A stretch of DNA of 50,887 nt from Rhodospirillales bacterium. GTDB taxonomy: Bacteria; Pseudomonadota; Alphaproteobacteria; Bin95. This document shows, piece by piece, positions 1 to 50,887 of the stretch. The translations under genes were made by a program, and so were the position numbers. Positions within the stretch are counted from its first letter, which is position 1, and the number at the start of each line of letters is the position of its first letter. Location of the stretch: NCBI GenBank assembly GCA_008081395.1, contig VMCJ01000062.1, forward strand, positions 1 to 50,887. The letters run 5' to 3'. The notes below the pieces were generated by a model. That model was not told where the DNA came from. It searched no databases and was given only the letters and a program-made list of their open reading frames with translations.

Positions 1-1
1 A

Positions 2-448
2 TGTGTCGTCCCTGGCAGCCACAAACTGCGCCGCGTTGACATCCCAGCAATGGCTGCCGCGGCACAATCTGACCAATTTCCAGATGCGGTCCCTATAATT
101 TGTGCTGCTGGTGATGTGGCAATGACAAACCGTCAGGCGATCCATGGATCCTTTGCCAATACAAGTGAACAATGGCGTGTGACCGTCAATATGGGCTTTC
201 ACCGACGCTCCTCAGTATTGAATGTTGAAGCTGGAGGCCTGCACAATGCGCGTGCCGTTTATGATGACGAACGAATCAAGCGCCGAGCCCGGATGCTTGG
301 CTATGCAATAGATGCTCGCCAGCAGCGATTTCCTGATGAAACGCCATATGAATACAAACCGCATCGAGATAGTGGGCTTGTTTACCATTGGAATGAGAAG
401 GCGCGCGCCGACATTTGGGACTACAACAAGGAAGACCTGAGCATCTAA
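2..448 (+). CDS. Phytanoyl-CoA dioxygenase (PhyH) family Fe(II)/2-oxoglutarate dioxygenase, 5'-truncated by the window edge
   Basis: The frame is open from nt 2 and reads CVVPGSHK, the PhyH-type VVPGSH motif. It continues to AGDV...HGSFANTS...R, giving the distal Fe-ligand His and the 2OG-binding Arg. The ORF track starts at an internal ATG (50). Confidence 0.75.
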   Translation, partial: CVVPGSHKLRRVDIPAMAAAAQSDQFPDAVPIICAAGDVAMTNRQAIHGSFANTSEQWRVTVNMGFHRRSSVLNVEAGGLHNARAVYDDERIKRRARMLGYAIDARQQRFPDETPYEYKPHRDSGLVYHWNEKARADIWDYNKEDLSI

Positions 449-906
449 TCCCGTTGTTCTTTTTCAAGGCGACGATCTCGCGCAAGGTCGAGTTTATAGG
501 TTGCCTGGGCCTTTGCTACTAAACGACCCTCCTCATCCGTAGCAATAACGTCAACTATGGTGAGAATGCCTCCACGGCTGACCACTTTCCCCTCAGCCAA
601 TATATCCTTCCCAAGACCTGGGCCAATATAATTGATAGTTAGCGATACCGTTGTTCCTCGTGTAGTTGCTCTTGCATCAGGGGTTGCCCAAGCTGCACAG
701 GTTGCAGCAGTGTCAATGAGTGTGGCCGTTGCTCCTCCATGAACAATATTCAAGCCATTCATTATCTCCGGTGAAGCTTTCATGCGGCACACAACACGAT
801 CAATCTCAACTACATCAACAGACAACCCGACATGCCTTCCAAAAGGTCCAGTGGCAATGACATTATGAATTCGATCGAGCGCTGCTTCTGAGAGATTTTT
901 GGTCAT
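445..906 (-). CDS. PaaI family hotdog-fold thioesterase
   Basis: 153 aa with the N-x3-VHGG-x5-ID motif (NGLNIVHGGATATLIDT) and TVSLTINYI strand. Confidence 0.85.
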   Translation of the reverse strand: MTKNLSEAALDRIHNVIATGPFGRHVGLSVDVVEIDRVVCRMKASPEIMNGLNIVHGGATATLIDTAATCAAWATPDARATTRGTTVSLTINYIGPGLGKDILAEGKVVSRGGILTIVDVIATDEEGRLVAKAQATYKLDLARDRRLEKEQRD

Positions 907-1086
907 GGTGTTCCACTACGAGCTTGAGAGTTTTCAGTTCACGTTGTGCAATAAGACCATGAACGGAAAACAAATGTTAATCTTGGTTGAGTATCTACAG
1001 TTTCCAAAATCTAAGAATAAAAGCCTAGCCCCAAAAAAACTCAATCATGTTATTTTCGGCTAAAGGCCTACCTGGATTAAAATAGA

Positions 1087-1770
1087 ATGTGTGGACGATA
1101 TCTTCTAACAAAACCCACCACAGACTTGGCTAGATTATTTGGTTTTATTGAACTGCCGAATCTTGCTCCAAACTGGAATATAGCTCCAACTCAAGAGGCA
1201 CCAGTAATACGAAATATTGGGCGCAACCGGTCATGCGCTAAAATACGCTGGGGCTTTATCAAAAATCGAGCTCATTCATCATCAAGACAAAACCCACTCA
1301 TCAACGCTCGTGGTGAGACTATAGCTGAAAAGCCAAGTTTCAAAGAGAGTTTCAAAAAACACCGATGCCTAGTCCCCGCCGATGGGTTTTATGAATGGCG
1401 AGGCAAGGGGGACTCGCGGCAGGCTTTCTTTGCAGACCCCGGCGAGACAATTGCCTTTGCTGGTCTTTGGGAAAATAGCCGAAAGTCAGACGGGACAACT
1501 TTGGAGACCTTTACGATTGTAACAACAGAAGCAAATCAATCGCTAGCAAGTATCCACCATAGGATGCCTGTGGTTATTCAACCCGAGGAATTTGATACCT
1601 GGCTCAGAGCATCAGCGAAAGATGCTGCTAATCTAATTCGGGCGGCTTCAGAGGAAAGGTTTCGATTAGTTGAAGTTGATAAAAGGGTGGGGAACGTTAA
1701 ACACAATGACCCCGAACTTGTGATACCAATCAATAAAAGAACGTCTAAAGAACAATTACACTTATTTTAA
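1087..1770 (+). CDS. yedK: SOS response-associated peptidase (SRAP/YedK/HMCES), abasic-site protecting protein
   Basis: N-terminal MCGRY (catalytic Cys2), NIAPTQ, INARGET, GFYEW, IHHRMP motifs. Confidence 0.92.
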   Translation: MCGRYLLTKPTTDLARLFGFIELPNLAPNWNIAPTQEAPVIRNIGRNRSCAKIRWGFIKNRAHSSSRQNPLINARGETIAEKPSFKESFKKHRCLVPADGFYEWRGKGDSRQAFFADPGETIAFAGLWENSRKSDGTTLETFTIVTTEANQSLASIHHRMPVVIQPEEFDTWLRASAKDAANLIRAASEERFRLVEVDKRVGNVKHNDPELVIPINKRTSKEQLHLF

Positions 1771-1790
1771 AATTGTGAGGCCTGTGAACG

Positions 1791-3074
1791 ATGCGCACCT
1801 ATCTGAAAAAATCTAGCCAAAGAGAGGGCTTCGACCGACCAGCCGTCGAAGCTGCTGTCAGCAAGATGTTATCTGATATTCGAGAAAATGGTGACGATGC
1901 AATCCAGAGGTATGCTCGCGATCTTGATAATTGGAAAAGTTCAGAATTTCGTATGTCAGAAGACCGCATTCGCCAAGTTGAACGCATGCTGCCGGAAACC
2001 TTCAAGGAAGATATTAAATTTGCATTACAGCAAGTTCAGGACTTTGCGAAAGCTCAACGAGATACAATGGCAGAGCTCAACATTGAACTTCGGCCTGGTG
2101 CCCATATGGGGCATCGGCACATTCCAATAAAAGTAGCAGGTTGCTATACGCCAGGCGGCAAATACCCTCTAGTAGCGGGTTCAATTATGTCTGCAGGGGT
2201 GGCCGCAGTTGCCGGTGTTGGAACTATAGTTGGCTGCGCTCCACCCAAAGATTCAGACGGCGTCTATCCACAGACACTCTACGCCTTCCACGCAGCTGGA
2301 GCTCACGAAATCTTTGCTATAGGTGGCGTACAAGCCCTCGCAGCAATGGCATACGGGCTAGTAGGTATGCCACCCTCAGACTTAATTATTGGACCAGGCA
2401 ATCCTTATGTTGCTGAGGCAAAACGACAACTTTTTGGTGTATGTGGCATTGATCAGCTCGCGGGGCCTACTGAAACACTAATAATCGCAGACGATAGCGT
2501 CCCTGCATCGCTTGTTGCTACGGACCTTCTAGGCCAAGCAGAGCATGGGCCAGACAGTCCTTGCTGGCTCATAACTACGTCGCGCCGACTCGCCGAAGAA
2601 GTTTTAAGGGAAATTGAAACACAGCTAAAAACTCTCCCCACCCGAGAGGTCGCCCAAAAAGCTTGGCGTGATTATGGTGAGGTTGTGATTGTTGAAAGTA
2701 AAGAAGAAGCTGTTGAATTGGCGGATGAGTACGCGTCCGAGCACTTACAAGTAATGACTTCAGACGACGAATATTACCTTGCCAATCTTTCCAACTACGG
2801 CAGTCTTTTTGTAGGTGAAGCAACCACTGTTGCTTACGGCGACAAGGGAGTGGGAACAAACCATATCCTACCAACTGGTCGGGCTGCCCGTTATACGGGT
2901 GGGCTATGGGTCGGTAAATTTTTAAAAACTGTGACCTGGCAGCGACTAACTCCGGATGCCAGTCGGCAAATTGCTCCTGTTATCAGTAGAATCTCGGAGA
3001 GCGAGGGGATGCTGGCTCACGCAATTACCGCAGATGTTCGATATGCTAAGTATGCGCCTAAAAATGAGACTTAG
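1791..3074 (+). CDS. Histidinol dehydrogenase-family enzyme, HpsN-like paralog (sulfopropanediol 3-dehydrogenase-related)
   Basis: HisD fold motifs GPGNPYVAEAK, AGPTE, DLLGQAEHG, ASEHL, GTNHILPT. Carries GDK rather than the GDY of biosynthetic HisD, an N-terminal YLKK, and has no his genes nearby. Confidence 0.8.
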   Translation: MRTYLKKSSQREGFDRPAVEAAVSKMLSDIRENGDDAIQRYARDLDNWKSSEFRMSEDRIRQVERMLPETFKEDIKFALQQVQDFAKAQRDTMAELNIELRPGAHMGHRHIPIKVAGCYTPGGKYPLVAGSIMSAGVAAVAGVGTIVGCAPPKDSDGVYPQTLYAFHAAGAHEIFAIGGVQALAAMAYGLVGMPPSDLIIGPGNPYVAEAKRQLFGVCGIDQLAGPTETLIIADDSVPASLVATDLLGQAEHGPDSPCWLITTSRRLAEEVLREIETQLKTLPTREVAQKAWRDYGEVVIVESKEEAVELADEYASEHLQVMTSDDEYYLANLSNYGSLFVGEATTVAYGDKGVGTNHILPTGRAARYTGGLWVGKFLKTVTWQRLTPDASRQIAPVISRISESEGMLAHAITADVRYAKYAPKNET

Positions 3075-3109
3075 AAGAAATTTCCAAGTTTATTTTCTAA
3101 TTTTTACTG

Positions 3110-3727
3110 TCATAGGGGCAACATCCAAATCGCAAACAGCGGGTCATTGCTCGACTTCATCGCGTGAATAATATTGGGCCTGTTATAGATCAATCCTCCA
3201 GGCCCAGGAGATTGCCATTCTCCGTTATTTTGTCTCCAGCACCCATCACTGAGCGCTATGTAAACCTCCTCTGGCGGATGTTGATGATTGGGATAAACAG
3301 TATTGGGCGCTAACAAACTTACCCCTATTCGGATGTCAGTTCGATATTCCAATCCCATATCACCCACTATAACGGCATTTGCGTGAGACTTAAGCCAATT
3401 TGGATCATTAGAGTGTCGATCCGATCGTGTCTGCCAGGAAAGTTTTGGAGTTAATACCTCCAAGGCTTCTGCTAGCCTACCTACTGGCCCAGACTTGGCT
3501 GTTTTAATAGCTTTATCCAACCAGGCTGTTACTGGAACTTCATGGGATGACAAAGCCCCTTTGTAGGCGCCAATATTTTTGAGCCTCTCATATACGAGAC
3601 CGGTTGCTGACCTAATTTTTTCGTCAGGTTTTCTTTTAAAAATTGATATTTTTAGCTCATTCAAAAAAAACTCAAGATCATCATTTCGAGGCATAATTTT
3701 TCTCAATTCATTATTAATCTGGAGCAT
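3110..3727 (-). CDS. DMSP lyase family cupin protein (DddQ/DddL-related); start may be the ATG at 3694
   Basis: Cupin metal motif GVSLLAPNTVYPNHQHPPEEVY followed by NRPNIIHAM and PLFAIW, typical of the DMSP_lyase family. Confidence 0.7.
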   Translation of the reverse strand: MLQINNELRKIMPRNDDLEFFLNELKISIFKRKPDEKIRSATGLVYERLKNIGAYKGALSSHEVPVTAWLDKAIKTAKSGPVGRLAEALEVLTPKLSWQTRSDRHSNDPNWLKSHANAVIVGDMGLEYRTDIRIGVSLLAPNTVYPNHQHPPEEVYIALSDGCWRQNNGEWQSPGPGGLIYNRPNIIHAMKSSNDPLFAIWMLPL

Positions 3728-3759
3728 TTCGCGAGCAGCCTGCTAAGCTTCTCGCAAAT

Positions 3760-4557
3760 GTGACAACAAAAGGCGGTCAAGTGAAGAAAATTAGTCTAGT
3801 GACAGGAGGGGGAAGCGGGATTGGCAGAGCAACCTCCATCAAGCTATCGACGCGTGAAAATCACGTAATTGTTGCTGACATCGATGAAGAAGGTGCTGCA
3901 GAAACCGTTTCCCGAATTAAGGCGGCAGGAGGGGATGCAAGCGCAACTAAAGCTGATGTATCTGACGAATTATCAGTTGCTGCCTTGATGCAGACTGTCG
4001 CAAAGGCGGGCCGTATTGATACCCTCGTGAACTGTGCGGGTATCCTGCAAAACGGTTCGCGTGTTGAAGATATGGACTTGGCTGAACATGACAGAATTTG
4101 GAACGTTAACTATCGCGGCACCTATCTTTGTTGTCGGGCCTTTGGGCCGGTAATGGCGGAATATGGTGTTGGTTCAATAGTTAACATTGGTTCAATAGCT
4201 GGTTTCGAGATGTTCCCATTACCCGCCTACAGTCCTTCGAAAGCTGCCATTCACCAATTGACGAAGGTGTTGGCTGGCGATTTAGGGCCTCGTGGTGTTC
4301 GTGTTAATGCCGTAGCCCCCGGATTTGTTATGACTGAAGCTCTGAAGGCTCGAGTAGAAGCTGGTGAAAGAGACACATCCGTAATGGAAGAACAGAAGAC
4401 ACTACGTCGAATTGTTGAACCAGATGAAATTGCCGATGCTATCCTTTTTCTCTGTAGTAATGCGGCTAGAGCAATTACTGGCGCAACACTCCCAGTAGAT
4501 AACGGTTGGTTGGCTGGGCTTGCTTACAATAGCTATGCCGGTAACAAGAAAAACTAA
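3760..4557 (+). CDS. Short-chain dehydrogenase/reductase (SDR); start may be the GTG at 3781
   Basis: TGGGSGIG, VNCAGI, NIGS, YSPSK, RVNAVAPG. Confidence 0.9.
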   Translation: MTTKGGQVKKISLVTGGGSGIGRATSIKLSTRENHVIVADIDEEGAAETVSRIKAAGGDASATKADVSDELSVAALMQTVAKAGRIDTLVNCAGILQNGSRVEDMDLAEHDRIWNVNYRGTYLCCRAFGPVMAEYGVGSIVNIGSIAGFEMFPLPAYSPSKAAIHQLTKVLAGDLGPRGVRVNAVAPGFVMTEALKARVEAGERDTSVMEEQKTLRRIVEPDEIADAILFLCSNAARAITGATLPVDNGWLAGLAYNSYAGNKKN

Positions 4558-4575
4558 CCTTTGGAGGATTCATAA

Positions 4576-5673
4576 ATGCCCGCAGAAGCCAAAGCCGCCA
4601 TCCTGCGAGAGACAGGCCAACCATTAACAATTGAAACCATTACAGTCGACGATCCAGGACCTCGCGAGATCCGGATTAAGACTAAAGCCTGCGGAGTATG
4701 TCACTCTGACTTACACATGGCAGAGGGTTCTTATCCTTGGCGCTACCCAACGGTACTTGGACACGAAAGTGCTGGAATAGTTGAAGCAGTTGGCAACCAA
4801 GTTACGGACTTTCAGGTAGGGGATACAGTAATTACTTGCCTCTCAGTCTTTTGCGGCAATTGCGAGTATTGTCTGTCAGGAAAGATGAGCCTTTGCGAGA
4901 GTCCATCCCGCATGCGTGGGGAAAGTGATAGGCCAAGGTTGTCTCAAGGGGACATGGAAATTCACCAATTCGCACAACTTTCCTCCTTTGCTGAACGGAT
5001 GCTTGTGCATGAGCATGCCGCGGTCAAAATCCGAGAAGATATGCCGTTAGACAAGGCCGCACTTATTGGATGTGGGGTAACTACTGGTGTTGGAGCAGTT
5101 CAAAACACAGCTAGAATCGAGGCTGGGTCGACAGTTGCTGTCATAGGCTGCGGAGGCGTTGGGCTATCCGCGATTAATGGTGCTGCAATTGCTGGTGCAA
5201 GCCGCATTGTTGCAATTGATCTTTCAGCTACCAAGCTCAACCTGGCCAAGGAATTTGGAGCAACCGATTTAGTTAATCCTAACGATGGAGATCCCGTAAA
5301 GCAGGTACGGAACCTGATTGGTGGGGGTGGAGTGCATTATGCTTTTGAAGCTATTGGGCTGAAGCAAACGGCCGAAGATGCCTTTCGCATGATTCGGCCT
5401 GGAGGAACTGCTACTATCATTGGCATGATTCCGGTAGGCACAAAAATTGAACTTCATGGCCCTGAATTTCTCCGCGAGAAAAAAATCCAAGGGTCCACAA
5501 TGGGATCAAATCGGTTCCGAGTTGATATGCCTCGTTACATTGATTTTTATATGCAGAGAAGACTTAAACTAGACGAATTAGTCTCTCAGCATATCGCTCT
5601 AGAAGATGTGAACGATGCATTTGAGGAAATGAAAAAGGGCGAAATTGCCCGGTCTGTGATCATGTTCAATTAA
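4576..5673 (+). CDS. Zn-dependent alcohol dehydrogenase (class III-like MDR)
   Basis: CHSDLH, GHESAG, structural Zn motif CGNCEYC-x7-C, GCGVTTG, GCGGVG; GGAGG RBS upstream. Confidence 0.92.
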   Translation: MPAEAKAAILRETGQPLTIETITVDDPGPREIRIKTKACGVCHSDLHMAEGSYPWRYPTVLGHESAGIVEAVGNQVTDFQVGDTVITCLSVFCGNCEYCLSGKMSLCESPSRMRGESDRPRLSQGDMEIHQFAQLSSFAERMLVHEHAAVKIREDMPLDKAALIGCGVTTGVGAVQNTARIEAGSTVAVIGCGGVGLSAINGAAIAGASRIVAIDLSATKLNLAKEFGATDLVNPNDGDPVKQVRNLIGGGGVHYAFEAIGLKQTAEDAFRMIRPGGTATIIGMIPVGTKIELHGPEFLREKKIQGSTMGSNRFRVDMPRYIDFYMQRRLKLDELVSQHIALEDVNDAFEEMKKGEIARSVIMFN

Positions 5674-5689
5674 CAGGACAAAACTACTC

Positions 5690-6511
5690 ATGACTATCGT
5701 CGACGCTCAAATTCACCTTTGGGGACAAGGGCTGCCATCAAATATGGCACACCGACAAGTTACATCGTTTCTGGCCCCGGAAGCTATTGCCATGATGGAT
5801 GAAGCTGATGTCGCTGGTGCAGTAATCCACCCCCCACCTTGGGATCCCACGTCAGAAGCTTTAGCTCTTCAGGCGGTCTCCGACTATCCGGGCCGCTTCT
5901 CTATAATGGCATCACCACCTTTGGAAGGCCCAGGCGCTGCAGATAGGGTAAGAGATCTCAGAAAAACACCAGGAATGCTTGGTATCCGCTATACTTTTCT
6001 TGCAGGACGAGAGCGCGAATTGCTTTCTTCTGGTGAACTCGATCAAATCTGGGTAGCCGCTGAAGAAGGTGGAGTGCCGGTTTCAGCTCTGTGTACCGAT
6101 ACATTGGCTACGTTTGCAAAAATTGCGGAAAAGCATCCTGGCTTAAAAATTACGATCGATCATCTAGGGGGCCGCGGTGGTAATACAACGCTAAAAGACC
6201 ACGCAGCCATGACACATATGCCTGAGCTTTTGGCACTCGCTCGTTACCCAAATATCGCCGTAAAAGCTACGGGTGCTCCTGGTTATTCAGCCGAAGGATA
6301 TCCCTTTCCCATAATGCTCGACTATGTGCGCCAGGTATTCGAAACCTTTGGACCAGAGCGAACTTTCTGGGGGACCGATATCACGAAAATGCCATGCTCC
6401 TGGACTGAATGTATCGACATGTTTACTGCCGCCCCATGGCTTAAAGGAGATGATAAACGCCTCGTTATGGGTGATGCAATTTGTGATTGGTGGGGCTGGG
6501 AAAGAACATAG
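5690..6511 (+). CDS. Amidohydrolase family 2 protein (lactonase-like)
   Basis: IVDAQIHLW, IDHLG, N-x-A-V-K, FGPERTFWGTD pattern of COG3618-like amidohydrolases. Confidence 0.8.
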   Translation: MTIVDAQIHLWGQGLPSNMAHRQVTSFLAPEAIAMMDEADVAGAVIHPPPWDPTSEALALQAVSDYPGRFSIMASPPLEGPGAADRVRDLRKTPGMLGIRYTFLAGRERELLSSGELDQIWVAAEEGGVPVSALCTDTLATFAKIAEKHPGLKITIDHLGGRGGNTTLKDHAAMTHMPELLALARYPNIAVKATGAPGYSAEGYPFPIMLDYVRQVFETFGPERTFWGTDITKMPCSWTECIDMFTAAPWLKGDDKRLVMGDAICDWWGWERT

Positions 6512-6531
6512 GCAGCTTAGGGGAGCAAGTA

Positions 6532-7302
6532 ATGGGCAAAATGGAAGGTAAAGCCACAATAATAACGGGTGGTGCGAGGGGGATTGGTGCGGCAGCAGCC
6601 AAGCTATTTACTAGCGAAGGTAGCCGCGTGATGCTTGTTGATGTACTCGAAGACCCAATGGCAAAACTCGTTGCCGAGTTGGGTGAAGACAAAGCTGCTT
6701 ACGTAGTTGCAGATGTGTCCGATGAGGAAGCCACCAAACACTATGTCTCCCAGACAATCGCACACTTTGGCGCCGTGGATGCAGCACTTCTGAATGCGGG
6801 CATCGTAGGTGAAGTCAAATCCTTTGCAGACTATCCGGCAGAGGCCTTCGACCGACTAATAGCAATTAACGTGCGCGGTGTATGGCTTGGTCTAAAGTAT
6901 GTGATGCAGGCGATGAGTGCCAAGGGTGGATCAATCGTTTGCACTTCTTCAACATCAGGCATTAGAGCAACTAGAAATATAGCTCCCTACACGGCCTCAA
7001 AACATGCGGTGATAGGATTGATGCGTTCAGCTGCGCTTGAAGGTGCTGCCCACGATATTAGAGTAAATACAGTAAACCCCGCCGCCACTGAAACCGACAT
7101 GATTTTTGAGATTGAGACGAAGCGTGGAGTGGCAGCAGGCGCTGGCGTCAACGCTACTATGGCTCAAGGCACGCCAATGCAGCGCTACGGAACGGCGGAA
7201 GAAATTGCGAGAATGATGCTATTCTTGGCTAGCGATGACTCAAGCTTCTGCACGGGCGGCGTTTATATGGTAGATGGTGGAGTTTCAGCTGGCCGAGTCT
7301 GA
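6532..7302 (+). CDS. SDR family oxidoreductase
   Basis: TGGARGIG, NAGI, YTASKHAV. Start moved to ATG 6532 after a GGGGAG RBS. Confidence 0.9.
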   Translation: MGKMEGKATIITGGARGIGAAAAKLFTSEGSRVMLVDVLEDPMAKLVAELGEDKAAYVVADVSDEEATKHYVSQTIAHFGAVDAALLNAGIVGEVKSFADYPAEAFDRLIAINVRGVWLGLKYVMQAMSAKGGSIVCTSSTSGIRATRNIAPYTASKHAVIGLMRSAALEGAAHDIRVNTVNPAATETDMIFEIETKRGVAAGAGVNATMAQGTPMQRYGTAEEIARMMLFLASDDSSFCTGGVYMVDGGVSAGRV

Positions 7303-8394
7303 TCATTCAGCAAGCAAGAAGGGGGCACTCGATTCTATTGCTACCTTACGAACTTCTTCAATGAGAGTGTCTGCAATTGGTATACCATCTGCCGAACGAG
7401 TTGCTGTAGACCGTACCTCTGCATCACCTGCAACCTGTACAGGGTTTTCTGGATCTGCCGGAGGGGTTGCGTGAAGCATATCAATCATACGGTCTAAATC
7501 GGCTTGAAACTCTCCATCGGCACGGACCTTGGAAGGATCTATTGCCAAGAAGAAATGGCCGACATTTGTCTTCGTCCGCACTGGCTTGCCATCTGGACCC
7601 GGTCCATCAGACCAAGAGCCCGAGAGAGTTGCGCACAATATTTCGACCATAGTGGCAAGCCCATAACCTTTATGGCTACCTCGCTCTCTATCGCCACCTA
7701 AAGGGGTGAGACGACGCGCTTCAAATGCTGCTGCACCATCGGTTTCCATTTGGCCTTCACTATTTAGAGCCCAACCTTCGGGAATAGCTTTTCCTAGTCT
7801 TCGAGCAATGTTCAATTTTCCGACAGCTACAGTGGTGGTCGCCATATCAAGACTAAATGGTGGATTGCGCTCTGCAGGGGCTGCGAAGGCAATTGGGTTC
7901 GTGCCGAGTATAGGGTCGCGACCAAATGTTGGAACCATGGCTGGAGTTGGAGCGTTGGTCATCGCCATTCCAACAATACCCTCCTCAGCCGCCATTCTAC
8001 TGTAATAACCCGCAGCACCAAAATGATTGGAATTCCTGACGGAAACGACAGCCACGCCCATTGTTCGGGCCTTTTCCATTGCAAGCTTCATTGCCATTAC
8101 CGACGGAGGATGGCCCAGGCTACGGTCAGCATCGATTAAAGCAGCCGCAGGTTTTTCTCTAACGACTCGGATATCAGGGGTGTCCTTTATCATGCCACGA
8201 CCACGCCTCTGATGGTAACCTGGTAACATGCCAAGACCATGGCTATCGACACCCGAGAGGTCGGTTGCAACCATTACCTCTACAGTCGTAGCTATATTTT
8301 CAGATGTCATACCCCATGCCTGAAAGACTGCTTCAAGCTGAGCGCGAACAACACTTGCTGGAATATTGGTCACTGTTGCCATTCGCTTATTCAT
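7303..8394 (-). CDS. Ldh_2 family oxidoreductase (malate/L-lactate/sulfolactate/ureidoglycolate dehydrogenase-like)
   Basis: GVDSHG, NSNHFGAAG, GTNPIAF, LDMATT, HKGYGL. Confidence 0.88.
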   Translation of the reverse strand: MNKRMATVTNIPASVVRAQLEAVFQAWGMTSENIATTVEVMVATDLSGVDSHGLGMLPGYHQRRGRGMIKDTPDIRVVREKPAAALIDADRSLGHPPSVMAMKLAMEKARTMGVAVVSVRNSNHFGAAGYYSRMAAEEGIVGMAMTNAPTPAMVPTFGRDPILGTNPIAFAAPAERNPPFSLDMATTTVAVGKLNIARRLGKAIPEGWALNSEGQMETDGAAAFEARRLTPLGGDRERGSHKGYGLATMVEILCATLSGSWSDGPGPDGKPVRTKTNVGHFFLAIDPSKVRADGEFQADLDRMIDMLHATPPADPENPVQVAGDAEVRSTATRSADGIPIADTLIEEVRKVAIESSAPFLLAE

Positions 8395-8727
8395 CCTAAT
8401 TCGTAATTGCTATTTTCAGTTAACCCGCTCAGCTCAAGTAGAGGAACCTCAATCTGAAATGTTATCTGCCTCTTCGAATTACTCCACTATAAGACTCTGA
8501 CGGATCATCCCAAAATGATCTTAGTTGATAAAATTGAAGAAAATTACGTCAGCGCCGATTCATCTTATATGCGCAAGGTGTTAAGTTTTTCTTATCGAAG
8601 AATTTTACGTCAGGACTCATATACAGCAACGTTTCGCCGACATTTTTTGAGAGAACCACAAAATATCATCTGCGGAGTGAACACGTTACAATTTTATAAC
8701 CCCTGAGGGTTTCCAGGACTTTACGCC

Positions 8728-9612
8728 ATGAAAAAAGTAAAAACAGATAAACTCGAAATTGCATACTTAGATTCAGGCCCAAAAGATGGCCCAGTTGCAA
8801 TGCTAATGCATGGTTTTCCATACGACATAGAGAGTTATTCAAAAGTTGGTCCTTTACTGAACGAGCGCGGAATTCGAACAATAATTCCTTATCTTCGAGG
8901 GTACGGCCATACAGTTTTTCTTGATCCCCAAACTCCTCGCTCAGGAGAACAAGCCGCCTTAGGGGCAGACCTTCTTGCACTTATGGATGTTCTTGCCATC
9001 GAGCAGGCAGTCTTAGCGGGATACGACTGGGGCGGCCGAGCTGCCAACGTTGTTGCAGCTCTCTGGCCTGCTCGGGCCATGGGCTTGGTGACGGGAGCTG
9101 GATACAACATACAAAATGTAGCCGCTTCGGAACGGCCCGCCTCACCCGAAGCGGAGCACCGCTACTGGTACCAATACTATTTTCATACCCCGAGGGGTCG
9201 GGCAGGCCTAGAGCAGAATCGAGCTAATCTCGCACGCCTTCTCTGGAGATTGTGGTCTCCAGAATGGAATTTTTCTGAGACCGAATTTCTTAAAACTGCC
9301 TCTAGTTTCGAGAATCCTGATTTTGTCGAAGTAGTAATCCAGTCTTATCGCGTTCGGTACGGCTATGCGGAGGCAGATCCAGCTTATGCAGAGATCGAAA
9401 CAGATCTTTCCGCAATGCCCAATATAAATGTTCCCACAATTAATCTTCACGGATTAGCCGATGGAGTGCACCCAGCACCTGCAAAAGATCGACAAGCGAC
9501 AAAATTCACCGGTAGTTACAAAAGACGGCTGCTAGAAAAAGTAGGCCACAATGTTGCGCAAGAGGCACCAGTGGCATTTGCAGATGCAGTTACTGAATTG
9601 GTGCGGATATAA
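8728..9612 (+). CDS. Alpha/beta hydrolase (epoxide hydrolase-like)
   Basis: HGFP oxyanion motif, GYDWG Asp nucleophile, WYQYYF lid, VGHN catalytic His. Confidence 0.88.
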   Translation: MKKVKTDKLEIAYLDSGPKDGPVAMLMHGFPYDIESYSKVGPLLNERGIRTIIPYLRGYGHTVFLDPQTPRSGEQAALGADLLALMDVLAIEQAVLAGYDWGGRAANVVAALWPARAMGLVTGAGYNIQNVAASERPASPEAEHRYWYQYYFHTPRGRAGLEQNRANLARLLWRLWSPEWNFSETEFLKTASSFENPDFVEVVIQSYRVRYGYAEADPAYAEIETDLSAMPNINVPTINLHGLADGVHPAPAKDRQATKFTGSYKRRLLEKVGHNVAQEAPVAFADAVTELVRI

Positions 9613-9617
9613 AATTG

Positions 9618-10961
9618 ATGACCCAGACAACCAAAGAACTAGCTAAATTTGTTGCTTCCACAAAGGCAGACGACTTACCGGCTAACGTGCGCCTGGATGC
9701 AACTCGCCAATTCCACAACTTTGTTGGCTGCACCCTTGGTGGGATGACACATGATGCAACAGTCCGAACATTTAAAACTGTTTTACCGTTCACTGGGGGG
9801 GCGAAGACATCACTGATAGGTCGGAAAGAAAAATTATCTGCACCAGACGCCGTCCTCATAAACGCTCAAGCCTCAGCTGCACACGCATTTGATGACACGC
9901 ACCTATCTACAGTCCTCCACCCAGCTGGTCCAATAGCAGCGCCACTTATGGCTGAAGCAGAAAGGCAGATTATTTCTGGCCAAAACCTCCAACTCGCATT
10001 CACCATTGGGGTGGAGGTTGCATGCAGAATTGCGATGGCTCTTACCGTACCTCCTGCGGAAACACAGGTTGGTTGGTATATGTCCAGTGTTGCAACACCC
10101 ATGGGCGCAGCCGCTGCTTTAGCAAATCTTTTGAAATTTAATGAGGAACAGACACTCCACGCATTAGGCTTGGCAGCTAACGCTGCCATGGGCTTTCGCG
10201 AAACCCACGGCTCAATGTGCACCAGCCTCTTGCCAGCGCAAGCCTCACGCGCTGGCTACATGGCGGCATTACTAGCAGCTGAAGGAGTAACTGCGACTAG
10301 TGCTTCTCTCGAAGGCCCTAAAGGCTTTGGCCAGGTTTTTGCGCCAAAGGCTCACTTAGAACATGTAACGGCAGAGCTAGGAACGCGATGGGAAATGCGG
10401 GACAACATGCCAAAGCCATATCCATGCGGCATCGTCATACACCCCATTCTCGATGCATGCCTTGATATCTCAAATGACCCTACTTTTACCGCAGTAGAAA
10501 TTGACAACATTCTTCTAAGACTTAACCCACTTTGTTTAACGCTGACAGATAGACCCGAACCACCAGACGCCCAGCTGGCTCAGGTAAGCCTTCAACATTG
10601 GTCAGCCGTAGCACTTGTAAGGAAAGCTGCAGGAATCGGAGAAGGTTCGACGGAGGCGGTCAGTAACCCAGAAGTTATTGCGGCACGGCGCAAAATTCAG
10701 GTTCAACCGGATAATGCCGTGAATCGGGATGGTGCAGACGTTACAATCAAGATGGTCAACGGAAAGACCTATCATCGACGAATTGAGCATGGAATAGGAA
10801 GCCTTAAGCAGCCAATGTCAAATGATGCTCTTGAGAGTAAATTTATTAACCAGGCTAAGCTTGTGCTATCCGACCAAAAATCACAAAACTTGTCCGACCT
10901 CTGCTGGCAGCTGGAAGATTTGGATGACGTGGCAGTAATTATGCAAAATGCACAGCCATGA
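9618..10961 (+). CDS. MmgE/PrpD family protein
   Basis: HAFDDTH...HPA, LEGPKGF, KPYPCG...HP motifs; ATG at 9618. Confidence 0.88.
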   Translation: MTQTTKELAKFVASTKADDLPANVRLDATRQFHNFVGCTLGGMTHDATVRTFKTVLPFTGGAKTSLIGRKEKLSAPDAVLINAQASAAHAFDDTHLSTVLHPAGPIAAPLMAEAERQIISGQNLQLAFTIGVEVACRIAMALTVPPAETQVGWYMSSVATPMGAAAALANLLKFNEEQTLHALGLAANAAMGFRETHGSMCTSLLPAQASRAGYMAALLAAEGVTATSASLEGPKGFGQVFAPKAHLEHVTAELGTRWEMRDNMPKPYPCGIVIHPILDACLDISNDPTFTAVEIDNILLRLNPLCLTLTDRPEPPDAQLAQVSLQHWSAVALVRKAAGIGEGSTEAVSNPEVIAARRKIQVQPDNAVNRDGADVTIKMVNGKTYHRRIEHGIGSLKQPMSNDALESKFINQAKLVLSDQKSQNLSDLCWQLEDLDDVAVIMQNAQP

Positions 10962-11713
10962 CAGAAAAAAAAGTTGTGATAGTTACCGGTGCCGCTAGAG
11001 GAATAGGTCGAGCTGCAACAGATTTATTCCTTGCCGACGGCTGGAATGTTGTGATGATCGATCGGCTGGGCGAGTTGCTAGAAGCTGAAGCTAGCAAACT
11101 TCAAAATACATTTGCGCTCAAGGCTGATGTGTCCAATCCACAAGATGCTAACCGCATAATGACAGAAGCCGTTCGAGAGTTTGGACGCGTGGATTGCCTT
11201 GTGAATAATGCAGGCGTTGCTGATTTCGGTCTTCTCGAGGAACATGACTTTGCCCGCTGGAGGCGGGTCATGGAAACAAATCTTGATGGTGTTTTTCTCT
11301 GCTCTCAAGCCGCAATTCCTTATTTAAAAGAGGGTAGAGGCTCGATTGTTAACATAGGCTCAATTTCAGGCCTTCGGGCTTCAACTCTAAGAGTTGCGTA
11401 CGGCACTTCTAAAGCCGCTGTTATCCACCTTACCAAGCAACAAGCGGCTGAACTTGGTGAATATGGTGTGCGAGTGAACTGTGTCTCACCAGGACCAGTT
11501 GCTACCGAGATGTCAAAGCAAGTTCACTCCCAAGATATCATAGATGCCTATCATGACGCTATTCCATTAAACCGATATGGAACCGAGCGCGAAATTGCCG
11601 AAGCAATTGTGTTTCTCGCGAGCGACAAAGCATCCTACATTACTGGCCAAGTAATTGCGGTAGATGGAGGTTTTGATGCAACAGGCGTTGGACTTCCTGC
11701 ATTACGCAGTTAA
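10958..11713 (+). CDS. SDR family oxidoreductase
   Basis: TGAARGIG, NNAGV, YGTSK; ATGA overlap with the MmgE/PrpD gene. Confidence 0.9.
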   Translation: MTEKKVVIVTGAARGIGRAATDLFLADGWNVVMIDRLGELLEAEASKLQNTFALKADVSNPQDANRIMTEAVREFGRVDCLVNNAGVADFGLLEEHDFARWRRVMETNLDGVFLCSQAAIPYLKEGRGSIVNIGSISGLRASTLRVAYGTSKAAVIHLTKQQAAELGEYGVRVNCVSPGPVATEMSKQVHSQDIIDAYHDAIPLNRYGTEREIAEAIVFLASDKASYITGQVIAVDGGFDATGVGLPALRS

Positions 11714-11830
11714 TAAAATACCCTTAGTCCTCTCCCGCAAAAATCTGCAGTGCTATTCCTTTTTGGTCGAATGAATTTTCGGATACTTCAAAGAAATTGT
11801 GCCGCCTTAGGTGAATTAAACTTACCTGGA

Positions 11831-11859
11831 TTGGCGTTCTCGCTTCTTAGTCATACCAT
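11831..11859 (+). promoter_or_regulatory. Putative sigma70 promoter of the carboxyltransferase operon
   Basis: TTGGCG-N17-TACCAT about 40 nt upstream of ATG 11899. Confidence 0.4.
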
Positions 11860-11898
11860 AGGGATAGTTGAACCATATTGCCCAAGGAGCCACTTTCG

Positions 11899-13446
11899 AT
11901 GTCCTGGCAGACTGAACTTGATGAATTAAAACGTCGTGAAGCCTTTGCAGAAATGATGGGTGGGGCCGACAAAATTAAGCGGCAAAAAGATGGTGGGCGA
12001 CTGACAGTCAGAGAGCGAATCGACGGAATGCTTGACCCCGGCAGCTTTCACGAACTGGGAAAAGTTGCTGGTATGGCACAGTACGATGGGAAGAATGATC
12101 TAGAACATCTTACCCCCTCAAATTTTGTGTTTGGTCGTGGTCGGGTGAATGGTCGCCAAGTTGTTATTGGTGGTGATGATTTTACTGTTCGCGGTGGCTC
12201 TGCAGATGCAACAATTAAAGAGAAGCACATAAAGTGCGAACAAATGGCCAATGAGCTTCGGTTACCTCTAATCCGTATTATCGAAGGTTCAGGAGGAGGC
12301 GGCTCTGTAAAAACAATTGAGACAACTGGTCGAGCAAATGTGCCCGGCGTTTCTGGCTGGGAGTGGGTAGTACGTAATATCGGAACGGTCCCACGGGTTT
12401 CGCTTGGCTTAGGCTCAGTTGCTGGGCTTGGGGCGGCACACCAAGCAGCCGCTCACTACTCTGTCATGGTTAAAGATATTTCAGCTCTCTTTGTTGCGGG
12501 TCCGCCGGTAGTAAAGCGGTTGGGCCAGGACTTGGATAAGCAACAGCTGGGAGGTTGGAAGATCCAACTACGTGCTGGTGCGGTAGATGAGGCAGTAGAT
12601 TCTGAGGAAGAAGCATTCGAGATGGCTCGACGGTTCCTCTCTTATTTACCTCAAAATGTTTACGAGCTTCCTGAGAGAATCGAGACTTCTGACAAAGAAG
12701 AGCGAAATGACCCGTCACTCATGGAAGCGATTCCAAGAGATATCCGTAAAGTCTATAAAATGCGTCCCATAGTTGAGTCGGTAGTTGACCAGGGATCCTT
12801 TTTTGAGATGGGCAAAATGTACGGTCGCTCCATAATAACCGGCCTTGCACGGGTTGATGGATGGCCAGTAGCAGTAATGGCAAGCGATCCATATCATTTT
12901 GGAGGAGGCTGGACTGCAGATGCCTGCCGAAAGGTGGAGCGCTTTGTGGATATGGCCCAAACCTTTCACTTGCCAATGATATATTTGGTGGATTGTCCAG
13001 GCTTTCTCATTGGACTAGAGAGCGAAAAAGCTGGAACCATCAAAGAAGGTACCCGCGCTATGGCTGCCATTTGGCAGACCACAATCCCATGGTGCTCAAT
13101 AATAGTTAGAAACTGCTTTGGAGTTGCTGGGGCAGCACATCAAAATGGCTCACGCTTTAATATGCGTTATGCCTGGCCCTCAGGGCGCTGGGGTTCATTG
13201 CCGCTAGAGGGTGGAATCGAAGCCGCTTATCGCGCAGATATTGCGGAAGCAGACGACCCCGCAGCCAAGCTTGCCGAGATTGAAGAAAGATTGGAGAAGT
13301 TACGTTCGCCTTTTCGTTCAGCAGAAACCTTTTGGATTGAAGAAATCATTGACCCCCGCGAAACACGAAAATATCTCGTTGATTTTGCTAATACGGCAGC
13401 ACCGCTTAGAGAAGTTGGCCCTTATCTTCACGGCATACGAGGATAA
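11899..13446 (+). CDS. Acyl-CoA carboxylase carboxyltransferase (beta) subunit family
   Basis: GRLTVRERI..LDPGSFHE, DDFTVRGGS, LFVAGPPVV, VDCPGFLIG, IIDPRETR. ATG 11899 follows an AAGGAG RBS. Confidence 0.88.
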   Translation: MSWQTELDELKRREAFAEMMGGADKIKRQKDGGRLTVRERIDGMLDPGSFHELGKVAGMAQYDGKNDLEHLTPSNFVFGRGRVNGRQVVIGGDDFTVRGGSADATIKEKHIKCEQMANELRLPLIRIIEGSGGGGSVKTIETTGRANVPGVSGWEWVVRNIGTVPRVSLGLGSVAGLGAAHQAAAHYSVMVKDISALFVAGPPVVKRLGQDLDKQQLGGWKIQLRAGAVDEAVDSEEEAFEMARRFLSYLPQNVYELPERIETSDKEERNDPSLMEAIPRDIRKVYKMRPIVESVVDQGSFFEMGKMYGRSIITGLARVDGWPVAVMASDPYHFGGGWTADACRKVERFVDMAQTFHLPMIYLVDCPGFLIGLESEKAGTIKEGTRAMAAIWQTTIPWCSIIVRNCFGVAGAAHQNGSRFNMRYAWPSGRWGSLPLEGGIEAAYRADIAEADDPAAKLAEIEERLEKLRSPFRSAETFWIEEIIDPRETRKYLVDFANTAAPLREVGPYLHGIRG

Positions 13447-13451
13447 CTATC

Positions 13452-14624
13452 ATGAAAACAGGCGAAGTTACGTTCACACGACTTGAACGGGTGACGTATG
13501 GAATACCAATCGGCAAAGCAGTGGCTGACGCAGTAGAGAGAGCAGGTGCATCCCGTGTTTTTATCATGGCAAGTCGCACACTGATTGTGCGTAACCAGGA
13601 AATACAAGAGGTAATTGAAGGGCTGGATGGTAAAGTTTGCGGTGTTTACTCAGGCATGCCGCCTCACACTCCCCGAGACGCAGTTTTGGAAGCCGTAGAA
13701 AGCGCACGCAAAGGCCGAGCCGAGATGATTGTCACAATAGGGGGTGGCTCTATAACCGATGCTGCAAAGGCTGTTTGCCTCGCTATGGAACATGATTTGA
13801 AAAATATTCAAGACTTTGATCCGTTCATTGTACAAACAGCCCCCGATGGATCCACCATAACTCCTGAATATCGCGCACCAACTATGCCTCTTTTGTGTTG
13901 TCCGACAACGCTATCTGCAGGCGAATATAACCCACTTGCTGGTGTGTCTGATCCAAGAAAAGGAGTGAAGCAGGCTATTCGTTCACCGGGAATGGCGCCA
14001 AGCGAAGTAATACTTGATCCTGCCTTGACACTTCCAACTCCTGAATGGTTATGGCTTTCTACTGGCGTTAGAGCTGTGGACCACTGCGTTGAAGCTATCT
14101 GCTCACCTAGTGCAAATGCCTACTGTGACGCCCAATCACTCCACGGTCTGAAATTGTTGACTAAAGGTCTTACCGCCACCAAAGCAGACCCCACTGACCT
14201 TCAGGCAAGAAGTGACTGTCAACTTGGTGCATGGCTCTCGATGTCAAGCGTACAAGCTGGCGTCCCCAAAGGTGCAAGTCATGCTATTGGTCATATTCTT
14301 GGAGGTAGTTTCGGGGTCTCACATGGACACACTTCATGTGTGATGTTACCTCACGTAATGCGTTGGAACCTATCAAAAGATACGGAAAAACGTCAGCGCT
14401 TGGTTGCCGCAGCGATGGGAAATGAAAATCGTTCCGCAGGTGACATACTTCAGGAGTTTATCCAGAGTCTCGGTATGCCATCAAGTCTAAAGGAAGTTGG
14501 TGTAACAGAGGCAGATTTTGAGCGATGCGCTAAGCTTTCGATGCATGATCGCTGGATTCACACAAATCCAAAGCCCATAAAAGGGCCAGACGATGTGCTA
14601 GAAATTCTGAAACTTGCCTCATGA
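13452..14624 (+). CDS. Iron-containing alcohol dehydrogenase family (maleylacetate reductase-like)
   Basis: IGGGSITDAAK, PTTLSAGE, DHCVE, HAIGH...HG. Confidence 0.85.
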   Translation: MKTGEVTFTRLERVTYGIPIGKAVADAVERAGASRVFIMASRTLIVRNQEIQEVIEGLDGKVCGVYSGMPPHTPRDAVLEAVESARKGRAEMIVTIGGGSITDAAKAVCLAMEHDLKNIQDFDPFIVQTAPDGSTITPEYRAPTMPLLCCPTTLSAGEYNPLAGVSDPRKGVKQAIRSPGMAPSEVILDPALTLPTPEWLWLSTGVRAVDHCVEAICSPSANAYCDAQSLHGLKLLTKGLTATKADPTDLQARSDCQLGAWLSMSSVQAGVPKGASHAIGHILGGSFGVSHGHTSCVMLPHVMRWNLSKDTEKRQRLVAAAMGNENRSAGDILQEFIQSLGMPSSLKEVGVTEADFERCAKLSMHDRWIHTNPKPIKGPDDVLEILKLAS

Positions 14625-14628
14625 CAAC

Positions 14629-14657
14629 TTGCCCTAAGAGGGTGTGACAGCTAGCTT
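14629..14657 (+). promoter_or_regulatory. Putative sigma70 promoter for yggT-yggU-folD
   Basis: TTGCCC-N17-TAGCTT in the short intergenic region upstream of yggT. Confidence 0.4.
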
Positions 14658-14694
14658 CTAGTAATCCTCGGCCGCTAAAGACGGACAATATGTT

Positions 14695-14994
14695 ATGGAT
14701 GCAATATTGATTGCGCTTTTCCAGGTTATCGATCTAGTTTTAGGACTAGTTGTCTGGGCATTAATTCTATCCGCCATACTAAGTTGGCTGGTAGCTTTTA
14801 ACGTTGTTAATGTGCGCAACCAGTTTATCTCGACAGTCGGAAATTTTCTGTACCGAGTAACAGAGCCTATGTTGCGCCCCATCCGTCGCTATGTTCCCGA
14901 TTTTGGCGGTGTAGATGTATCCCCAGTCATCTTGATTTTGGTGATTTATTTCATCCGTAGTGTTCTCAGGCAGTGGGCTGTGTCAGGGTTTTGA
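14695..14994 (+). CDS. yggT: YggT family membrane protein
   Basis: 99 aa; [29 protein letters not shown]. Confidence 0.92.
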
Positions 14995-15305
14995 TTGTCC
15001 GTGAGGAGGGCAAAAACAGCATAATTCTTGAACTTCGGGTTCAACCTGGCGCATCAAAAACCAGAACAAAAGGTTTTGAGACTGACGGTAAGGGTGTTGA
15101 GCGCCTAAAACTCTACGTTAGTACTCGCCCCGTGGATGGCGCCGCAAATATAGCCGTAATTGAGTGGGTGGCTAACTTTTTTGGAATCCCCAAGCGCGAT
15201 GTCGCATTGACCCGTGGCCAGAAGTCTCGTTCAAAGTCAATTAAGATCAATGGCTCAGCAGCGGATTTAATAGCTCGAGCGCAAAGTCTTATTGGAGACA
15301 AATGA
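14991..15305 (+). CDS. yggU: DUF167 (YggU/UPF0235) protein
   Basis: RVQPGAS, PVDGAAN, GQKSRSK. TTG start at 14991 overlaps the yggT stop; conserved position between yggT and folD. Confidence 0.88.
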
Positions 15306-16174
15306 TGACCCGTTTGATTGACGGCAAAGCAATGGCGGCAAACCTTCGAGCTGGCGCAGCCCAAGCTGTATCTGCACTCGACTTCAAACCTGGCTTAGCA
15401 GTAGTACTCGTTGGAGAGGATCCAGCAAGCTCGGTTTATGTTCGAAACAAAGGGAAAGCCACTATAGAAGCAGGTCTAAATTCCTTCGAACATAAACTTT
15501 CTGAAGATATCAGCGAGGGTGAACTACTCTCGCTCATCGATAAGCTAAATAAAGACGACTCTGTCGACGGCATCTTAGTCCAACTTCCCTTACCTGCGCA
15601 TATTGATGCCGAACGCATTCTGAATGCTATTGATCCAGACAAAGACGTTGATGGCTTTCATCCTACTAATGTGGGGCGTCTTTGGTCAGGCATAGCAGCT
15701 CTTGCCCCCTGCACCCCCACGGGATGCATGCGGATGATACATGGAGTTTTACCAAAAATTAGCGGCAAAGAAGCAGTCATAGTTGGGCGCTCCAATATTG
15801 TCGGCAAACCAATGGCGGCGATGCTTCTAGCTCAGAGCGCAACTGTCTCAATCGCACATTCACAAACTACAGATTTAAAAGAACGATGTCAGACTGCAGA
15901 TATTTTGATTGCTGCTGTTGGTCGTCCAGAGATGATCCGCGGGGATTGGATCAAGCCCGGCGCTGTTGTTATTGACGTCGGAATTAATAGAGTAATTCAA
16001 GATGATGGAAAAAATCGTTTGGTTGGTGATGTAGCATTCGGAGAAGCCGCAGAGCGCGCTCGAGCCATCACCCCTGTCCCCGGAGGCGTTGGGCCAATGA
16101 CAATTGCGTGTCTTATAGAAAATGCCGTTCGGGCTGCGTGTATGCGGCGAAGCAGACCAATTCCGGAGATGTAA
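15302..16174 (+). CDS. folD: Bifunctional methylenetetrahydrofolate dehydrogenase/cyclohydrolase
   Basis: [48 protein letters not shown]. Confidence 0.97.
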
Positions 16175-16906
16175 ATGGAAGCTGCCATTCTTATTGAAAC
16201 TCGTGATGAGGCAACATTCATCACTCTCAATCGACCAGAAAAAGCAAATGCTCTTTCTGGAGAGATGGCAGATGGAATTAAATTAGCCATCAATGATGCT
16301 TCAGAAGCGGGATCACGTGCTGTTATTATTCATGGAGTTGGACGACACTTCTGCGCTGGCTTTGATTTTGGTGACTTTGACCGCCTTACTGACGGTGACC
16401 TTGCGCTCAGGTTCATACAGGTGGAAGAAATGTTGCAAACGGTGTTCCACGCACCAATGCCCGTATTAGCTTTAGTTAAGGGTCAGGCAGTAGGGGCAGG
16501 AGCAGACCTTGCCGCAGCAGCCATGCGGGTCGTGGCAGCTCCAGGCACACGTTTTCAAATGCCCGGACCTCGCTTTGGTGTAGTGCTAGGGACACGTCGC
16601 CTAGCGTATAGAATTGGAAACGTGAGTACTCGACAGATACAAATTGAAAATAGAGCCATTGAAACCGAAGAGGCAGAAAAACTGGGTTTGGTGGATGCCA
16701 TTGCAGACCCAGAAAGTTGGGATGCGGTTATCGATAACTTTATAGTCGAATACACCCGCCTATCGGCCACCGTTACAGCAGCCCTTTCAGATGTAACTCG
16801 TCCTGACACCCGAGATGCCGACATGGCTGCCTTAGCTCGATCAGTGAGTATTCCTGGGATTAAGGAACGTATTTCTGCATTCCGAAAATCCATGACAAGA
16901 AACTAG
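16175..16906 (+). CDS. Enoyl-CoA hydratase/isomerase (crotonase) family protein
   Basis: LNRPEKANAL, FCAGFD, GQAVGAG, EAEKLGLVD. Confidence 0.85.
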   Translation: MEAAILIETRDEATFITLNRPEKANALSGEMADGIKLAINDASEAGSRAVIIHGVGRHFCAGFDFGDFDRLTDGDLALRFIQVEEMLQTVFHAPMPVLALVKGQAVGAGADLAAAAMRVVAAPGTRFQMPGPRFGVVLGTRRLAYRIGNVSTRQIQIENRAIETEEAEKLGLVDAIADPESWDAVIDNFIVEYTRLSATVTAALSDVTRPDTRDADMAALARSVSIPGIKERISAFRKSMTRN

Positions 16907-16938
16907 GTTAGCGATTAAAGTATTTTTTGACCTGATTA

Positions 16939-18273
16939 TTAGTTAGGTATCCCAGCTATTGCACTTGGAATAGCATCAGTAACTGCAGAAACTATTGCAT
17001 CAATGTCACTTACGGATGTGGTGAAAGGAGGGGCAAGTACGATGTGATCACCGAAAATGCCATCAATAGTTCCTGGCATTGGGTAGACCATCACACCTCT
17101 TTCTTTGGCTTCTTGCTTTACTCGCTGATTTAGTTTCCAGGAGGGCTCGAACGGGGCCTTGGTTTCTCTATTCTTTACAAACTCCAGGCCAATCAGCAGA
17201 CCTCTGCCGCGAATATCGCCAACATTGGGGTGCTGGCCTAGCCCCTGCTTCAAGCCATCAATCAAGCGTGCTCCATTAACAGCCACGGCCGTTAAGAGAT
17301 TTTCATCCTTTATAACCTTTTGAACTGCAAGCGCTGCTGAGCAGGCTAAGGGATGCCCAAGATAAGTGTGGCCGTGCATAAAGCTACCGGTTCCGTTCCT
17401 TATCGCTGTAGCAATCTGGTTAGAAAGCAACATTGCCCCTATGGGCTGATAGCCGCCACCAAGTCCTTTTGCAATTGTAATAATGTCTGCCGCAACCTTC
17501 TCAGAATCCATAACAAACATATCGCCCGTGCGTCCGCCGCCGCACATAATTTCATCGGCAATTAATAAAACACCATATTTATCGCAAATATCACGGATAC
17601 GGCGGAAATACCCTGGTACAGGCTCTACAGCACCTAAAGTTGCTCCAACTATCGGCTCAGCAATAAACCCCGCAACTGTTTCAGGTCCCAACTTAAGTAT
17701 TTCGGTCTCTAATTCATTAGCCACGCGAAGGCCATAAGCCTCGATGCTTTCATCTATGAATCTATCTCTATACGCATAACAGGGACTTATATGGCTGGTG
17801 GACATTAAGAGAGGCTGGTAGGATTTTCTTCTCATCGCATTACCACTAACGGCTAGAGCGCCCAACGTGTTGCCATGGTAGCTTTGTCTTCTTGAAATAA
17901 AGTGCCTGCGTTCTGGCTGACCTATCTCTAAAAAATACTGGCGAGTTAGCTTTAAAGCAGATTCGACGGCCTCAGACCCACTTGAAACGAAAAACGCATG
18001 GGAAATATTTTCTGGTGCCGATGATACTAGGATCTCTGCTAACTCTTCTTGGGACTCATGAGTAAAAGACCCAGTATGAACATATTGTAAATTGCTCATA
18101 GCTTCCTGTAGGGCGCTTAGAACGCGAGGATGTCCATGTCCAAGGCAAGAAACGGCTGCACCACCAGAAGCATCAATATAAGATTTTCCAGCGCTGTCGA
18201 ATATTCGGCAACCCTCAGCTCGTACAGCCACCGGTGGTGGTTCAGCTATATTTCGATGTAGTACTTTGCTCAT
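16939..18273 (-). CDS. Class III PLP-dependent (omega) aminotransferase
   Basis: YIDASGG, SGSEAVESA, SYHGNT, LIADEIMCG.GRTG, AKGL (PLP Lys), HGHTY. Start set at ATG 18273 (MSKVLH). Confidence 0.92.
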   Translation of the reverse strand: MSKVLHRNIAEPPPVAVRAEGCRIFDSAGKSYIDASGGAAVSCLGHGHPRVLSALQEAMSNLQYVHTGSFTHESQEELAEILVSSAPENISHAFFVSSGSEAVESALKLTRQYFLEIGQPERRHFISRRQSYHGNTLGALAVSGNAMRRKSYQPLLMSTSHISPCYAYRDRFIDESIEAYGLRVANELETEILKLGPETVAGFIAEPIVGATLGAVEPVPGYFRRIRDICDKYGVLLIADEIMCGGGRTGDMFVMDSEKVAADIITIAKGLGGGYQPIGAMLLSNQIATAIRNGTGSFMHGHTYLGHPLACSAALAVQKVIKDENLLTAVAVNGARLIDGLKQGLGQHPNVGDIRGRGLLIGLEFVKNRETKAPFEPSWKLNQRVKQEAKERGVMVYPMPGTIDGIFGDHIVLAPPFTTSVSDIDAIVSAVTDAIPSAIAGIPN

Positions 18274-18341
18274 GGAAAAGACCTCATTATGTCTTATGGC
18301 AGCAATCTTAGCGTGAAATAAGCATTTGATGGAGAGGTAAC

Positions 18342-19298
18342 TTGACTGCCGATTTACCAATCGAGATAGAAGCAACATTCGGCCTCCACACACGGATCCC
18401 AAACCCTGATTATGCGCGAGTTTTAGTAGACCTAGCTGAGAAAAACGATTTCTCAATGATTGCAGTTGGCGATCATCTAGCCTTTGCACAAAGTATCGAT
18501 GACCCACTACTCGGATTGGCTATGATAGCCACTTTGTCGAATAAGCTGACAATCGGTACTTCTGTATTCCTTCTTGGTTTGAGACACCCTGGATTAGTCG
18601 CAAAGCAAACAATTACCCTTTCGCGTATGGCGCCAGGTCGATTTGTCTTTGGTGTTGGAGTGGGCGGTGAATTCCCGGCCGAGTTTGAATTCGCCGGAGT
18701 TCCTTTGAACGAGCGCGGGCCTCGTGTCGATGAAAGCATTAAAATTCTTAAAAGACTTTGGTCTGGTGAGCCGGTCGCTCACGAAGGACGTTTCTTCAGC
18801 TTCCCTAAAACACAACTTAGTCCAAGTCCTGAACCCTTAGGCGGACCTCCGATTTGGGTAGGAGGACGGTCTAAAGCAGCATTCAAGCGAGCTGGAAGGC
18901 TTTGCGATGGCTATATTTCGTACGTAATTACACCCAACCAGTATCGTCAGTCCCTGGAACTTATTGCCACTGAATATGCAAATGCGAAACGAAAGCTTAG
19001 TTCATATGGCGCAGCGCATCTTCTCTTCGTTCGGTTAGATGAGTCCTATGATGAAGCTTTTAGGGTAGCAAATTCACTATTATCCCAACGCTATGCAATG
19101 GACTTTAGTCGTGCCACCAAACGCTACGTTGCTCTTGGTACAGCTTCCGATGTAGCTGAAAAGCTTTCAGAGTTTTATTCGAGCGGTGTTAGGCATTTTG
19201 AATTTGATTTTCTGGGCACCCCAGAGGAGCGCCTGCACCAAGCAAAGATCTTTTCCGATGAAGTCAGACCTTTGCTTGATTTCCCATGTAAGAGCTAA
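18342..19298 (+). CDS. LLM class flavin- or F420-dependent oxidoreductase
   Basis: GDH, RHPGLVAK, GRFVFGVGVG, EF, PPIWVGG.S...R. Confidence 0.85.
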   Translation: MTADLPIEIEATFGLHTRIPNPDYARVLVDLAEKNDFSMIAVGDHLAFAQSIDDPLLGLAMIATLSNKLTIGTSVFLLGLRHPGLVAKQTITLSRMAPGRFVFGVGVGGEFPAEFEFAGVPLNERGPRVDESIKILKRLWSGEPVAHEGRFFSFPKTQLSPSPEPLGGPPIWVGGRSKAAFKRAGRLCDGYISYVITPNQYRQSLELIATEYANAKRKLSSYGAAHLLFVRLDESYDEAFRVANSLLSQRYAMDFSRATKRYVALGTASDVAEKLSEFYSSGVRHFEFDFLGTPEERLHQAKIFSDEVRPLLDFPCKS

Positions 19299-19333
19299 CT
19301 GCGGAGACGAAATTAACGAGAAATTGAAAATAC

Positions 19334-19783
19334 TTAAGATGATTTTTTAGCTAAAATCTTTTCAAAAACATCGAGAGTTTCGTTGCTCACGTGGTGTTCA
19401 ATGCCCTCTGCATCGATAGCTGCTGTATCTGGCGACACACCTATTGCTATGAGGAAACCAAGGACAATTTCGTGCCTTTTCCTTGAGCGCACTGCAAGTG
19501 CAGCCCCTTTTTCTGTAAGGAAAATTGATCGATAAGGACGGGTCTGAACGAAGCCTTCCCGTGAGAGCCTTGCAAGGGTTTTATTCACTGTTGCATGGCT
19601 AACACCGAATCGTTCGGCCAGATCAACAGCACGTGCCTCTCCTTCTTCAGCAAGGAGATCAGCTATCAGCTCAACATAATCTTCAGCAACCTCAGTTTGT
19701 CGCGCTTTGCGTAAACGATCAAAGCCAGCAGCCTGACTACTCACATCTTGCAAACGACTTTTAGCGGCATTTTGGTCGGTCAT
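19334..19783 (-). CDS. mntR: Manganese-dependent transcriptional regulator MntR (DtxR family)
   Basis: EDYVELIADL, wHTH DLAERFGVSHATV, IFLTEKG, DAEGIEHHVS; divergent from a Mn ABC operon. Confidence 0.93.
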   Translation of the reverse strand: MTDQNAAKSRLQDVSSQAAGFDRLRKARQTEVAEDYVELIADLLAEEGEARAVDLAERFGVSHATVNKTLARLSREGFVQTRPYRSIFLTEKGAALAVRSRKRHEIVLGFLIAIGVSPDTAAIDAEGIEHHVSNETLDVFEKILAKKSS

Positions 19784-19844
19784 GGTTTCCCCTCAATAAA
19801 ACACGTCTAAACCTCAAAAACCTCATTAGCAAGCACGAGAACTA

Positions 19845-19865
19845 TTTTTAGCCTTGGCTAACAAA
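19845..19865. promoter_or_regulatory. MntR operator
   Basis: Palindrome TTAGCC-TT-GGCTAA (core TAGC-N4-GCTA, as in proteobacterial MntR boxes) with T/A-rich flanks, lying between mntR and the troA-like gene. Confidence 0.75.
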
Positions 19866-19902
19866 TTATATATAGATATATTATTTACTATAAAGCAAAG
19901 AC

Positions 19903-19930
19903 TTGAAACATTGGCCGAGAAAAATATACT
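19903..19930 (+). promoter_or_regulatory. Sigma70 promoter of the Mn ABC transporter operon
   Basis: TTGAAA-N16-TATACT, 27 nt upstream of ATG 19958. Confidence 0.6.
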
Positions 19931-19957
19931 AGGATTACTAGCGTCGGGAATCGTCGG

Positions 19958-20935
19958 ATGCATCCAGGCATCTTCACAGTCTTAAGGTTGGCACGATTGT
20001 TCTTAATCGGTTTTTTTGCTGCCACTTCCCCGGTGTTCGCGGCGGAGAGACCCGTTATTCTTACAACTATTGCACAGATAGGAGAGCCGCTAGGCCGTAT
20101 TTTTTCGGGTTGTGCGAGGGTCGAAACACTTCTGGGAACAGGGATAGATCCACATCTATATAGGCTAAATAGAACAGATGTTGCCAAAGCCCTAGAAGCA
20201 GATGTGATAGTGGCTAACGGTTTAAATCTTGAAGCTCAAATGCAATCTCTGTTTGAGCGCTTATCTGCCACAAGACCGGTAATTTTTGCCGCGGAGCTCT
20301 TATCCGAAATTCATATTATTCGGCCAGATGGTCGCTCAGCCGATCCTCACATTTGGATGGATCCTAATTTATGGGGCGCTGTTTTAGGAAAAACTTCTGA
20401 TGAATTGGTAAAAATATGGCCAAGGTGCAAACCAACGGTCGCGAACAATAAAGCTATTGTAATCGCTGAAATTGAAGCGGTGAATCAGTACGGAAAGTCG
20501 CGTGTCGCCAGCATTCCTGAACAAGCTCGCATACTTATTACAGCGCATGACGCATTTGGTTATTTTGGGCGCAGGTATGATCTAACTGTTTTAAGCGTTC
20601 AGGGACTCTCCACTGAGAGTGAAGCTGGAATAGCTCATATCCGTGATTTAGTTTCCATCATAGCTGACCGAAAAGTTGGGGCGGTGTTTGTCGAAACATC
20701 TGCACCAGAACGGTCAGTTGACGCTGTTATAGAGGGAGCCCGTGCGTTAGGCGCCGCCGTAGAAAAAGGAAGTCCCTTGTTCTCTGATGCAATGGGCAGC
20801 TCTAACACCTATGAAGGTACTTATGTTGGGATGATAGATCATAACATAACAACTATTGTGCGGGGCCTAGGTGGTGAAGCACCAATGACTGGCATGCAGA
20901 AGCGTCTTGCTGTTCCTCCCAGGGGGGAGAGTTAA
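19958..20935 (+). CDS. troA: Mn/Zn ABC transporter substrate-binding protein (TroA/MntA type)
   Basis: Signal peptide; metal ligand motifs [24 protein letters not shown]; NGLNLE. Confidence 0.9.
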
Positions 20936-20939
20936 TAAG

Positions 20940-21740
20940 ATGAGCCCAGAGATCAGAGCCTTAATTCAAGGAGAAGAGCTTCATGCCCCTCTGGATAAGC
21001 AATCTCCTCTTGATGTTTCAGGCCTTACAGTTGCCTATCGACGAACACCTGCCGTCTGGAATGTAGACTTCAAAGCAGTACCGGGCTCTTTGACGGCTAT
21101 CTTAGGCCCAAACGGAGCCGGTAAATCTTCGTTCTTAAAGGGAGCTCTTGGACTTGTACCTACCCTTGAGGGACGCATTGGAGCCTTTGGCTTGCCAATT
21201 AACAAAAGCCGGCGACGCATTGCATATGTGCCACAACGGGAAAGCGTTGATTGGGAATTCCCAGCTACGGCCCTCGATGTAGTCACCATGGGGTTGTACC
21301 GAAGTATTGGCTGGTTTCGTCCAATCAGACGTTATCATAAAGAGGCAGCCCTTGAAGCATTGGCCCAACTGGGCATGGCCGACTTCGCCAGTCGTCAAAT
21401 TGGTCAGCTCTCAGGTGGGCAACAGCAACGTGTTTTTCTCGCCCGCGCCCTCGCTCAGGACGCCGATTTATATCTAATGGATGAGCCTTTAGCCGGAGTA
21501 GATGCGGCAACCGAGCGAACTATCGTTACCCTACTGCGCCACCTAGCATCCTCAGGAAAAACGGCATTAGTCGTTCATCATGATCTGTCTACAGTGAAAG
21601 AATATTTTGACCAGGCTCTACTTTTAAATGTTCGCCGCATTGCCTCTGGATCTGTTGATGAAGCCATAACTGAAGATACACTTCAACGCGCCTATGGGGG
21701 GCGGTTAGCGGCACCGCAACTCCGAGCTGTGCTTAGCTGA
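20940..21740 (+). CDS. troB: Mn/Zn ABC transporter ATP-binding protein
   Basis: Walker [30 protein letters not shown]; ATG 20940. Confidence 0.92.
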
Positions 21741-21746
21741 AGTATT

Positions 21747-22931
21747 ATGCTTGAAAGTTTCATCGGTGCATTGTTGCTCGAGGGCGGGTATAACAGCGTT
21801 CTTGTAATGGTAGGGCTTGGATTACTTGGAGCTGCGGCTGGTCCGGTTGGGACTTTTATGATCATCAAGGGCCGACCATTATTGGCTGATGCAGTAGCTC
21901 ACGCGACTCTTCCTGGTATCGCTGCTGGCTTTTTACTTTCCCTTTTTTTAACAGGGGACGGAAGGAACCCGATCTATCTTCTAGTTGGGGCAACTATTAC
22001 TGGGATCACCGCAGCTGGGGCCATGCATCTTCTAAAAGATGGTATTCGAATTGGCGAAGACGCAGCAACAGCAGCTACCCTCAGCGTTTCTTTTGGCGCC
22101 GGCGTGGTACTTCTGAGCTTTATCCAAAATTTACCTACAGCGGGACAGGCAGGATTAAATGCCTATCTCCTAGGCCAAGCAGCTACCATGACCCAAGGAG
22201 AGGCGTGGCTTGTTTTAGCTGTTGGGGCAACGACATTACTGATCCTCTTCTTAGTATTCAAAGAATTAACCATTTCAGCGTTTGATCCTATTGGCGCTAA
22301 AGCACTCGGCCTCCCTGTACGTTTACTCGACCTGCTAACAACTGCCCTCATGCTCCTAATAGTGGCGTCAGGTCTCAGAGCTGTTGGCCTGGTTCTAATC
22401 TTAGCCCTTCTGGTTACACCTGCTGCTGCAGCACGATTCTGGACAGATAATATTACGCGCATGACTGCTATCTCTGCTCTCCTTGGAGGTTTGGGAGCAT
22501 ATTTAGGTGGCGCTTTATCAACGGCCATTTCTGGCATACCAACTGGCGCTCTAATAGTCGCGATAATGAGTTCTGTTTTTGGTTTTAGTCTTCTCTTTGC
22601 ACCCAAAGGAGGCGCCATCGCGGTTGCTATGCGTAAGCATCGACTTACCAAACACATTCAGCGCCTTCGTGTACTGGGCAGGATTGCCGATGGAGTAGCG
22701 CTAGCTGAGCTTATTAAAGTTGCACGACATTATGGCTGGGCCGATACCAACGGCAGGCCAACAATGTCAGGTGAAATAGCTGCCAAATCCTGGGCGAAGG
22801 AAGAAAAACTTCGATCATTATATCTTACTGACAGACCCGAGGAGGCAAATCGAATAACCCTCAGCCTTATGCCACTTCATCGTCTGATACCAAGAGATGT
22901 CCTAGCGGACTTAGAACGTCGGTCCTCATGA
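21747..22931 (+). CDS. troC: Mn/Zn ABC transporter permease with a hydrophilic C-terminal extension
   Basis: DAVAHATLPG, AFDP..A..LG, VGLVLILALLVTPAAAAR; about 100 aa soluble tail. Confidence 0.88.
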   Translation: MLESFIGALLLEGGYNSVLVMVGLGLLGAAAGPVGTFMIIKGRPLLADAVAHATLPGIAAGFLLSLFLTGDGRNPIYLLVGATITGITAAGAMHLLKDGIRIGEDAATAATLSVSFGAGVVLLSFIQNLPTAGQAGLNAYLLGQAATMTQGEAWLVLAVGATTLLILFLVFKELTISAFDPIGAKALGLPVRLLDLLTTALMLLIVASGLRAVGLVLILALLVTPAAAARFWTDNITRMTAISALLGGLGAYLGGALSTAISGIPTGALIVAIMSSVFGFSLLFAPKGGAIAVAMRKHRLTKHIQRLRVLGRIADGVALAELIKVARHYGWADTNGRPTMSGEIAAKSWAKEEKLRSLYLTDRPEEANRITLSLMPLHRLIPRDVLADLERRSS

Positions 22932-23833
22932 CTTTCCTGCAAATTGATTTGCCAGCGATGACACTTGCCATTCTAGCTGGACTAACTGCTGCCCTAGTCG
23001 GCAACTTACTAATTTTACGAAGGCAAGCTTTGATGGGAGATGCTCTATCCCATATGGTGTTACCGGGCATTGTCGGTGGTTATGTCATTAGTGGCCACCC
23101 AAAAAGCTGGGCTATAGTTGGTGGCGCGTTATTAGCGGGCCTTCTGGGCGCCGGCTTGATTTCCTTAATTCAACGACTTGGTCGATTAGATGCAGCAACA
23201 GCAATGGGAGTGGTCTTGACCACCATGTTTGCTGCTGGCGTACTTTTAATTGAAGTAATCAATATTTCTGGGATCCATCTCGACATCGAGCATGCATTAT
23301 ATGGGAGCCTCGAGAGTGTGATTTGGCTTTACCCGGTAGGTTGGAAAGATATCTTTAACCCTGCTGGTTGGGCTGACCTACCCCGGGAAATACCCTTTAT
23401 TGCAGGAACTTTTTTTACCTTAGCAACCGCCTTTTTTATCACTGCGAAAGAGATAAGGTTAGTAACATTTGATCCCAGCTTTAGTGCCACTCTAGGTATA
23501 CCTTTCTGGCTTACGGAATTATTAATTAACTGCGCTGTCGCTATTGCAGTAGTAGCTGCATTTGATGCCGTTGGCTCAATCTTAGTGATATCGATGCTCA
23601 TTTGCCCGACTGCAACAGCGAGACTAATCACCAATCGCTTTAACCTTCAGATAGGGGTCAGCCTTTTTATTGCGGCTTTCAGCGCTCTACTTGGGTATGT
23701 CTTCGCGGTATGGGGAGCTCCATATCTTGGTTCTCCAGGGGCAGTAAACGCGGCGGGCGGTATCGCGTGTGTGGCAGGTACCATCTTGGTTTCAACATCT
23801 ATTTTGCATGTACTGTTGCAGAAAAGAGCATAA
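22928..23833 (+). CDS. troD: Mn/Zn ABC transporter permease
   Basis: GDALSHMVLPG, HLD, TFDP, AFDAVGSILV; ATGA overlap with the preceding permease. Confidence 0.88.
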   Translation: MTFLQIDLPAMTLAILAGLTAALVGNLLILRRQALMGDALSHMVLPGIVGGYVISGHPKSWAIVGGALLAGLLGAGLISLIQRLGRLDAATAMGVVLTTMFAAGVLLIEVINISGIHLDIEHALYGSLESVIWLYPVGWKDIFNPAGWADLPREIPFIAGTFFTLATAFFITAKEIRLVTFDPSFSATLGIPFWLTELLINCAVAIAVVAAFDAVGSILVISMLICPTATARLITNRFNLQIGVSLFIAAFSALLGYVFAVWGAPYLGSPGAVNAAGGIACVAGTILVSTSILHVLLQKRA

Positions 23834-23851
23834 GGCTGCTAACAGATATCT

Positions 23852-25099
23852 ATGATCATTTCTGGTCGAAATATGCAGCATTTTATCGCCCTTTTGTTGC
23901 TAGGTTTTGCTTGTTTTTCACCTAGCAATAGCTTGGCAGGAGAGAAGCCGCCAAAAGCTTTTCTTGCCATCGACGGGGCTTCGGGACAGGAGCTGCTATC
24001 TGAGTCACCAGACCTCAAAATTTATCCAGCATCTCTAACCAAGATGATGACTTTATATTTGCTATTTGATGATCTGAGTGGTGGACGGTTAAAACTCGGC
24101 ACCCGAATTCGATTTTCTGCTAATGCCGCGGCGCAGCCCCCATCCAAACTTGGCATCCCTAGAGGCCAGAGCATCACAGTAGAGAAGGCTATTTATGCTC
24201 TAGCCGTTAAGTCGGCTAACGACGTGGCAGTTGCCGTTGCTGAGCGGCTATCAAAGTCGGAAAAAAGTTTCGCAGCCCGAATGAATAGAAAAGCACGCGC
24301 CATTGGCATGTCACGGACTAATTTCGTAAATGCCTCTGGGCTTCATAATCGCGCCCAAACCTCAACGCCTCGCGATTTGGCGATGCTCAGCCGCGCACTG
24401 CTATATAAGCACAAACGATATTTTAAATACTTTAATGCACAATATTTCAGACATGGACGTAGAACCGTTTATAGCCACAATAACTTTATGAAAAGGTATG
24501 AAGGTGCCGATGGAATAAAAACTGGCTACATCCGAGCCTCTGGTTTCAATTTAGCGGCATCCGCAGTCAAAAATGGTCGGCGCCTGATTGCGGTCATAGC
24601 TGGAGGAGAGTCAGGAGCAGAACGCGATCGTGAAATGATGCAAATCATGGACAAAGGTTTCTATCTAGCCGAACGACTTGAAAAACCTCGTTATGCTGGA
24701 ATAGCACCTGTTTCCCTAGACTTTCAAACTGGGGAACCGGCTGTTCCTCCCACGCGTGACTTCATTGCACAATTTCTAGAAAACTCGTCGGAAGACAAAG
24801 ACCCATCTACCGATTACCAAATATCAGAAGGCGATACCGACAATGATGCTGCCCCAATTTATGCTAGCCAATTGGGCGCCTTAAGCTCACCAAAAGCCGC
24901 GCGCGCGCTAGCTAATAGAAGACTGGCAGAACTTGGCCCTGTCGCTCTAGGGGGAACTTTGAAAGTCAAACCATTAACACTAAAAAATGGAAAGAGACTT
25001 TTCAGAGCTAGGATTGTTGGGCTAACAGACGACCAAGCAGAGAAAGCTTGCCATATTCTTAAGAATGATGGCAAAGACTGCCTTGTCATAAGGCCCTAG
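23852..25099 (+). CDS. D-alanyl-D-alanine carboxypeptidase (peptidase S11) with a C-terminal SPOR-like domain
   Basis: SxxK (PASLTKMM), SxN (KSANDVA), KTG (GIKTGYI); C-terminal QLGA...FRARIVG...AC..LK...DC. Confidence 0.9.
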   Translation: MIISGRNMQHFIALLLLGFACFSPSNSLAGEKPPKAFLAIDGASGQELLSESPDLKIYPASLTKMMTLYLLFDDLSGGRLKLGTRIRFSANAAAQPPSKLGIPRGQSITVEKAIYALAVKSANDVAVAVAERLSKSEKSFAARMNRKARAIGMSRTNFVNASGLHNRAQTSTPRDLAMLSRALLYKHKRYFKYFNAQYFRHGRRTVYSHNNFMKRYEGADGIKTGYIRASGFNLAASAVKNGRRLIAVIAGGESGAERDREMMQIMDKGFYLAERLEKPRYAGIAPVSLDFQTGEPAVPPTRDFIAQFLENSSEDKDPSTDYQISEGDTDNDAAPIYASQLGALSSPKAARALANRRLAELGPVALGGTLKVKPLTLKNGKRLFRARIVGLTDDQAEKACHILKNDGKDCLVIRP

Positions 25100-25116
25100 C
25101 CTTCACGGTGAGTTTA

Positions 25117-26274
25117 CTATTGGCGCGGAGCTGCCCCACTTCTTTGCGCAGCTTCGGGCTTATCGATAACGTCCTGGGAAGTAGCCGTCAGACGCTTCGA
25201 TTTGTAGTCTGTTAAACGATATGCCCAACCATTTACTCGACTGTCTAAAAGCTTTGCTTCTTTGGCTACTTCGTCCTGAGTCTTCATTTGTTGAGCGATA
25301 CGTGCTTCCTCTGTATCGGCATCACGCTTGAGGTTAATGAAAGTTTCCAAATCAGAAGATCGCTTGCCCATTTCAACAAGCACTTTTGACCAAACTTTAC
25401 TATCGTCTTGAATGGCGGAGTAAAATTTGAGGCGCAAGCCATCAAAGGTTTCATAAACTGTTTCAACAGAATGATCCCACTTCAAACGTTCCGCCGGTTT
25501 TACGTCCTCTAAAATCATAAAGTCGGGAACGCGTGCGATATTGGAAAGCTCATGATTGGGTTTAGCTTGAAAGCCAGTGGGAATTTTGACGCCTAAATCA
25601 TAATCACTCTGATCTGGTGTAGTTTTTGATATTGTGACTATTTCTTCCACGCCACCCATTTTTTTACTTGAGTGCTGTATGCGTGTGGAGCGAATACGAC
25701 GACCGTCGACATTTACTACTGATCTATCCAAAAGGTCTAACGTTCTGCGACGAGGCTTAACTTCGTCCTTCACCAACCAAGTTTGGTCCTCCCCATACAA
25801 TCGAACGAAGGTACCACCGCCATGTTGGGGTGGACTCACAAGCCCAAAAATTACGTCAGCAACATCTTCACCTGAGACCTTGAGGGTTACTCTGGTCCCC
25901 TTAGTGCCATCGCCACTCGGGTCATCCAAGTTTAAACGCGCATGGTTTTGCGGTTTTGCAGTTTTTGGTTCTATCTTCTCCAGCGTGGCAACTTGCTTCA
26001 AGAGAATTGAAACACGATCTGGATTTGCGCGGTAATTGTGATGATTTTGGACCATCCACATATCCTTATTGCGCGCGAGATCTATAACGCCCCCCTCCTG
26101 ACTTTCCACACGGATCATGTCGATGTCATTAACGCGCGACTGCAACTTGGGAAGGAGCAAACCTCCCTCATACGCTTCCGAATGCAAGGCCTTTCGGTCT
26201 TGGCTAAAGTAGTAAGCACCGCCACTGATTAATACGACTATGGCAGACAAGACTATAAAAATACGGATGTTCAT
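25117..26274 (-). CDS. DUF4340 domain membrane-anchored protein
   Basis: N-terminal TM anchor, LLLPKL, W...YRAN, TFVR...TWLV; last gene of the GldAFG-like ABC operon, where this family typically lies. Confidence 0.7.
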   Translation of the reverse strand: MNIRIFIVLSAIVVLISGGAYYFSQDRKALHSEAYEGGLLLPKLQSRVNDIDMIRVESQEGGVIDLARNKDMWMVQNHHNYRANPDRVSILLKQVATLEKIEPKTAKPQNHARLNLDDPSGDGTKGTRVTLKVSGEDVADVIFGLVSPPQHGGGTFVRLYGEDQTWLVKDEVKPRRRTLDLLDRSVVNVDGRRIRSTRIQHSSKKMGGVEEIVTISKTTPDQSDYDLGVKIPTGFQAKPNHELSNIARVPDFMILEDVKPAERLKWDHSVETVYETFDGLRLKFYSAIQDDSKVWSKVLVEMGKRSSDLETFINLKRDADTEEARIAQQMKTQDEVAKEAKLLDSRVNGWAYRLTDYKSKRLTATSQDVIDKPEAAQRSGAAPRQ

Positions 26275-26306
26275 TGAATTGCGCGCTCCCTAAGCGCTTC
26301 TCTGCG

Positions 26307-28307
26307 TCAAACTTTGCCGAAGGTCGCAGCGAATGTCTTTCGCCGGCGACTACGCCAAACTGCAGCTATTATTGCGATGATGCCGACTGCTAATGGCATT
26401 CCAGCGATATTTGCAGCTTTTATCCAGCCATTTAGCTCTTCAACATCCGACCGAAGTGCAAACTGAACATCTCTCAACTCCTTGCGGATTCGAAGTACTT
26501 CTTCCTGAAATTTTTCTATCTGAGCTTTCTGCTCATCAGAAAGAACAATTCGTGCATCACCGGAAGGATCCGTTGCCTTGCGAACTTCTCCAAGTTGCTT
26601 TTCGGTGGACGCGAGACTTACCAGAAGTTCTTGCTCTTTCGCACGGAAGTCACGCTCAGCTTCACGCTGTATGTCTTCGATTAGGGTAAAAGGCCTTTGA
26701 AACCCACCCCTGCTGCGAAGGCTGATAAGGTCTGCAGAACCGGTCATATTGTCCAAGAGGTTCTGGAACCAAGCACCATTATTGGAGGTTGGGACGGAGA
26801 TCCGTTGACCAAACATATCGCGAACCTGAACCCAAAGTCCGTCAGCAAGCATATCAACATCGGCGGTCAGTACGATGTTCACATTGCTCTTAGCCTCTAA
26901 TAAATGCCTAGCCTTACGAACTTCCCAAATTTGTTCGGCTTTTGCCTTTTCCTCACCCTTAATGTCATCTTGATTAAGAGCTTTTGGCTTCGGCGGCCCT
27001 CCTGGGAACGCTGTTTTTGCCTTACCTACCAAGCGAGCAGAAATTACTTGTTTTCCATCCGCCTTCATATCATTAGCAACACCCAGGATATCTGGCTGTT
27101 GCCCTTGAATCCGGGCTACATCTACTGTCCCACCTTGGCTTGATGTTTGGATCAAGGGCTCAATTGTGAGACCATCACCTTTCTGGATGATATGTCCTGG
27201 CGATGCAATGCGGAAGGCCTCAAGCTGGCTTGTTGTAATGTCATCGCCAGAAAAATCGCCTTTTCGAATTTCCATCCAAAGTGGGTAAAGGACGGCTTGA
27301 ACTCTCGTTCGACTATCGTCAGGCACACGAACTTTTCGACCATTCTTCAAATCGCCGGCCAATACATCCGCTGGAATATCGACGCCCCAGGCATCCATAA
27401 GTTTTTGAATATTACGGGTAGACCCATAGTCTCCGCGCTGCCCACCCATACCAGGCGGACGGCTTGCATCCGCTTCTGAATGCGGATCAACAAAAATTAA
27501 AACTCTTCCTCCATTTAATACGAACTGATCAATTGCATATAGTGAAAGGTCAGAGAGTATCGGGGGGTGAATCAAAATTAGGAGATCGAGATTTATTGGA
27601 AGTTCTTCGGCCTGAGGAGGCAACTCAATGATATCAAACAAATTTTGTGCCTGAGCCCAAACCATCCAGCTGTCATCTGGGCCACCGCCAGGCAACACCA
27701 TAGCGCGGTTTCTCTGCGAACCCGCGATAGGTAACTTAGTGATTACTCCAATGCGAGGCTTCTCGGGATTTGCCAGGCCATAAACTAATCGGGCCAAGTC
27801 ATATTCAAGGAATTTTTCACGTTGTTCATCAAAAAATGGAATGGCTAGCTGACTATTTGTCGAATTAGTTCCAGCCAATCCGAAATAAACTGTCTCTCCT
27901 GTCTGATCTACAGGCACTCCCTTTAAACCAAAGCCTACAGCACGGTCCTCTACGTCAGTAAACGGCTCTGGGTCATAAACTTCCAACCGTATTTTACCGG
28001 CACTTTCAGCAGAAAACTCCTCGAGCATATCTTGGACACGCTGGCCATAGATCCCAAGCTGTGGAATTTCTCGTGACAAGCGGCTGGAAAAATAAAAGCG
28101 CAATGTTACAGGCTCATCCAAATTGGTAAGCACATTGCGGGTACCCTGCGACAAAGTAAAAAGACCGTCGTCTGTTAGATCAATTCGGCTTGATCTAAGG
28201 GCATTATTGGAAAGCATCACTGTTGCCACAAAACCAATAGCAATGACGGATAGGGTAAGCGCTACAAGTGCGCCGCTTCGCGTTTTACTTTGAGACATAT
28301 CCATCAA
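26307..28307 (-). CDS. GldG-like ABC transporter auxiliary component
   Basis: RIDLTDDGLFTLSQGT, YFGLAG, FLEYDL, AIDQFVLNGG..LIFVDP, LISLRSR, coiled coil, C-terminal TM. Confidence 0.85.
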   Translation of the reverse strand: MMDMSQSKTRSGALVALTLSVIAIGFVATVMLSNNALRSSRIDLTDDGLFTLSQGTRNVLTNLDEPVTLRFYFSSRLSREIPQLGIYGQRVQDMLEEFSAESAGKIRLEVYDPEPFTDVEDRAVGFGLKGVPVDQTGETVYFGLAGTNSTNSQLAIPFFDEQREKFLEYDLARLVYGLANPEKPRIGVITKLPIAGSQRNRAMVLPGGGPDDSWMVWAQAQNLFDIIELPPQAEELPINLDLLILIHPPILSDLSLYAIDQFVLNGGRVLIFVDPHSEADASRPPGMGGQRGDYGSTRNIQKLMDAWGVDIPADVLAGDLKNGRKVRVPDDSRTRVQAVLYPLWMEIRKGDFSGDDITTSQLEAFRIASPGHIIQKGDGLTIEPLIQTSSQGGTVDVARIQGQQPDILGVANDMKADGKQVISARLVGKAKTAFPGGPPKPKALNQDDIKGEEKAKAEQIWEVRKARHLLEAKSNVNIVLTADVDMLADGLWVQVRDMFGQRISVPTSNNGAWFQNLLDNMTGSADLISLRSRGGFQRPFTLIEDIQREAERDFRAKEQELLVSLASTEKQLGEVRKATDPSGDARIVLSDEQKAQIEKFQEEVLRIRKELRDVQFALRSDVEELNGWIKAANIAGMPLAVGIIAIIAAVWRSRRRKTFAATFGKV

Positions 28308-29041
28308 CCCGCTTTCTTGTAGTCAATAACTGCCATTGCCGCGAGCAGCCAAGCGGCTATGAGTGCAATGAAATAAACAAGATCCTTGAAAGCGATAACG
28401 CCTTTCACGATTTGATTGAAATGAGGCAAGATCGATATGTCCGCAATTGTATCAAGCACTGCCTTTCCTACGAATTCCGAGATCAAATCAGTAAGAAAAC
28501 CTGCTCCACCAGCAGTGAAAATAAATGCGACCGTAACGGTGAGCACAAAAGCAATCACTTGGTTCTTAGTTGCCGCGGAGAGGCAAGAGCCAATTGCCAA
28601 GTACCCCCCCGCCATAAGGAAAGAAGCTAAATAACTGGCTAAAATTACACCATTATCCGGCTGACCGAGAATGTTGACAGTCATCCACATGGGGAAGGTT
28701 AGAGAAAGAGCAAGCCCCAGGAACAGCCATGCTGCTAGAAACTTTCCTAGAACTGCCGCCCAAAGCGGGATCGGCAGCGTCAAAAACAACTCTATAGTTC
28801 CTTGACGCCTCTCCTCTGCCCATAGACGCATTGAAAGTGCTGGGGCGAAGAAAAGATAAAGCCATGGATGGAAATTAAAAAACACTTGGAGATCTGCATT
28901 ACCACGCTCCAAGAAATAACCAACGAAGAAGGTAAAAGCGGCGCTTACTGCAAGAAAAATAACTAGAAAAATAGCCGCTATCGGAGTTGCAAAATATCCT
29001 GCAAATTCTCGCTTTGCTACAGTGTAAAGAGCACCCATCAA
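28304..29041 (-). CDS. GldF-like ABC-2 transporter permease
   Basis: KREFAGYFATP, SMRLWAEERRQGTIELFLTLP, LGKF, TKNQVIAF. Confidence 0.88.
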   Translation of the reverse strand: MMGALYTVAKREFAGYFATPIAAIFLVIFLAVSAAFTFFVGYFLERGNADLQVFFNFHPWLYLFFAPALSMRLWAEERRQGTIELFLTLPIPLWAAVLGKFLAAWLFLGLALSLTFPMWMTVNILGQPDNGVILASYLASFLMAGGYLAIGSCLSAATKNQVIAFVLTVTVAFIFTAGGAGFLTDLISEFVGKAVLDTIADISILPHFNQIVKGVIAFKDLVYFIALIAAWLLAAMAVIDYKKAG

Positions 29042-30000
29042 GCTGCCTCCCGCTTGTCAGAGCTTACTGTGAGCTGTCGGAAAAGATCTTCCAGCGCAGT
29101 TGCTTCAGGGCGAATCGAAACTATGTCCAATTTCTCTTCGGAGAGACAATTTGTGACTATACTTAAAATTAATTTCCCACGAACAGGCACCACGATCAAC
29201 TTAATCAAACCATCTGCCAGAGTTTGAGAGCGAACCTCTTGCACTTGGTCTTGAGCCTCTAAAATTGAAAGCGCTTGCGAAACTTTTTCATTCGGCAAAA
29301 CAACGGAAAGAGCATTGAAAAGAGGAGAACGCTCTGCCAACTGGCCGGGAGCGCCGTCGGCGATGACTTTTCCATCGGCTATGATGACGGCACGCGAGCA
29401 TATAGCGTCAACCTCTTCTAAAATGTGCGTAGAGATAATGATTGCTTTGTTCGGAGCTATTTCTCGGATTAATTCACGAACCTCGTGCTTCTGATTGGGA
29501 TCCAAACCATCCGTTGGCTCATCTAAGATCAATACTTCTGGATCATGAAGAAGTGCTTGAGCAAGGCCAACTCGACGCTTGAAACCTTTTGACAAGGTAT
29601 CAATCGGCTGCATCACAACAGATTGAAGATTTGTTCGCTCAATAGATTCAATGATCCTTTTTTGGCGGAGATCTGAGGGCAGATTACGCACCTCAGCACA
29701 GAAATGGAGCAAACTCCATGGCGTCATATCGGGATAGAGCGGCGCCCCTTCAGGAAGGTAACCAAGCACTTTACGCGCAGACATAGCCGCTGTTGCCACA
29801 TCGTATCCGGCTATAGAAGCGCGACCAGCGGATGGTCTCAAAAAACCTGTCAGCATCTTCATCGTTGTTGATTTACCAGCACCGTTAGGTCCCAGGAAAC
29901 CTAGGACTTCACCGCGCTTTACCGTTAGCGAAACATTATCAACAGCTCGCTTCTGACCAAAATCTTTAACAAGATGATCGGCCACTATCATGTCCGTCAT
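29038..30000 (-). CDS. GldA-like ABC transporter ATP-binding protein
   Basis: [43 protein letters not shown]. Confidence 0.92.
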   Translation of the reverse strand: MTDMIVADHLVKDFGQKRAVDNVSLTVKRGEVLGFLGPNGAGKSTTMKMLTGFLRPSAGRASIAGYDVATAAMSARKVLGYLPEGAPLYPDMTPWSLLHFCAEVRNLPSDLRQKRIIESIERTNLQSVVMQPIDTLSKGFKRRVGLAQALLHDPEVLILDEPTDGLDPNQKHEVRELIREIAPNKAIIISTHILEEVDAICSRAVIIADGKVIADGAPGQLAERSPLFNALSVVLPNEKVSQALSILEAQDQVQEVRSQTLADGLIKLIVVPVRGKLILSIVTNCLSEEKLDIVSIRPEATALEDLFRQLTVSSDKREAA

Positions 30001-30044
30001 GACATTCGCCTCCCTAGGCGTCTTAACTTTTTCATGAACCTGCG

Positions 30045-30073
30045 CACCTAAGATTTGTCCTGTGTAAGGTCAA
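30045..30073 (-). promoter_or_regulatory. Putative sigma70 promoter of the GldAFG-like operon
   Basis: Minus strand TTGACC-N17-TAGGTG about 45 nt upstream of ATG 30000. Confidence 0.4.
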
Positions 30074-30363
30074 ACGCTTGAGAAAAGGCGCAGCAAATCT
30101 CATTGCAATATGGTTCTAAAACCAGCTTTTACTAGGGTAGCTGGCGCCTGTCCAATTGGGCTGAGAATTAAATTTTGTTAACAAAGGCACATCGGCAGAG
30201 CCCAGATCTAATTCTATGCTGTACTTCACTTGGAAACCCTGGATTGCCCAGTCAATTAACCAAGAAATTGCAGCAATGTTCATAAACTGTCGTTTTTAAA
30301 AGGAGTTTGCTCAAGCTTTTCGCTAAAGTGCAAAAAGCATGTTTATTCAACATCTAAGAATGG

Positions 30364-30393
30364 AAAAAGCCCAGAAGCAGAGCTTCTGGGCTT
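30364..30393 (-). terminator. Rho-independent terminator of yccA
   Basis: Perfect 12-bp stem AAGCCCAGAAGC/GCTTCTGGGCTT with a 3-nt loop, running into a T tract on the minus strand, 22 nt after the yccA stop. Confidence 0.85.
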
Positions 30394-30415
30394 CCTAACC
30401 GGCTATGTTGTTTCG

Positions 30416-31132
30416 TTATTCCCGGTTGCCTAACAAAGCAAGCAAGAACTGGAACATATTTACGAAATCAAGGTAAAGAGCCACAGCACCCATTATGGCC
30501 ATTTTGCCGGCCGTTTCATAGCCATGACCTTCGTGATATTGCTCTTTAATGCGTTGAGTGTCCCAAGCCGTCAAACCTGTGAAGATAAGAACTCCCAAAA
30601 TAGAGATAGCAAATTGCATAGCGGAGCTTTGAGTAAAGATATTCACGATCATGGCAATCAAAAGACCAATGAGGCCCATGAACAAAAATGAACCCATTTT
30701 CGCAAGATCACGCTTAGTCGTGTAACCATACAAACTGGTGGCGGCAAACATTCCTGCCGTGATGAAGAAAACTTTAGCTATCGATCCACCCGTATAAACT
30801 AGGAAGATTGAGGCCATAGATACGCCCATTGCCGCTGCAAATGCCCAAAAAACCATTTGAAGCGTTGAAAAGGACATTTTTTGAACACCAAAACTTAGCA
30901 CCAAAATAAATGCTAAAGGCGCCAACATTGCTATCCATTTCAGTGGAGTAAAGAAGATTAACTCAACGGCTGCTTGGCTATTAGCGATACCAAAGGCCAC
31001 AAGGCCCGTTAAAATTAAGCCTGCGCACATGTAATTGTAGACACGCAGCATGTGGGCGCGAAGACCAGCATCATAGGCATCAGTGGCTACTGAACTGCCA
31101 GCTCGCATGTAGTCACGGTCTTGAAGAGCCAT
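30416..31132 (-). CDS. yccA: Bax inhibitor-1/YccA family membrane protein
   Basis: DAGLRAHMLRVYNYM, YGYTTKRDL, TAWDTQRIK, ALYLDFVNMF; seven hydrophobic segments. Start set at ATG 31132. Confidence 0.9.
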   Translation of the reverse strand: MALQDRDYMRAGSSVATDAYDAGLRAHMLRVYNYMCAGLILTGLVAFGIANSQAAVELIFFTPLKWIAMLAPLAFILVLSFGVQKMSFSTLQMVFWAFAAAMGVSMASIFLVYTGGSIAKVFFITAGMFAATSLYGYTTKRDLAKMGSFLFMGLIGLLIAMIVNIFTQSSAMQFAISILGVLIFTGLTAWDTQRIKEQYHEGHGYETAGKMAIMGAVALYLDFVNMFQFLLALLGNRE

Positions 31133-31212
31133 AATTATTTCCCTGTTCAAGTTGTTTTTTAGGTGGGGATTTTTGCCGCTGTATCCGACCTAGTTTTTTT
31201 TGCCCCTCTCTA

Positions 31213-31241
31213 ATATCGGGATATCAGAGGCCAAGATCAAG
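31213..31241 (-). promoter_or_regulatory. RpoH (sigma32)-type promoter of yccA
   Basis: Minus strand CTTGAT-N16-CCGATAT, close to the alphaproteobacterial RpoH consensus CTTGAA-N16-CCTATAT. Confidence 0.55.
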
Positions 31242-31380
31242 GATTTGTTGAATAAATTACACGCAGGCCTTGTGTTTTATCAAATATTTGAGCGTATTTT
31301 TTTAGTAGCAAAAAGGAATTAATTACGTATCCAGCTACAAAGATATTACTGCCGGCGCTTTAAGCCACCAAATCTGAAAC

Positions 31381-32868
31381 CTATCGTTTATTGGATTTAA
31401 AAAATAAAACAATTGGAGCGGCAATCGCAGGCGCAATTGTCATAAGATGAAAAGCATTTATATAGCCTGCCATTACAGCTTGCCTCCGAACCTCCTCTTG
31501 GGCCACCACAGCAAAGCTTCTGCTGCTAACGTCCCCAAATCGCTGCACCCAAGGTTCAAGAAGCTCCGCATTAAAAACCGAGACATAACCGATCAGGTTT
31601 GAATAAGCCTCTGCAGCAGAATTCAAAAATACGACAAATGTAATAGCAATAAAGAGGCTGCTACCCATCATTCGAAGCAGACTAAAAATAGCATTGCCTT
31701 GGGTTAATAAGCGCGTTTCCAAGGTTGAGAAAGCCAGGGCAGCCATTGGCGTGTAAGCTAAACCAAAGCCAAATCCATGAAGGAGATTAGTCCACATAAC
31801 CTCATTTTCTGTCATATTCATATCAAGCTGACCCATCCATGCACCTGCTGCTGCTTGGATAAGTAAACCTGCTGCCAACGTAGCTTTGGCATTAATGCGT
31901 GTAAGTTGGGCCACAACAAAAAAGCTAATAAAGTTTCCAACCCCGCGCATCGCTATCAGAACCCCGATAATGGATTCCGGGTACCCTCGCAGGTCCTGCA
32001 ACAATGGAGGGAATAACGCCATTGGCGTGAATTGCATCATCCCCATAACGAGGGCGAAAAATATTCCGAGCACAAAATTACGATCTTTAAAAACTGCGCC
32101 CTCAAACAAAGGTGTTGGTGAGAGGCGAGAATGAATAACGAAAAAATAAATACACGCCGCGGCTACGCAGGACTGAATAACTATCTCAGTGGAGTCGAAC
32201 CAGTCTTCTCTCTGCCCTCTGTCAAACACCAGCTGCAGACATCCAACTGCTATAGCAATCAGCCAAAAACCAATAAAATCAAATCGCCGCGCAGCTCCTT
32301 TCTCCTCATTGCCAAGTGAAAGTATTACAGGCAAACACGCGAGGGCGCCGAGCGGTAGGATCATATAGAACGACCACCGCCACCCTAATAAGTCAGCAAC
32401 CACTCCTCCAAAGGTTGGCCCTAATATCGGCCCCATCACTCCTCCAACACCCCACATCATCAATGCCATGGGATGCTGTGCACGCTCAAAGCGAGCAAGG
32501 ATAATTGACTGACCAAGTGGGAATATGGGGGCGCCAAGAGCGCCTTGAATGACCCGAAAAACAAGAAGTGTTTCAAGACTTTCAGCCAAGCCACAAGCGA
32601 CTGAAGCAAGCGTGAAACCTATCACCGAACCTAGCATAAGGCGCCGCCAACCTAGCTTACCTGCGAGCCAGCCGGTAAGGGGGGTTGCTGCAGCAGTTGC
32701 CACAAGATTGAGCGTTAGCACCCAAGCAATTTGATCTTGAGTTGCAGAGAGGGCACCTTTCATTTGAGGCAGAATCACTGTGACACTAGTCACCGTAGCG
32801 CCAAACAGGACAGTGCATGCTTGGACTGTTGCCAGCGTTAGCCACTGCTTGCCCGTGAAGCCCATCAT
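31381..32868 (-). CDS. DHA2 family (EmrB/QacA-like) MFS efflux permease
   Basis: About 14 hydrophobic segments; WVLT, GWLAGKLGWRR, FRVIQG, GPILGPTFGG, DRGQREDWF. Confidence 0.88.
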   Translation of the reverse strand: MMGFTGKQWLTLATVQACTVLFGATVTSVTVILPQMKGALSATQDQIAWVLTLNLVATAAATPLTGWLAGKLGWRRLMLGSVIGFTLASVACGLAESLETLLVFRVIQGALGAPIFPLGQSIILARFERAQHPMALMMWGVGGVMGPILGPTFGGVVADLLGWRWSFYMILPLGALACLPVILSLGNEEKGAARRFDFIGFWLIAIAVGCLQLVFDRGQREDWFDSTEIVIQSCVAAACIYFFVIHSRLSPTPLFEGAVFKDRNFVLGIFFALVMGMMQFTPMALFPPLLQDLRGYPESIIGVLIAMRGVGNFISFFVVAQLTRINAKATLAAGLLIQAAAGAWMGQLDMNMTENEVMWTNLLHGFGFGLAYTPMAALAFSTLETRLLTQGNAIFSLLRMMGSSLFIAITFVVFLNSAAEAYSNLIGYVSVFNAELLEPWVQRFGDVSSRSFAVVAQEEVRRQAVMAGYINAFHLMTIAPAIAAPIVLFFKSNKR

Positions 32869-33189
32869 GCCAGTTTGGTAGCTCCTAATTTTAAGATGTC
32901 ATAAGCCAAAACGTGTGTTGCAAATCTACGCGGCTTGATTTTCTAAATCAGCTTAAAAGCGACTAGAGTTAAAATGCACTCTTTTCATGTAAGGCAATAA
33001 CTAAAAAATTTTCTCAAACCTTTTTTATTTACAGCTTCTTTTTCAAACCCGCCGGCTTCTGCTTGTTGGAGTCATTCAACATAGCCGATAGCACTTGTGC
33101 TTTTACTAGCGGATAATTGGTCGGATTGCCTCCATAACAATCACAGTGCAGGCTTCCTATAGCGAATATAAATTTAAAGCGAGAAGACT

Positions 33190-34023
33190 ATGGGAGAACT
33201 TGACGGCAGAGTTGCAGTAATCACTGGTGGCGCCAGCGGAATAGGTGAAGCAACAGTAAAACTTTTCGTGGAAGAGGGTGCCCGCGTTATAATAGCTGAT
33301 ATGCAGCGTGAACGGGGAGAAGCGCTTGCTTCGTCTCTAGGCGACCAAGCAGTTTTTACACACTGCGAAGTAAGGCAAGAAAATCACATTAAAACGGCCG
33401 TTGGTCTTGCAGTCGAACGATGGGGAAGACTCGATTGTATGTTCAATAATGCAGGCTTCGGAGGCGCTTTAGGCCCACTTGAAGATATACCCGTTGAAGA
33501 ATTCGATATGACTTTTGATGTTCTGGTGAAGGGTGTTTTTCTAGGCATCAAACACGCTACTCCCATCATGCGCAGCCAAGGCTCTGGCTCTATAATTAAC
33601 ACTGGGTCAATTGCAGGGGTGACAGTCGGGCGAGGGCCATTGGTATATTCTGCCGCTAAAGCAGCGGTTATTCACATGACTAAAACTGCGGCCATGCCGC
33701 TTGGTGAAAATTCAATACGCTGCAACTGCATTTGCCCAGGTGCAATTGCTACCCCGTTGTCCGCAAATACTGTTGGAAGACCCGACAGTCTTATAGACGA
33801 CAAAATTGATGATTACCGTCATCAGCAACCAATCCCCCGGCCTGGTGTTCCTAAAGACATTGCTGATCTTGCCTTGTTCTTAGCGAGTGACCGCTCAACC
33901 TTTATCACGGGGCAAGCAATCGTTGTGGACGGTGCAGGGGCTAGCGGTGTTTTCTGGGCAGATCAAAAACTGGCCTACAAAACCCACCGACCACTCAGAG
34001 TATATAACCCAGACTTAGATTGA
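33190..34023 (+). CDS. SDR family oxidoreductase
   Basis: TGGASGIG, FNNAG, YSAAK, RCNCICPG. Confidence 0.9.
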   Translation: MGELDGRVAVITGGASGIGEATVKLFVEEGARVIIADMQRERGEALASSLGDQAVFTHCEVRQENHIKTAVGLAVERWGRLDCMFNNAGFGGALGPLEDIPVEEFDMTFDVLVKGVFLGIKHATPIMRSQGSGSIINTGSIAGVTVGRGPLVYSAAKAAVIHMTKTAAMPLGENSIRCNCICPGAIATPLSANTVGRPDSLIDDKIDDYRHQQPIPRPGVPKDIADLALFLASDRSTFITGQAIVVDGAGASGVFWADQKLAYKTHRPLRVYNPDLD

Positions 34024-34995
34024 AGGTGTGAGAGCTTCTGGATTTATAACGTTTATCGGTTTTCCAGCTTCAAACGCGTTCACTTGATCAAAAATATCAC
34101 TGAATTGAAGCTCAAACTCATCTTCGGTTACATATCCTATATGAGGCGTACATACGACATTAGGATGATTTGCTAATGGGTCATTCTCGTCATGAAGGGG
34201 CTCATTCTCAAATACGTCTATAGCGGCAGAGCCAGGACGCCCTGCGTTGAGTGCTGCTAATAATTGATTAGGCTCCACCAGCTCAGCTCTAGACGTATTC
34301 ACAAATAAGCTGTCTGGCCTCATCCAAGCCAGATCTTGTGCTGTGATTAGCCCTTGTGTGGCTGAATTTAACCGCACATGGATGCTAATTATGTCTGGCT
34401 CAGAAAAGAATGCTTTTCGGCTTTCCGCAACCCTCACTCCATCTGCTTTGGCTCGCAATCGGCCTGCTTCAGATCCCCACCAAATCACCTGAAGTCCAAA
34501 AGCTTTTGCATATTCAGCAACTAACTTTGCAATGCGGCCATATCCGAAAAGACCGAGGGTTCGCCCTCTAACCGACTTCCCAACACCCATTTGCCATTTG
34601 CCCGCTTTTAGAGAAGCCTGCTGCTCTGGAATTTGTCGCATTGCTGCCAAAATAAGAGCCCATGTCAGCTCGGCCGTGGCAAAGGATGGAGTATCGGCAT
34701 GCTGACTTGAACAGAGAAGCACGCCTCTTTCAGTCAGTGCATTTAGGTCAATATGTGGCCAGACACTGCGCTGACTCACGAGTTTTAGGTTAGGTAATCG
34801 ATCGATTAATGCCTTTCGAATTGCCGTCCTCTCACGAAATAAACATAAAGCCTCTGCATCTGCTAGCCGTTTAGCAAGAGTATCAACGTCATCTGTGTGA
34901 TCATTCCAAATTGTTGTCTGATGGCCCTCCATCTTCTTGTAACAATCCAGCTGACGAAGGGTATCAAACCAGTCATCTAAAATGTGGACACGCAA
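34015..34995 (-). CDS. D-2-hydroxyacid dehydrogenase family protein
   Basis: GYGRIA, VNTSRAELV, DVFENEP, TPHIGY. TTG start at 34995 just after the upstream stop. Confidence 0.9.
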   Translation of the reverse strand: MRVHILDDWFDTLRQLDCYKKMEGHQTTIWNDHTDDVDTLAKRLADAEALCLFRERTAIRKALIDRLPNLKLVSQRSVWPHIDLNALTERGVLLCSSQHADTPSFATAELTWALILAAMRQIPEQQASLKAGKWQMGVGKSVRGRTLGLFGYGRIAKLVAEYAKAFGLQVIWWGSEAGRLRAKADGVRVAESRKAFFSEPDIISIHVRLNSATQGLITAQDLAWMRPDSLFVNTSRAELVEPNQLLAALNAGRPGSAAIDVFENEPLHDENDPLANHPNVVCTPHIGYVTEDEFELQFSDIFDQVNAFEAGKPINVINPEALTPSI

Positions 34996-34999
34996 TTCT

Positions 35000-35881
35000 T
35001 CAATTCCCAAGTGCTTTAATTGCGGCAGCTTTAGCAAGAATGCGCCGAGCCTGCACTGCGTGCAGATTTTCAATTAATTTCCCGTTAAGCGTCGCGACCC
35101 CTTGGCCTGTTGCTATTGCTGTCTCATAGGCTTCAACGACTTTTTCTGCGTTCTCTATTGCCTTTGGGTCAGGACCAAACCAAGCATTCGCCGGCGCAAC
35201 TTGTTTAGGATGAATTAATGTCTTCCCATCAAAACCCATATCAACAGCCTGCCGGCAATGGACCTCAAATTCTTCATCATCCGCTAGATTTAAATGAACG
35301 CCATCAAGGACGCTCCTACCGTGTGCGCGAGCCGCTAAAAGAACTAAACCAAAACTAGTGAAGAATGGAATTCGTTCCGGCGTATGGTTTGCTGTGAGGT
35401 CAACGGCCAGGTCAGAAGTACCCATTACTAAGACTGTAAGCTTTGAGTTTGCGGCTATTTCTTCGACACGAAGAACGCCTTTTGGCGTCTCTATCATAGC
35501 CCATAGCCATAAATTTTCTGGCGCGCCTGAATCTGCTAGAATTTGGGCCGCCTCTTCCAGCATTTTGGTGGACTCCACCTTTGGAATGACAACTGCATGA
35601 GCTCCTGATCGGGCTATAGCCTGGAGGTCTTCTTTACCCCATGGGGTGTCTAGTCCATTTGCCCTTATAGCAATCTCCCGCCTTCCATATTCACCCGAGA
35701 GCGCTGCTTGCACAGCCATTCCTCGTGCATCAGCCTTAGCGTCTGGAGCAACAGCATCCTCTAAGTCGAAAATAAGTGCATCAGCCGGCAAGCTTTTTGC
35801 TTTTTCGAGAGCTGAGGCGCGAGATGCAGGCATGTAGAGGACGCTGCGTCGCGGGCGTAAGACTTCCTCTTCTTGAGACAT
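35000..35881 (-). CDS. mcl2: CitE-family CoA ester lyase, (3S)-malyl-CoA thioesterase Mcl2-like
   Basis: RRSVLYMP...LEKA, DLEDAV, WAMIET, MGTSDL, MGFDGKTLIHP, GQGVA...GKLIENLH; pattern closely resembles Rhodobacter Mcl2. Confidence 0.75.
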   Translation of the reverse strand: MSQEEEVLRPRRSVLYMPASRASALEKAKSLPADALIFDLEDAVAPDAKADARGMAVQAALSGEYGRREIAIRANGLDTPWGKEDLQAIARSGAHAVVIPKVESTKMLEEAAQILADSGAPENLWLWAMIETPKGVLRVEEIAANSKLTVLVMGTSDLAVDLTANHTPERIPFFTSFGLVLLAARAHGRSVLDGVHLNLADDEEFEVHCRQAVDMGFDGKTLIHPKQVAPANAWFGPDPKAIENAEKVVEAYETAIATGQGVATLNGKLIENLHAVQARRILAKAAAIKALGN

Positions 35882-35964
35882 GTAAGAGCTCCTGCGCTAT
35901 AATTTTGATAAACTGTTGATAGCGCTAGGGCGGGAATGAAGAAAGGCGGTTGATGGAAATAGAT

Positions 35965-36810
35965 ATGTGTCAGCCTGTCTTAACTCTGCAATCCAGCGTC
36001 GCTTATGGCCATGTTGGAAATTCAACTGCAGCTTTTGCTTTGCAGAGACTGGGTCGTGAAGTGATCCGGATTGATACTGTGCGTTTTTCAAATCATCCAG
36101 CCCACGGCGGGTTTACTGGAGACAGTACAAGTTCAGCCGAAATCAACTCGCTGATCTCAGGCCTGTCTAGCGGTGGCTTCCTTTTAAATGTCTCTGCAGT
36201 CCTGTCTGGATATTTGGGTACATCTGCCAATGCCCAGTCAGTCAAAAAGGCCGTTGTAACAACCAGAGCAGCAAACCCTGCCGTGATATTTTGCCTTGAT
36301 CCAGTGATAGGGGATCACCCTAAAGGCCGTTTTGTCGCCGAAGATGTGCCTAATGCCATAGCTTTAGAGCTGCTACCAATTGCTGATATAGCCACACCAA
36401 ATGCTTTTGAGTTGGAAATTCTTTCTGGGTTAAAAGTTCAAACCACTGCTCAGGCAATCCAAGCGGCAAGGGTTCTTTTAAATCAACACGGCTTGAGAGT
36501 GGTAGTGACAACTGGGCTCCATGTCGGCAATTCTATAATAACGATTGCAGTCACCCGGACCCAAGCCTGGGAGGTTTGTACCCCACGAATAGATGCACCA
36601 GCATTCGGAGCAGGAGATTTATTCTGTGCAATCTTCTTGGCTCGGTATCTGGAAAAAGCTATGCCCGATAGAGCTCTGTCACTCGCAGCCTCAAGCGTAT
36701 TTGCTGTATTTGCAGAAACTGCTCGGTCCGGAAAACCAGAGCTAGCATTAATCAAAGCCCAGGATGCTCTTTTAAATCCACCAGAAATTTTTCCTGCGGA
36801 GATTAGATAG
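35965..36810 (+). CDS. pdxY: Pyridoxal kinase
   Basis: QSSVAYGHVGN, FSNHP, LSGYLG, DPVIGD, TPNAFE, GAGDLF. Start approximate (35950-35965). Confidence 0.9.
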   Translation: MCQPVLTLQSSVAYGHVGNSTAAFALQRLGREVIRIDTVRFSNHPAHGGFTGDSTSSAEINSLISGLSSGGFLLNVSAVLSGYLGTSANAQSVKKAVVTTRAANPAVIFCLDPVIGDHPKGRFVAEDVPNAIALELLPIADIATPNAFELEILSGLKVQTTAQAIQAARVLLNQHGLRVVVTTGLHVGNSIITIAVTRTQAWEVCTPRIDAPAFGAGDLFCAIFLARYLEKAMPDRALSLAASSVFAVFAETARSGKPELALIKAQDALLNPPEIFPAEIR

Positions 36811-36813
36811 TCT

Positions 36814-38568
36814 ATGGCAGGTGAGACTACGGATTTTGTTTGGCTACATGACGCAGTCGTTTACCTTGGAGCAGCTGTCGTAACAGCACCGATTTGTGCC
36901 CGCATCGGTGCAAGTCCAATTCTGGGTTATCTTCTAGCTGGTGTTGCCCTTGGACCTTTCGCATTCCGAGTAATTAAAGATGTAGAAGGAGCTGCCAACC
37001 TAGCAGAGCTCGGTGTTGTGTTGCTGATGTTCACCATTGGCTTAGAACTCTCTTTTCAGCGATTACGCGTAATGGCCAAACATATATTTGGCTTTGGCCT
37101 AGCCCAGGTCCTACTGACGAGTGCAGGAATTTGCGCAATTGCTAGAGCCATTGGCCTCTCTTGGGAGGCCTCGCTTTTGGTGGGTGGTGCGCTCTCTCTA
37201 TCGTCAACCGCTCTTGTACTGCGGCTTTTAGCTGAACGAGGCGAGCTTCAAACTAAGCATGGTAGACTGGTATTTTCAGCCCTGTTGTTCCAGGACTTGG
37301 CAGTCGCGCCAATGTTGGCAGCCGCACCATTGTTGGCCTTGAATAATACACCAAAATTGCTTGAGGTTGGGGACCTTTTACAAGCGTTTGCAACTGCCAT
37401 TGTTGCAGTTGGTGGCTTCATACTTATTGGGCGGTTTGCATTACGCCCCTTCCTTCGCGTCATCGCAGCTATGAATAATCGGGAGGTTTTTGCTGCAGCC
37501 AGCTTGCTAATTGTTCTAGCGACTTCGTGGATAGGAGCCATTACAGGCTTATCAATGGCTTTAGGTGCCTTTCTTGCAGGAATGCTGCTTGCTGGAAGTG
37601 GCTTTCGACATCAAGTCGAGATGGAAATTGTGCCCTTTCGTGGTCTTCTTCTTGGTTTGTTTTTCATGTCCATTGGAGCGCTAATTGATATTCAAGCTTT
37701 AGCCCATCTGTGGCGTGAAGCTCTTCTGGCTACTCTTGCATTAATCGTTTTTAAGAGTTTGGTAATCACAAGTTTGGCTCGCCTCATTGGCTTCTCATTG
37801 CCTACGGCCATTCATTGCGGTCTTCTGCTGGCTCAAGGTGGCGAGTTTGCTTTTGCTCTTGCATCCATTGCATTTGGCAGTGGCGTTTTAGATGGGGTTG
37901 AAGCCCAGATTTTTTTACTGGCAACTGCAATATCCCTGGGCTTAACTCCGGTACTCGCATGGCTTGGAGGCTTTCTAGACAAGAAATTGGAAGGACGCGG
38001 TCTGCCAGGGTTAACAGAATTTGAGTCCAGGCTTATGAAGCTTGGGGGAGAGATGGTTATCATAGGGTTTGGTCGCGCAGGACAGACCTTAGGAAGAGTA
38101 CTTGAGGCAGCTCAGGAAAATTTTGTTGCAATTGATAATTCACCATCACGAGTATTAGCCGCTAACGCTAATGGACAGTCTGTTTTTTTTGCCGATGTAA
38201 GAAGCGCTCGAGTACTGCGAACAATAGCGAAGGCTCGTCCACGATTGGTCATCATTGCGATTGGTGATGCTGACAGCGGGATCGAGTTAATTAATTGGCT
38301 GCGAAAGAAGGCACCTGACATAAAGGTATATGCGCGCGCAGCTGACCAAACTGCTCAGGAGAATCTTATTTCTGCAGGTGCTGAATTTGTTGTTCGTGAA
38401 GTTGCAGAGTCTAGCTTACACATGGGTGGTGAAATTTTGCGTGCTCTGGGACGAAGCAAAGATGATGTGGCATCCACTATCGATACTTTCCGTCAGGATG
38501 AATATCAGGCCTTAAGTTCATTTATTGATCCGAAAGGTGAGAGATACGGGAATAATTTGACACATTAG
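36814..38568 (+). CDS. CPA2 monovalent cation:proton antiporter (KefB/KefC-like) with TrkA-N domain
   Basis: ILGYLLAG, LAELGVVLLMFTIGLE, LSST, LLFQD, QGGEFAF, C-terminal GFGRAG. Confidence 0.9.
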   Translation: MAGETTDFVWLHDAVVYLGAAVVTAPICARIGASPILGYLLAGVALGPFAFRVIKDVEGAANLAELGVVLLMFTIGLELSFQRLRVMAKHIFGFGLAQVLLTSAGICAIARAIGLSWEASLLVGGALSLSSTALVLRLLAERGELQTKHGRLVFSALLFQDLAVAPMLAAAPLLALNNTPKLLEVGDLLQAFATAIVAVGGFILIGRFALRPFLRVIAAMNNREVFAAASLLIVLATSWIGAITGLSMALGAFLAGMLLAGSGFRHQVEMEIVPFRGLLLGLFFMSIGALIDIQALAHLWREALLATLALIVFKSLVITSLARLIGFSLPTAIHCGLLLAQGGEFAFALASIAFGSGVLDGVEAQIFLLATAISLGLTPVLAWLGGFLDKKLEGRGLPGLTEFESRLMKLGGEMVIIGFGRAGQTLGRVLEAAQENFVAIDNSPSRVLAANANGQSVFFADVRSARVLRTIAKARPRLVIIAIGDADSGIELINWLRKKAPDIKVYARAADQTAQENLISAGAEFVVREVAESSLHMGGEILRALGRSKDDVASTIDTFRQDEYQALSSFIDPKGERYGNNLTH

Positions 38569-38619
38569 GAGACAATAATTCAGGGTGCTATCGTTGGCCA
38601 AATGTTGGAGTAGGCGTCA

Positions 38620-39816
38620 ATGGATATGACATTCACAGCTGAAGAATTTCAGTTTCAACAAAAAGTTGCCGATTGGACTAAAGAGAATTTACCGGCTGAC
38701 ATAAAAGAAAAAGTAGATCGTGGATTGGAGCTACATCGAGACGATTTTGAACGATGGATGCGCATCCTTTCTCGTCAGGGCTGGATTGCCACTAATTGGG
38801 ATTCAAAGGATGGTGGCCCAGGATGGAGCGTTGCAGAAAAATTTTTAGCTGATGAAGCTATTTTTACCGAGGGAGCCCCTCGCGTGGTGCACTTTGGCAC
38901 CAGGATGGTTGGCCCAGTCTTGCTTGCTTTTGGAACGGACGAACAAAAGGCAAAGTACATCCCCAAAATACTCTCCAGCGAAGAAATCTGGTGCCAAGGA
39001 TATTCAGAACCCCAAGCTGGATCTGACTTAGCGCAATTGCAGTGCTCCGCAGTTCTTGATGGAGACCATTATGTGGTCAATGGCACAAAAATTTGGACAT
39101 CATATGCCCATTGTGCAGATCGAATGTTTGCGCTTGTTCGCACGGCAAAATCTGCAAAAAAACAAGAAGGCATCACTTGCCTTTTGATTGATCTAAAAGC
39201 TCCTGGAGTAGAGATTCGGCCTATAATTACGCTCGACGGGAAACATCACTTCAACCAAGAATTTTTAACGAACGTCCGGGTTCCTGTCTCGGACCGAGTT
39301 GGAGCAGAGGGCGAGGGTTGGAAGGTTGCAAAATTTCTCCTCGGCCATGAACGCTCGAATGCATCGTACGTTTCCATTAACAAGCGAAATTTGAAGAAAC
39401 TAAAAGAAATTGCAAGCGATCAACGGGCAGATGGTCAGCGGCTCGCTGATAACCCAGATTTCATGACCAAGATTGCAAACCTAGAGATCGAAATTACCAC
39501 AACAACAACCATGGCGATGCGTCAGCTAGCGTCTGCCGCCGCTGATAAACCTGTAGGCGCTGAAGCATCCATTTTAAAAATTCGAGTTATGGATGCGTTG
39601 AAATCATGCCACGAGCTAATGATGGAAGCGGGTGCTTATTACGCAATGCCCTGGGAGACTAGCCACATACGAGCTGAAAGTAACCTTGATTGGGTCGGGC
39701 CAAGTTATATGTACCGAATGACACCAGATTACTTTGAAAGCCGAGCGATGAGCATTGCTGGAGGTAGCCACGAAATACAAAAGGATATCTTGGCAAAACG
39801 CTCGCTTGGACTTTAA
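38620..39816 (+). CDS. Acyl-CoA dehydrogenase
   Basis: WCQGYSEPQAGSDLA, VNGTKIWTS, GWKVAKFLLGHER, SIAGGSHEIQK. Confidence 0.92.
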   Translation: MDMTFTAEEFQFQQKVADWTKENLPADIKEKVDRGLELHRDDFERWMRILSRQGWIATNWDSKDGGPGWSVAEKFLADEAIFTEGAPRVVHFGTRMVGPVLLAFGTDEQKAKYIPKILSSEEIWCQGYSEPQAGSDLAQLQCSAVLDGDHYVVNGTKIWTSYAHCADRMFALVRTAKSAKKQEGITCLLIDLKAPGVEIRPIITLDGKHHFNQEFLTNVRVPVSDRVGAEGEGWKVAKFLLGHERSNASYVSINKRNLKKLKEIASDQRADGQRLADNPDFMTKIANLEIEITTTTTMAMRQLASAAADKPVGAEASILKIRVMDALKSCHELMMEAGAYYAMPWETSHIRAESNLDWVGPSYMYRMTPDYFESRAMSIAGGSHEIQKDILAKRSLGL

Positions 39817-39817
39817 C

Positions 39818-40597
39818 TCAGCCTAAGAAGGTCAAAACTTCTTCAGCTAAAGCTTCAGGCTGATCAAGGTCGACCAAATGTCCTGCATCGGGAATTTCAA
39901 CTATTTCAGTAGGCCCTGAGATCGCTTCTGCAAATTTTTCCGCATAGGCTTTGGGTATTAATCGATCATCTGCCCCCCATACTATCAATGTTGGACAAAT
40001 AATCCGATGAAGGCGCCGAATAATTCGCGTATCACCCATCGGCCAGAGCAAACGAGCGGATGCTTCACGTGCACGAGCCATCTCGATCGGCCACTCTACA
40101 GGGTCCGCATCATTTGGTCGGCGGATAAAATCCGAATAAGCATCACCATTTTTACAAAAAAGGCTTCCAAATTCGTGGCCCTGCTGAGCCCATGGACTAG
40201 CAGTTGGGTGCAACTCGTCGTACATCCCAAAAGGAGCGACAAGCACAAGCTTATCGACTTTGTGTGGCCACATTGCAGCAACCTCTGCTGCGAGTGTTGC
40301 ACCTATTGAAACTCCTACTAAAGGTGGCCCCTCAAGATTTGCACCATTCAGAAGTTCTCGCATGGCTACGATCCAATCAAGTGTCGTATCCAGCTCACGA
40401 TGGCCTTCGGCTCCTGGAAAGCCAGGAATTGATGGAGCTATAACTTTATGATTTACGGCAAGAGCTTCAGCAAAGGCAGGCCACTTAGGCAAGCCCGCAA
40501 GACCTGCTAAATACCCAATGGGCGCGCCAGTACCTTTTTGCCAAACACGACAGGGGTACCCATTCACCGCAACACTCGAGATCTCCAACTCAGACAT
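39818..40597 (-). CDS. Alpha/beta fold hydrolase
   Basis: GVSIG nucleophile elbow, WGADD, AGHL. ATG 40597 lies 10 nt after the LLM gene stop. Confidence 0.85.
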   Translation of the reverse strand: MSELEISSVAVNGYPCRVWQKGTGAPIGYLAGLAGLPKWPAFAEALAVNHKVIAPSIPGFPGAEGHRELDTTLDWIVAMRELLNGANLEGPPLVGVSIGATLAAEVAAMWPHKVDKLVLVAPFGMYDELHPTASPWAQQGHEFGSLFCKNGDAYSDFIRRPNDADPVEWPIEMARAREASARLLWPMGDTRIIRRLHRIICPTLIVWGADDRLIPKAYAEKFAEAISGPTEIVEIPDAGHLVDLDQPEALAEEVLTFLG

Positions 40598-40607
40598 AAA
40601 GCTCAAC

Positions 40608-41879
40608 CTACTCTGCTGCCTCCAGGTTTCGGGGAAGTGGTGTTGAACGATGGTCTGCGGCCATCGGCTTTGGCCACCAGTGGTTTTGCCACTCGTCATC
40701 CCAAATATCTTTAAGCTGTGGTAGTACCTGCTCGGCATATAATTTAGTGTTATACATGGCGACATCACGGCTCATATTTCCGTACTGCAGTAGCAGCATC
40801 AGTTGCCCCACATGGAGTTCTTGGGCGACTTCTTTAAGCTTTTCTGCCACCTGATCTGGAGTACCAATTATCACATACCCATTGTCAAGAATTGCATCAA
40901 ATTCACGTGCTTTTTTGTCTACTACCAAGGCTGTCTTATTATCACTTGCTACACGAGATACTTGGCCCTGAATGCCCGCACGCATGGTGGCCTCTGTGGT
41001 ATATCCCGGCGGAGTTGCATATCTCGGATCAACATGCAGGCAACGACCGTAGAAATATTCAGCTGGCTCCTTATAGAGTTTGTAAGCTTCTTCTTCCGTC
41101 TCAGCCACGCCTACAAACTGCAAGAACCCAGCTCTGTAAGGGTTTCTATCCTTGCCTAGACGATCCATCTCCTCCCAAAAGCCCTTCATTGTGGCCATCC
41201 CAGCCTTGTATCCATAATACGAGAGATAGCAATAAACGTAGTCCATCTCAGCACACCATTGCCACGTCTCTACTGAGCCACCGCCTGGTATCCAGACCGG
41301 TGGGTGAGGATCATCTTGAACTGGCCTTGGCCATACATTGACATAGCGCTGCTGATTGTATCGACCATTGAATGAGAATGTTTCCTTCTCCTTCCAGGCT
41401 TTCATGACAAGATCGTGCGCCTCCAGATATCGCTCTCGAAGCATGGATGGGTTCTGACCATAGGCGTAACAAGTATCCATAGGAGTGCCTACTGGGAAAC
41501 CTGCGATAAGGCGGCCTCCTGATATACAATCGATCATCGCAAACTCTTCAGCAACACGCGTTGGCGGGTTGTAGAGAGCGAGCGAGTTACCCATCACGCA
41601 CAAGGCTGCATTACTCGTTCGTCTGGCCAGTGAAGAAGCAATCAGGTTTGGCGACGGCATCAATCCATACCCATTGGAGTGATGTTCGTTGACACAAATC
41701 CCGTCAAAACCGCAATCAGCTGCGTATTCCAGCTCATCCATAAAGTCGTTGTACATGCCATGTGCTTTGCGCGGATCAAACAGAGAGGAATGAACATCCA
41801 CCCAAACCGAAGGATGATTGTCTCTGAAATCATCAGGCAAGTCGGTGTAGGGCATTAAGTGGAACCAGAGCTGCTTCAT
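40608..41879 (-). CDS. LLM class flavin-dependent oxidoreductase (luciferase-like monooxygenase)
   Basis: GFDGICVNEHH, P.RVAEEFAMID..SGGRL, PRPVQ..HPPVWIPG, IGTPDQVAE. Confidence 0.9.
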   Translation of the reverse strand: MKQLWFHLMPYTDLPDDFRDNHPSVWVDVHSSLFDPRKAHGMYNDFMDELEYAADCGFDGICVNEHHSNGYGLMPSPNLIASSLARRTSNAALCVMGNSLALYNPPTRVAEEFAMIDCISGGRLIAGFPVGTPMDTCYAYGQNPSMLRERYLEAHDLVMKAWKEKETFSFNGRYNQQRYVNVWPRPVQDDPHPPVWIPGGGSVETWQWCAEMDYVYCYLSYYGYKAGMATMKGFWEEMDRLGKDRNPYRAGFLQFVGVAETEEEAYKLYKEPAEYFYGRCLHVDPRYATPPGYTTEATMRAGIQGQVSRVASDNKTALVVDKKAREFDAILDNGYVIIGTPDQVAEKLKEVAQELHVGQLMLLLQYGNMSRDVAMYNTKLYAEQVLPQLKDIWDDEWQNHWWPKPMAADHRSTPLPRNLEAAE

Positions 41880-41943
41880 GATCAGGGTCTCCTGGCTAAA
41901 ATTCAGTGATAAAATAGTAACGCGTCTCTTTTAGTTATGTCTA

Positions 41944-42729
41944 TTACGCGTATGTTGCTTGGACCTCACCAAATGGCCCAAAATCAGCAATAAAAGTTTC
42001 TCCGACTTTGGGGCGAAGCATACCTGTCAATGTGCCAGTGCTTATGATTTGTGATGCCTTCAGCCCATCCCCTTTTGAGGAAAGTTCATTGGCAAGCCAA
42101 TGGACTGGGGTTATTGGGTCATCTATCGAATCCCTTGCCACTCCCTCCCGTCGCAGAACACCATTTGCAGATAACGTTATGCGTTGGTTAGAAATATCTC
42201 GATTTTGCCAATCAGAAATCGCAGGTCCAATTACAAGCGAGCCACCACCACTTCCATCTGCCAATATGCCAGACAAAGGTGGGAAGAACTCATCATGGAC
42301 AAAGCGACATTCTGCTAATTCAATTCCAATATGAATGGTCTCAACAGAATCAAGGATGTCTGCTCGCTTGGAAGGTGTCGAGCGGCTTGGCAAATCTGAG
42401 CCTATGAGCACCATATATTCTGGTTCAGGAATTGGGCTGCATTGCTTATCATATTCGACTGCCCCTGGGGTCTTCAAAATTTTCCCTGAGAAAACGCGCC
42501 CATAAATTGGCCTATCAGTGCGCAACTGCGCTTGTATCCTTGGCTTATTCGCAGCTATCTTCCAGCCAACTACACCCCAACCAAGTTGCTTGGCCACCTT
42601 GGAGGCGACGCGATAGGCGGCATCTTGATCCGGTGGCACCAAATGCTCTTGAAGGCCACTTTGCTGCCTTCCTTCAGACCGCAATTCTGTTAATAAATCC
42701 ACTAACTGTTTCTCAGCAGGAAAATCCAT
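41944..42729 (-). CDS. 2-keto-4-pentenoate hydratase-like (FAH superfamily) protein
   Basis: AY, GWKIA, PIYG, EPE, IELAECR, WLANEL, STGTLTG, ADFG. Confidence 0.8.
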   Translation of the reverse strand: MDFPAEKQLVDLLTELRSEGRQQSGLQEHLVPPDQDAAYRVASKVAKQLGWGVVGWKIAANKPRIQAQLRTDRPIYGRVFSGKILKTPGAVEYDKQCSPIPEPEYMVLIGSDLPSRSTPSKRADILDSVETIHIGIELAECRFVHDEFFPPLSGILADGSGGGSLVIGPAISDWQNRDISNQRITLSANGVLRREGVARDSIDDPITPVHWLANELSSKGDGLKASQIISTGTLTGMLRPKVGETFIADFGPFGEVQATYA

Positions 42730-42846
42730 CAAGCACTCCCAGACGAACTACAAATAACCAACGCAAAAATAAGGGAAATATTTCTGATTGGTCTCTTCAT
42801 CTGATAGACCCCCAGGATAAAAACTTTAAGAGTGGTTCAGTTTAAA

Positions 42847-43524
42847 ATGCCCAAAATTCTTAAAAGAAGCCTCTCATATATCTATCTGGCCAGCTTAATG
42901 ACAGTATATGGGTGCGGATCCACTACAACACTCATATTACCAGAAAAAACACCAGTTAAAGTTCAAGCTGCAATAAAACCTGCAACAGATTCACCATCGC
43001 TAACTATTATCCAAAAAACAAAAAAACTGGAAAAACAAGCAAAGTTAATTTTGACAGCTAATTTAAAGCCATCAGAAATCGAACAAAAAAGCCCTGAAAA
43101 AATGATGTCGTTTTTATATTCGAGAATGATGTCGAGGAAAGAATTAAAGAGATCAATAGATTCTTTAAAAGACAGTCGCAGGCTTATTTATTTAGTAAGG
43201 AAATATAACAAGGACCATGAAATTGATTCAGTTAATTCGAAGGCACAAATGATTTCTGATATCGCAGAAATCGAATCGATGTTTGGAGAACCTGAAAACG
43301 CTTGGCAGCTAACCCAAGAAGCATTTTCATACGACCATAAACCCATTTTAACTTACACCCTTTATGCCCACTTTTTGGTTTTGCAGGGAAAAGACGACGA
43401 AGCTGAAAAGGTTCGACAGAAACTATTGCGTGAAAGGGGTAATGAATCAGAAGTCCTTCATTCAACTTATTTGAAGGTTCTTTTGAATCGAGCGGACGCA
43501 AAACAACTTAATACGTCCAGATAG
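42847..43524 (+). CDS. Hypothetical lipoprotein with a helical (TPR-like) C-terminus
   Basis: Long ORF; MPKILKR + hydrophobic stretch + VYGC lipobox-like signal; Lys-rich and visibly AT-rich. Confidence 0.6.
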   Translation: MPKILKRSLSYIYLASLMTVYGCGSTTTLILPEKTPVKVQAAIKPATDSPSLTIIQKTKKLEKQAKLILTANLKPSEIEQKSPEKMMSFLYSRMMSRKELKRSIDSLKDSRRLIYLVRKYNKDHEIDSVNSKAQMISDIAEIESMFGEPENAWQLTQEAFSYDHKPILTYTLYAHFLVLQGKDDEAEKVRQKLLRERGNESEVLHSTYLKVLLNRADAKQLNTSR

Positions 43525-43631
43525 GTCTGAAAATTTTTGCAAATGAACTGTTTGGGAATCCCGAGAAGCGAATAATTTCAGGAATTCCTATTTTTGGAAA
43601 AAACCAAGTCGGAGCACCATGCTCAGATAAA

Positions 43632-43708
43632 TGGTCGGAGCGGCAGGATTTGAACCCGCGGCCCTCTGCTCCCAAAGCAGATGCGCTACCAGGCTGCGCT
43701 ACGCTCCG
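43632..43708 (-). tRNA. tRNA-Pro(UGG)
   Basis: Minus strand CGGAGCGTAGCGCAGCCTGGTAGCGCATCTGCTTTGGGAGCAGAGGGCCGCGGGTTCAAATCCTGCCGCTCCGACCA. Anticodon stem TCTGC/GCAGA around TGG, T-loop TTCAAAT, encoded CCA. Confidence 0.97.
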
Positions 43709-43738
43709 ACTCCCCTCTTCATAGAACTCCTTGGTACC

Positions 43739-45001
43739 TCAGGTCAATCGGCGTCTTAACTCCGGATACAAGAAGTTTGCAATTAAGTAACAAAAAAATC
43801 CGATACTCGTCACAGTAATGACGGCCACAGCCGCGTCTCCGACCGTTTCTGCTATCCACCCAACATTCAAAATACCGATAGGCCCACAGCCAATACACAT
43901 TGCCAAAACGCCCATCACTCGCACCCTCATGTTCGAAGGTGCTCTCGCTAAAATGAGGCCTGACTGCATTGATCCAAAGCCCGAAAGCCCAAACCCTGCA
44001 ATGAAAAGAAAACCACCTGCCATGAAAATTAAAGCTGTCCCTCCAAGCAAACCCATCCAAGCGAATAAACCCATGCAAACGATATATGTACCGGCGCCAA
44101 TCGCAAAAATGCGGGCAAGTTGAGAAGGCCGCGCGAAGGCCGCAACAAGGGTAGCGCCGCAAAGGGCACCTAAACCCTCCAAACTTGTTAATGTTCCGGT
44201 TTGCAATGCACTCATACCAAAATTTTGACGACCAATAACTGGAAGCATTGAGACACAAGCAAAACCGAAGAGGTTTAAAATTATTGTCACTACCAGAACC
44301 GCCTGTATGACCCTTTCCTGACGAATATATCGCAGGCCTGATGTCAAACTTCTTAAGACGGGTTCTCGTCCAATTCCTTCACTTCTTATCCCTCGCCGCA
44401 CCCCAGCAATTAAGCAAGCGCCTATAAGGCACACACATGCGCCGAATCCGAATGGTCCTTGAATGCCCACAAAATCTAAAAGAGCACCTCCAATAAATGC
44501 TCCCGACGCTCGGGTAATGCTGTTAGTGGCACTTTCTAAGCCCATAGCTCTTGGTAAGCGCAGAGGCCCCGCAATATCTCCAACCATGGTTCTACGTACT
44601 GGAAGCTCAAAAGACCAAAAAACACCAGAGAGGGTCACGCCTATGGCAACGTGCCAAAGCTCCAATTTTTCAAGAACAGCAAGGCCAGCTAACGAGAAAT
44701 ACATCGCGGCCATCGACACCATCAAGCTAACCAACAGAACCCGACGATCGAAACGTTCTGCCCACGCCCCACAGAAGGCACCTAGAAGAAACATAGGAAG
44801 CATGCGAAGAAAAAGCATCTGCGCTGTAATCAAGGCCGATCCCGTGATTTGGACTGTGTAGTAGCCAACTACCAACACATCCATCCACCGCATGACGCCT
44901 ACCATACCGCCAGCAAGCCATACTCGCATAAAATCTCTATCGATGAAGAGAGATGATGGCTTTTCGAGCGGCTCAGCTTGTGCTGATATCACTTCCTGCA
45001 A
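43739..45001 (-). CDS. MFS transporter
   Basis: About 12 hydrophobic segments; motif A GAWAERFDRR, ELPVRR, APSNMRVRVMG. Confidence 0.88.
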   Translation of the reverse strand: MQEVISAQAEPLEKPSSLFIDRDFMRVWLAGGMVGVMRWMDVLVVGYYTVQITGSALITAQMLFLRMLPMFLLGAFCGAWAERFDRRVLLVSLMVSMAAMYFSLAGLAVLEKLELWHVAIGVTLSGVFWSFELPVRRTMVGDIAGPLRLPRAMGLESATNSITRASGAFIGGALLDFVGIQGPFGFGACVCLIGACLIAGVRRGIRSEGIGREPVLRSLTSGLRYIRQERVIQAVLVVTIILNLFGFACVSMLPVIGRQNFGMSALQTGTLTSLEGLGALCGATLVAAFARPSQLARIFAIGAGTYIVCMGLFAWMGLLGGTALIFMAGGFLFIAGFGLSGFGSMQSGLILARAPSNMRVRVMGVLAMCIGCGPIGILNVGWIAETVGDAAVAVITVTSIGFFCYLIANFLYPELRRRLT

Positions 45002-45033
45002 TTTATTCCTTTCCCGTTTTTACGAGACACACA

Positions 45034-46119
45034 ATGCAAATTATAGAACACGCTCGACTTCGTGATGCCATCACAGCGATTTGTGCTGCAGGTGGAAGCG
45101 AAGCCAAAGAGGCTCGCATAGTTGCTGACAACTTAGTAGATGCCAATATGGCCGGACATGATAGCCATGGCGTTGGAATGATTCCTACTTATATCACCAA
45201 CCTTCTTAACGGAGGACTAAAGCCAAACGAGCACGCTGAGATTGTTGTTGATAACGGAGCAGTCATAGTCATCGATGGCCGTTCCGGTTATGGCCAGGTT
45301 ATTGGGCAAGAGGCGATGGCCATTGGCATTGATAGGGCAAAGAAATTTGGGGCTGCTTGTGTCGGTCTAAGAAATGCCCATCACATAGGAAGAATCGGAC
45401 AATGGGGCGAACAATGCGCTGCTGCCGGTTTTGTATCGACACATCATGTGAATGTTGTCGGCCATAAAGCTTCAGTCGCTCCTTTTGGTGGCTCTGATGC
45501 CCGTTACATTACCAACCCATACTGTGCTGTCATGCCAGCCACGGACAAGAATCCACCAACGGTACTTGATTTCGCAACTAGCTTCGTTGCTATGGGCAAA
45601 ATACGTGTTGCCAGAAATAAGGGTGAGCCTGCACCCGAGGGAGCATTGATAGACACAACCGGACAGCCAAGTCGTGACCCCAACATCATGTACACTGACC
45701 CTATCGGAGGTGCCCTTAACCCTTTTGGTCAGCACAAAGGTTACGGACTAGCTCTTCTTAATGAGATATTGCCATCGGCCATGACGGGCACCGTCGGGTG
45801 TAGACCAGAGACACGGTTTGACCCACCAAAGACCATTAACAATATGCTTTCCATTATTATTGACCCCAGCCGTCTTGTCTCCCGTGAACGGTTTAATGAG
45901 GAAACTGATGCGGCCATTTCTAACGTTAAAGGTTCTCCAGCAGCTGACCCATCAAAGCCGGTAGTTGTGCCAGGTGACCCAGAACGGATCTCTTGGAAGA
46001 AAAGAGACTCGGAAGGAGTACCGGTGGATGACGAAACCTGGCGAGAAATAACAGCATCAGCTGTATCAGTTGGTATGCGTGCTGAAGATCTTGACGTCAT
46101 CGCAGGCATTAAGGCCTGA
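45034..46119 (+). CDS. Ldh_2 family hydroxycarboxylate dehydrogenase (YbiC/HcxB-like), copy 1
   Basis: GHDSHGVGMIP, GYGQVIG, HHIGRIGQWGEQ, TNPYC, LDFATS, HKGYGLA. Start at ATG 45034. Confidence 0.88.
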   Translation: MQIIEHARLRDAITAICAAGGSEAKEARIVADNLVDANMAGHDSHGVGMIPTYITNLLNGGLKPNEHAEIVVDNGAVIVIDGRSGYGQVIGQEAMAIGIDRAKKFGAACVGLRNAHHIGRIGQWGEQCAAAGFVSTHHVNVVGHKASVAPFGGSDARYITNPYCAVMPATDKNPPTVLDFATSFVAMGKIRVARNKGEPAPEGALIDTTGQPSRDPNIMYTDPIGGALNPFGQHKGYGLALLNEILPSAMTGTVGCRPETRFDPPKTINNMLSIIIDPSRLVSRERFNEETDAAISNVKGSPAADPSKPVVVPGDPERISWKKRDSEGVPVDDETWREITASAVSVGMRAEDLDVIAGIKA

Positions 46120-46133
46120 GGAGAATATATAAA

Positions 46134-47225
46134 ATGCCAACTATTCAAGCTGATAAACTCGAAGCCGTATGTCGCCTAATTACAACTGCTCGCGGGTCTG
46201 CGGAAAAGGAAGCAGATCAGGTTGCACGAAATCTGGTCGTCGCAAATTTAAAGGGCCATGACAGTCACGGTGTGGGGATGTTGCCTCGTTACATCAAGTC
46301 GTCCTTTGTGGGAGAACTTAATATCAATTCTCATGCAGAAATTGTCACTGATCATGGGCTAATCGTACAGATTGATGGGAATCAAGGTTACGGCCAGGTT
46401 ATTGGTGAAGAGGCCATGGAGATTGGCATTGAACGCGCCAAAGCTTTTGGGCTCTGCATCCTAACAATTCGGAATTCCTATCACTTATGCAGAATAGGAG
46501 CCTGGGGTGAACAATGCGCAGAACATGGTTTAGTCTCCATGCATCATGTAAACGGATATGGCCATCCAGGTTACGTTGCTCCATTCAGGGGATCCGATGC
46601 GAGGATTTCAACTAACCCCTACTGCGTTGTCTTGCCAAAAACCGCTAATAACCCTCCGACTGTGCTAGACTTTGCAACCTCGGCTGTTGCTCAAGGCAAA
46701 ATTAGAGTTGCCAAAAATAAGGGTGTTGAAGCGCCAGAGGGCGCTCTGATTAACCATAAAGGTCAGCCAACTCGAGACCCGATGGTGCTGTTTCAAGAAC
46801 CAATGGGTGCTCTTGCTGCTGTTGGTGGAGAAGCGGCAGGCCATAAAGGTTACGGGCTTGCTTTTATCAATGAACTTTTTGGCGGAGTTCTATCTGGTGG
46901 TCATACATGCCGGCCAGAGACGCATCATGAACATGACGTTATCATCAATGGGATGTTATCAATCATTATTGACCCTGAGAAAATGACTGATCGTGAGAGC
47001 TTTGAGGCTGAAATTGATGCTGCAATTGCCCACGTAACCGCATCTCCAGCAGCTGACCCTGAAAAACCTGTCCTTGTCCCAGGCGACCCAGAGCGCCAGA
47101 CTTTAGCTGAGAGACGTTCTGAGGGTGTGCCTATAGATGACGAAACTTGGCGCGAAATCCTTGCAACCGGTCAAAGTGTCGGTATCGAGCCCGATGAACT
47201 GCGAAGTCTAGCAGCTGTGAATTAA
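46134..47225 (+). CDS. Ldh_2 family hydroxycarboxylate dehydrogenase (YbiC/HcxB-like), copy 2
   Basis: GHDSHGVGMLP, GYGQVIG, RIGAWGEQ, TNPYC, LDFATS, HKGYGLA; GAGGAG RBS. Confidence 0.88.
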   Translation: MPTIQADKLEAVCRLITTARGSAEKEADQVARNLVVANLKGHDSHGVGMLPRYIKSSFVGELNINSHAEIVTDHGLIVQIDGNQGYGQVIGEEAMEIGIERAKAFGLCILTIRNSYHLCRIGAWGEQCAEHGLVSMHHVNGYGHPGYVAPFRGSDARISTNPYCVVLPKTANNPPTVLDFATSAVAQGKIRVAKNKGVEAPEGALINHKGQPTRDPMVLFQEPMGALAAVGGEAAGHKGYGLAFINELFGGVLSGGHTCRPETHHEHDVIINGMLSIIIDPEKMTDRESFEAEIDAAIAHVTASPAADPEKPVLVPGDPERQTLAERRSEGVPIDDETWREILATGQSVGIEPDELRSLAAVN

Positions 47226-47306
47226 CGCACGTTGGCCCGTGAACTTCTAGGTTTGCAAGATTTTTAAAAATTAGGCCAATCATTAAAAAACTTTTGGAAA
47301 AATCAA

Positions 47307-47741
47307 ATGCCTGAATACATCCCTCCAGCAATCGATTGGGTACGTGAGCAAGTCGAGCTCTATGAAGGAAGCGGTGGCACTGAAGGAACAACTCTCAGAG
47401 ATACGGGGCTTCCATGCATTATTGTTACCCACCAAGGAGGTAAAACTGGAGGTATTCGGAAAATCCCTCTTATGCGGGTTAAAGTTGGACAAAGCTATGT
47501 GCTTGTTGGGTCTTACGGTGGTCGCCCGAAGAACCCTGTTTGGGTATACAATCTCCGAGCCCATCAGGACGTGGAAATCCGTGACAAAACTGAAGTCATG
47601 AAGATGCGTGTTCGCGAAGTTACAAACGAAAAGGAGCGAAAATCGCTATGGGATGCCAGCGTCGCAGCATTCCCCAGCTATGCAGAATACCAGGCTAAAA
47701 CCGACCGCACTATTCCAGTTTTTCTTGCTGAGCCAGTTTAG
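47307..47741 (+). CDS. Deazaflavin (F420H2)-dependent nitroreductase/quinone reductase family (Ddn/FDOR-A)
   Basis: G.KTG..RKIPLM, VLVGSYGG.PKNPVWVYNLRA, YAEYQAKTDRTIPVF. Confidence 0.88.
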   Translation: MPEYIPPAIDWVREQVELYEGSGGTEGTTLRDTGLPCIIVTHQGGKTGGIRKIPLMRVKVGQSYVLVGSYGGRPKNPVWVYNLRAHQDVEIRDKTEVMKMRVREVTNEKERKSLWDASVAAFPSYAEYQAKTDRTIPVFLAEPV

Positions 47742-47788
47742 TATTGAAGTTCTAGCACCCGCCGCTCAAATAGTTGCGGAACAATACT

Positions 47789-49108
47789 TCAAGCAGCAAG
47801 TTGACGGCGCCAGTATTGAAGTCCCGCACTGTTAGGGTGTTGCACCCCTCTTTCTGCAAGGAGGGATTCTGCAAGCTTTCGGCGGCCAGCTTTTACAGCG
47901 CTATCCACTAAAACCTGGGTGTAGAGATCACGTTGGGCATGACTGCCCCCAACGCGTACCCATTCCTCACGACTTGCAAGCAATCCATCACAAGCTTTTT
48001 CATAATCACCCATTGTATAAGCCGCGAAAGCATCAGCGAGGGGAATTGAGACCTCACTAGCCAAGTTAGCAGCCCAGCCCTCACCATCTGCTCTTTCTGC
48101 TAGCTGCTGCCTCTGTTTTGCAAGCGCCTCAGACCTCCCGGCCTTTGCCAGCGCCGCAGACACATGGCTTTCCGTGAAGGCAAGTAATTGGTCGTCCATT
48201 GTGGCTTCTGCCTGCCCGGCAAGAGCATGCCAACGACTCCCCACATCTACCCCAGTCATTTCTAATCGCCATAATAAGGCAGCCGCATTTTGTACGTCGA
48301 TGTATGCCGTCGAAGGAGCTGGATAGACGGCACTATCATATAGCGCCAAAGTTTCATCGTAGCTCCCAGAATCCCATAGAAATAGTGCTTTATGCCACCA
48401 TATGTGCCTAGCAAGTGGGGCTCGGTCATCCCAAGCATTTAGAGGGTAATTGATCCATTCAATCCCATCTTTATGGCGTCCCTGCATTTCCAGAACGTGC
48501 GCAACGGTATGGACTGCCCATAAGTCCTCTGGGCTATGCTGAAGCGCAGCCCGGCCACACATTTCAGCTTTCTCGTACTCCCCTGCTTCCTCGTAACCAA
48601 AGCCAAGCATTCCCAAATAATGGCCAAATCCAACCACATCTTTATCCCAAGCATGGCTAACTCTAAGAACGGAGTCTCGTAAATCGAGGCTCTTCCCTCG
48701 CCAAAATAGGGTCTGTTGGTGTAGCTGTTTCAAAACAAAAAGATCTAATGGCCACTCTGCCATGTGCTGCCCAAGTACCTTGGATGCATGAGGAAGATCG
48801 TTCGCGCTCAATGCCTTCAAGCCAGCAAGCCAACCCTTAGCTCTTTGAGTCAAGCCGCCAGGCTTTGCTTCCGCCTTAGCAATATGTTCTGCCACTACTG
48901 GTAGGAGATTTCGCGACTGCGCGCCCATCAGCATATAACCCTTCAGGAGTTGGGCCATGGAGCAGTCTGGGTCTGCGGAAATTGCCGCGTCTGCATATTC
49001 GACGGCGTCGAGCCTAAATTCAAAGAATCGCGCCACTGCCTTATCAAAATTCTCCACGCAAGCTGAGCTGCTGGTATCAAGTTGATATCCACGAACGTCT
49101 TGTAGCAT
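47789..49108 (-). CDS. TPR protein, TTC38-like
   Basis: GMLGFGYEEAG.Y..AE, DLWAVHTVAHVLEMQG, HIWWH.ALF, LLWRL, GGSHAQRD. Start ATG 49108 (alternatively 49129). Confidence 0.82.
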   Translation of the reverse strand: MLQDVRGYQLDTSSSACVENFDKAVARFFEFRLDAVEYADAAISADPDCSMAQLLKGYMLMGAQSRNLLPVVAEHIAKAEAKPGGLTQRAKGWLAGLKALSANDLPHASKVLGQHMAEWPLDLFVLKQLHQQTLFWRGKSLDLRDSVLRVSHAWDKDVVGFGHYLGMLGFGYEEAGEYEKAEMCGRAALQHSPEDLWAVHTVAHVLEMQGRHKDGIEWINYPLNAWDDRAPLARHIWWHKALFLWDSGSYDETLALYDSAVYPAPSTAYIDVQNAAALLWRLEMTGVDVGSRWHALAGQAEATMDDQLLAFTESHVSAALAKAGRSEALAKQRQQLAERADGEGWAANLASEVSIPLADAFAAYTMGDYEKACDGLLASREEWVRVGGSHAQRDLYTQVLVDSAVKAGRRKLAESLLAERGVQHPNSAGLQYWRRQLAA

Positions 49109-49312
49109 CTGAAACTCCCGGAGAAACATAGTCTCGAAAAACTGCAATATTTTAGCGATGAAATCTAGAAGAGAGGGATTGTTGGGTTATTTTCAAATAA
49201 TGACATTAATAGTCTGACAGGCTTAATTTACTCAGAGAGCGTTTAATTTCGCTAAGAAGCCGCATCCTGTTAAAGTAATCATGAAATTCCTTCCCCTTAA
49301 GGAGAAAGCCCT

Positions 49313-49768
49313 ATGCCCGGTCTGTACTATGAAGAATTCGAAATTGGTCAGGTTTTCAAACACGACCTAACACGAACCGTAACAGAGATGGACAACGTCC
49401 TCTTCTGTGCACTTACCCATAATCCTCAACCTCTTCATCTTGATGAAGAGTTTGGTAAAGCGTCGGAGCACGGAGGCCGGTTAGTAAACTCACTTTTTAC
49501 ACTGGGTCTAGTCATTGGTGTTTCTGTGGGGGACACAACTCTCGGGACAACAATTGGCAATTTAGGAATGACCGATACGGCCTTCCGCAACCCAGTTTTT
49601 CACGGTGACACAATACGATCGGAAACAACTGTAATCGACAAAAGAGAGTCAAAATCTCGCCCCACCCAAGGCATAGTCACTTTTGAACACCGCGGTTTTA
49701 ACCAACATGGAAAAGAAGTGGCTTACTGCAAAAGAATGGGCCTAATGATGAAACGTCCAACAACCTGA
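49313..49768 (+). CDS. MaoC family dehydratase
   Basis: GLYYEEF, RTVTEMDN, NPQPLHLD, PVFHGDTI; AAGGAG RBS. Confidence 0.9.
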   Translation: MPGLYYEEFEIGQVFKHDLTRTVTEMDNVLFCALTHNPQPLHLDEEFGKASEHGGRLVNSLFTLGLVIGVSVGDTTLGTTIGNLGMTDTAFRNPVFHGDTIRSETTVIDKRESKSRPTQGIVTFEHRGFNQHGKEVAYCKRMGLMMKRPTT

Positions 49769-49784
49769 ACAAAATAGGATAGAA

Positions 49785-50711
49785 ATGGTGGAAGCTATTT
49801 CCTTCAACGCTACTCGAAGCTGGACGAAGACGCTACCAAACGCGACAGTCGTTCAGGCTAGAGAGTTTGACTTCAAAGGGCCATTCAATGGCCGAAATGC
49901 AGACGCATCAGAAGACAGACCGCAAGCATTTCGGGTTGAGCAACCACCCGGTTCAATAGTAGAGCCTCATTTCCATGTAGCCGCAGAATTTCAGCTAATT
50001 GCTTGTGGAGGCGGTAGATTAGGTAGGCATGAATTAAAGCCACTATCAATCCATTATTCAGGTGCATTCACCCCTTATGGTCCTATTGTAGCGGATGCGC
50101 GTGAAGGGGTGATCTATTACACACTTCGCCCCCGTCATGACCCAGGTGCTTTATTTTTGCCTGACGCAAAAGAAAAGTTGCAGCCTGCACCAAAGCGCTT
50201 TTTCATGACTGAACCCGAGCAAAAAAATCTAAGCTCAGCTGTATTGAGGACATGGGAAGCCCCAAATTTATCCTTCTTATACGGATCAGAAGCTGATGAT
50301 GCCGCTGCCTGGCGCGCAACACTTGGACCAAATCAGCGACTCACTCCACCCAAACCAAAAGGCGACGGTTATTACGTTGTTGTAACTGGTGGAAGCTGGA
50401 TATTTTCTGGAGAAAAATTTCCAGAATGGTCTCTGGCCTTTGCAGCGCAGGGCGAGTCTGCACCCGAGCTCTTGGCAGGAGAAGAAGGCCTGGATGCAGT
50501 GATCCTCCAATTTCCCGATAATTCGTCTAGGGTCAAGAAATCTATTTCTCTAGAAGATCAACATGAGTGTCCACTGTGTGGCTATGTTTATAACCAAGCG
50601 GAGGGAGACCCCGAAGCAGGGGTGGCGAAAGGAACTGTTTTCGCTGACGTCCCATCAGACTGGACATGCCCTAATTGTGATGCGCCAAAATCAGATTTTC
50701 AGATAATTTGA
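49785..50711 (+). CDS. Bicupin-like protein fused to a C-terminal rubredoxin domain
   Basis: Cupin motif 1 G-x5-HFH-x3-E-x6-G; C-terminal CPLCGYVY...GDP..GV..GT.F.DVP.DWTCPNC...KSDF is a full rubredoxin. Confidence 0.8.
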   Translation: MVEAISFNATRSWTKTLPNATVVQAREFDFKGPFNGRNADASEDRPQAFRVEQPPGSIVEPHFHVAAEFQLIACGGGRLGRHELKPLSIHYSGAFTPYGPIVADAREGVIYYTLRPRHDPGALFLPDAKEKLQPAPKRFFMTEPEQKNLSSAVLRTWEAPNLSFLYGSEADDAAAWRATLGPNQRLTPPKPKGDGYYVVVTGGSWIFSGEKFPEWSLAFAAQGESAPELLAGEEGLDAVILQFPDNSSRVKKSISLEDQHECPLCGYVYNQAEGDPEAGVAKGTVFADVPSDWTCPNCDAPKSDFQII

Positions 50712-50832
50712 AGCCCCTAATTAAAGACTGATCTATATCTTCAATGCGGTAACATCTCTGAATTCAATGCAATAATCTGTTCCGGACAGCATACTGTTGA
50801 CCGCCCAAGTTATCAGCACGCTTTGGTGGGAA

Positions 50833-50887
50833 TGGTGCCCCGGATAGGATTCGAACCTATGACCTACCGCTTAGGAGGCGGTCGCTC
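50833..50887 (-). tRNA. tRNA-Arg(CCU), 5' part beyond the window edge
   Basis: Minus strand ...GAGCGACCGCCTCCTAAGCGGTAGGTCATAGGTTCGAATCCTATCCGGGGCACCA. Anticodon stem ACCGC/GCGGT around CCT, T-loop, CCA. Confidence 0.93.

Follow-up and report, generated by a model that had tools for sequence, protein, structure and literature searches.

In the window, the 50,887-nucleotide stretch of Rhodospirillales DNA analysed here, one uninterrupted open reading frame (49785..50711, forward strand) encodes 308 amino acids plus a stop codon. Direct reading of the sequence bore out the preliminary description of this ORF as a single three-part gene, in which two cupin barrels are followed by a C-terminal rubredoxin. 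A putative ribosome-binding site, suggested by the sequence AGGA (49776-49779, forward strand), lies 5 nt before the ATG. The same ATG is 16 nt from the end of the upstream operon partner, which encodes a MaoC-type (R)-specific enoyl-CoA hydratase of 151 aa (49313..49768, forward strand; PF01575, E 1.3e-22). Next to the hydratase gene, a divergently transcribed gene (47789..49147, reverse strand) encodes a 452-aa TPR-like protein with weak TPR matches. It is a conserved neighbour in the clade; apart from the window, 8 loci have an upstream orthologue (60-96% identity). A promoter and terminator scan of 49100-50887 yielded no signal above shuffles.

The window is a single, probably metagenomic assembly, and only for this reason was it considered that a sequencing error might have joined two genes, so that the fusion would be an artefact of assembly or annotation or a gene in decay. 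No support for such an origin was found. At a syntenic locus (L001) of a separately assembled Rhodospirillales MAG, with 94% DNA identity to the window, the fusion junction was in frame and differed by substitutions only. Because this independent assembly preserves the junction in frame, the fusion is not an artefact; moreover, the fused form was represented by 13 protein clusters (301-319 aa, 64-100% identity) and by 73 copies over 63 genome loci plus the window. The linker codons (50517-50561) contain no in-frame ATG, GTG, or TTG, and the ATG at 50563 is out of frame with the rubredoxin, in agreement with the earlier statement that the rubredoxin is not a separate gene. An artefactual joining is thus vanishingly improbable, and the earlier worry about the assembly could be dismissed. 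The bicupin-rubredoxin gene is real and conserved, and its reading frame, fold, conserved residues, rubredoxin domain, conserved fusion, and operon are established by the data.

An AlphaFold2 model of the 308-aa protein had a mean pLDDT of 93.5 and a pTM of 0.86. Model and Foldseek searches identified residues 1-245 as a bicupin, with the N-terminal 45 residues forming beta strands of the barrel, which supported the earlier assignment of the N-terminus to a cupin fold, here with two barrels. The top PDB fold matches of the whole model were all bicupins, at least 270 matches having E ≤ 0.001. The best match was 3o14 (E 9.1e-11; TM 0.71, normalised to target; 17% sequence identity), followed by DR1152, BacB, oxalate decarboxylase, salicylate 1,2-dioxygenase, and quercetinase. 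When residues 1-140 were searched alone, the small metal cupins RemF, DddK, DAD, KdgF, and OxdC were retrieved with E-values of approximately 1e-5 to 1e-4 and TM values of approximately 0.5-0.7. Since these structural neighbours include non-redox cupins (the cyclase RemF, the lyase DddK, KdgF, the isomerase BacB, and phosphomannose isomerase) as well as oxygenases, the fold by itself did not indicate redox chemistry. The entry 3o14 (‘anti-ECF sigma factor ChrR’, Maqu_0586, Marinobacter), although the best structural match of the window protein, contains no rubredoxin, and Pfam and NCBIfam scans detected no ChrR-type anti-sigma domain in the window protein. 3o14 is a structural-genomics entry whose title states no function.

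Sequence profiles barely recognised the bicupin part. No Pfam cupin model matched the window protein at E ≤ 0.1, Cupin_2 reached E ≤ 0.01 in 18 of 142 relatives (best score 27.0 bits, with a cut-off of 27.2), and Cupin_7 was matched weakly by seven of the 142. In one Atlas cluster of look-alikes, 39% of members carried Cupin_7. NCBIfam left the bicupin part unmatched in the 29 relatives scanned, and residues 1-250 had no match among PDB sequences at E-values up to 10. In a PDB profile search, alignment of the family profile to Cupin_2 proteins was confined to motif 1 (E 0.038), as was the hhalign alignment to the DMSP-lyase cupin encoded in the window (19 columns, E 0.42). With hhalign, only the second barrel aligned, weakly, with the C-terminal cupin of a Pirin (E 0.0085).

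The core of the first barrel, which is predicted to bind the metal, spans approximately residues 40-135 (49902..50189, forward strand; model strands 47-115). The cupin motif 1 consensus is G(X)5HXH(X)3-4E(X)6G, and motif 2, G(X)5PXG(X)2H(X)3N, holds the third His ligand. At 49950..50009 (forward strand), the sequence G56-x5-H62-x-H64-x3-E68-x6-G75 was read directly, running from H62 as H62-F-H64-VAA-E68-FQLIAC-G75. This is exactly the perfect motif 1 that had been quoted before, and H62, H64, and G75 were invariant in 261 relatives. Position 68 was Gln in 221 of these (85%) and Glu in 40; the window protein has Glu. A His within a canonical motif 2 was not found in cupin 1. Candidates for the third ligand, or for a catalytic role, lie in the segment HYSGAFTPYGP, from H90 to P100 (50052..50084, forward strand). 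They are H90 on the preceding strand, which was overlooked initially and is conserved in 237 of 261 relatives (91%), and Y98 in T-P-Y-G-P, which, together with G99, was invariant (261/261). Cupin_2 matches to residues 57-116 of one relative (P0024) and 57-117 of another (P0117) placed the end of the core near residue 110. This position, which is approximate, is compatible with the earlier placement of a Tyr where the third His usually sits. Q70 and R115 were each at least 91% conserved in the 261 relatives.

These counts did not bear out the ‘unusual ligand set’ of the preliminary description, as H90 could supply a third His and the Glu of motif 1 belongs to a minority of the family. Nor is the Tyr special to the fusion; Y98 was invariant in fused and unfused members alike and is therefore a family trait. 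A split of active sites into unfused forms with His before TPYGP and Q68, and fused forms with Phe or Tyr and E68, was considered and rejected, because position 95, the Phe preceding TPYGP in the window protein, is variable in both groups and Q68 also dominates among fused forms (65 of 90). His was present at position 82 in 88 of 90 fused and 107 of 171 unfused members, which may simply reflect kinship. The second barrel (approximately residues 140-244; 50202..50516, forward strand), supported by the bicupin matches of the whole model, had been described as ligand-less. This was confirmed in that no His, Cys, or Asp reached 70% conservation there, E224 being the only residue among His, Cys, Asp, and Glu to do so in the 261 relatives.

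Residues 245-259 (50517..50561, forward strand) form a linker, in which residues 250-253 had a pLDDT below 50, the lowest in the model. The distance from the end of the bicupin to the first Cys was 17-20 residues in the 24 sequences in which a simple pattern was anchored at the bicupin end; in 12 other sequences the pattern matched further upstream, and the remaining sequences were unmatched. The linker leads into the rubredoxin domain (residues 260-308; 50562..50708, forward strand), with knuckles C262-P-L-C265 and C295-P-N-C298. This was the only part of the window protein recognised by Pfam and NCBIfam, PF00301 matching residues 260-305 over profile positions 2-47 of 47 (E 3.6e-19; 69 bits, with a cut-off of 23). 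Alignment to solved rubredoxins was gap-free over 47 residues (E 1.1e-17), and in this alignment the Y, F, and W positions of the aromatic core coincided with those of 1yk5. The domain is thus the complete rubredoxin reported initially, with CPLC and CPNC knuckles and the aromatic core; following the second knuckle, the usual Gly is an Asp. The CxxC pairs were 29 residues apart in every one of the 90 fused sequences, under a pattern that allowed 25-40. As a signal in sequence, this constancy across divergent clades implies that the fused rubredoxin is under selection for a working Fe(Cys)4 site.

When clustered at 50% identity, the bicupin family comprised 1219 clusters. Neither Pfam nor NCBIfam has a model for it, and sequence searches detected no member that has been solved or characterised. 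The majority of members are unfused and 240-260 aa long, and the rubredoxin was absent from 171 of 261 sampled relatives and from 143 of the best 150 representatives. In a search for other fusions of the bicupin, longer relatives of 540-2000 aa were sought and not found, which is weak evidence; one 556-aa bicupin representative carries pentapeptide repeats. The fused form is a subfamily in MAGs of Alpha- and Betaproteobacteria. The architecture turned out not to be rare, being widespread in betaproteobacterial MAGs, often as tandem copies. A domain HMM applied to six-frame ORFs detected no second, separate rubredoxin in the window. The same search gave a negative answer to the earlier question of whether unfused homologues have neighbouring rubredoxin genes, none being found within approximately 6 kb at 16 unfused loci. 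Because most of the family lacks the domain and no rubredoxin gene lies near these unfused loci, the chemistry of the cupin does not generally need a dedicated rubredoxin.

Repeated gain and loss of the rubredoxin, suggested by a FastTree phylogeny of 261 domains (at least 6 changes) and initially taken to mark the rubredoxin as an optional accessory, was abandoned when a likelihood tree required only 2 changes. The likelihood tree (IQ-TREE quick, LG+C20) was calculated from 80 rows, of which 38 were fused and 42 unfused; these were selected partly by hand and partly at random, the other 181 of the 261 rows being omitted. On this 80-row tree, a single fused clade was not rejected by the AU test (p 0.434), and a single origin of the fusion is possible.

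The upstream MaoC gene, to which the fused gene had been linked previously, proved to be a stable partner; of the 11 sources in the window's clade, 10 have an orthologue (84-100% identical) directly upstream of the fused gene. In 7 of the 11, a gene for a RipC/CitE-like lyase lies between the hydratase gene and the fused gene, and at one locus (L004) the lyase ORF overlaps the fused gene by 8 nt. The lyase is absent from the operon in the window and at two other loci (L001 and L002). An HpcH-family gene elsewhere in the window (35000-35881) was considered as its counterpart and rejected as a paralogue, having only 29% identity to the operon lyase of sister loci. The best NCBIfam matches of the operon partners, and not of the fused protein itself, were to RipB/Ich and RipC/Ccl of itaconate degradation. 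The window hydratase matched RipB_Ich (NF038241) with 140 bits, and the other RipB_Ich and RipC_Ccl scores were 148 and 173 bits, respectively. As these scores were far below the equivalog cut-offs of 340 (RipB_Ich) and 375 bits (RipC_Ccl), the partners are relatives of the itaconate enzymes, probably with another substrate. No RipA-type CoA-transferase gene was found in the alphaproteobacterial operon which, judged by gene content and profile scores, is not a RipABC or Ich-Ccl itaconate operon.

Within two genes of fused copies, TctC carboxylate-binding proteins were encoded in 23 of 64 sources and MmgE/PrpD proteins in 7 of 64. Within the same distance of unfused copies, a family III CoA-transferase occurred in 5 of 16. 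No rubredoxin reductase-type gene was detected among the 49 window proteins scanned or among the scanned neighbours of related loci, with the exceptions of one OYE/Pyr_redox_2 protein at L034 and one Pyr_redox_3 protein beside an unfused copy at L045. This lack, like the many unfused relatives and the non-redox fold neighbours, counts against an electron relay through the rubredoxin.

In the literature, judged by titles and abstract openings, no study of a bicupin-rubredoxin architecture was found, nor did such a protein occur among 60 of the 63 rubredoxin-containing PDB sequences. The earlier statement that no fusion of this kind has been characterised is consistent with both results. Among the PDB entries matched by the C-terminal domain, rubredoxin occurs in natural fusions with AlkB (8f6t), in the flavorubredoxin NorV (4d02, 7r0f), and with hydroxylamine reductase (7e0l). 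In AlkB and NorV, the fused rubredoxin feeds electrons to a catalytic metal centre. These proteins resemble the window protein in having a metalloenzyme covalently linked to a canonical rubredoxin. In them, however, the rubredoxin is attached to a membrane diiron hydroxylase, to a flavodiiron protein, or to a hybrid-cluster protein, and in no case to a cupin. BacB, OxdC, salicylate and gentisate 1,2-dioxygenase, and quercetin 2,4-dioxygenase were all among the top fold matches and share with the window protein two barrels, a His-rich metal site in a cupin barrel, and acid substrates. However, identities were 10-16% and rmsd values 7-10 Å, several of these enzymes are 340-380 aa long, none carries a rubredoxin, and the window protein has ligand residues in its first barrel only. 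Bacterial 3-hydroxyanthranilate 3,4-dioxygenase (HAO) is similar in being a cupin metalloenzyme with an additional iron, bound by four Cys residues, at the C-terminal end; this extra site is found in some members only. Whereas HAO consists of one cupin followed by a short Cys4 tail, the window protein has two cupin barrels, comes from an unrelated sequence family, and ends in a complete PF00301 rubredoxin attached through a flexible linker. HAO was found neither by searching PDB sequences with residues 1-250 (E ≤ 10) nor among the fold matches listed. XylT-type ferredoxins reactivate catechol 2,3-dioxygenase, and Rieske clusters reduce mononuclear non-haem iron in every turnover. By analogy, a small iron-sulfur carrier that reduces a mononuclear non-haem iron site is what is proposed below, although XylT and Rieske proteins have [2Fe-2S] clusters and unrelated catalytic folds, and XylT is a separate protein.

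Our preferred reading, to which we give slightly less than an even chance, is that the fused protein is a metalloenzyme of a carboxylate or acyl-CoA pathway in which electrons reach the cupin metal by way of the rubredoxin. The identity of the metal, its ligands, the path of the electrons, the substrate, and the reaction are all inferred. It would be a soluble protein with two metal centres, one in the bicupin (residues 1-245) and one in the tethered rubredoxin. The first barrel would hold a mononuclear metal on His62, His64, and Glu68, with His90 and/or Tyr98 completing the site, and the conserved residues Gln70, Thr96, Arg115, and Arg138 would be appropriate for binding a carboxylate. The second barrel would serve as a scaffold without ligands, and the linker of approximately 15 residues would tether the Fe(Cys)4 rubredoxin. 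Single electrons from a cellular donor could then pass through the rubredoxin to the cupin metal within one protein, either as reducing equivalents for an O2-dependent reaction or to bring an oxidised metal back to the ferrous form, in which it is active. A short dicarboxylate, or the corresponding CoA ester, may be broken down by this enzyme together with the RipB/Ich-like enoyl-CoA hydratase with which it is co-transcribed and, in sister genomes, also with the RipC/CitE-like acyl-CoA lyase.

Docking of the rubredoxin onto the bicupin lent this arrangement weak support, with a score of 0.59 compared to 0.02 for the best of three controls. Of 80 solved complexes, 58 reached the docking mark, as did 2 of 110 mismatched pairs; these counts apply only approximately here, because the docking used our own alignment. 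Passing scores of 0.60 or below were obtained for only 7 of the 80 solved complexes, and both passing mismatches fell in that range. The docking runs had at least 45% contact agreement and partner pLDDT of at least 83; one of the three runs scored 0.06, and the docking output gave no interface.

Two other roles for the rubredoxin were weighed against electron relay, each of them rather unlikely. It could be a metal store or structural module, as the Cys4 site of bacterial HAO, whose C-terminal Fe(Cys)4 is reported to serve the catalytic iron of the cupin as a reservoir (Liu et al., 2015, J Biol Chem 290:15621; as cited in PMC10143591 and PMC8503633). Such a reported role on a cupin, the predominance of relatives without a rubredoxin domain, the lack of rubredoxin genes near the 16 unfused loci, and the absence of a linked reductase gene among the scanned window proteins and neighbours are all consistent with storage. 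Against it, the domain has the full rubredoxin fold and aromatic core and matches electron-carrier rubredoxins at E 1e-17, and the window protein lacks the similarity to HAO that was sought in PDB sequences and listed fold matches.

About equally improbable is that the bicupin acts on a dicarboxylate or CoA ester in a redox-neutral step, whether as isomerase, lyase, decarboxylase, or cyclase, with the rubredoxin as a docking module or as a switch that senses redox state, iron, or oxygen. The close fold neighbours BacB, RemF, DddK, KdgF, and oxalate decarboxylase would fit this role, as would the redox-neutral chemistry of the hydratase and lyase in the operon and the majority of unfused relatives. 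The docking signal, however, weak as it was, points to the bicupin of the same enzyme rather than to another protein as the partner of the rubredoxin. To our knowledge, there is no precedent for a rubredoxin as the regulatory domain of a small-molecule enzyme, which also argues against a switch.

A bolder form of the electron-relay reading is that the fused proteins constitute a class of self-contained two-centre oxygenases. In these, the rubredoxin would take the role of a Rieske cluster and deliver electrons singly to a cupin iron bound by His62, His64, Glu/Gln68, and Tyr98, for O2 activation on a small dicarboxylate or CoA ester. We regard such a class as a long shot. If it exists, the tandem paralogues beside TctC in Burkholderiales would be a hidden toolbox for carboxylate oxidation.

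Cupins and rubredoxins are each well known, and their joined form is apparently unstudied. It is abundant in environmental Alpha- and Betaproteobacteria, often in several copies per genome, near genes for carboxylate uptake and acyl-CoA metabolism. Sources that name the protein label it simply ‘rubredoxin’, and its catalytic part has therefore been hidden. If the rubredoxin does not feed the cupin metal, the protein would be a second and clearer case, after HAO, of an accessory Cys4 iron on a cupin. If it does, the protein would offer a compact, soluble, and easily expressed system for electron delivery to a mononuclear site, and small organic acids could be turned over through oxidative steps that have so far gone unrecognised.

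A single uninterrupted ORF of 308 residues was found at positions 49785-50711 of the forward strand, with AGGA located 5 nt ahead of its ATG and the upstream MaoC gene stopping 16 nt short of that ATG. Cupin motif 1, the FTPYGP segment, a second repeat, a linker and a C-terminal domain with CPLC and CPNC knuckles, all quoted in the preliminary description, were present when the sequence was read. The linker joining bicupin to rubredoxin (DNSSRVKKSISLEDQ, codons 50517-50561, forward strand) contained no in-frame ATG, GTG or TTG, and the ATG at 50563 was out of frame with the fused ORF, which bore out the earlier claim that rubredoxin lacks a start of its own. In the Rhodospirillales MAG locus L001, which is syntenic with the window and 94% identical at the DNA level, the junction was in frame and the linker differed by substitutions. 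Scanning a single genome from each species yielded 309 encoding stretches, from which 79 loci (L001-L079) were kept; since the query contained rubredoxin, their ranking was biased towards fused forms. A rubredoxin-domain HMM matched 73 ORFs, distributed over 63 loci plus the window and each lying within a bicupin ORF. For the family as a whole, an artefact of assembly is ruled out, and the singularity initially ascribed to this widespread fused form was overrated.

The C-terminal 56 residues aligned to solved rubredoxins (E 1.1e-17) over 47 gap-free residues that covered both knuckles and the aromatic residues. The window rubredoxin showed one clear departure, Asp for Gly after the second CxxC, where betaproteobacterial copies carried Ser, Gly or Ala; in the latter copies, Ala or Ser also replaced Gly after the first knuckle. 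Although the pattern that defined fused sequences allowed 25-40 residues between CxxC pairs, the spacing was exactly 29 residues in 90 of 90 sequences. Among 60 of the 63 PDB rubredoxin matches, natural fusions comprised alkane monooxygenase, flavorubredoxin and hydroxylamine reductase, with no cupin fusion.

Pfam recognized only PF00301 in the window protein (residues 260-305, E 3.6e-19; score 69 bits, cut-off 23), with no match in residues 1-250 even at E 0.1. NCBIfam likewise recognized only rubredoxin, and no PDB chain matched the sequence of residues 1-250 at E up to 10. As single-sequence look-up could not confirm the cupin call, other evidence was needed. An exhaustive HMMER search with residues 1-250 against 1.84 billion representatives retrieved 1219 proteins at E ≤ 0.001; of these, 863 reached E ≤ 1e-10 and 53 reached E ≤ 1e-30. 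Lengths of 230-270 aa prevailed among the best 150 relatives; seven of the 150 (P0029, P0078, P0103, P0106, P0144, P0160 and P0169) were 300-314 aa long, with two C-terminal CxxC pairs. In a word-index search, PF00301 was present in 13 clusters of 301-319 aa (64-100% identity), and a further 15 clusters of 192-294 aa had no Pfam domain. In the sources, the fused form, where named, was called 'rubredoxin' and the unfused form 'hypothetical protein'. Pfam matches among 142 aligned members were to Rubredoxin (20), Cupin_2 (18, E ≤ 0.01), Cupin_7 (7) and Cupin_1 (4), and the top Cupin_2 score, 27.0 bits, fell just under the cut-off of 27.2. No NCBIfam model covered the bicupin part in the 29 relatives tested, and ESM Atlas look-alikes were 'hypothetical protein' clusters, one with Cupin_7 on 39% of its members. 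These few and weak matches indicated that the N-terminal module is a large unnamed family at the detection edge of cupin profiles. One member (P0071, 556 aa) carried C-terminal pentapeptide repeats in place of rubredoxin.

An AlphaFold2 model based on a 142-row alignment showed a mean pLDDT of 93.5 and a pTM of 0.86, with values below 50 only at residues 250-253. Foldseek comparison of the whole model with the PDB gave at least 270 matches at E ≤ 0.001, of which the top ones were all bicupins: the ChrR-like protein 3o14 (E 9.1e-11, TM 0.71 on target), followed by DR1152, the putative dioxygenase 2qdr, BacB, oxalate decarboxylase, salicylate 1,2-dioxygenase, quercetinase and seed storage globulins. 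A separate model of residues 1-140 (pLDDT 93.1) matched small metal cupins (E about 1e-5 to 1e-4, TM about 0.5-0.7), including RemF, Rru_A2000, DddK, 2,4'-dihydroxyacetophenone dioxygenase, KdgF, oxalate decarboxylase and the ChrR cupin. The confident model and its bicupin fold matches thus confirmed the bicupin reading, while no solved family is close to this part of the protein.

Conservation was counted across an alignment of 261 relatives, 90 of them fused and 171 unfused. Within motif 1 (G56-x5-H62-x-H64-x3-E68-x6-G75) and its surroundings, H62, H64, G75, Y98 and G99 were invariant, followed by Q70 and R115 (256/261 each), H90 (237/261), T96 (235/261) and R138 (230/261, including 90/90 fused). 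Position 68 was Gln in 221 and Glu in 40 relatives, with Glu in the window's clade, and position 95, the F of FTPYGP, varied freely (Y, H, F, E, Q, D). The tyrosine singled out in the preliminary description is therefore indeed notable, but as a trait of the whole family and not of the fusion, and the accompanying ligand list had overlooked H90. The second repeat proved ligand-less, as proposed: among His, Cys, Asp and Glu in that barrel, E224 alone reached 70% conservation. Cupin_2 spanned residues 57-116 of relative P0024 (profile positions 2-65 of 70) and 57-117 of relative P0117 (positions 2-66 of 70); with the P0024 offset of +7, this places the cupin core of the window protein at approximately residues 50-110. 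Judging by the layout of the Cupin_2 profile, the third ligand presumably lies somewhere between T96 and V102. In profile-profile comparisons, the alignment was confined to either motif 1 or the second barrel. Candidate metal sites are His2-Glu-His90, His2-Glu-Tyr98, or both, and a putative unusual ligand set in the first cupin is possible. Elsewhere in the window, a DMSP-lyase-family cupin (3110-3727, reverse strand; PF16867, E 2.3e-43) had only motif 1 in common with the bicupin family; its presence hints at a marine organism.

In the tree, the window protein's clade was alphaproteobacterial with all members fused. A far larger fused clade comprised MAGs of Betaproteobacteria/Burkholderiales, frequently in tandem. 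L023 (5613-9478) carried four paralogues in a row, L011, L015 and L027 had two apiece, and one MAG (contigs CANJQI01...) had fused copies on at least five contigs. FastTree pointed to at least 5-6 gains or losses of rubredoxin. Repeated fusion is nevertheless not claimed, because a better tree model on 80 chosen rows needed only 2 changes and an AU test did not reject a single fused clade (p 0.434). Copies from MAGs recorded as 'Streptomycetaceae' or 'Bordetella parapertussis' (L025, L067, L071; L017, L040, L057, L060, L079) nested tightly among Burkholderiales rows, L067 for instance beside L056; these organism titles look unreliable.

The window's clade comprised 11 sources (L001-L010 and the window); in 10 of them, a MaoC orthologue of 84-100% identity lay directly upstream of the fused gene. 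A 295-aa HpcH/CitE-type lyase separated the two genes in 7 sources and was absent there from the window, L001 and L002. MaoC of the window shared 90% identity with its L004 counterpart, the fused protein only 63%. The best matches of hydratase and lyase were RipB/Ich and RipC/Ccl of itaconate degradation; as both scored far below equivalog cut-offs, these enzymes likely act on a related but different substrate. Together with the conserved arginines, the operon suggests a small dicarboxylate, or the CoA ester of one, as candidate substrate. A 452-aa TPR-like protein was the divergent neighbour of this operon in the window and 8 loci; the window copy (47789-49147, reverse strand) had weak TPR matches and no family assignment.

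Within two genes of fused copies in 64 sources, TctC-family carboxylate-binding proteins occurred in 23, MaoC in 8, MmgE/PrpD in 7 and HpcH/CitE in 6. At the 16 loci with unfused copies, neighbours included family III CoA-transferase (5), carboxyltransferase (3) and 4HBT thioesterase (3), as well as an amidase with a Rieske oxygenase, and a P450. Remaining neighbours were highly diverse catabolic genes (TauD, CMD, aminotransferases, PrpF, UbiD, flavin hydroxylases). In two Magnetovibrio-type MAGs (L053, 4371-7766; L061, 1443-4828), the unfused bicupin lay between the amidase and the Rieske oxygenase alpha subunit, a different and clearly oxidative context.

Further genes were observed in the window. 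A 144-aa protein of the F420H2-dependent quinone reductase/deazaflavin-dependent nitroreductase family (47307-47741, forward strand; PF04075, E 2.8e-37; TIGR00026), also kept in L001 and L002, matches a model whose name marks it as typical of high-GC Gram-positives, whereas its context is alphaproteobacterial. Three Ldh_2 (malate/L-lactate/sulfolactate dehydrogenase) paralogues were encoded at 7303-8394 (reverse), 44953-46119 and 46134-47225 (both forward), the latter tandem pair lying just upstream of the studied region and recurring in L002. A tRNA gene at about 50833-50887 (reverse strand) was not reported by ARAGORN because the window end cuts it off; the window's last bases match a complete tRNA-Arg (anticodon CCT) in L001 (7046-7121, reverse strand).

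An electron relay, in which rubredoxin would pass electrons within the protein to the cupin metal, is the favoured, if tentative, reading. It is suggested by the presence of a complete rubredoxin under clear selection and, by analogy, by the AlkB and flavorubredoxin fusions, in which rubredoxin serves electron transfer. When rubredoxin and bicupin were folded as separate chains from custom alignments, predicted docking scored 0.59 against 0.02 for the best of 3 controls and was classed as weak support (individual runs 0.73, 0.06 and 0.59; no interface reported). Contact agreement between the runs was at least 45%, and partner pLDDT at least 83. The mark was reached by 58/80 solved complexes and 2/110 mismatched pairs, but at 0.60 or under by only 7/80 solved complexes and by both passing mismatches; with custom alignments, these reference counts apply only approximately. 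Against a relay, no linked reductase was found: rubredoxin reductase-type proteins were absent among the 49 window proteins scanned and, apart from OYE/Pyr_redox_2 (L034) and Pyr_redox_3 (L045), among scanned neighbours. Most of the family is moreover unfused, and the neighbouring rubredoxin genes for which a search had been proposed were absent from all 16 unfused loci (rubredoxin-domain HMM).

Fold neighbours included as many redox-neutral enzymes as oxygenases, which also argues against a relay. Alternatively, the domain might serve a redox-neutral enzyme as a sensor or as a docking module, an option rated less likely than the relay. A cupin with a Cys4 iron site reportedly has precedent in bacterial 3-hydroxyanthranilate 3,4-dioxygenase (HAO), a likeness to the rubredoxin-bearing bicupin. 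An HAO-like iron store or structural site is rated as likely as the sensor or docking option. These three readings together leave part of the probability unassigned.

Cupin and rubredoxin are both modules of known kinds, and no work on either the bicupin family or its fusion to rubredoxin was found in the literature searched or in the part of the PDB match list covered. A special ligand set and an electron-transfer role, both putative, are possible. The fused gene itself is real, widespread, mis-annotated and readily testable.
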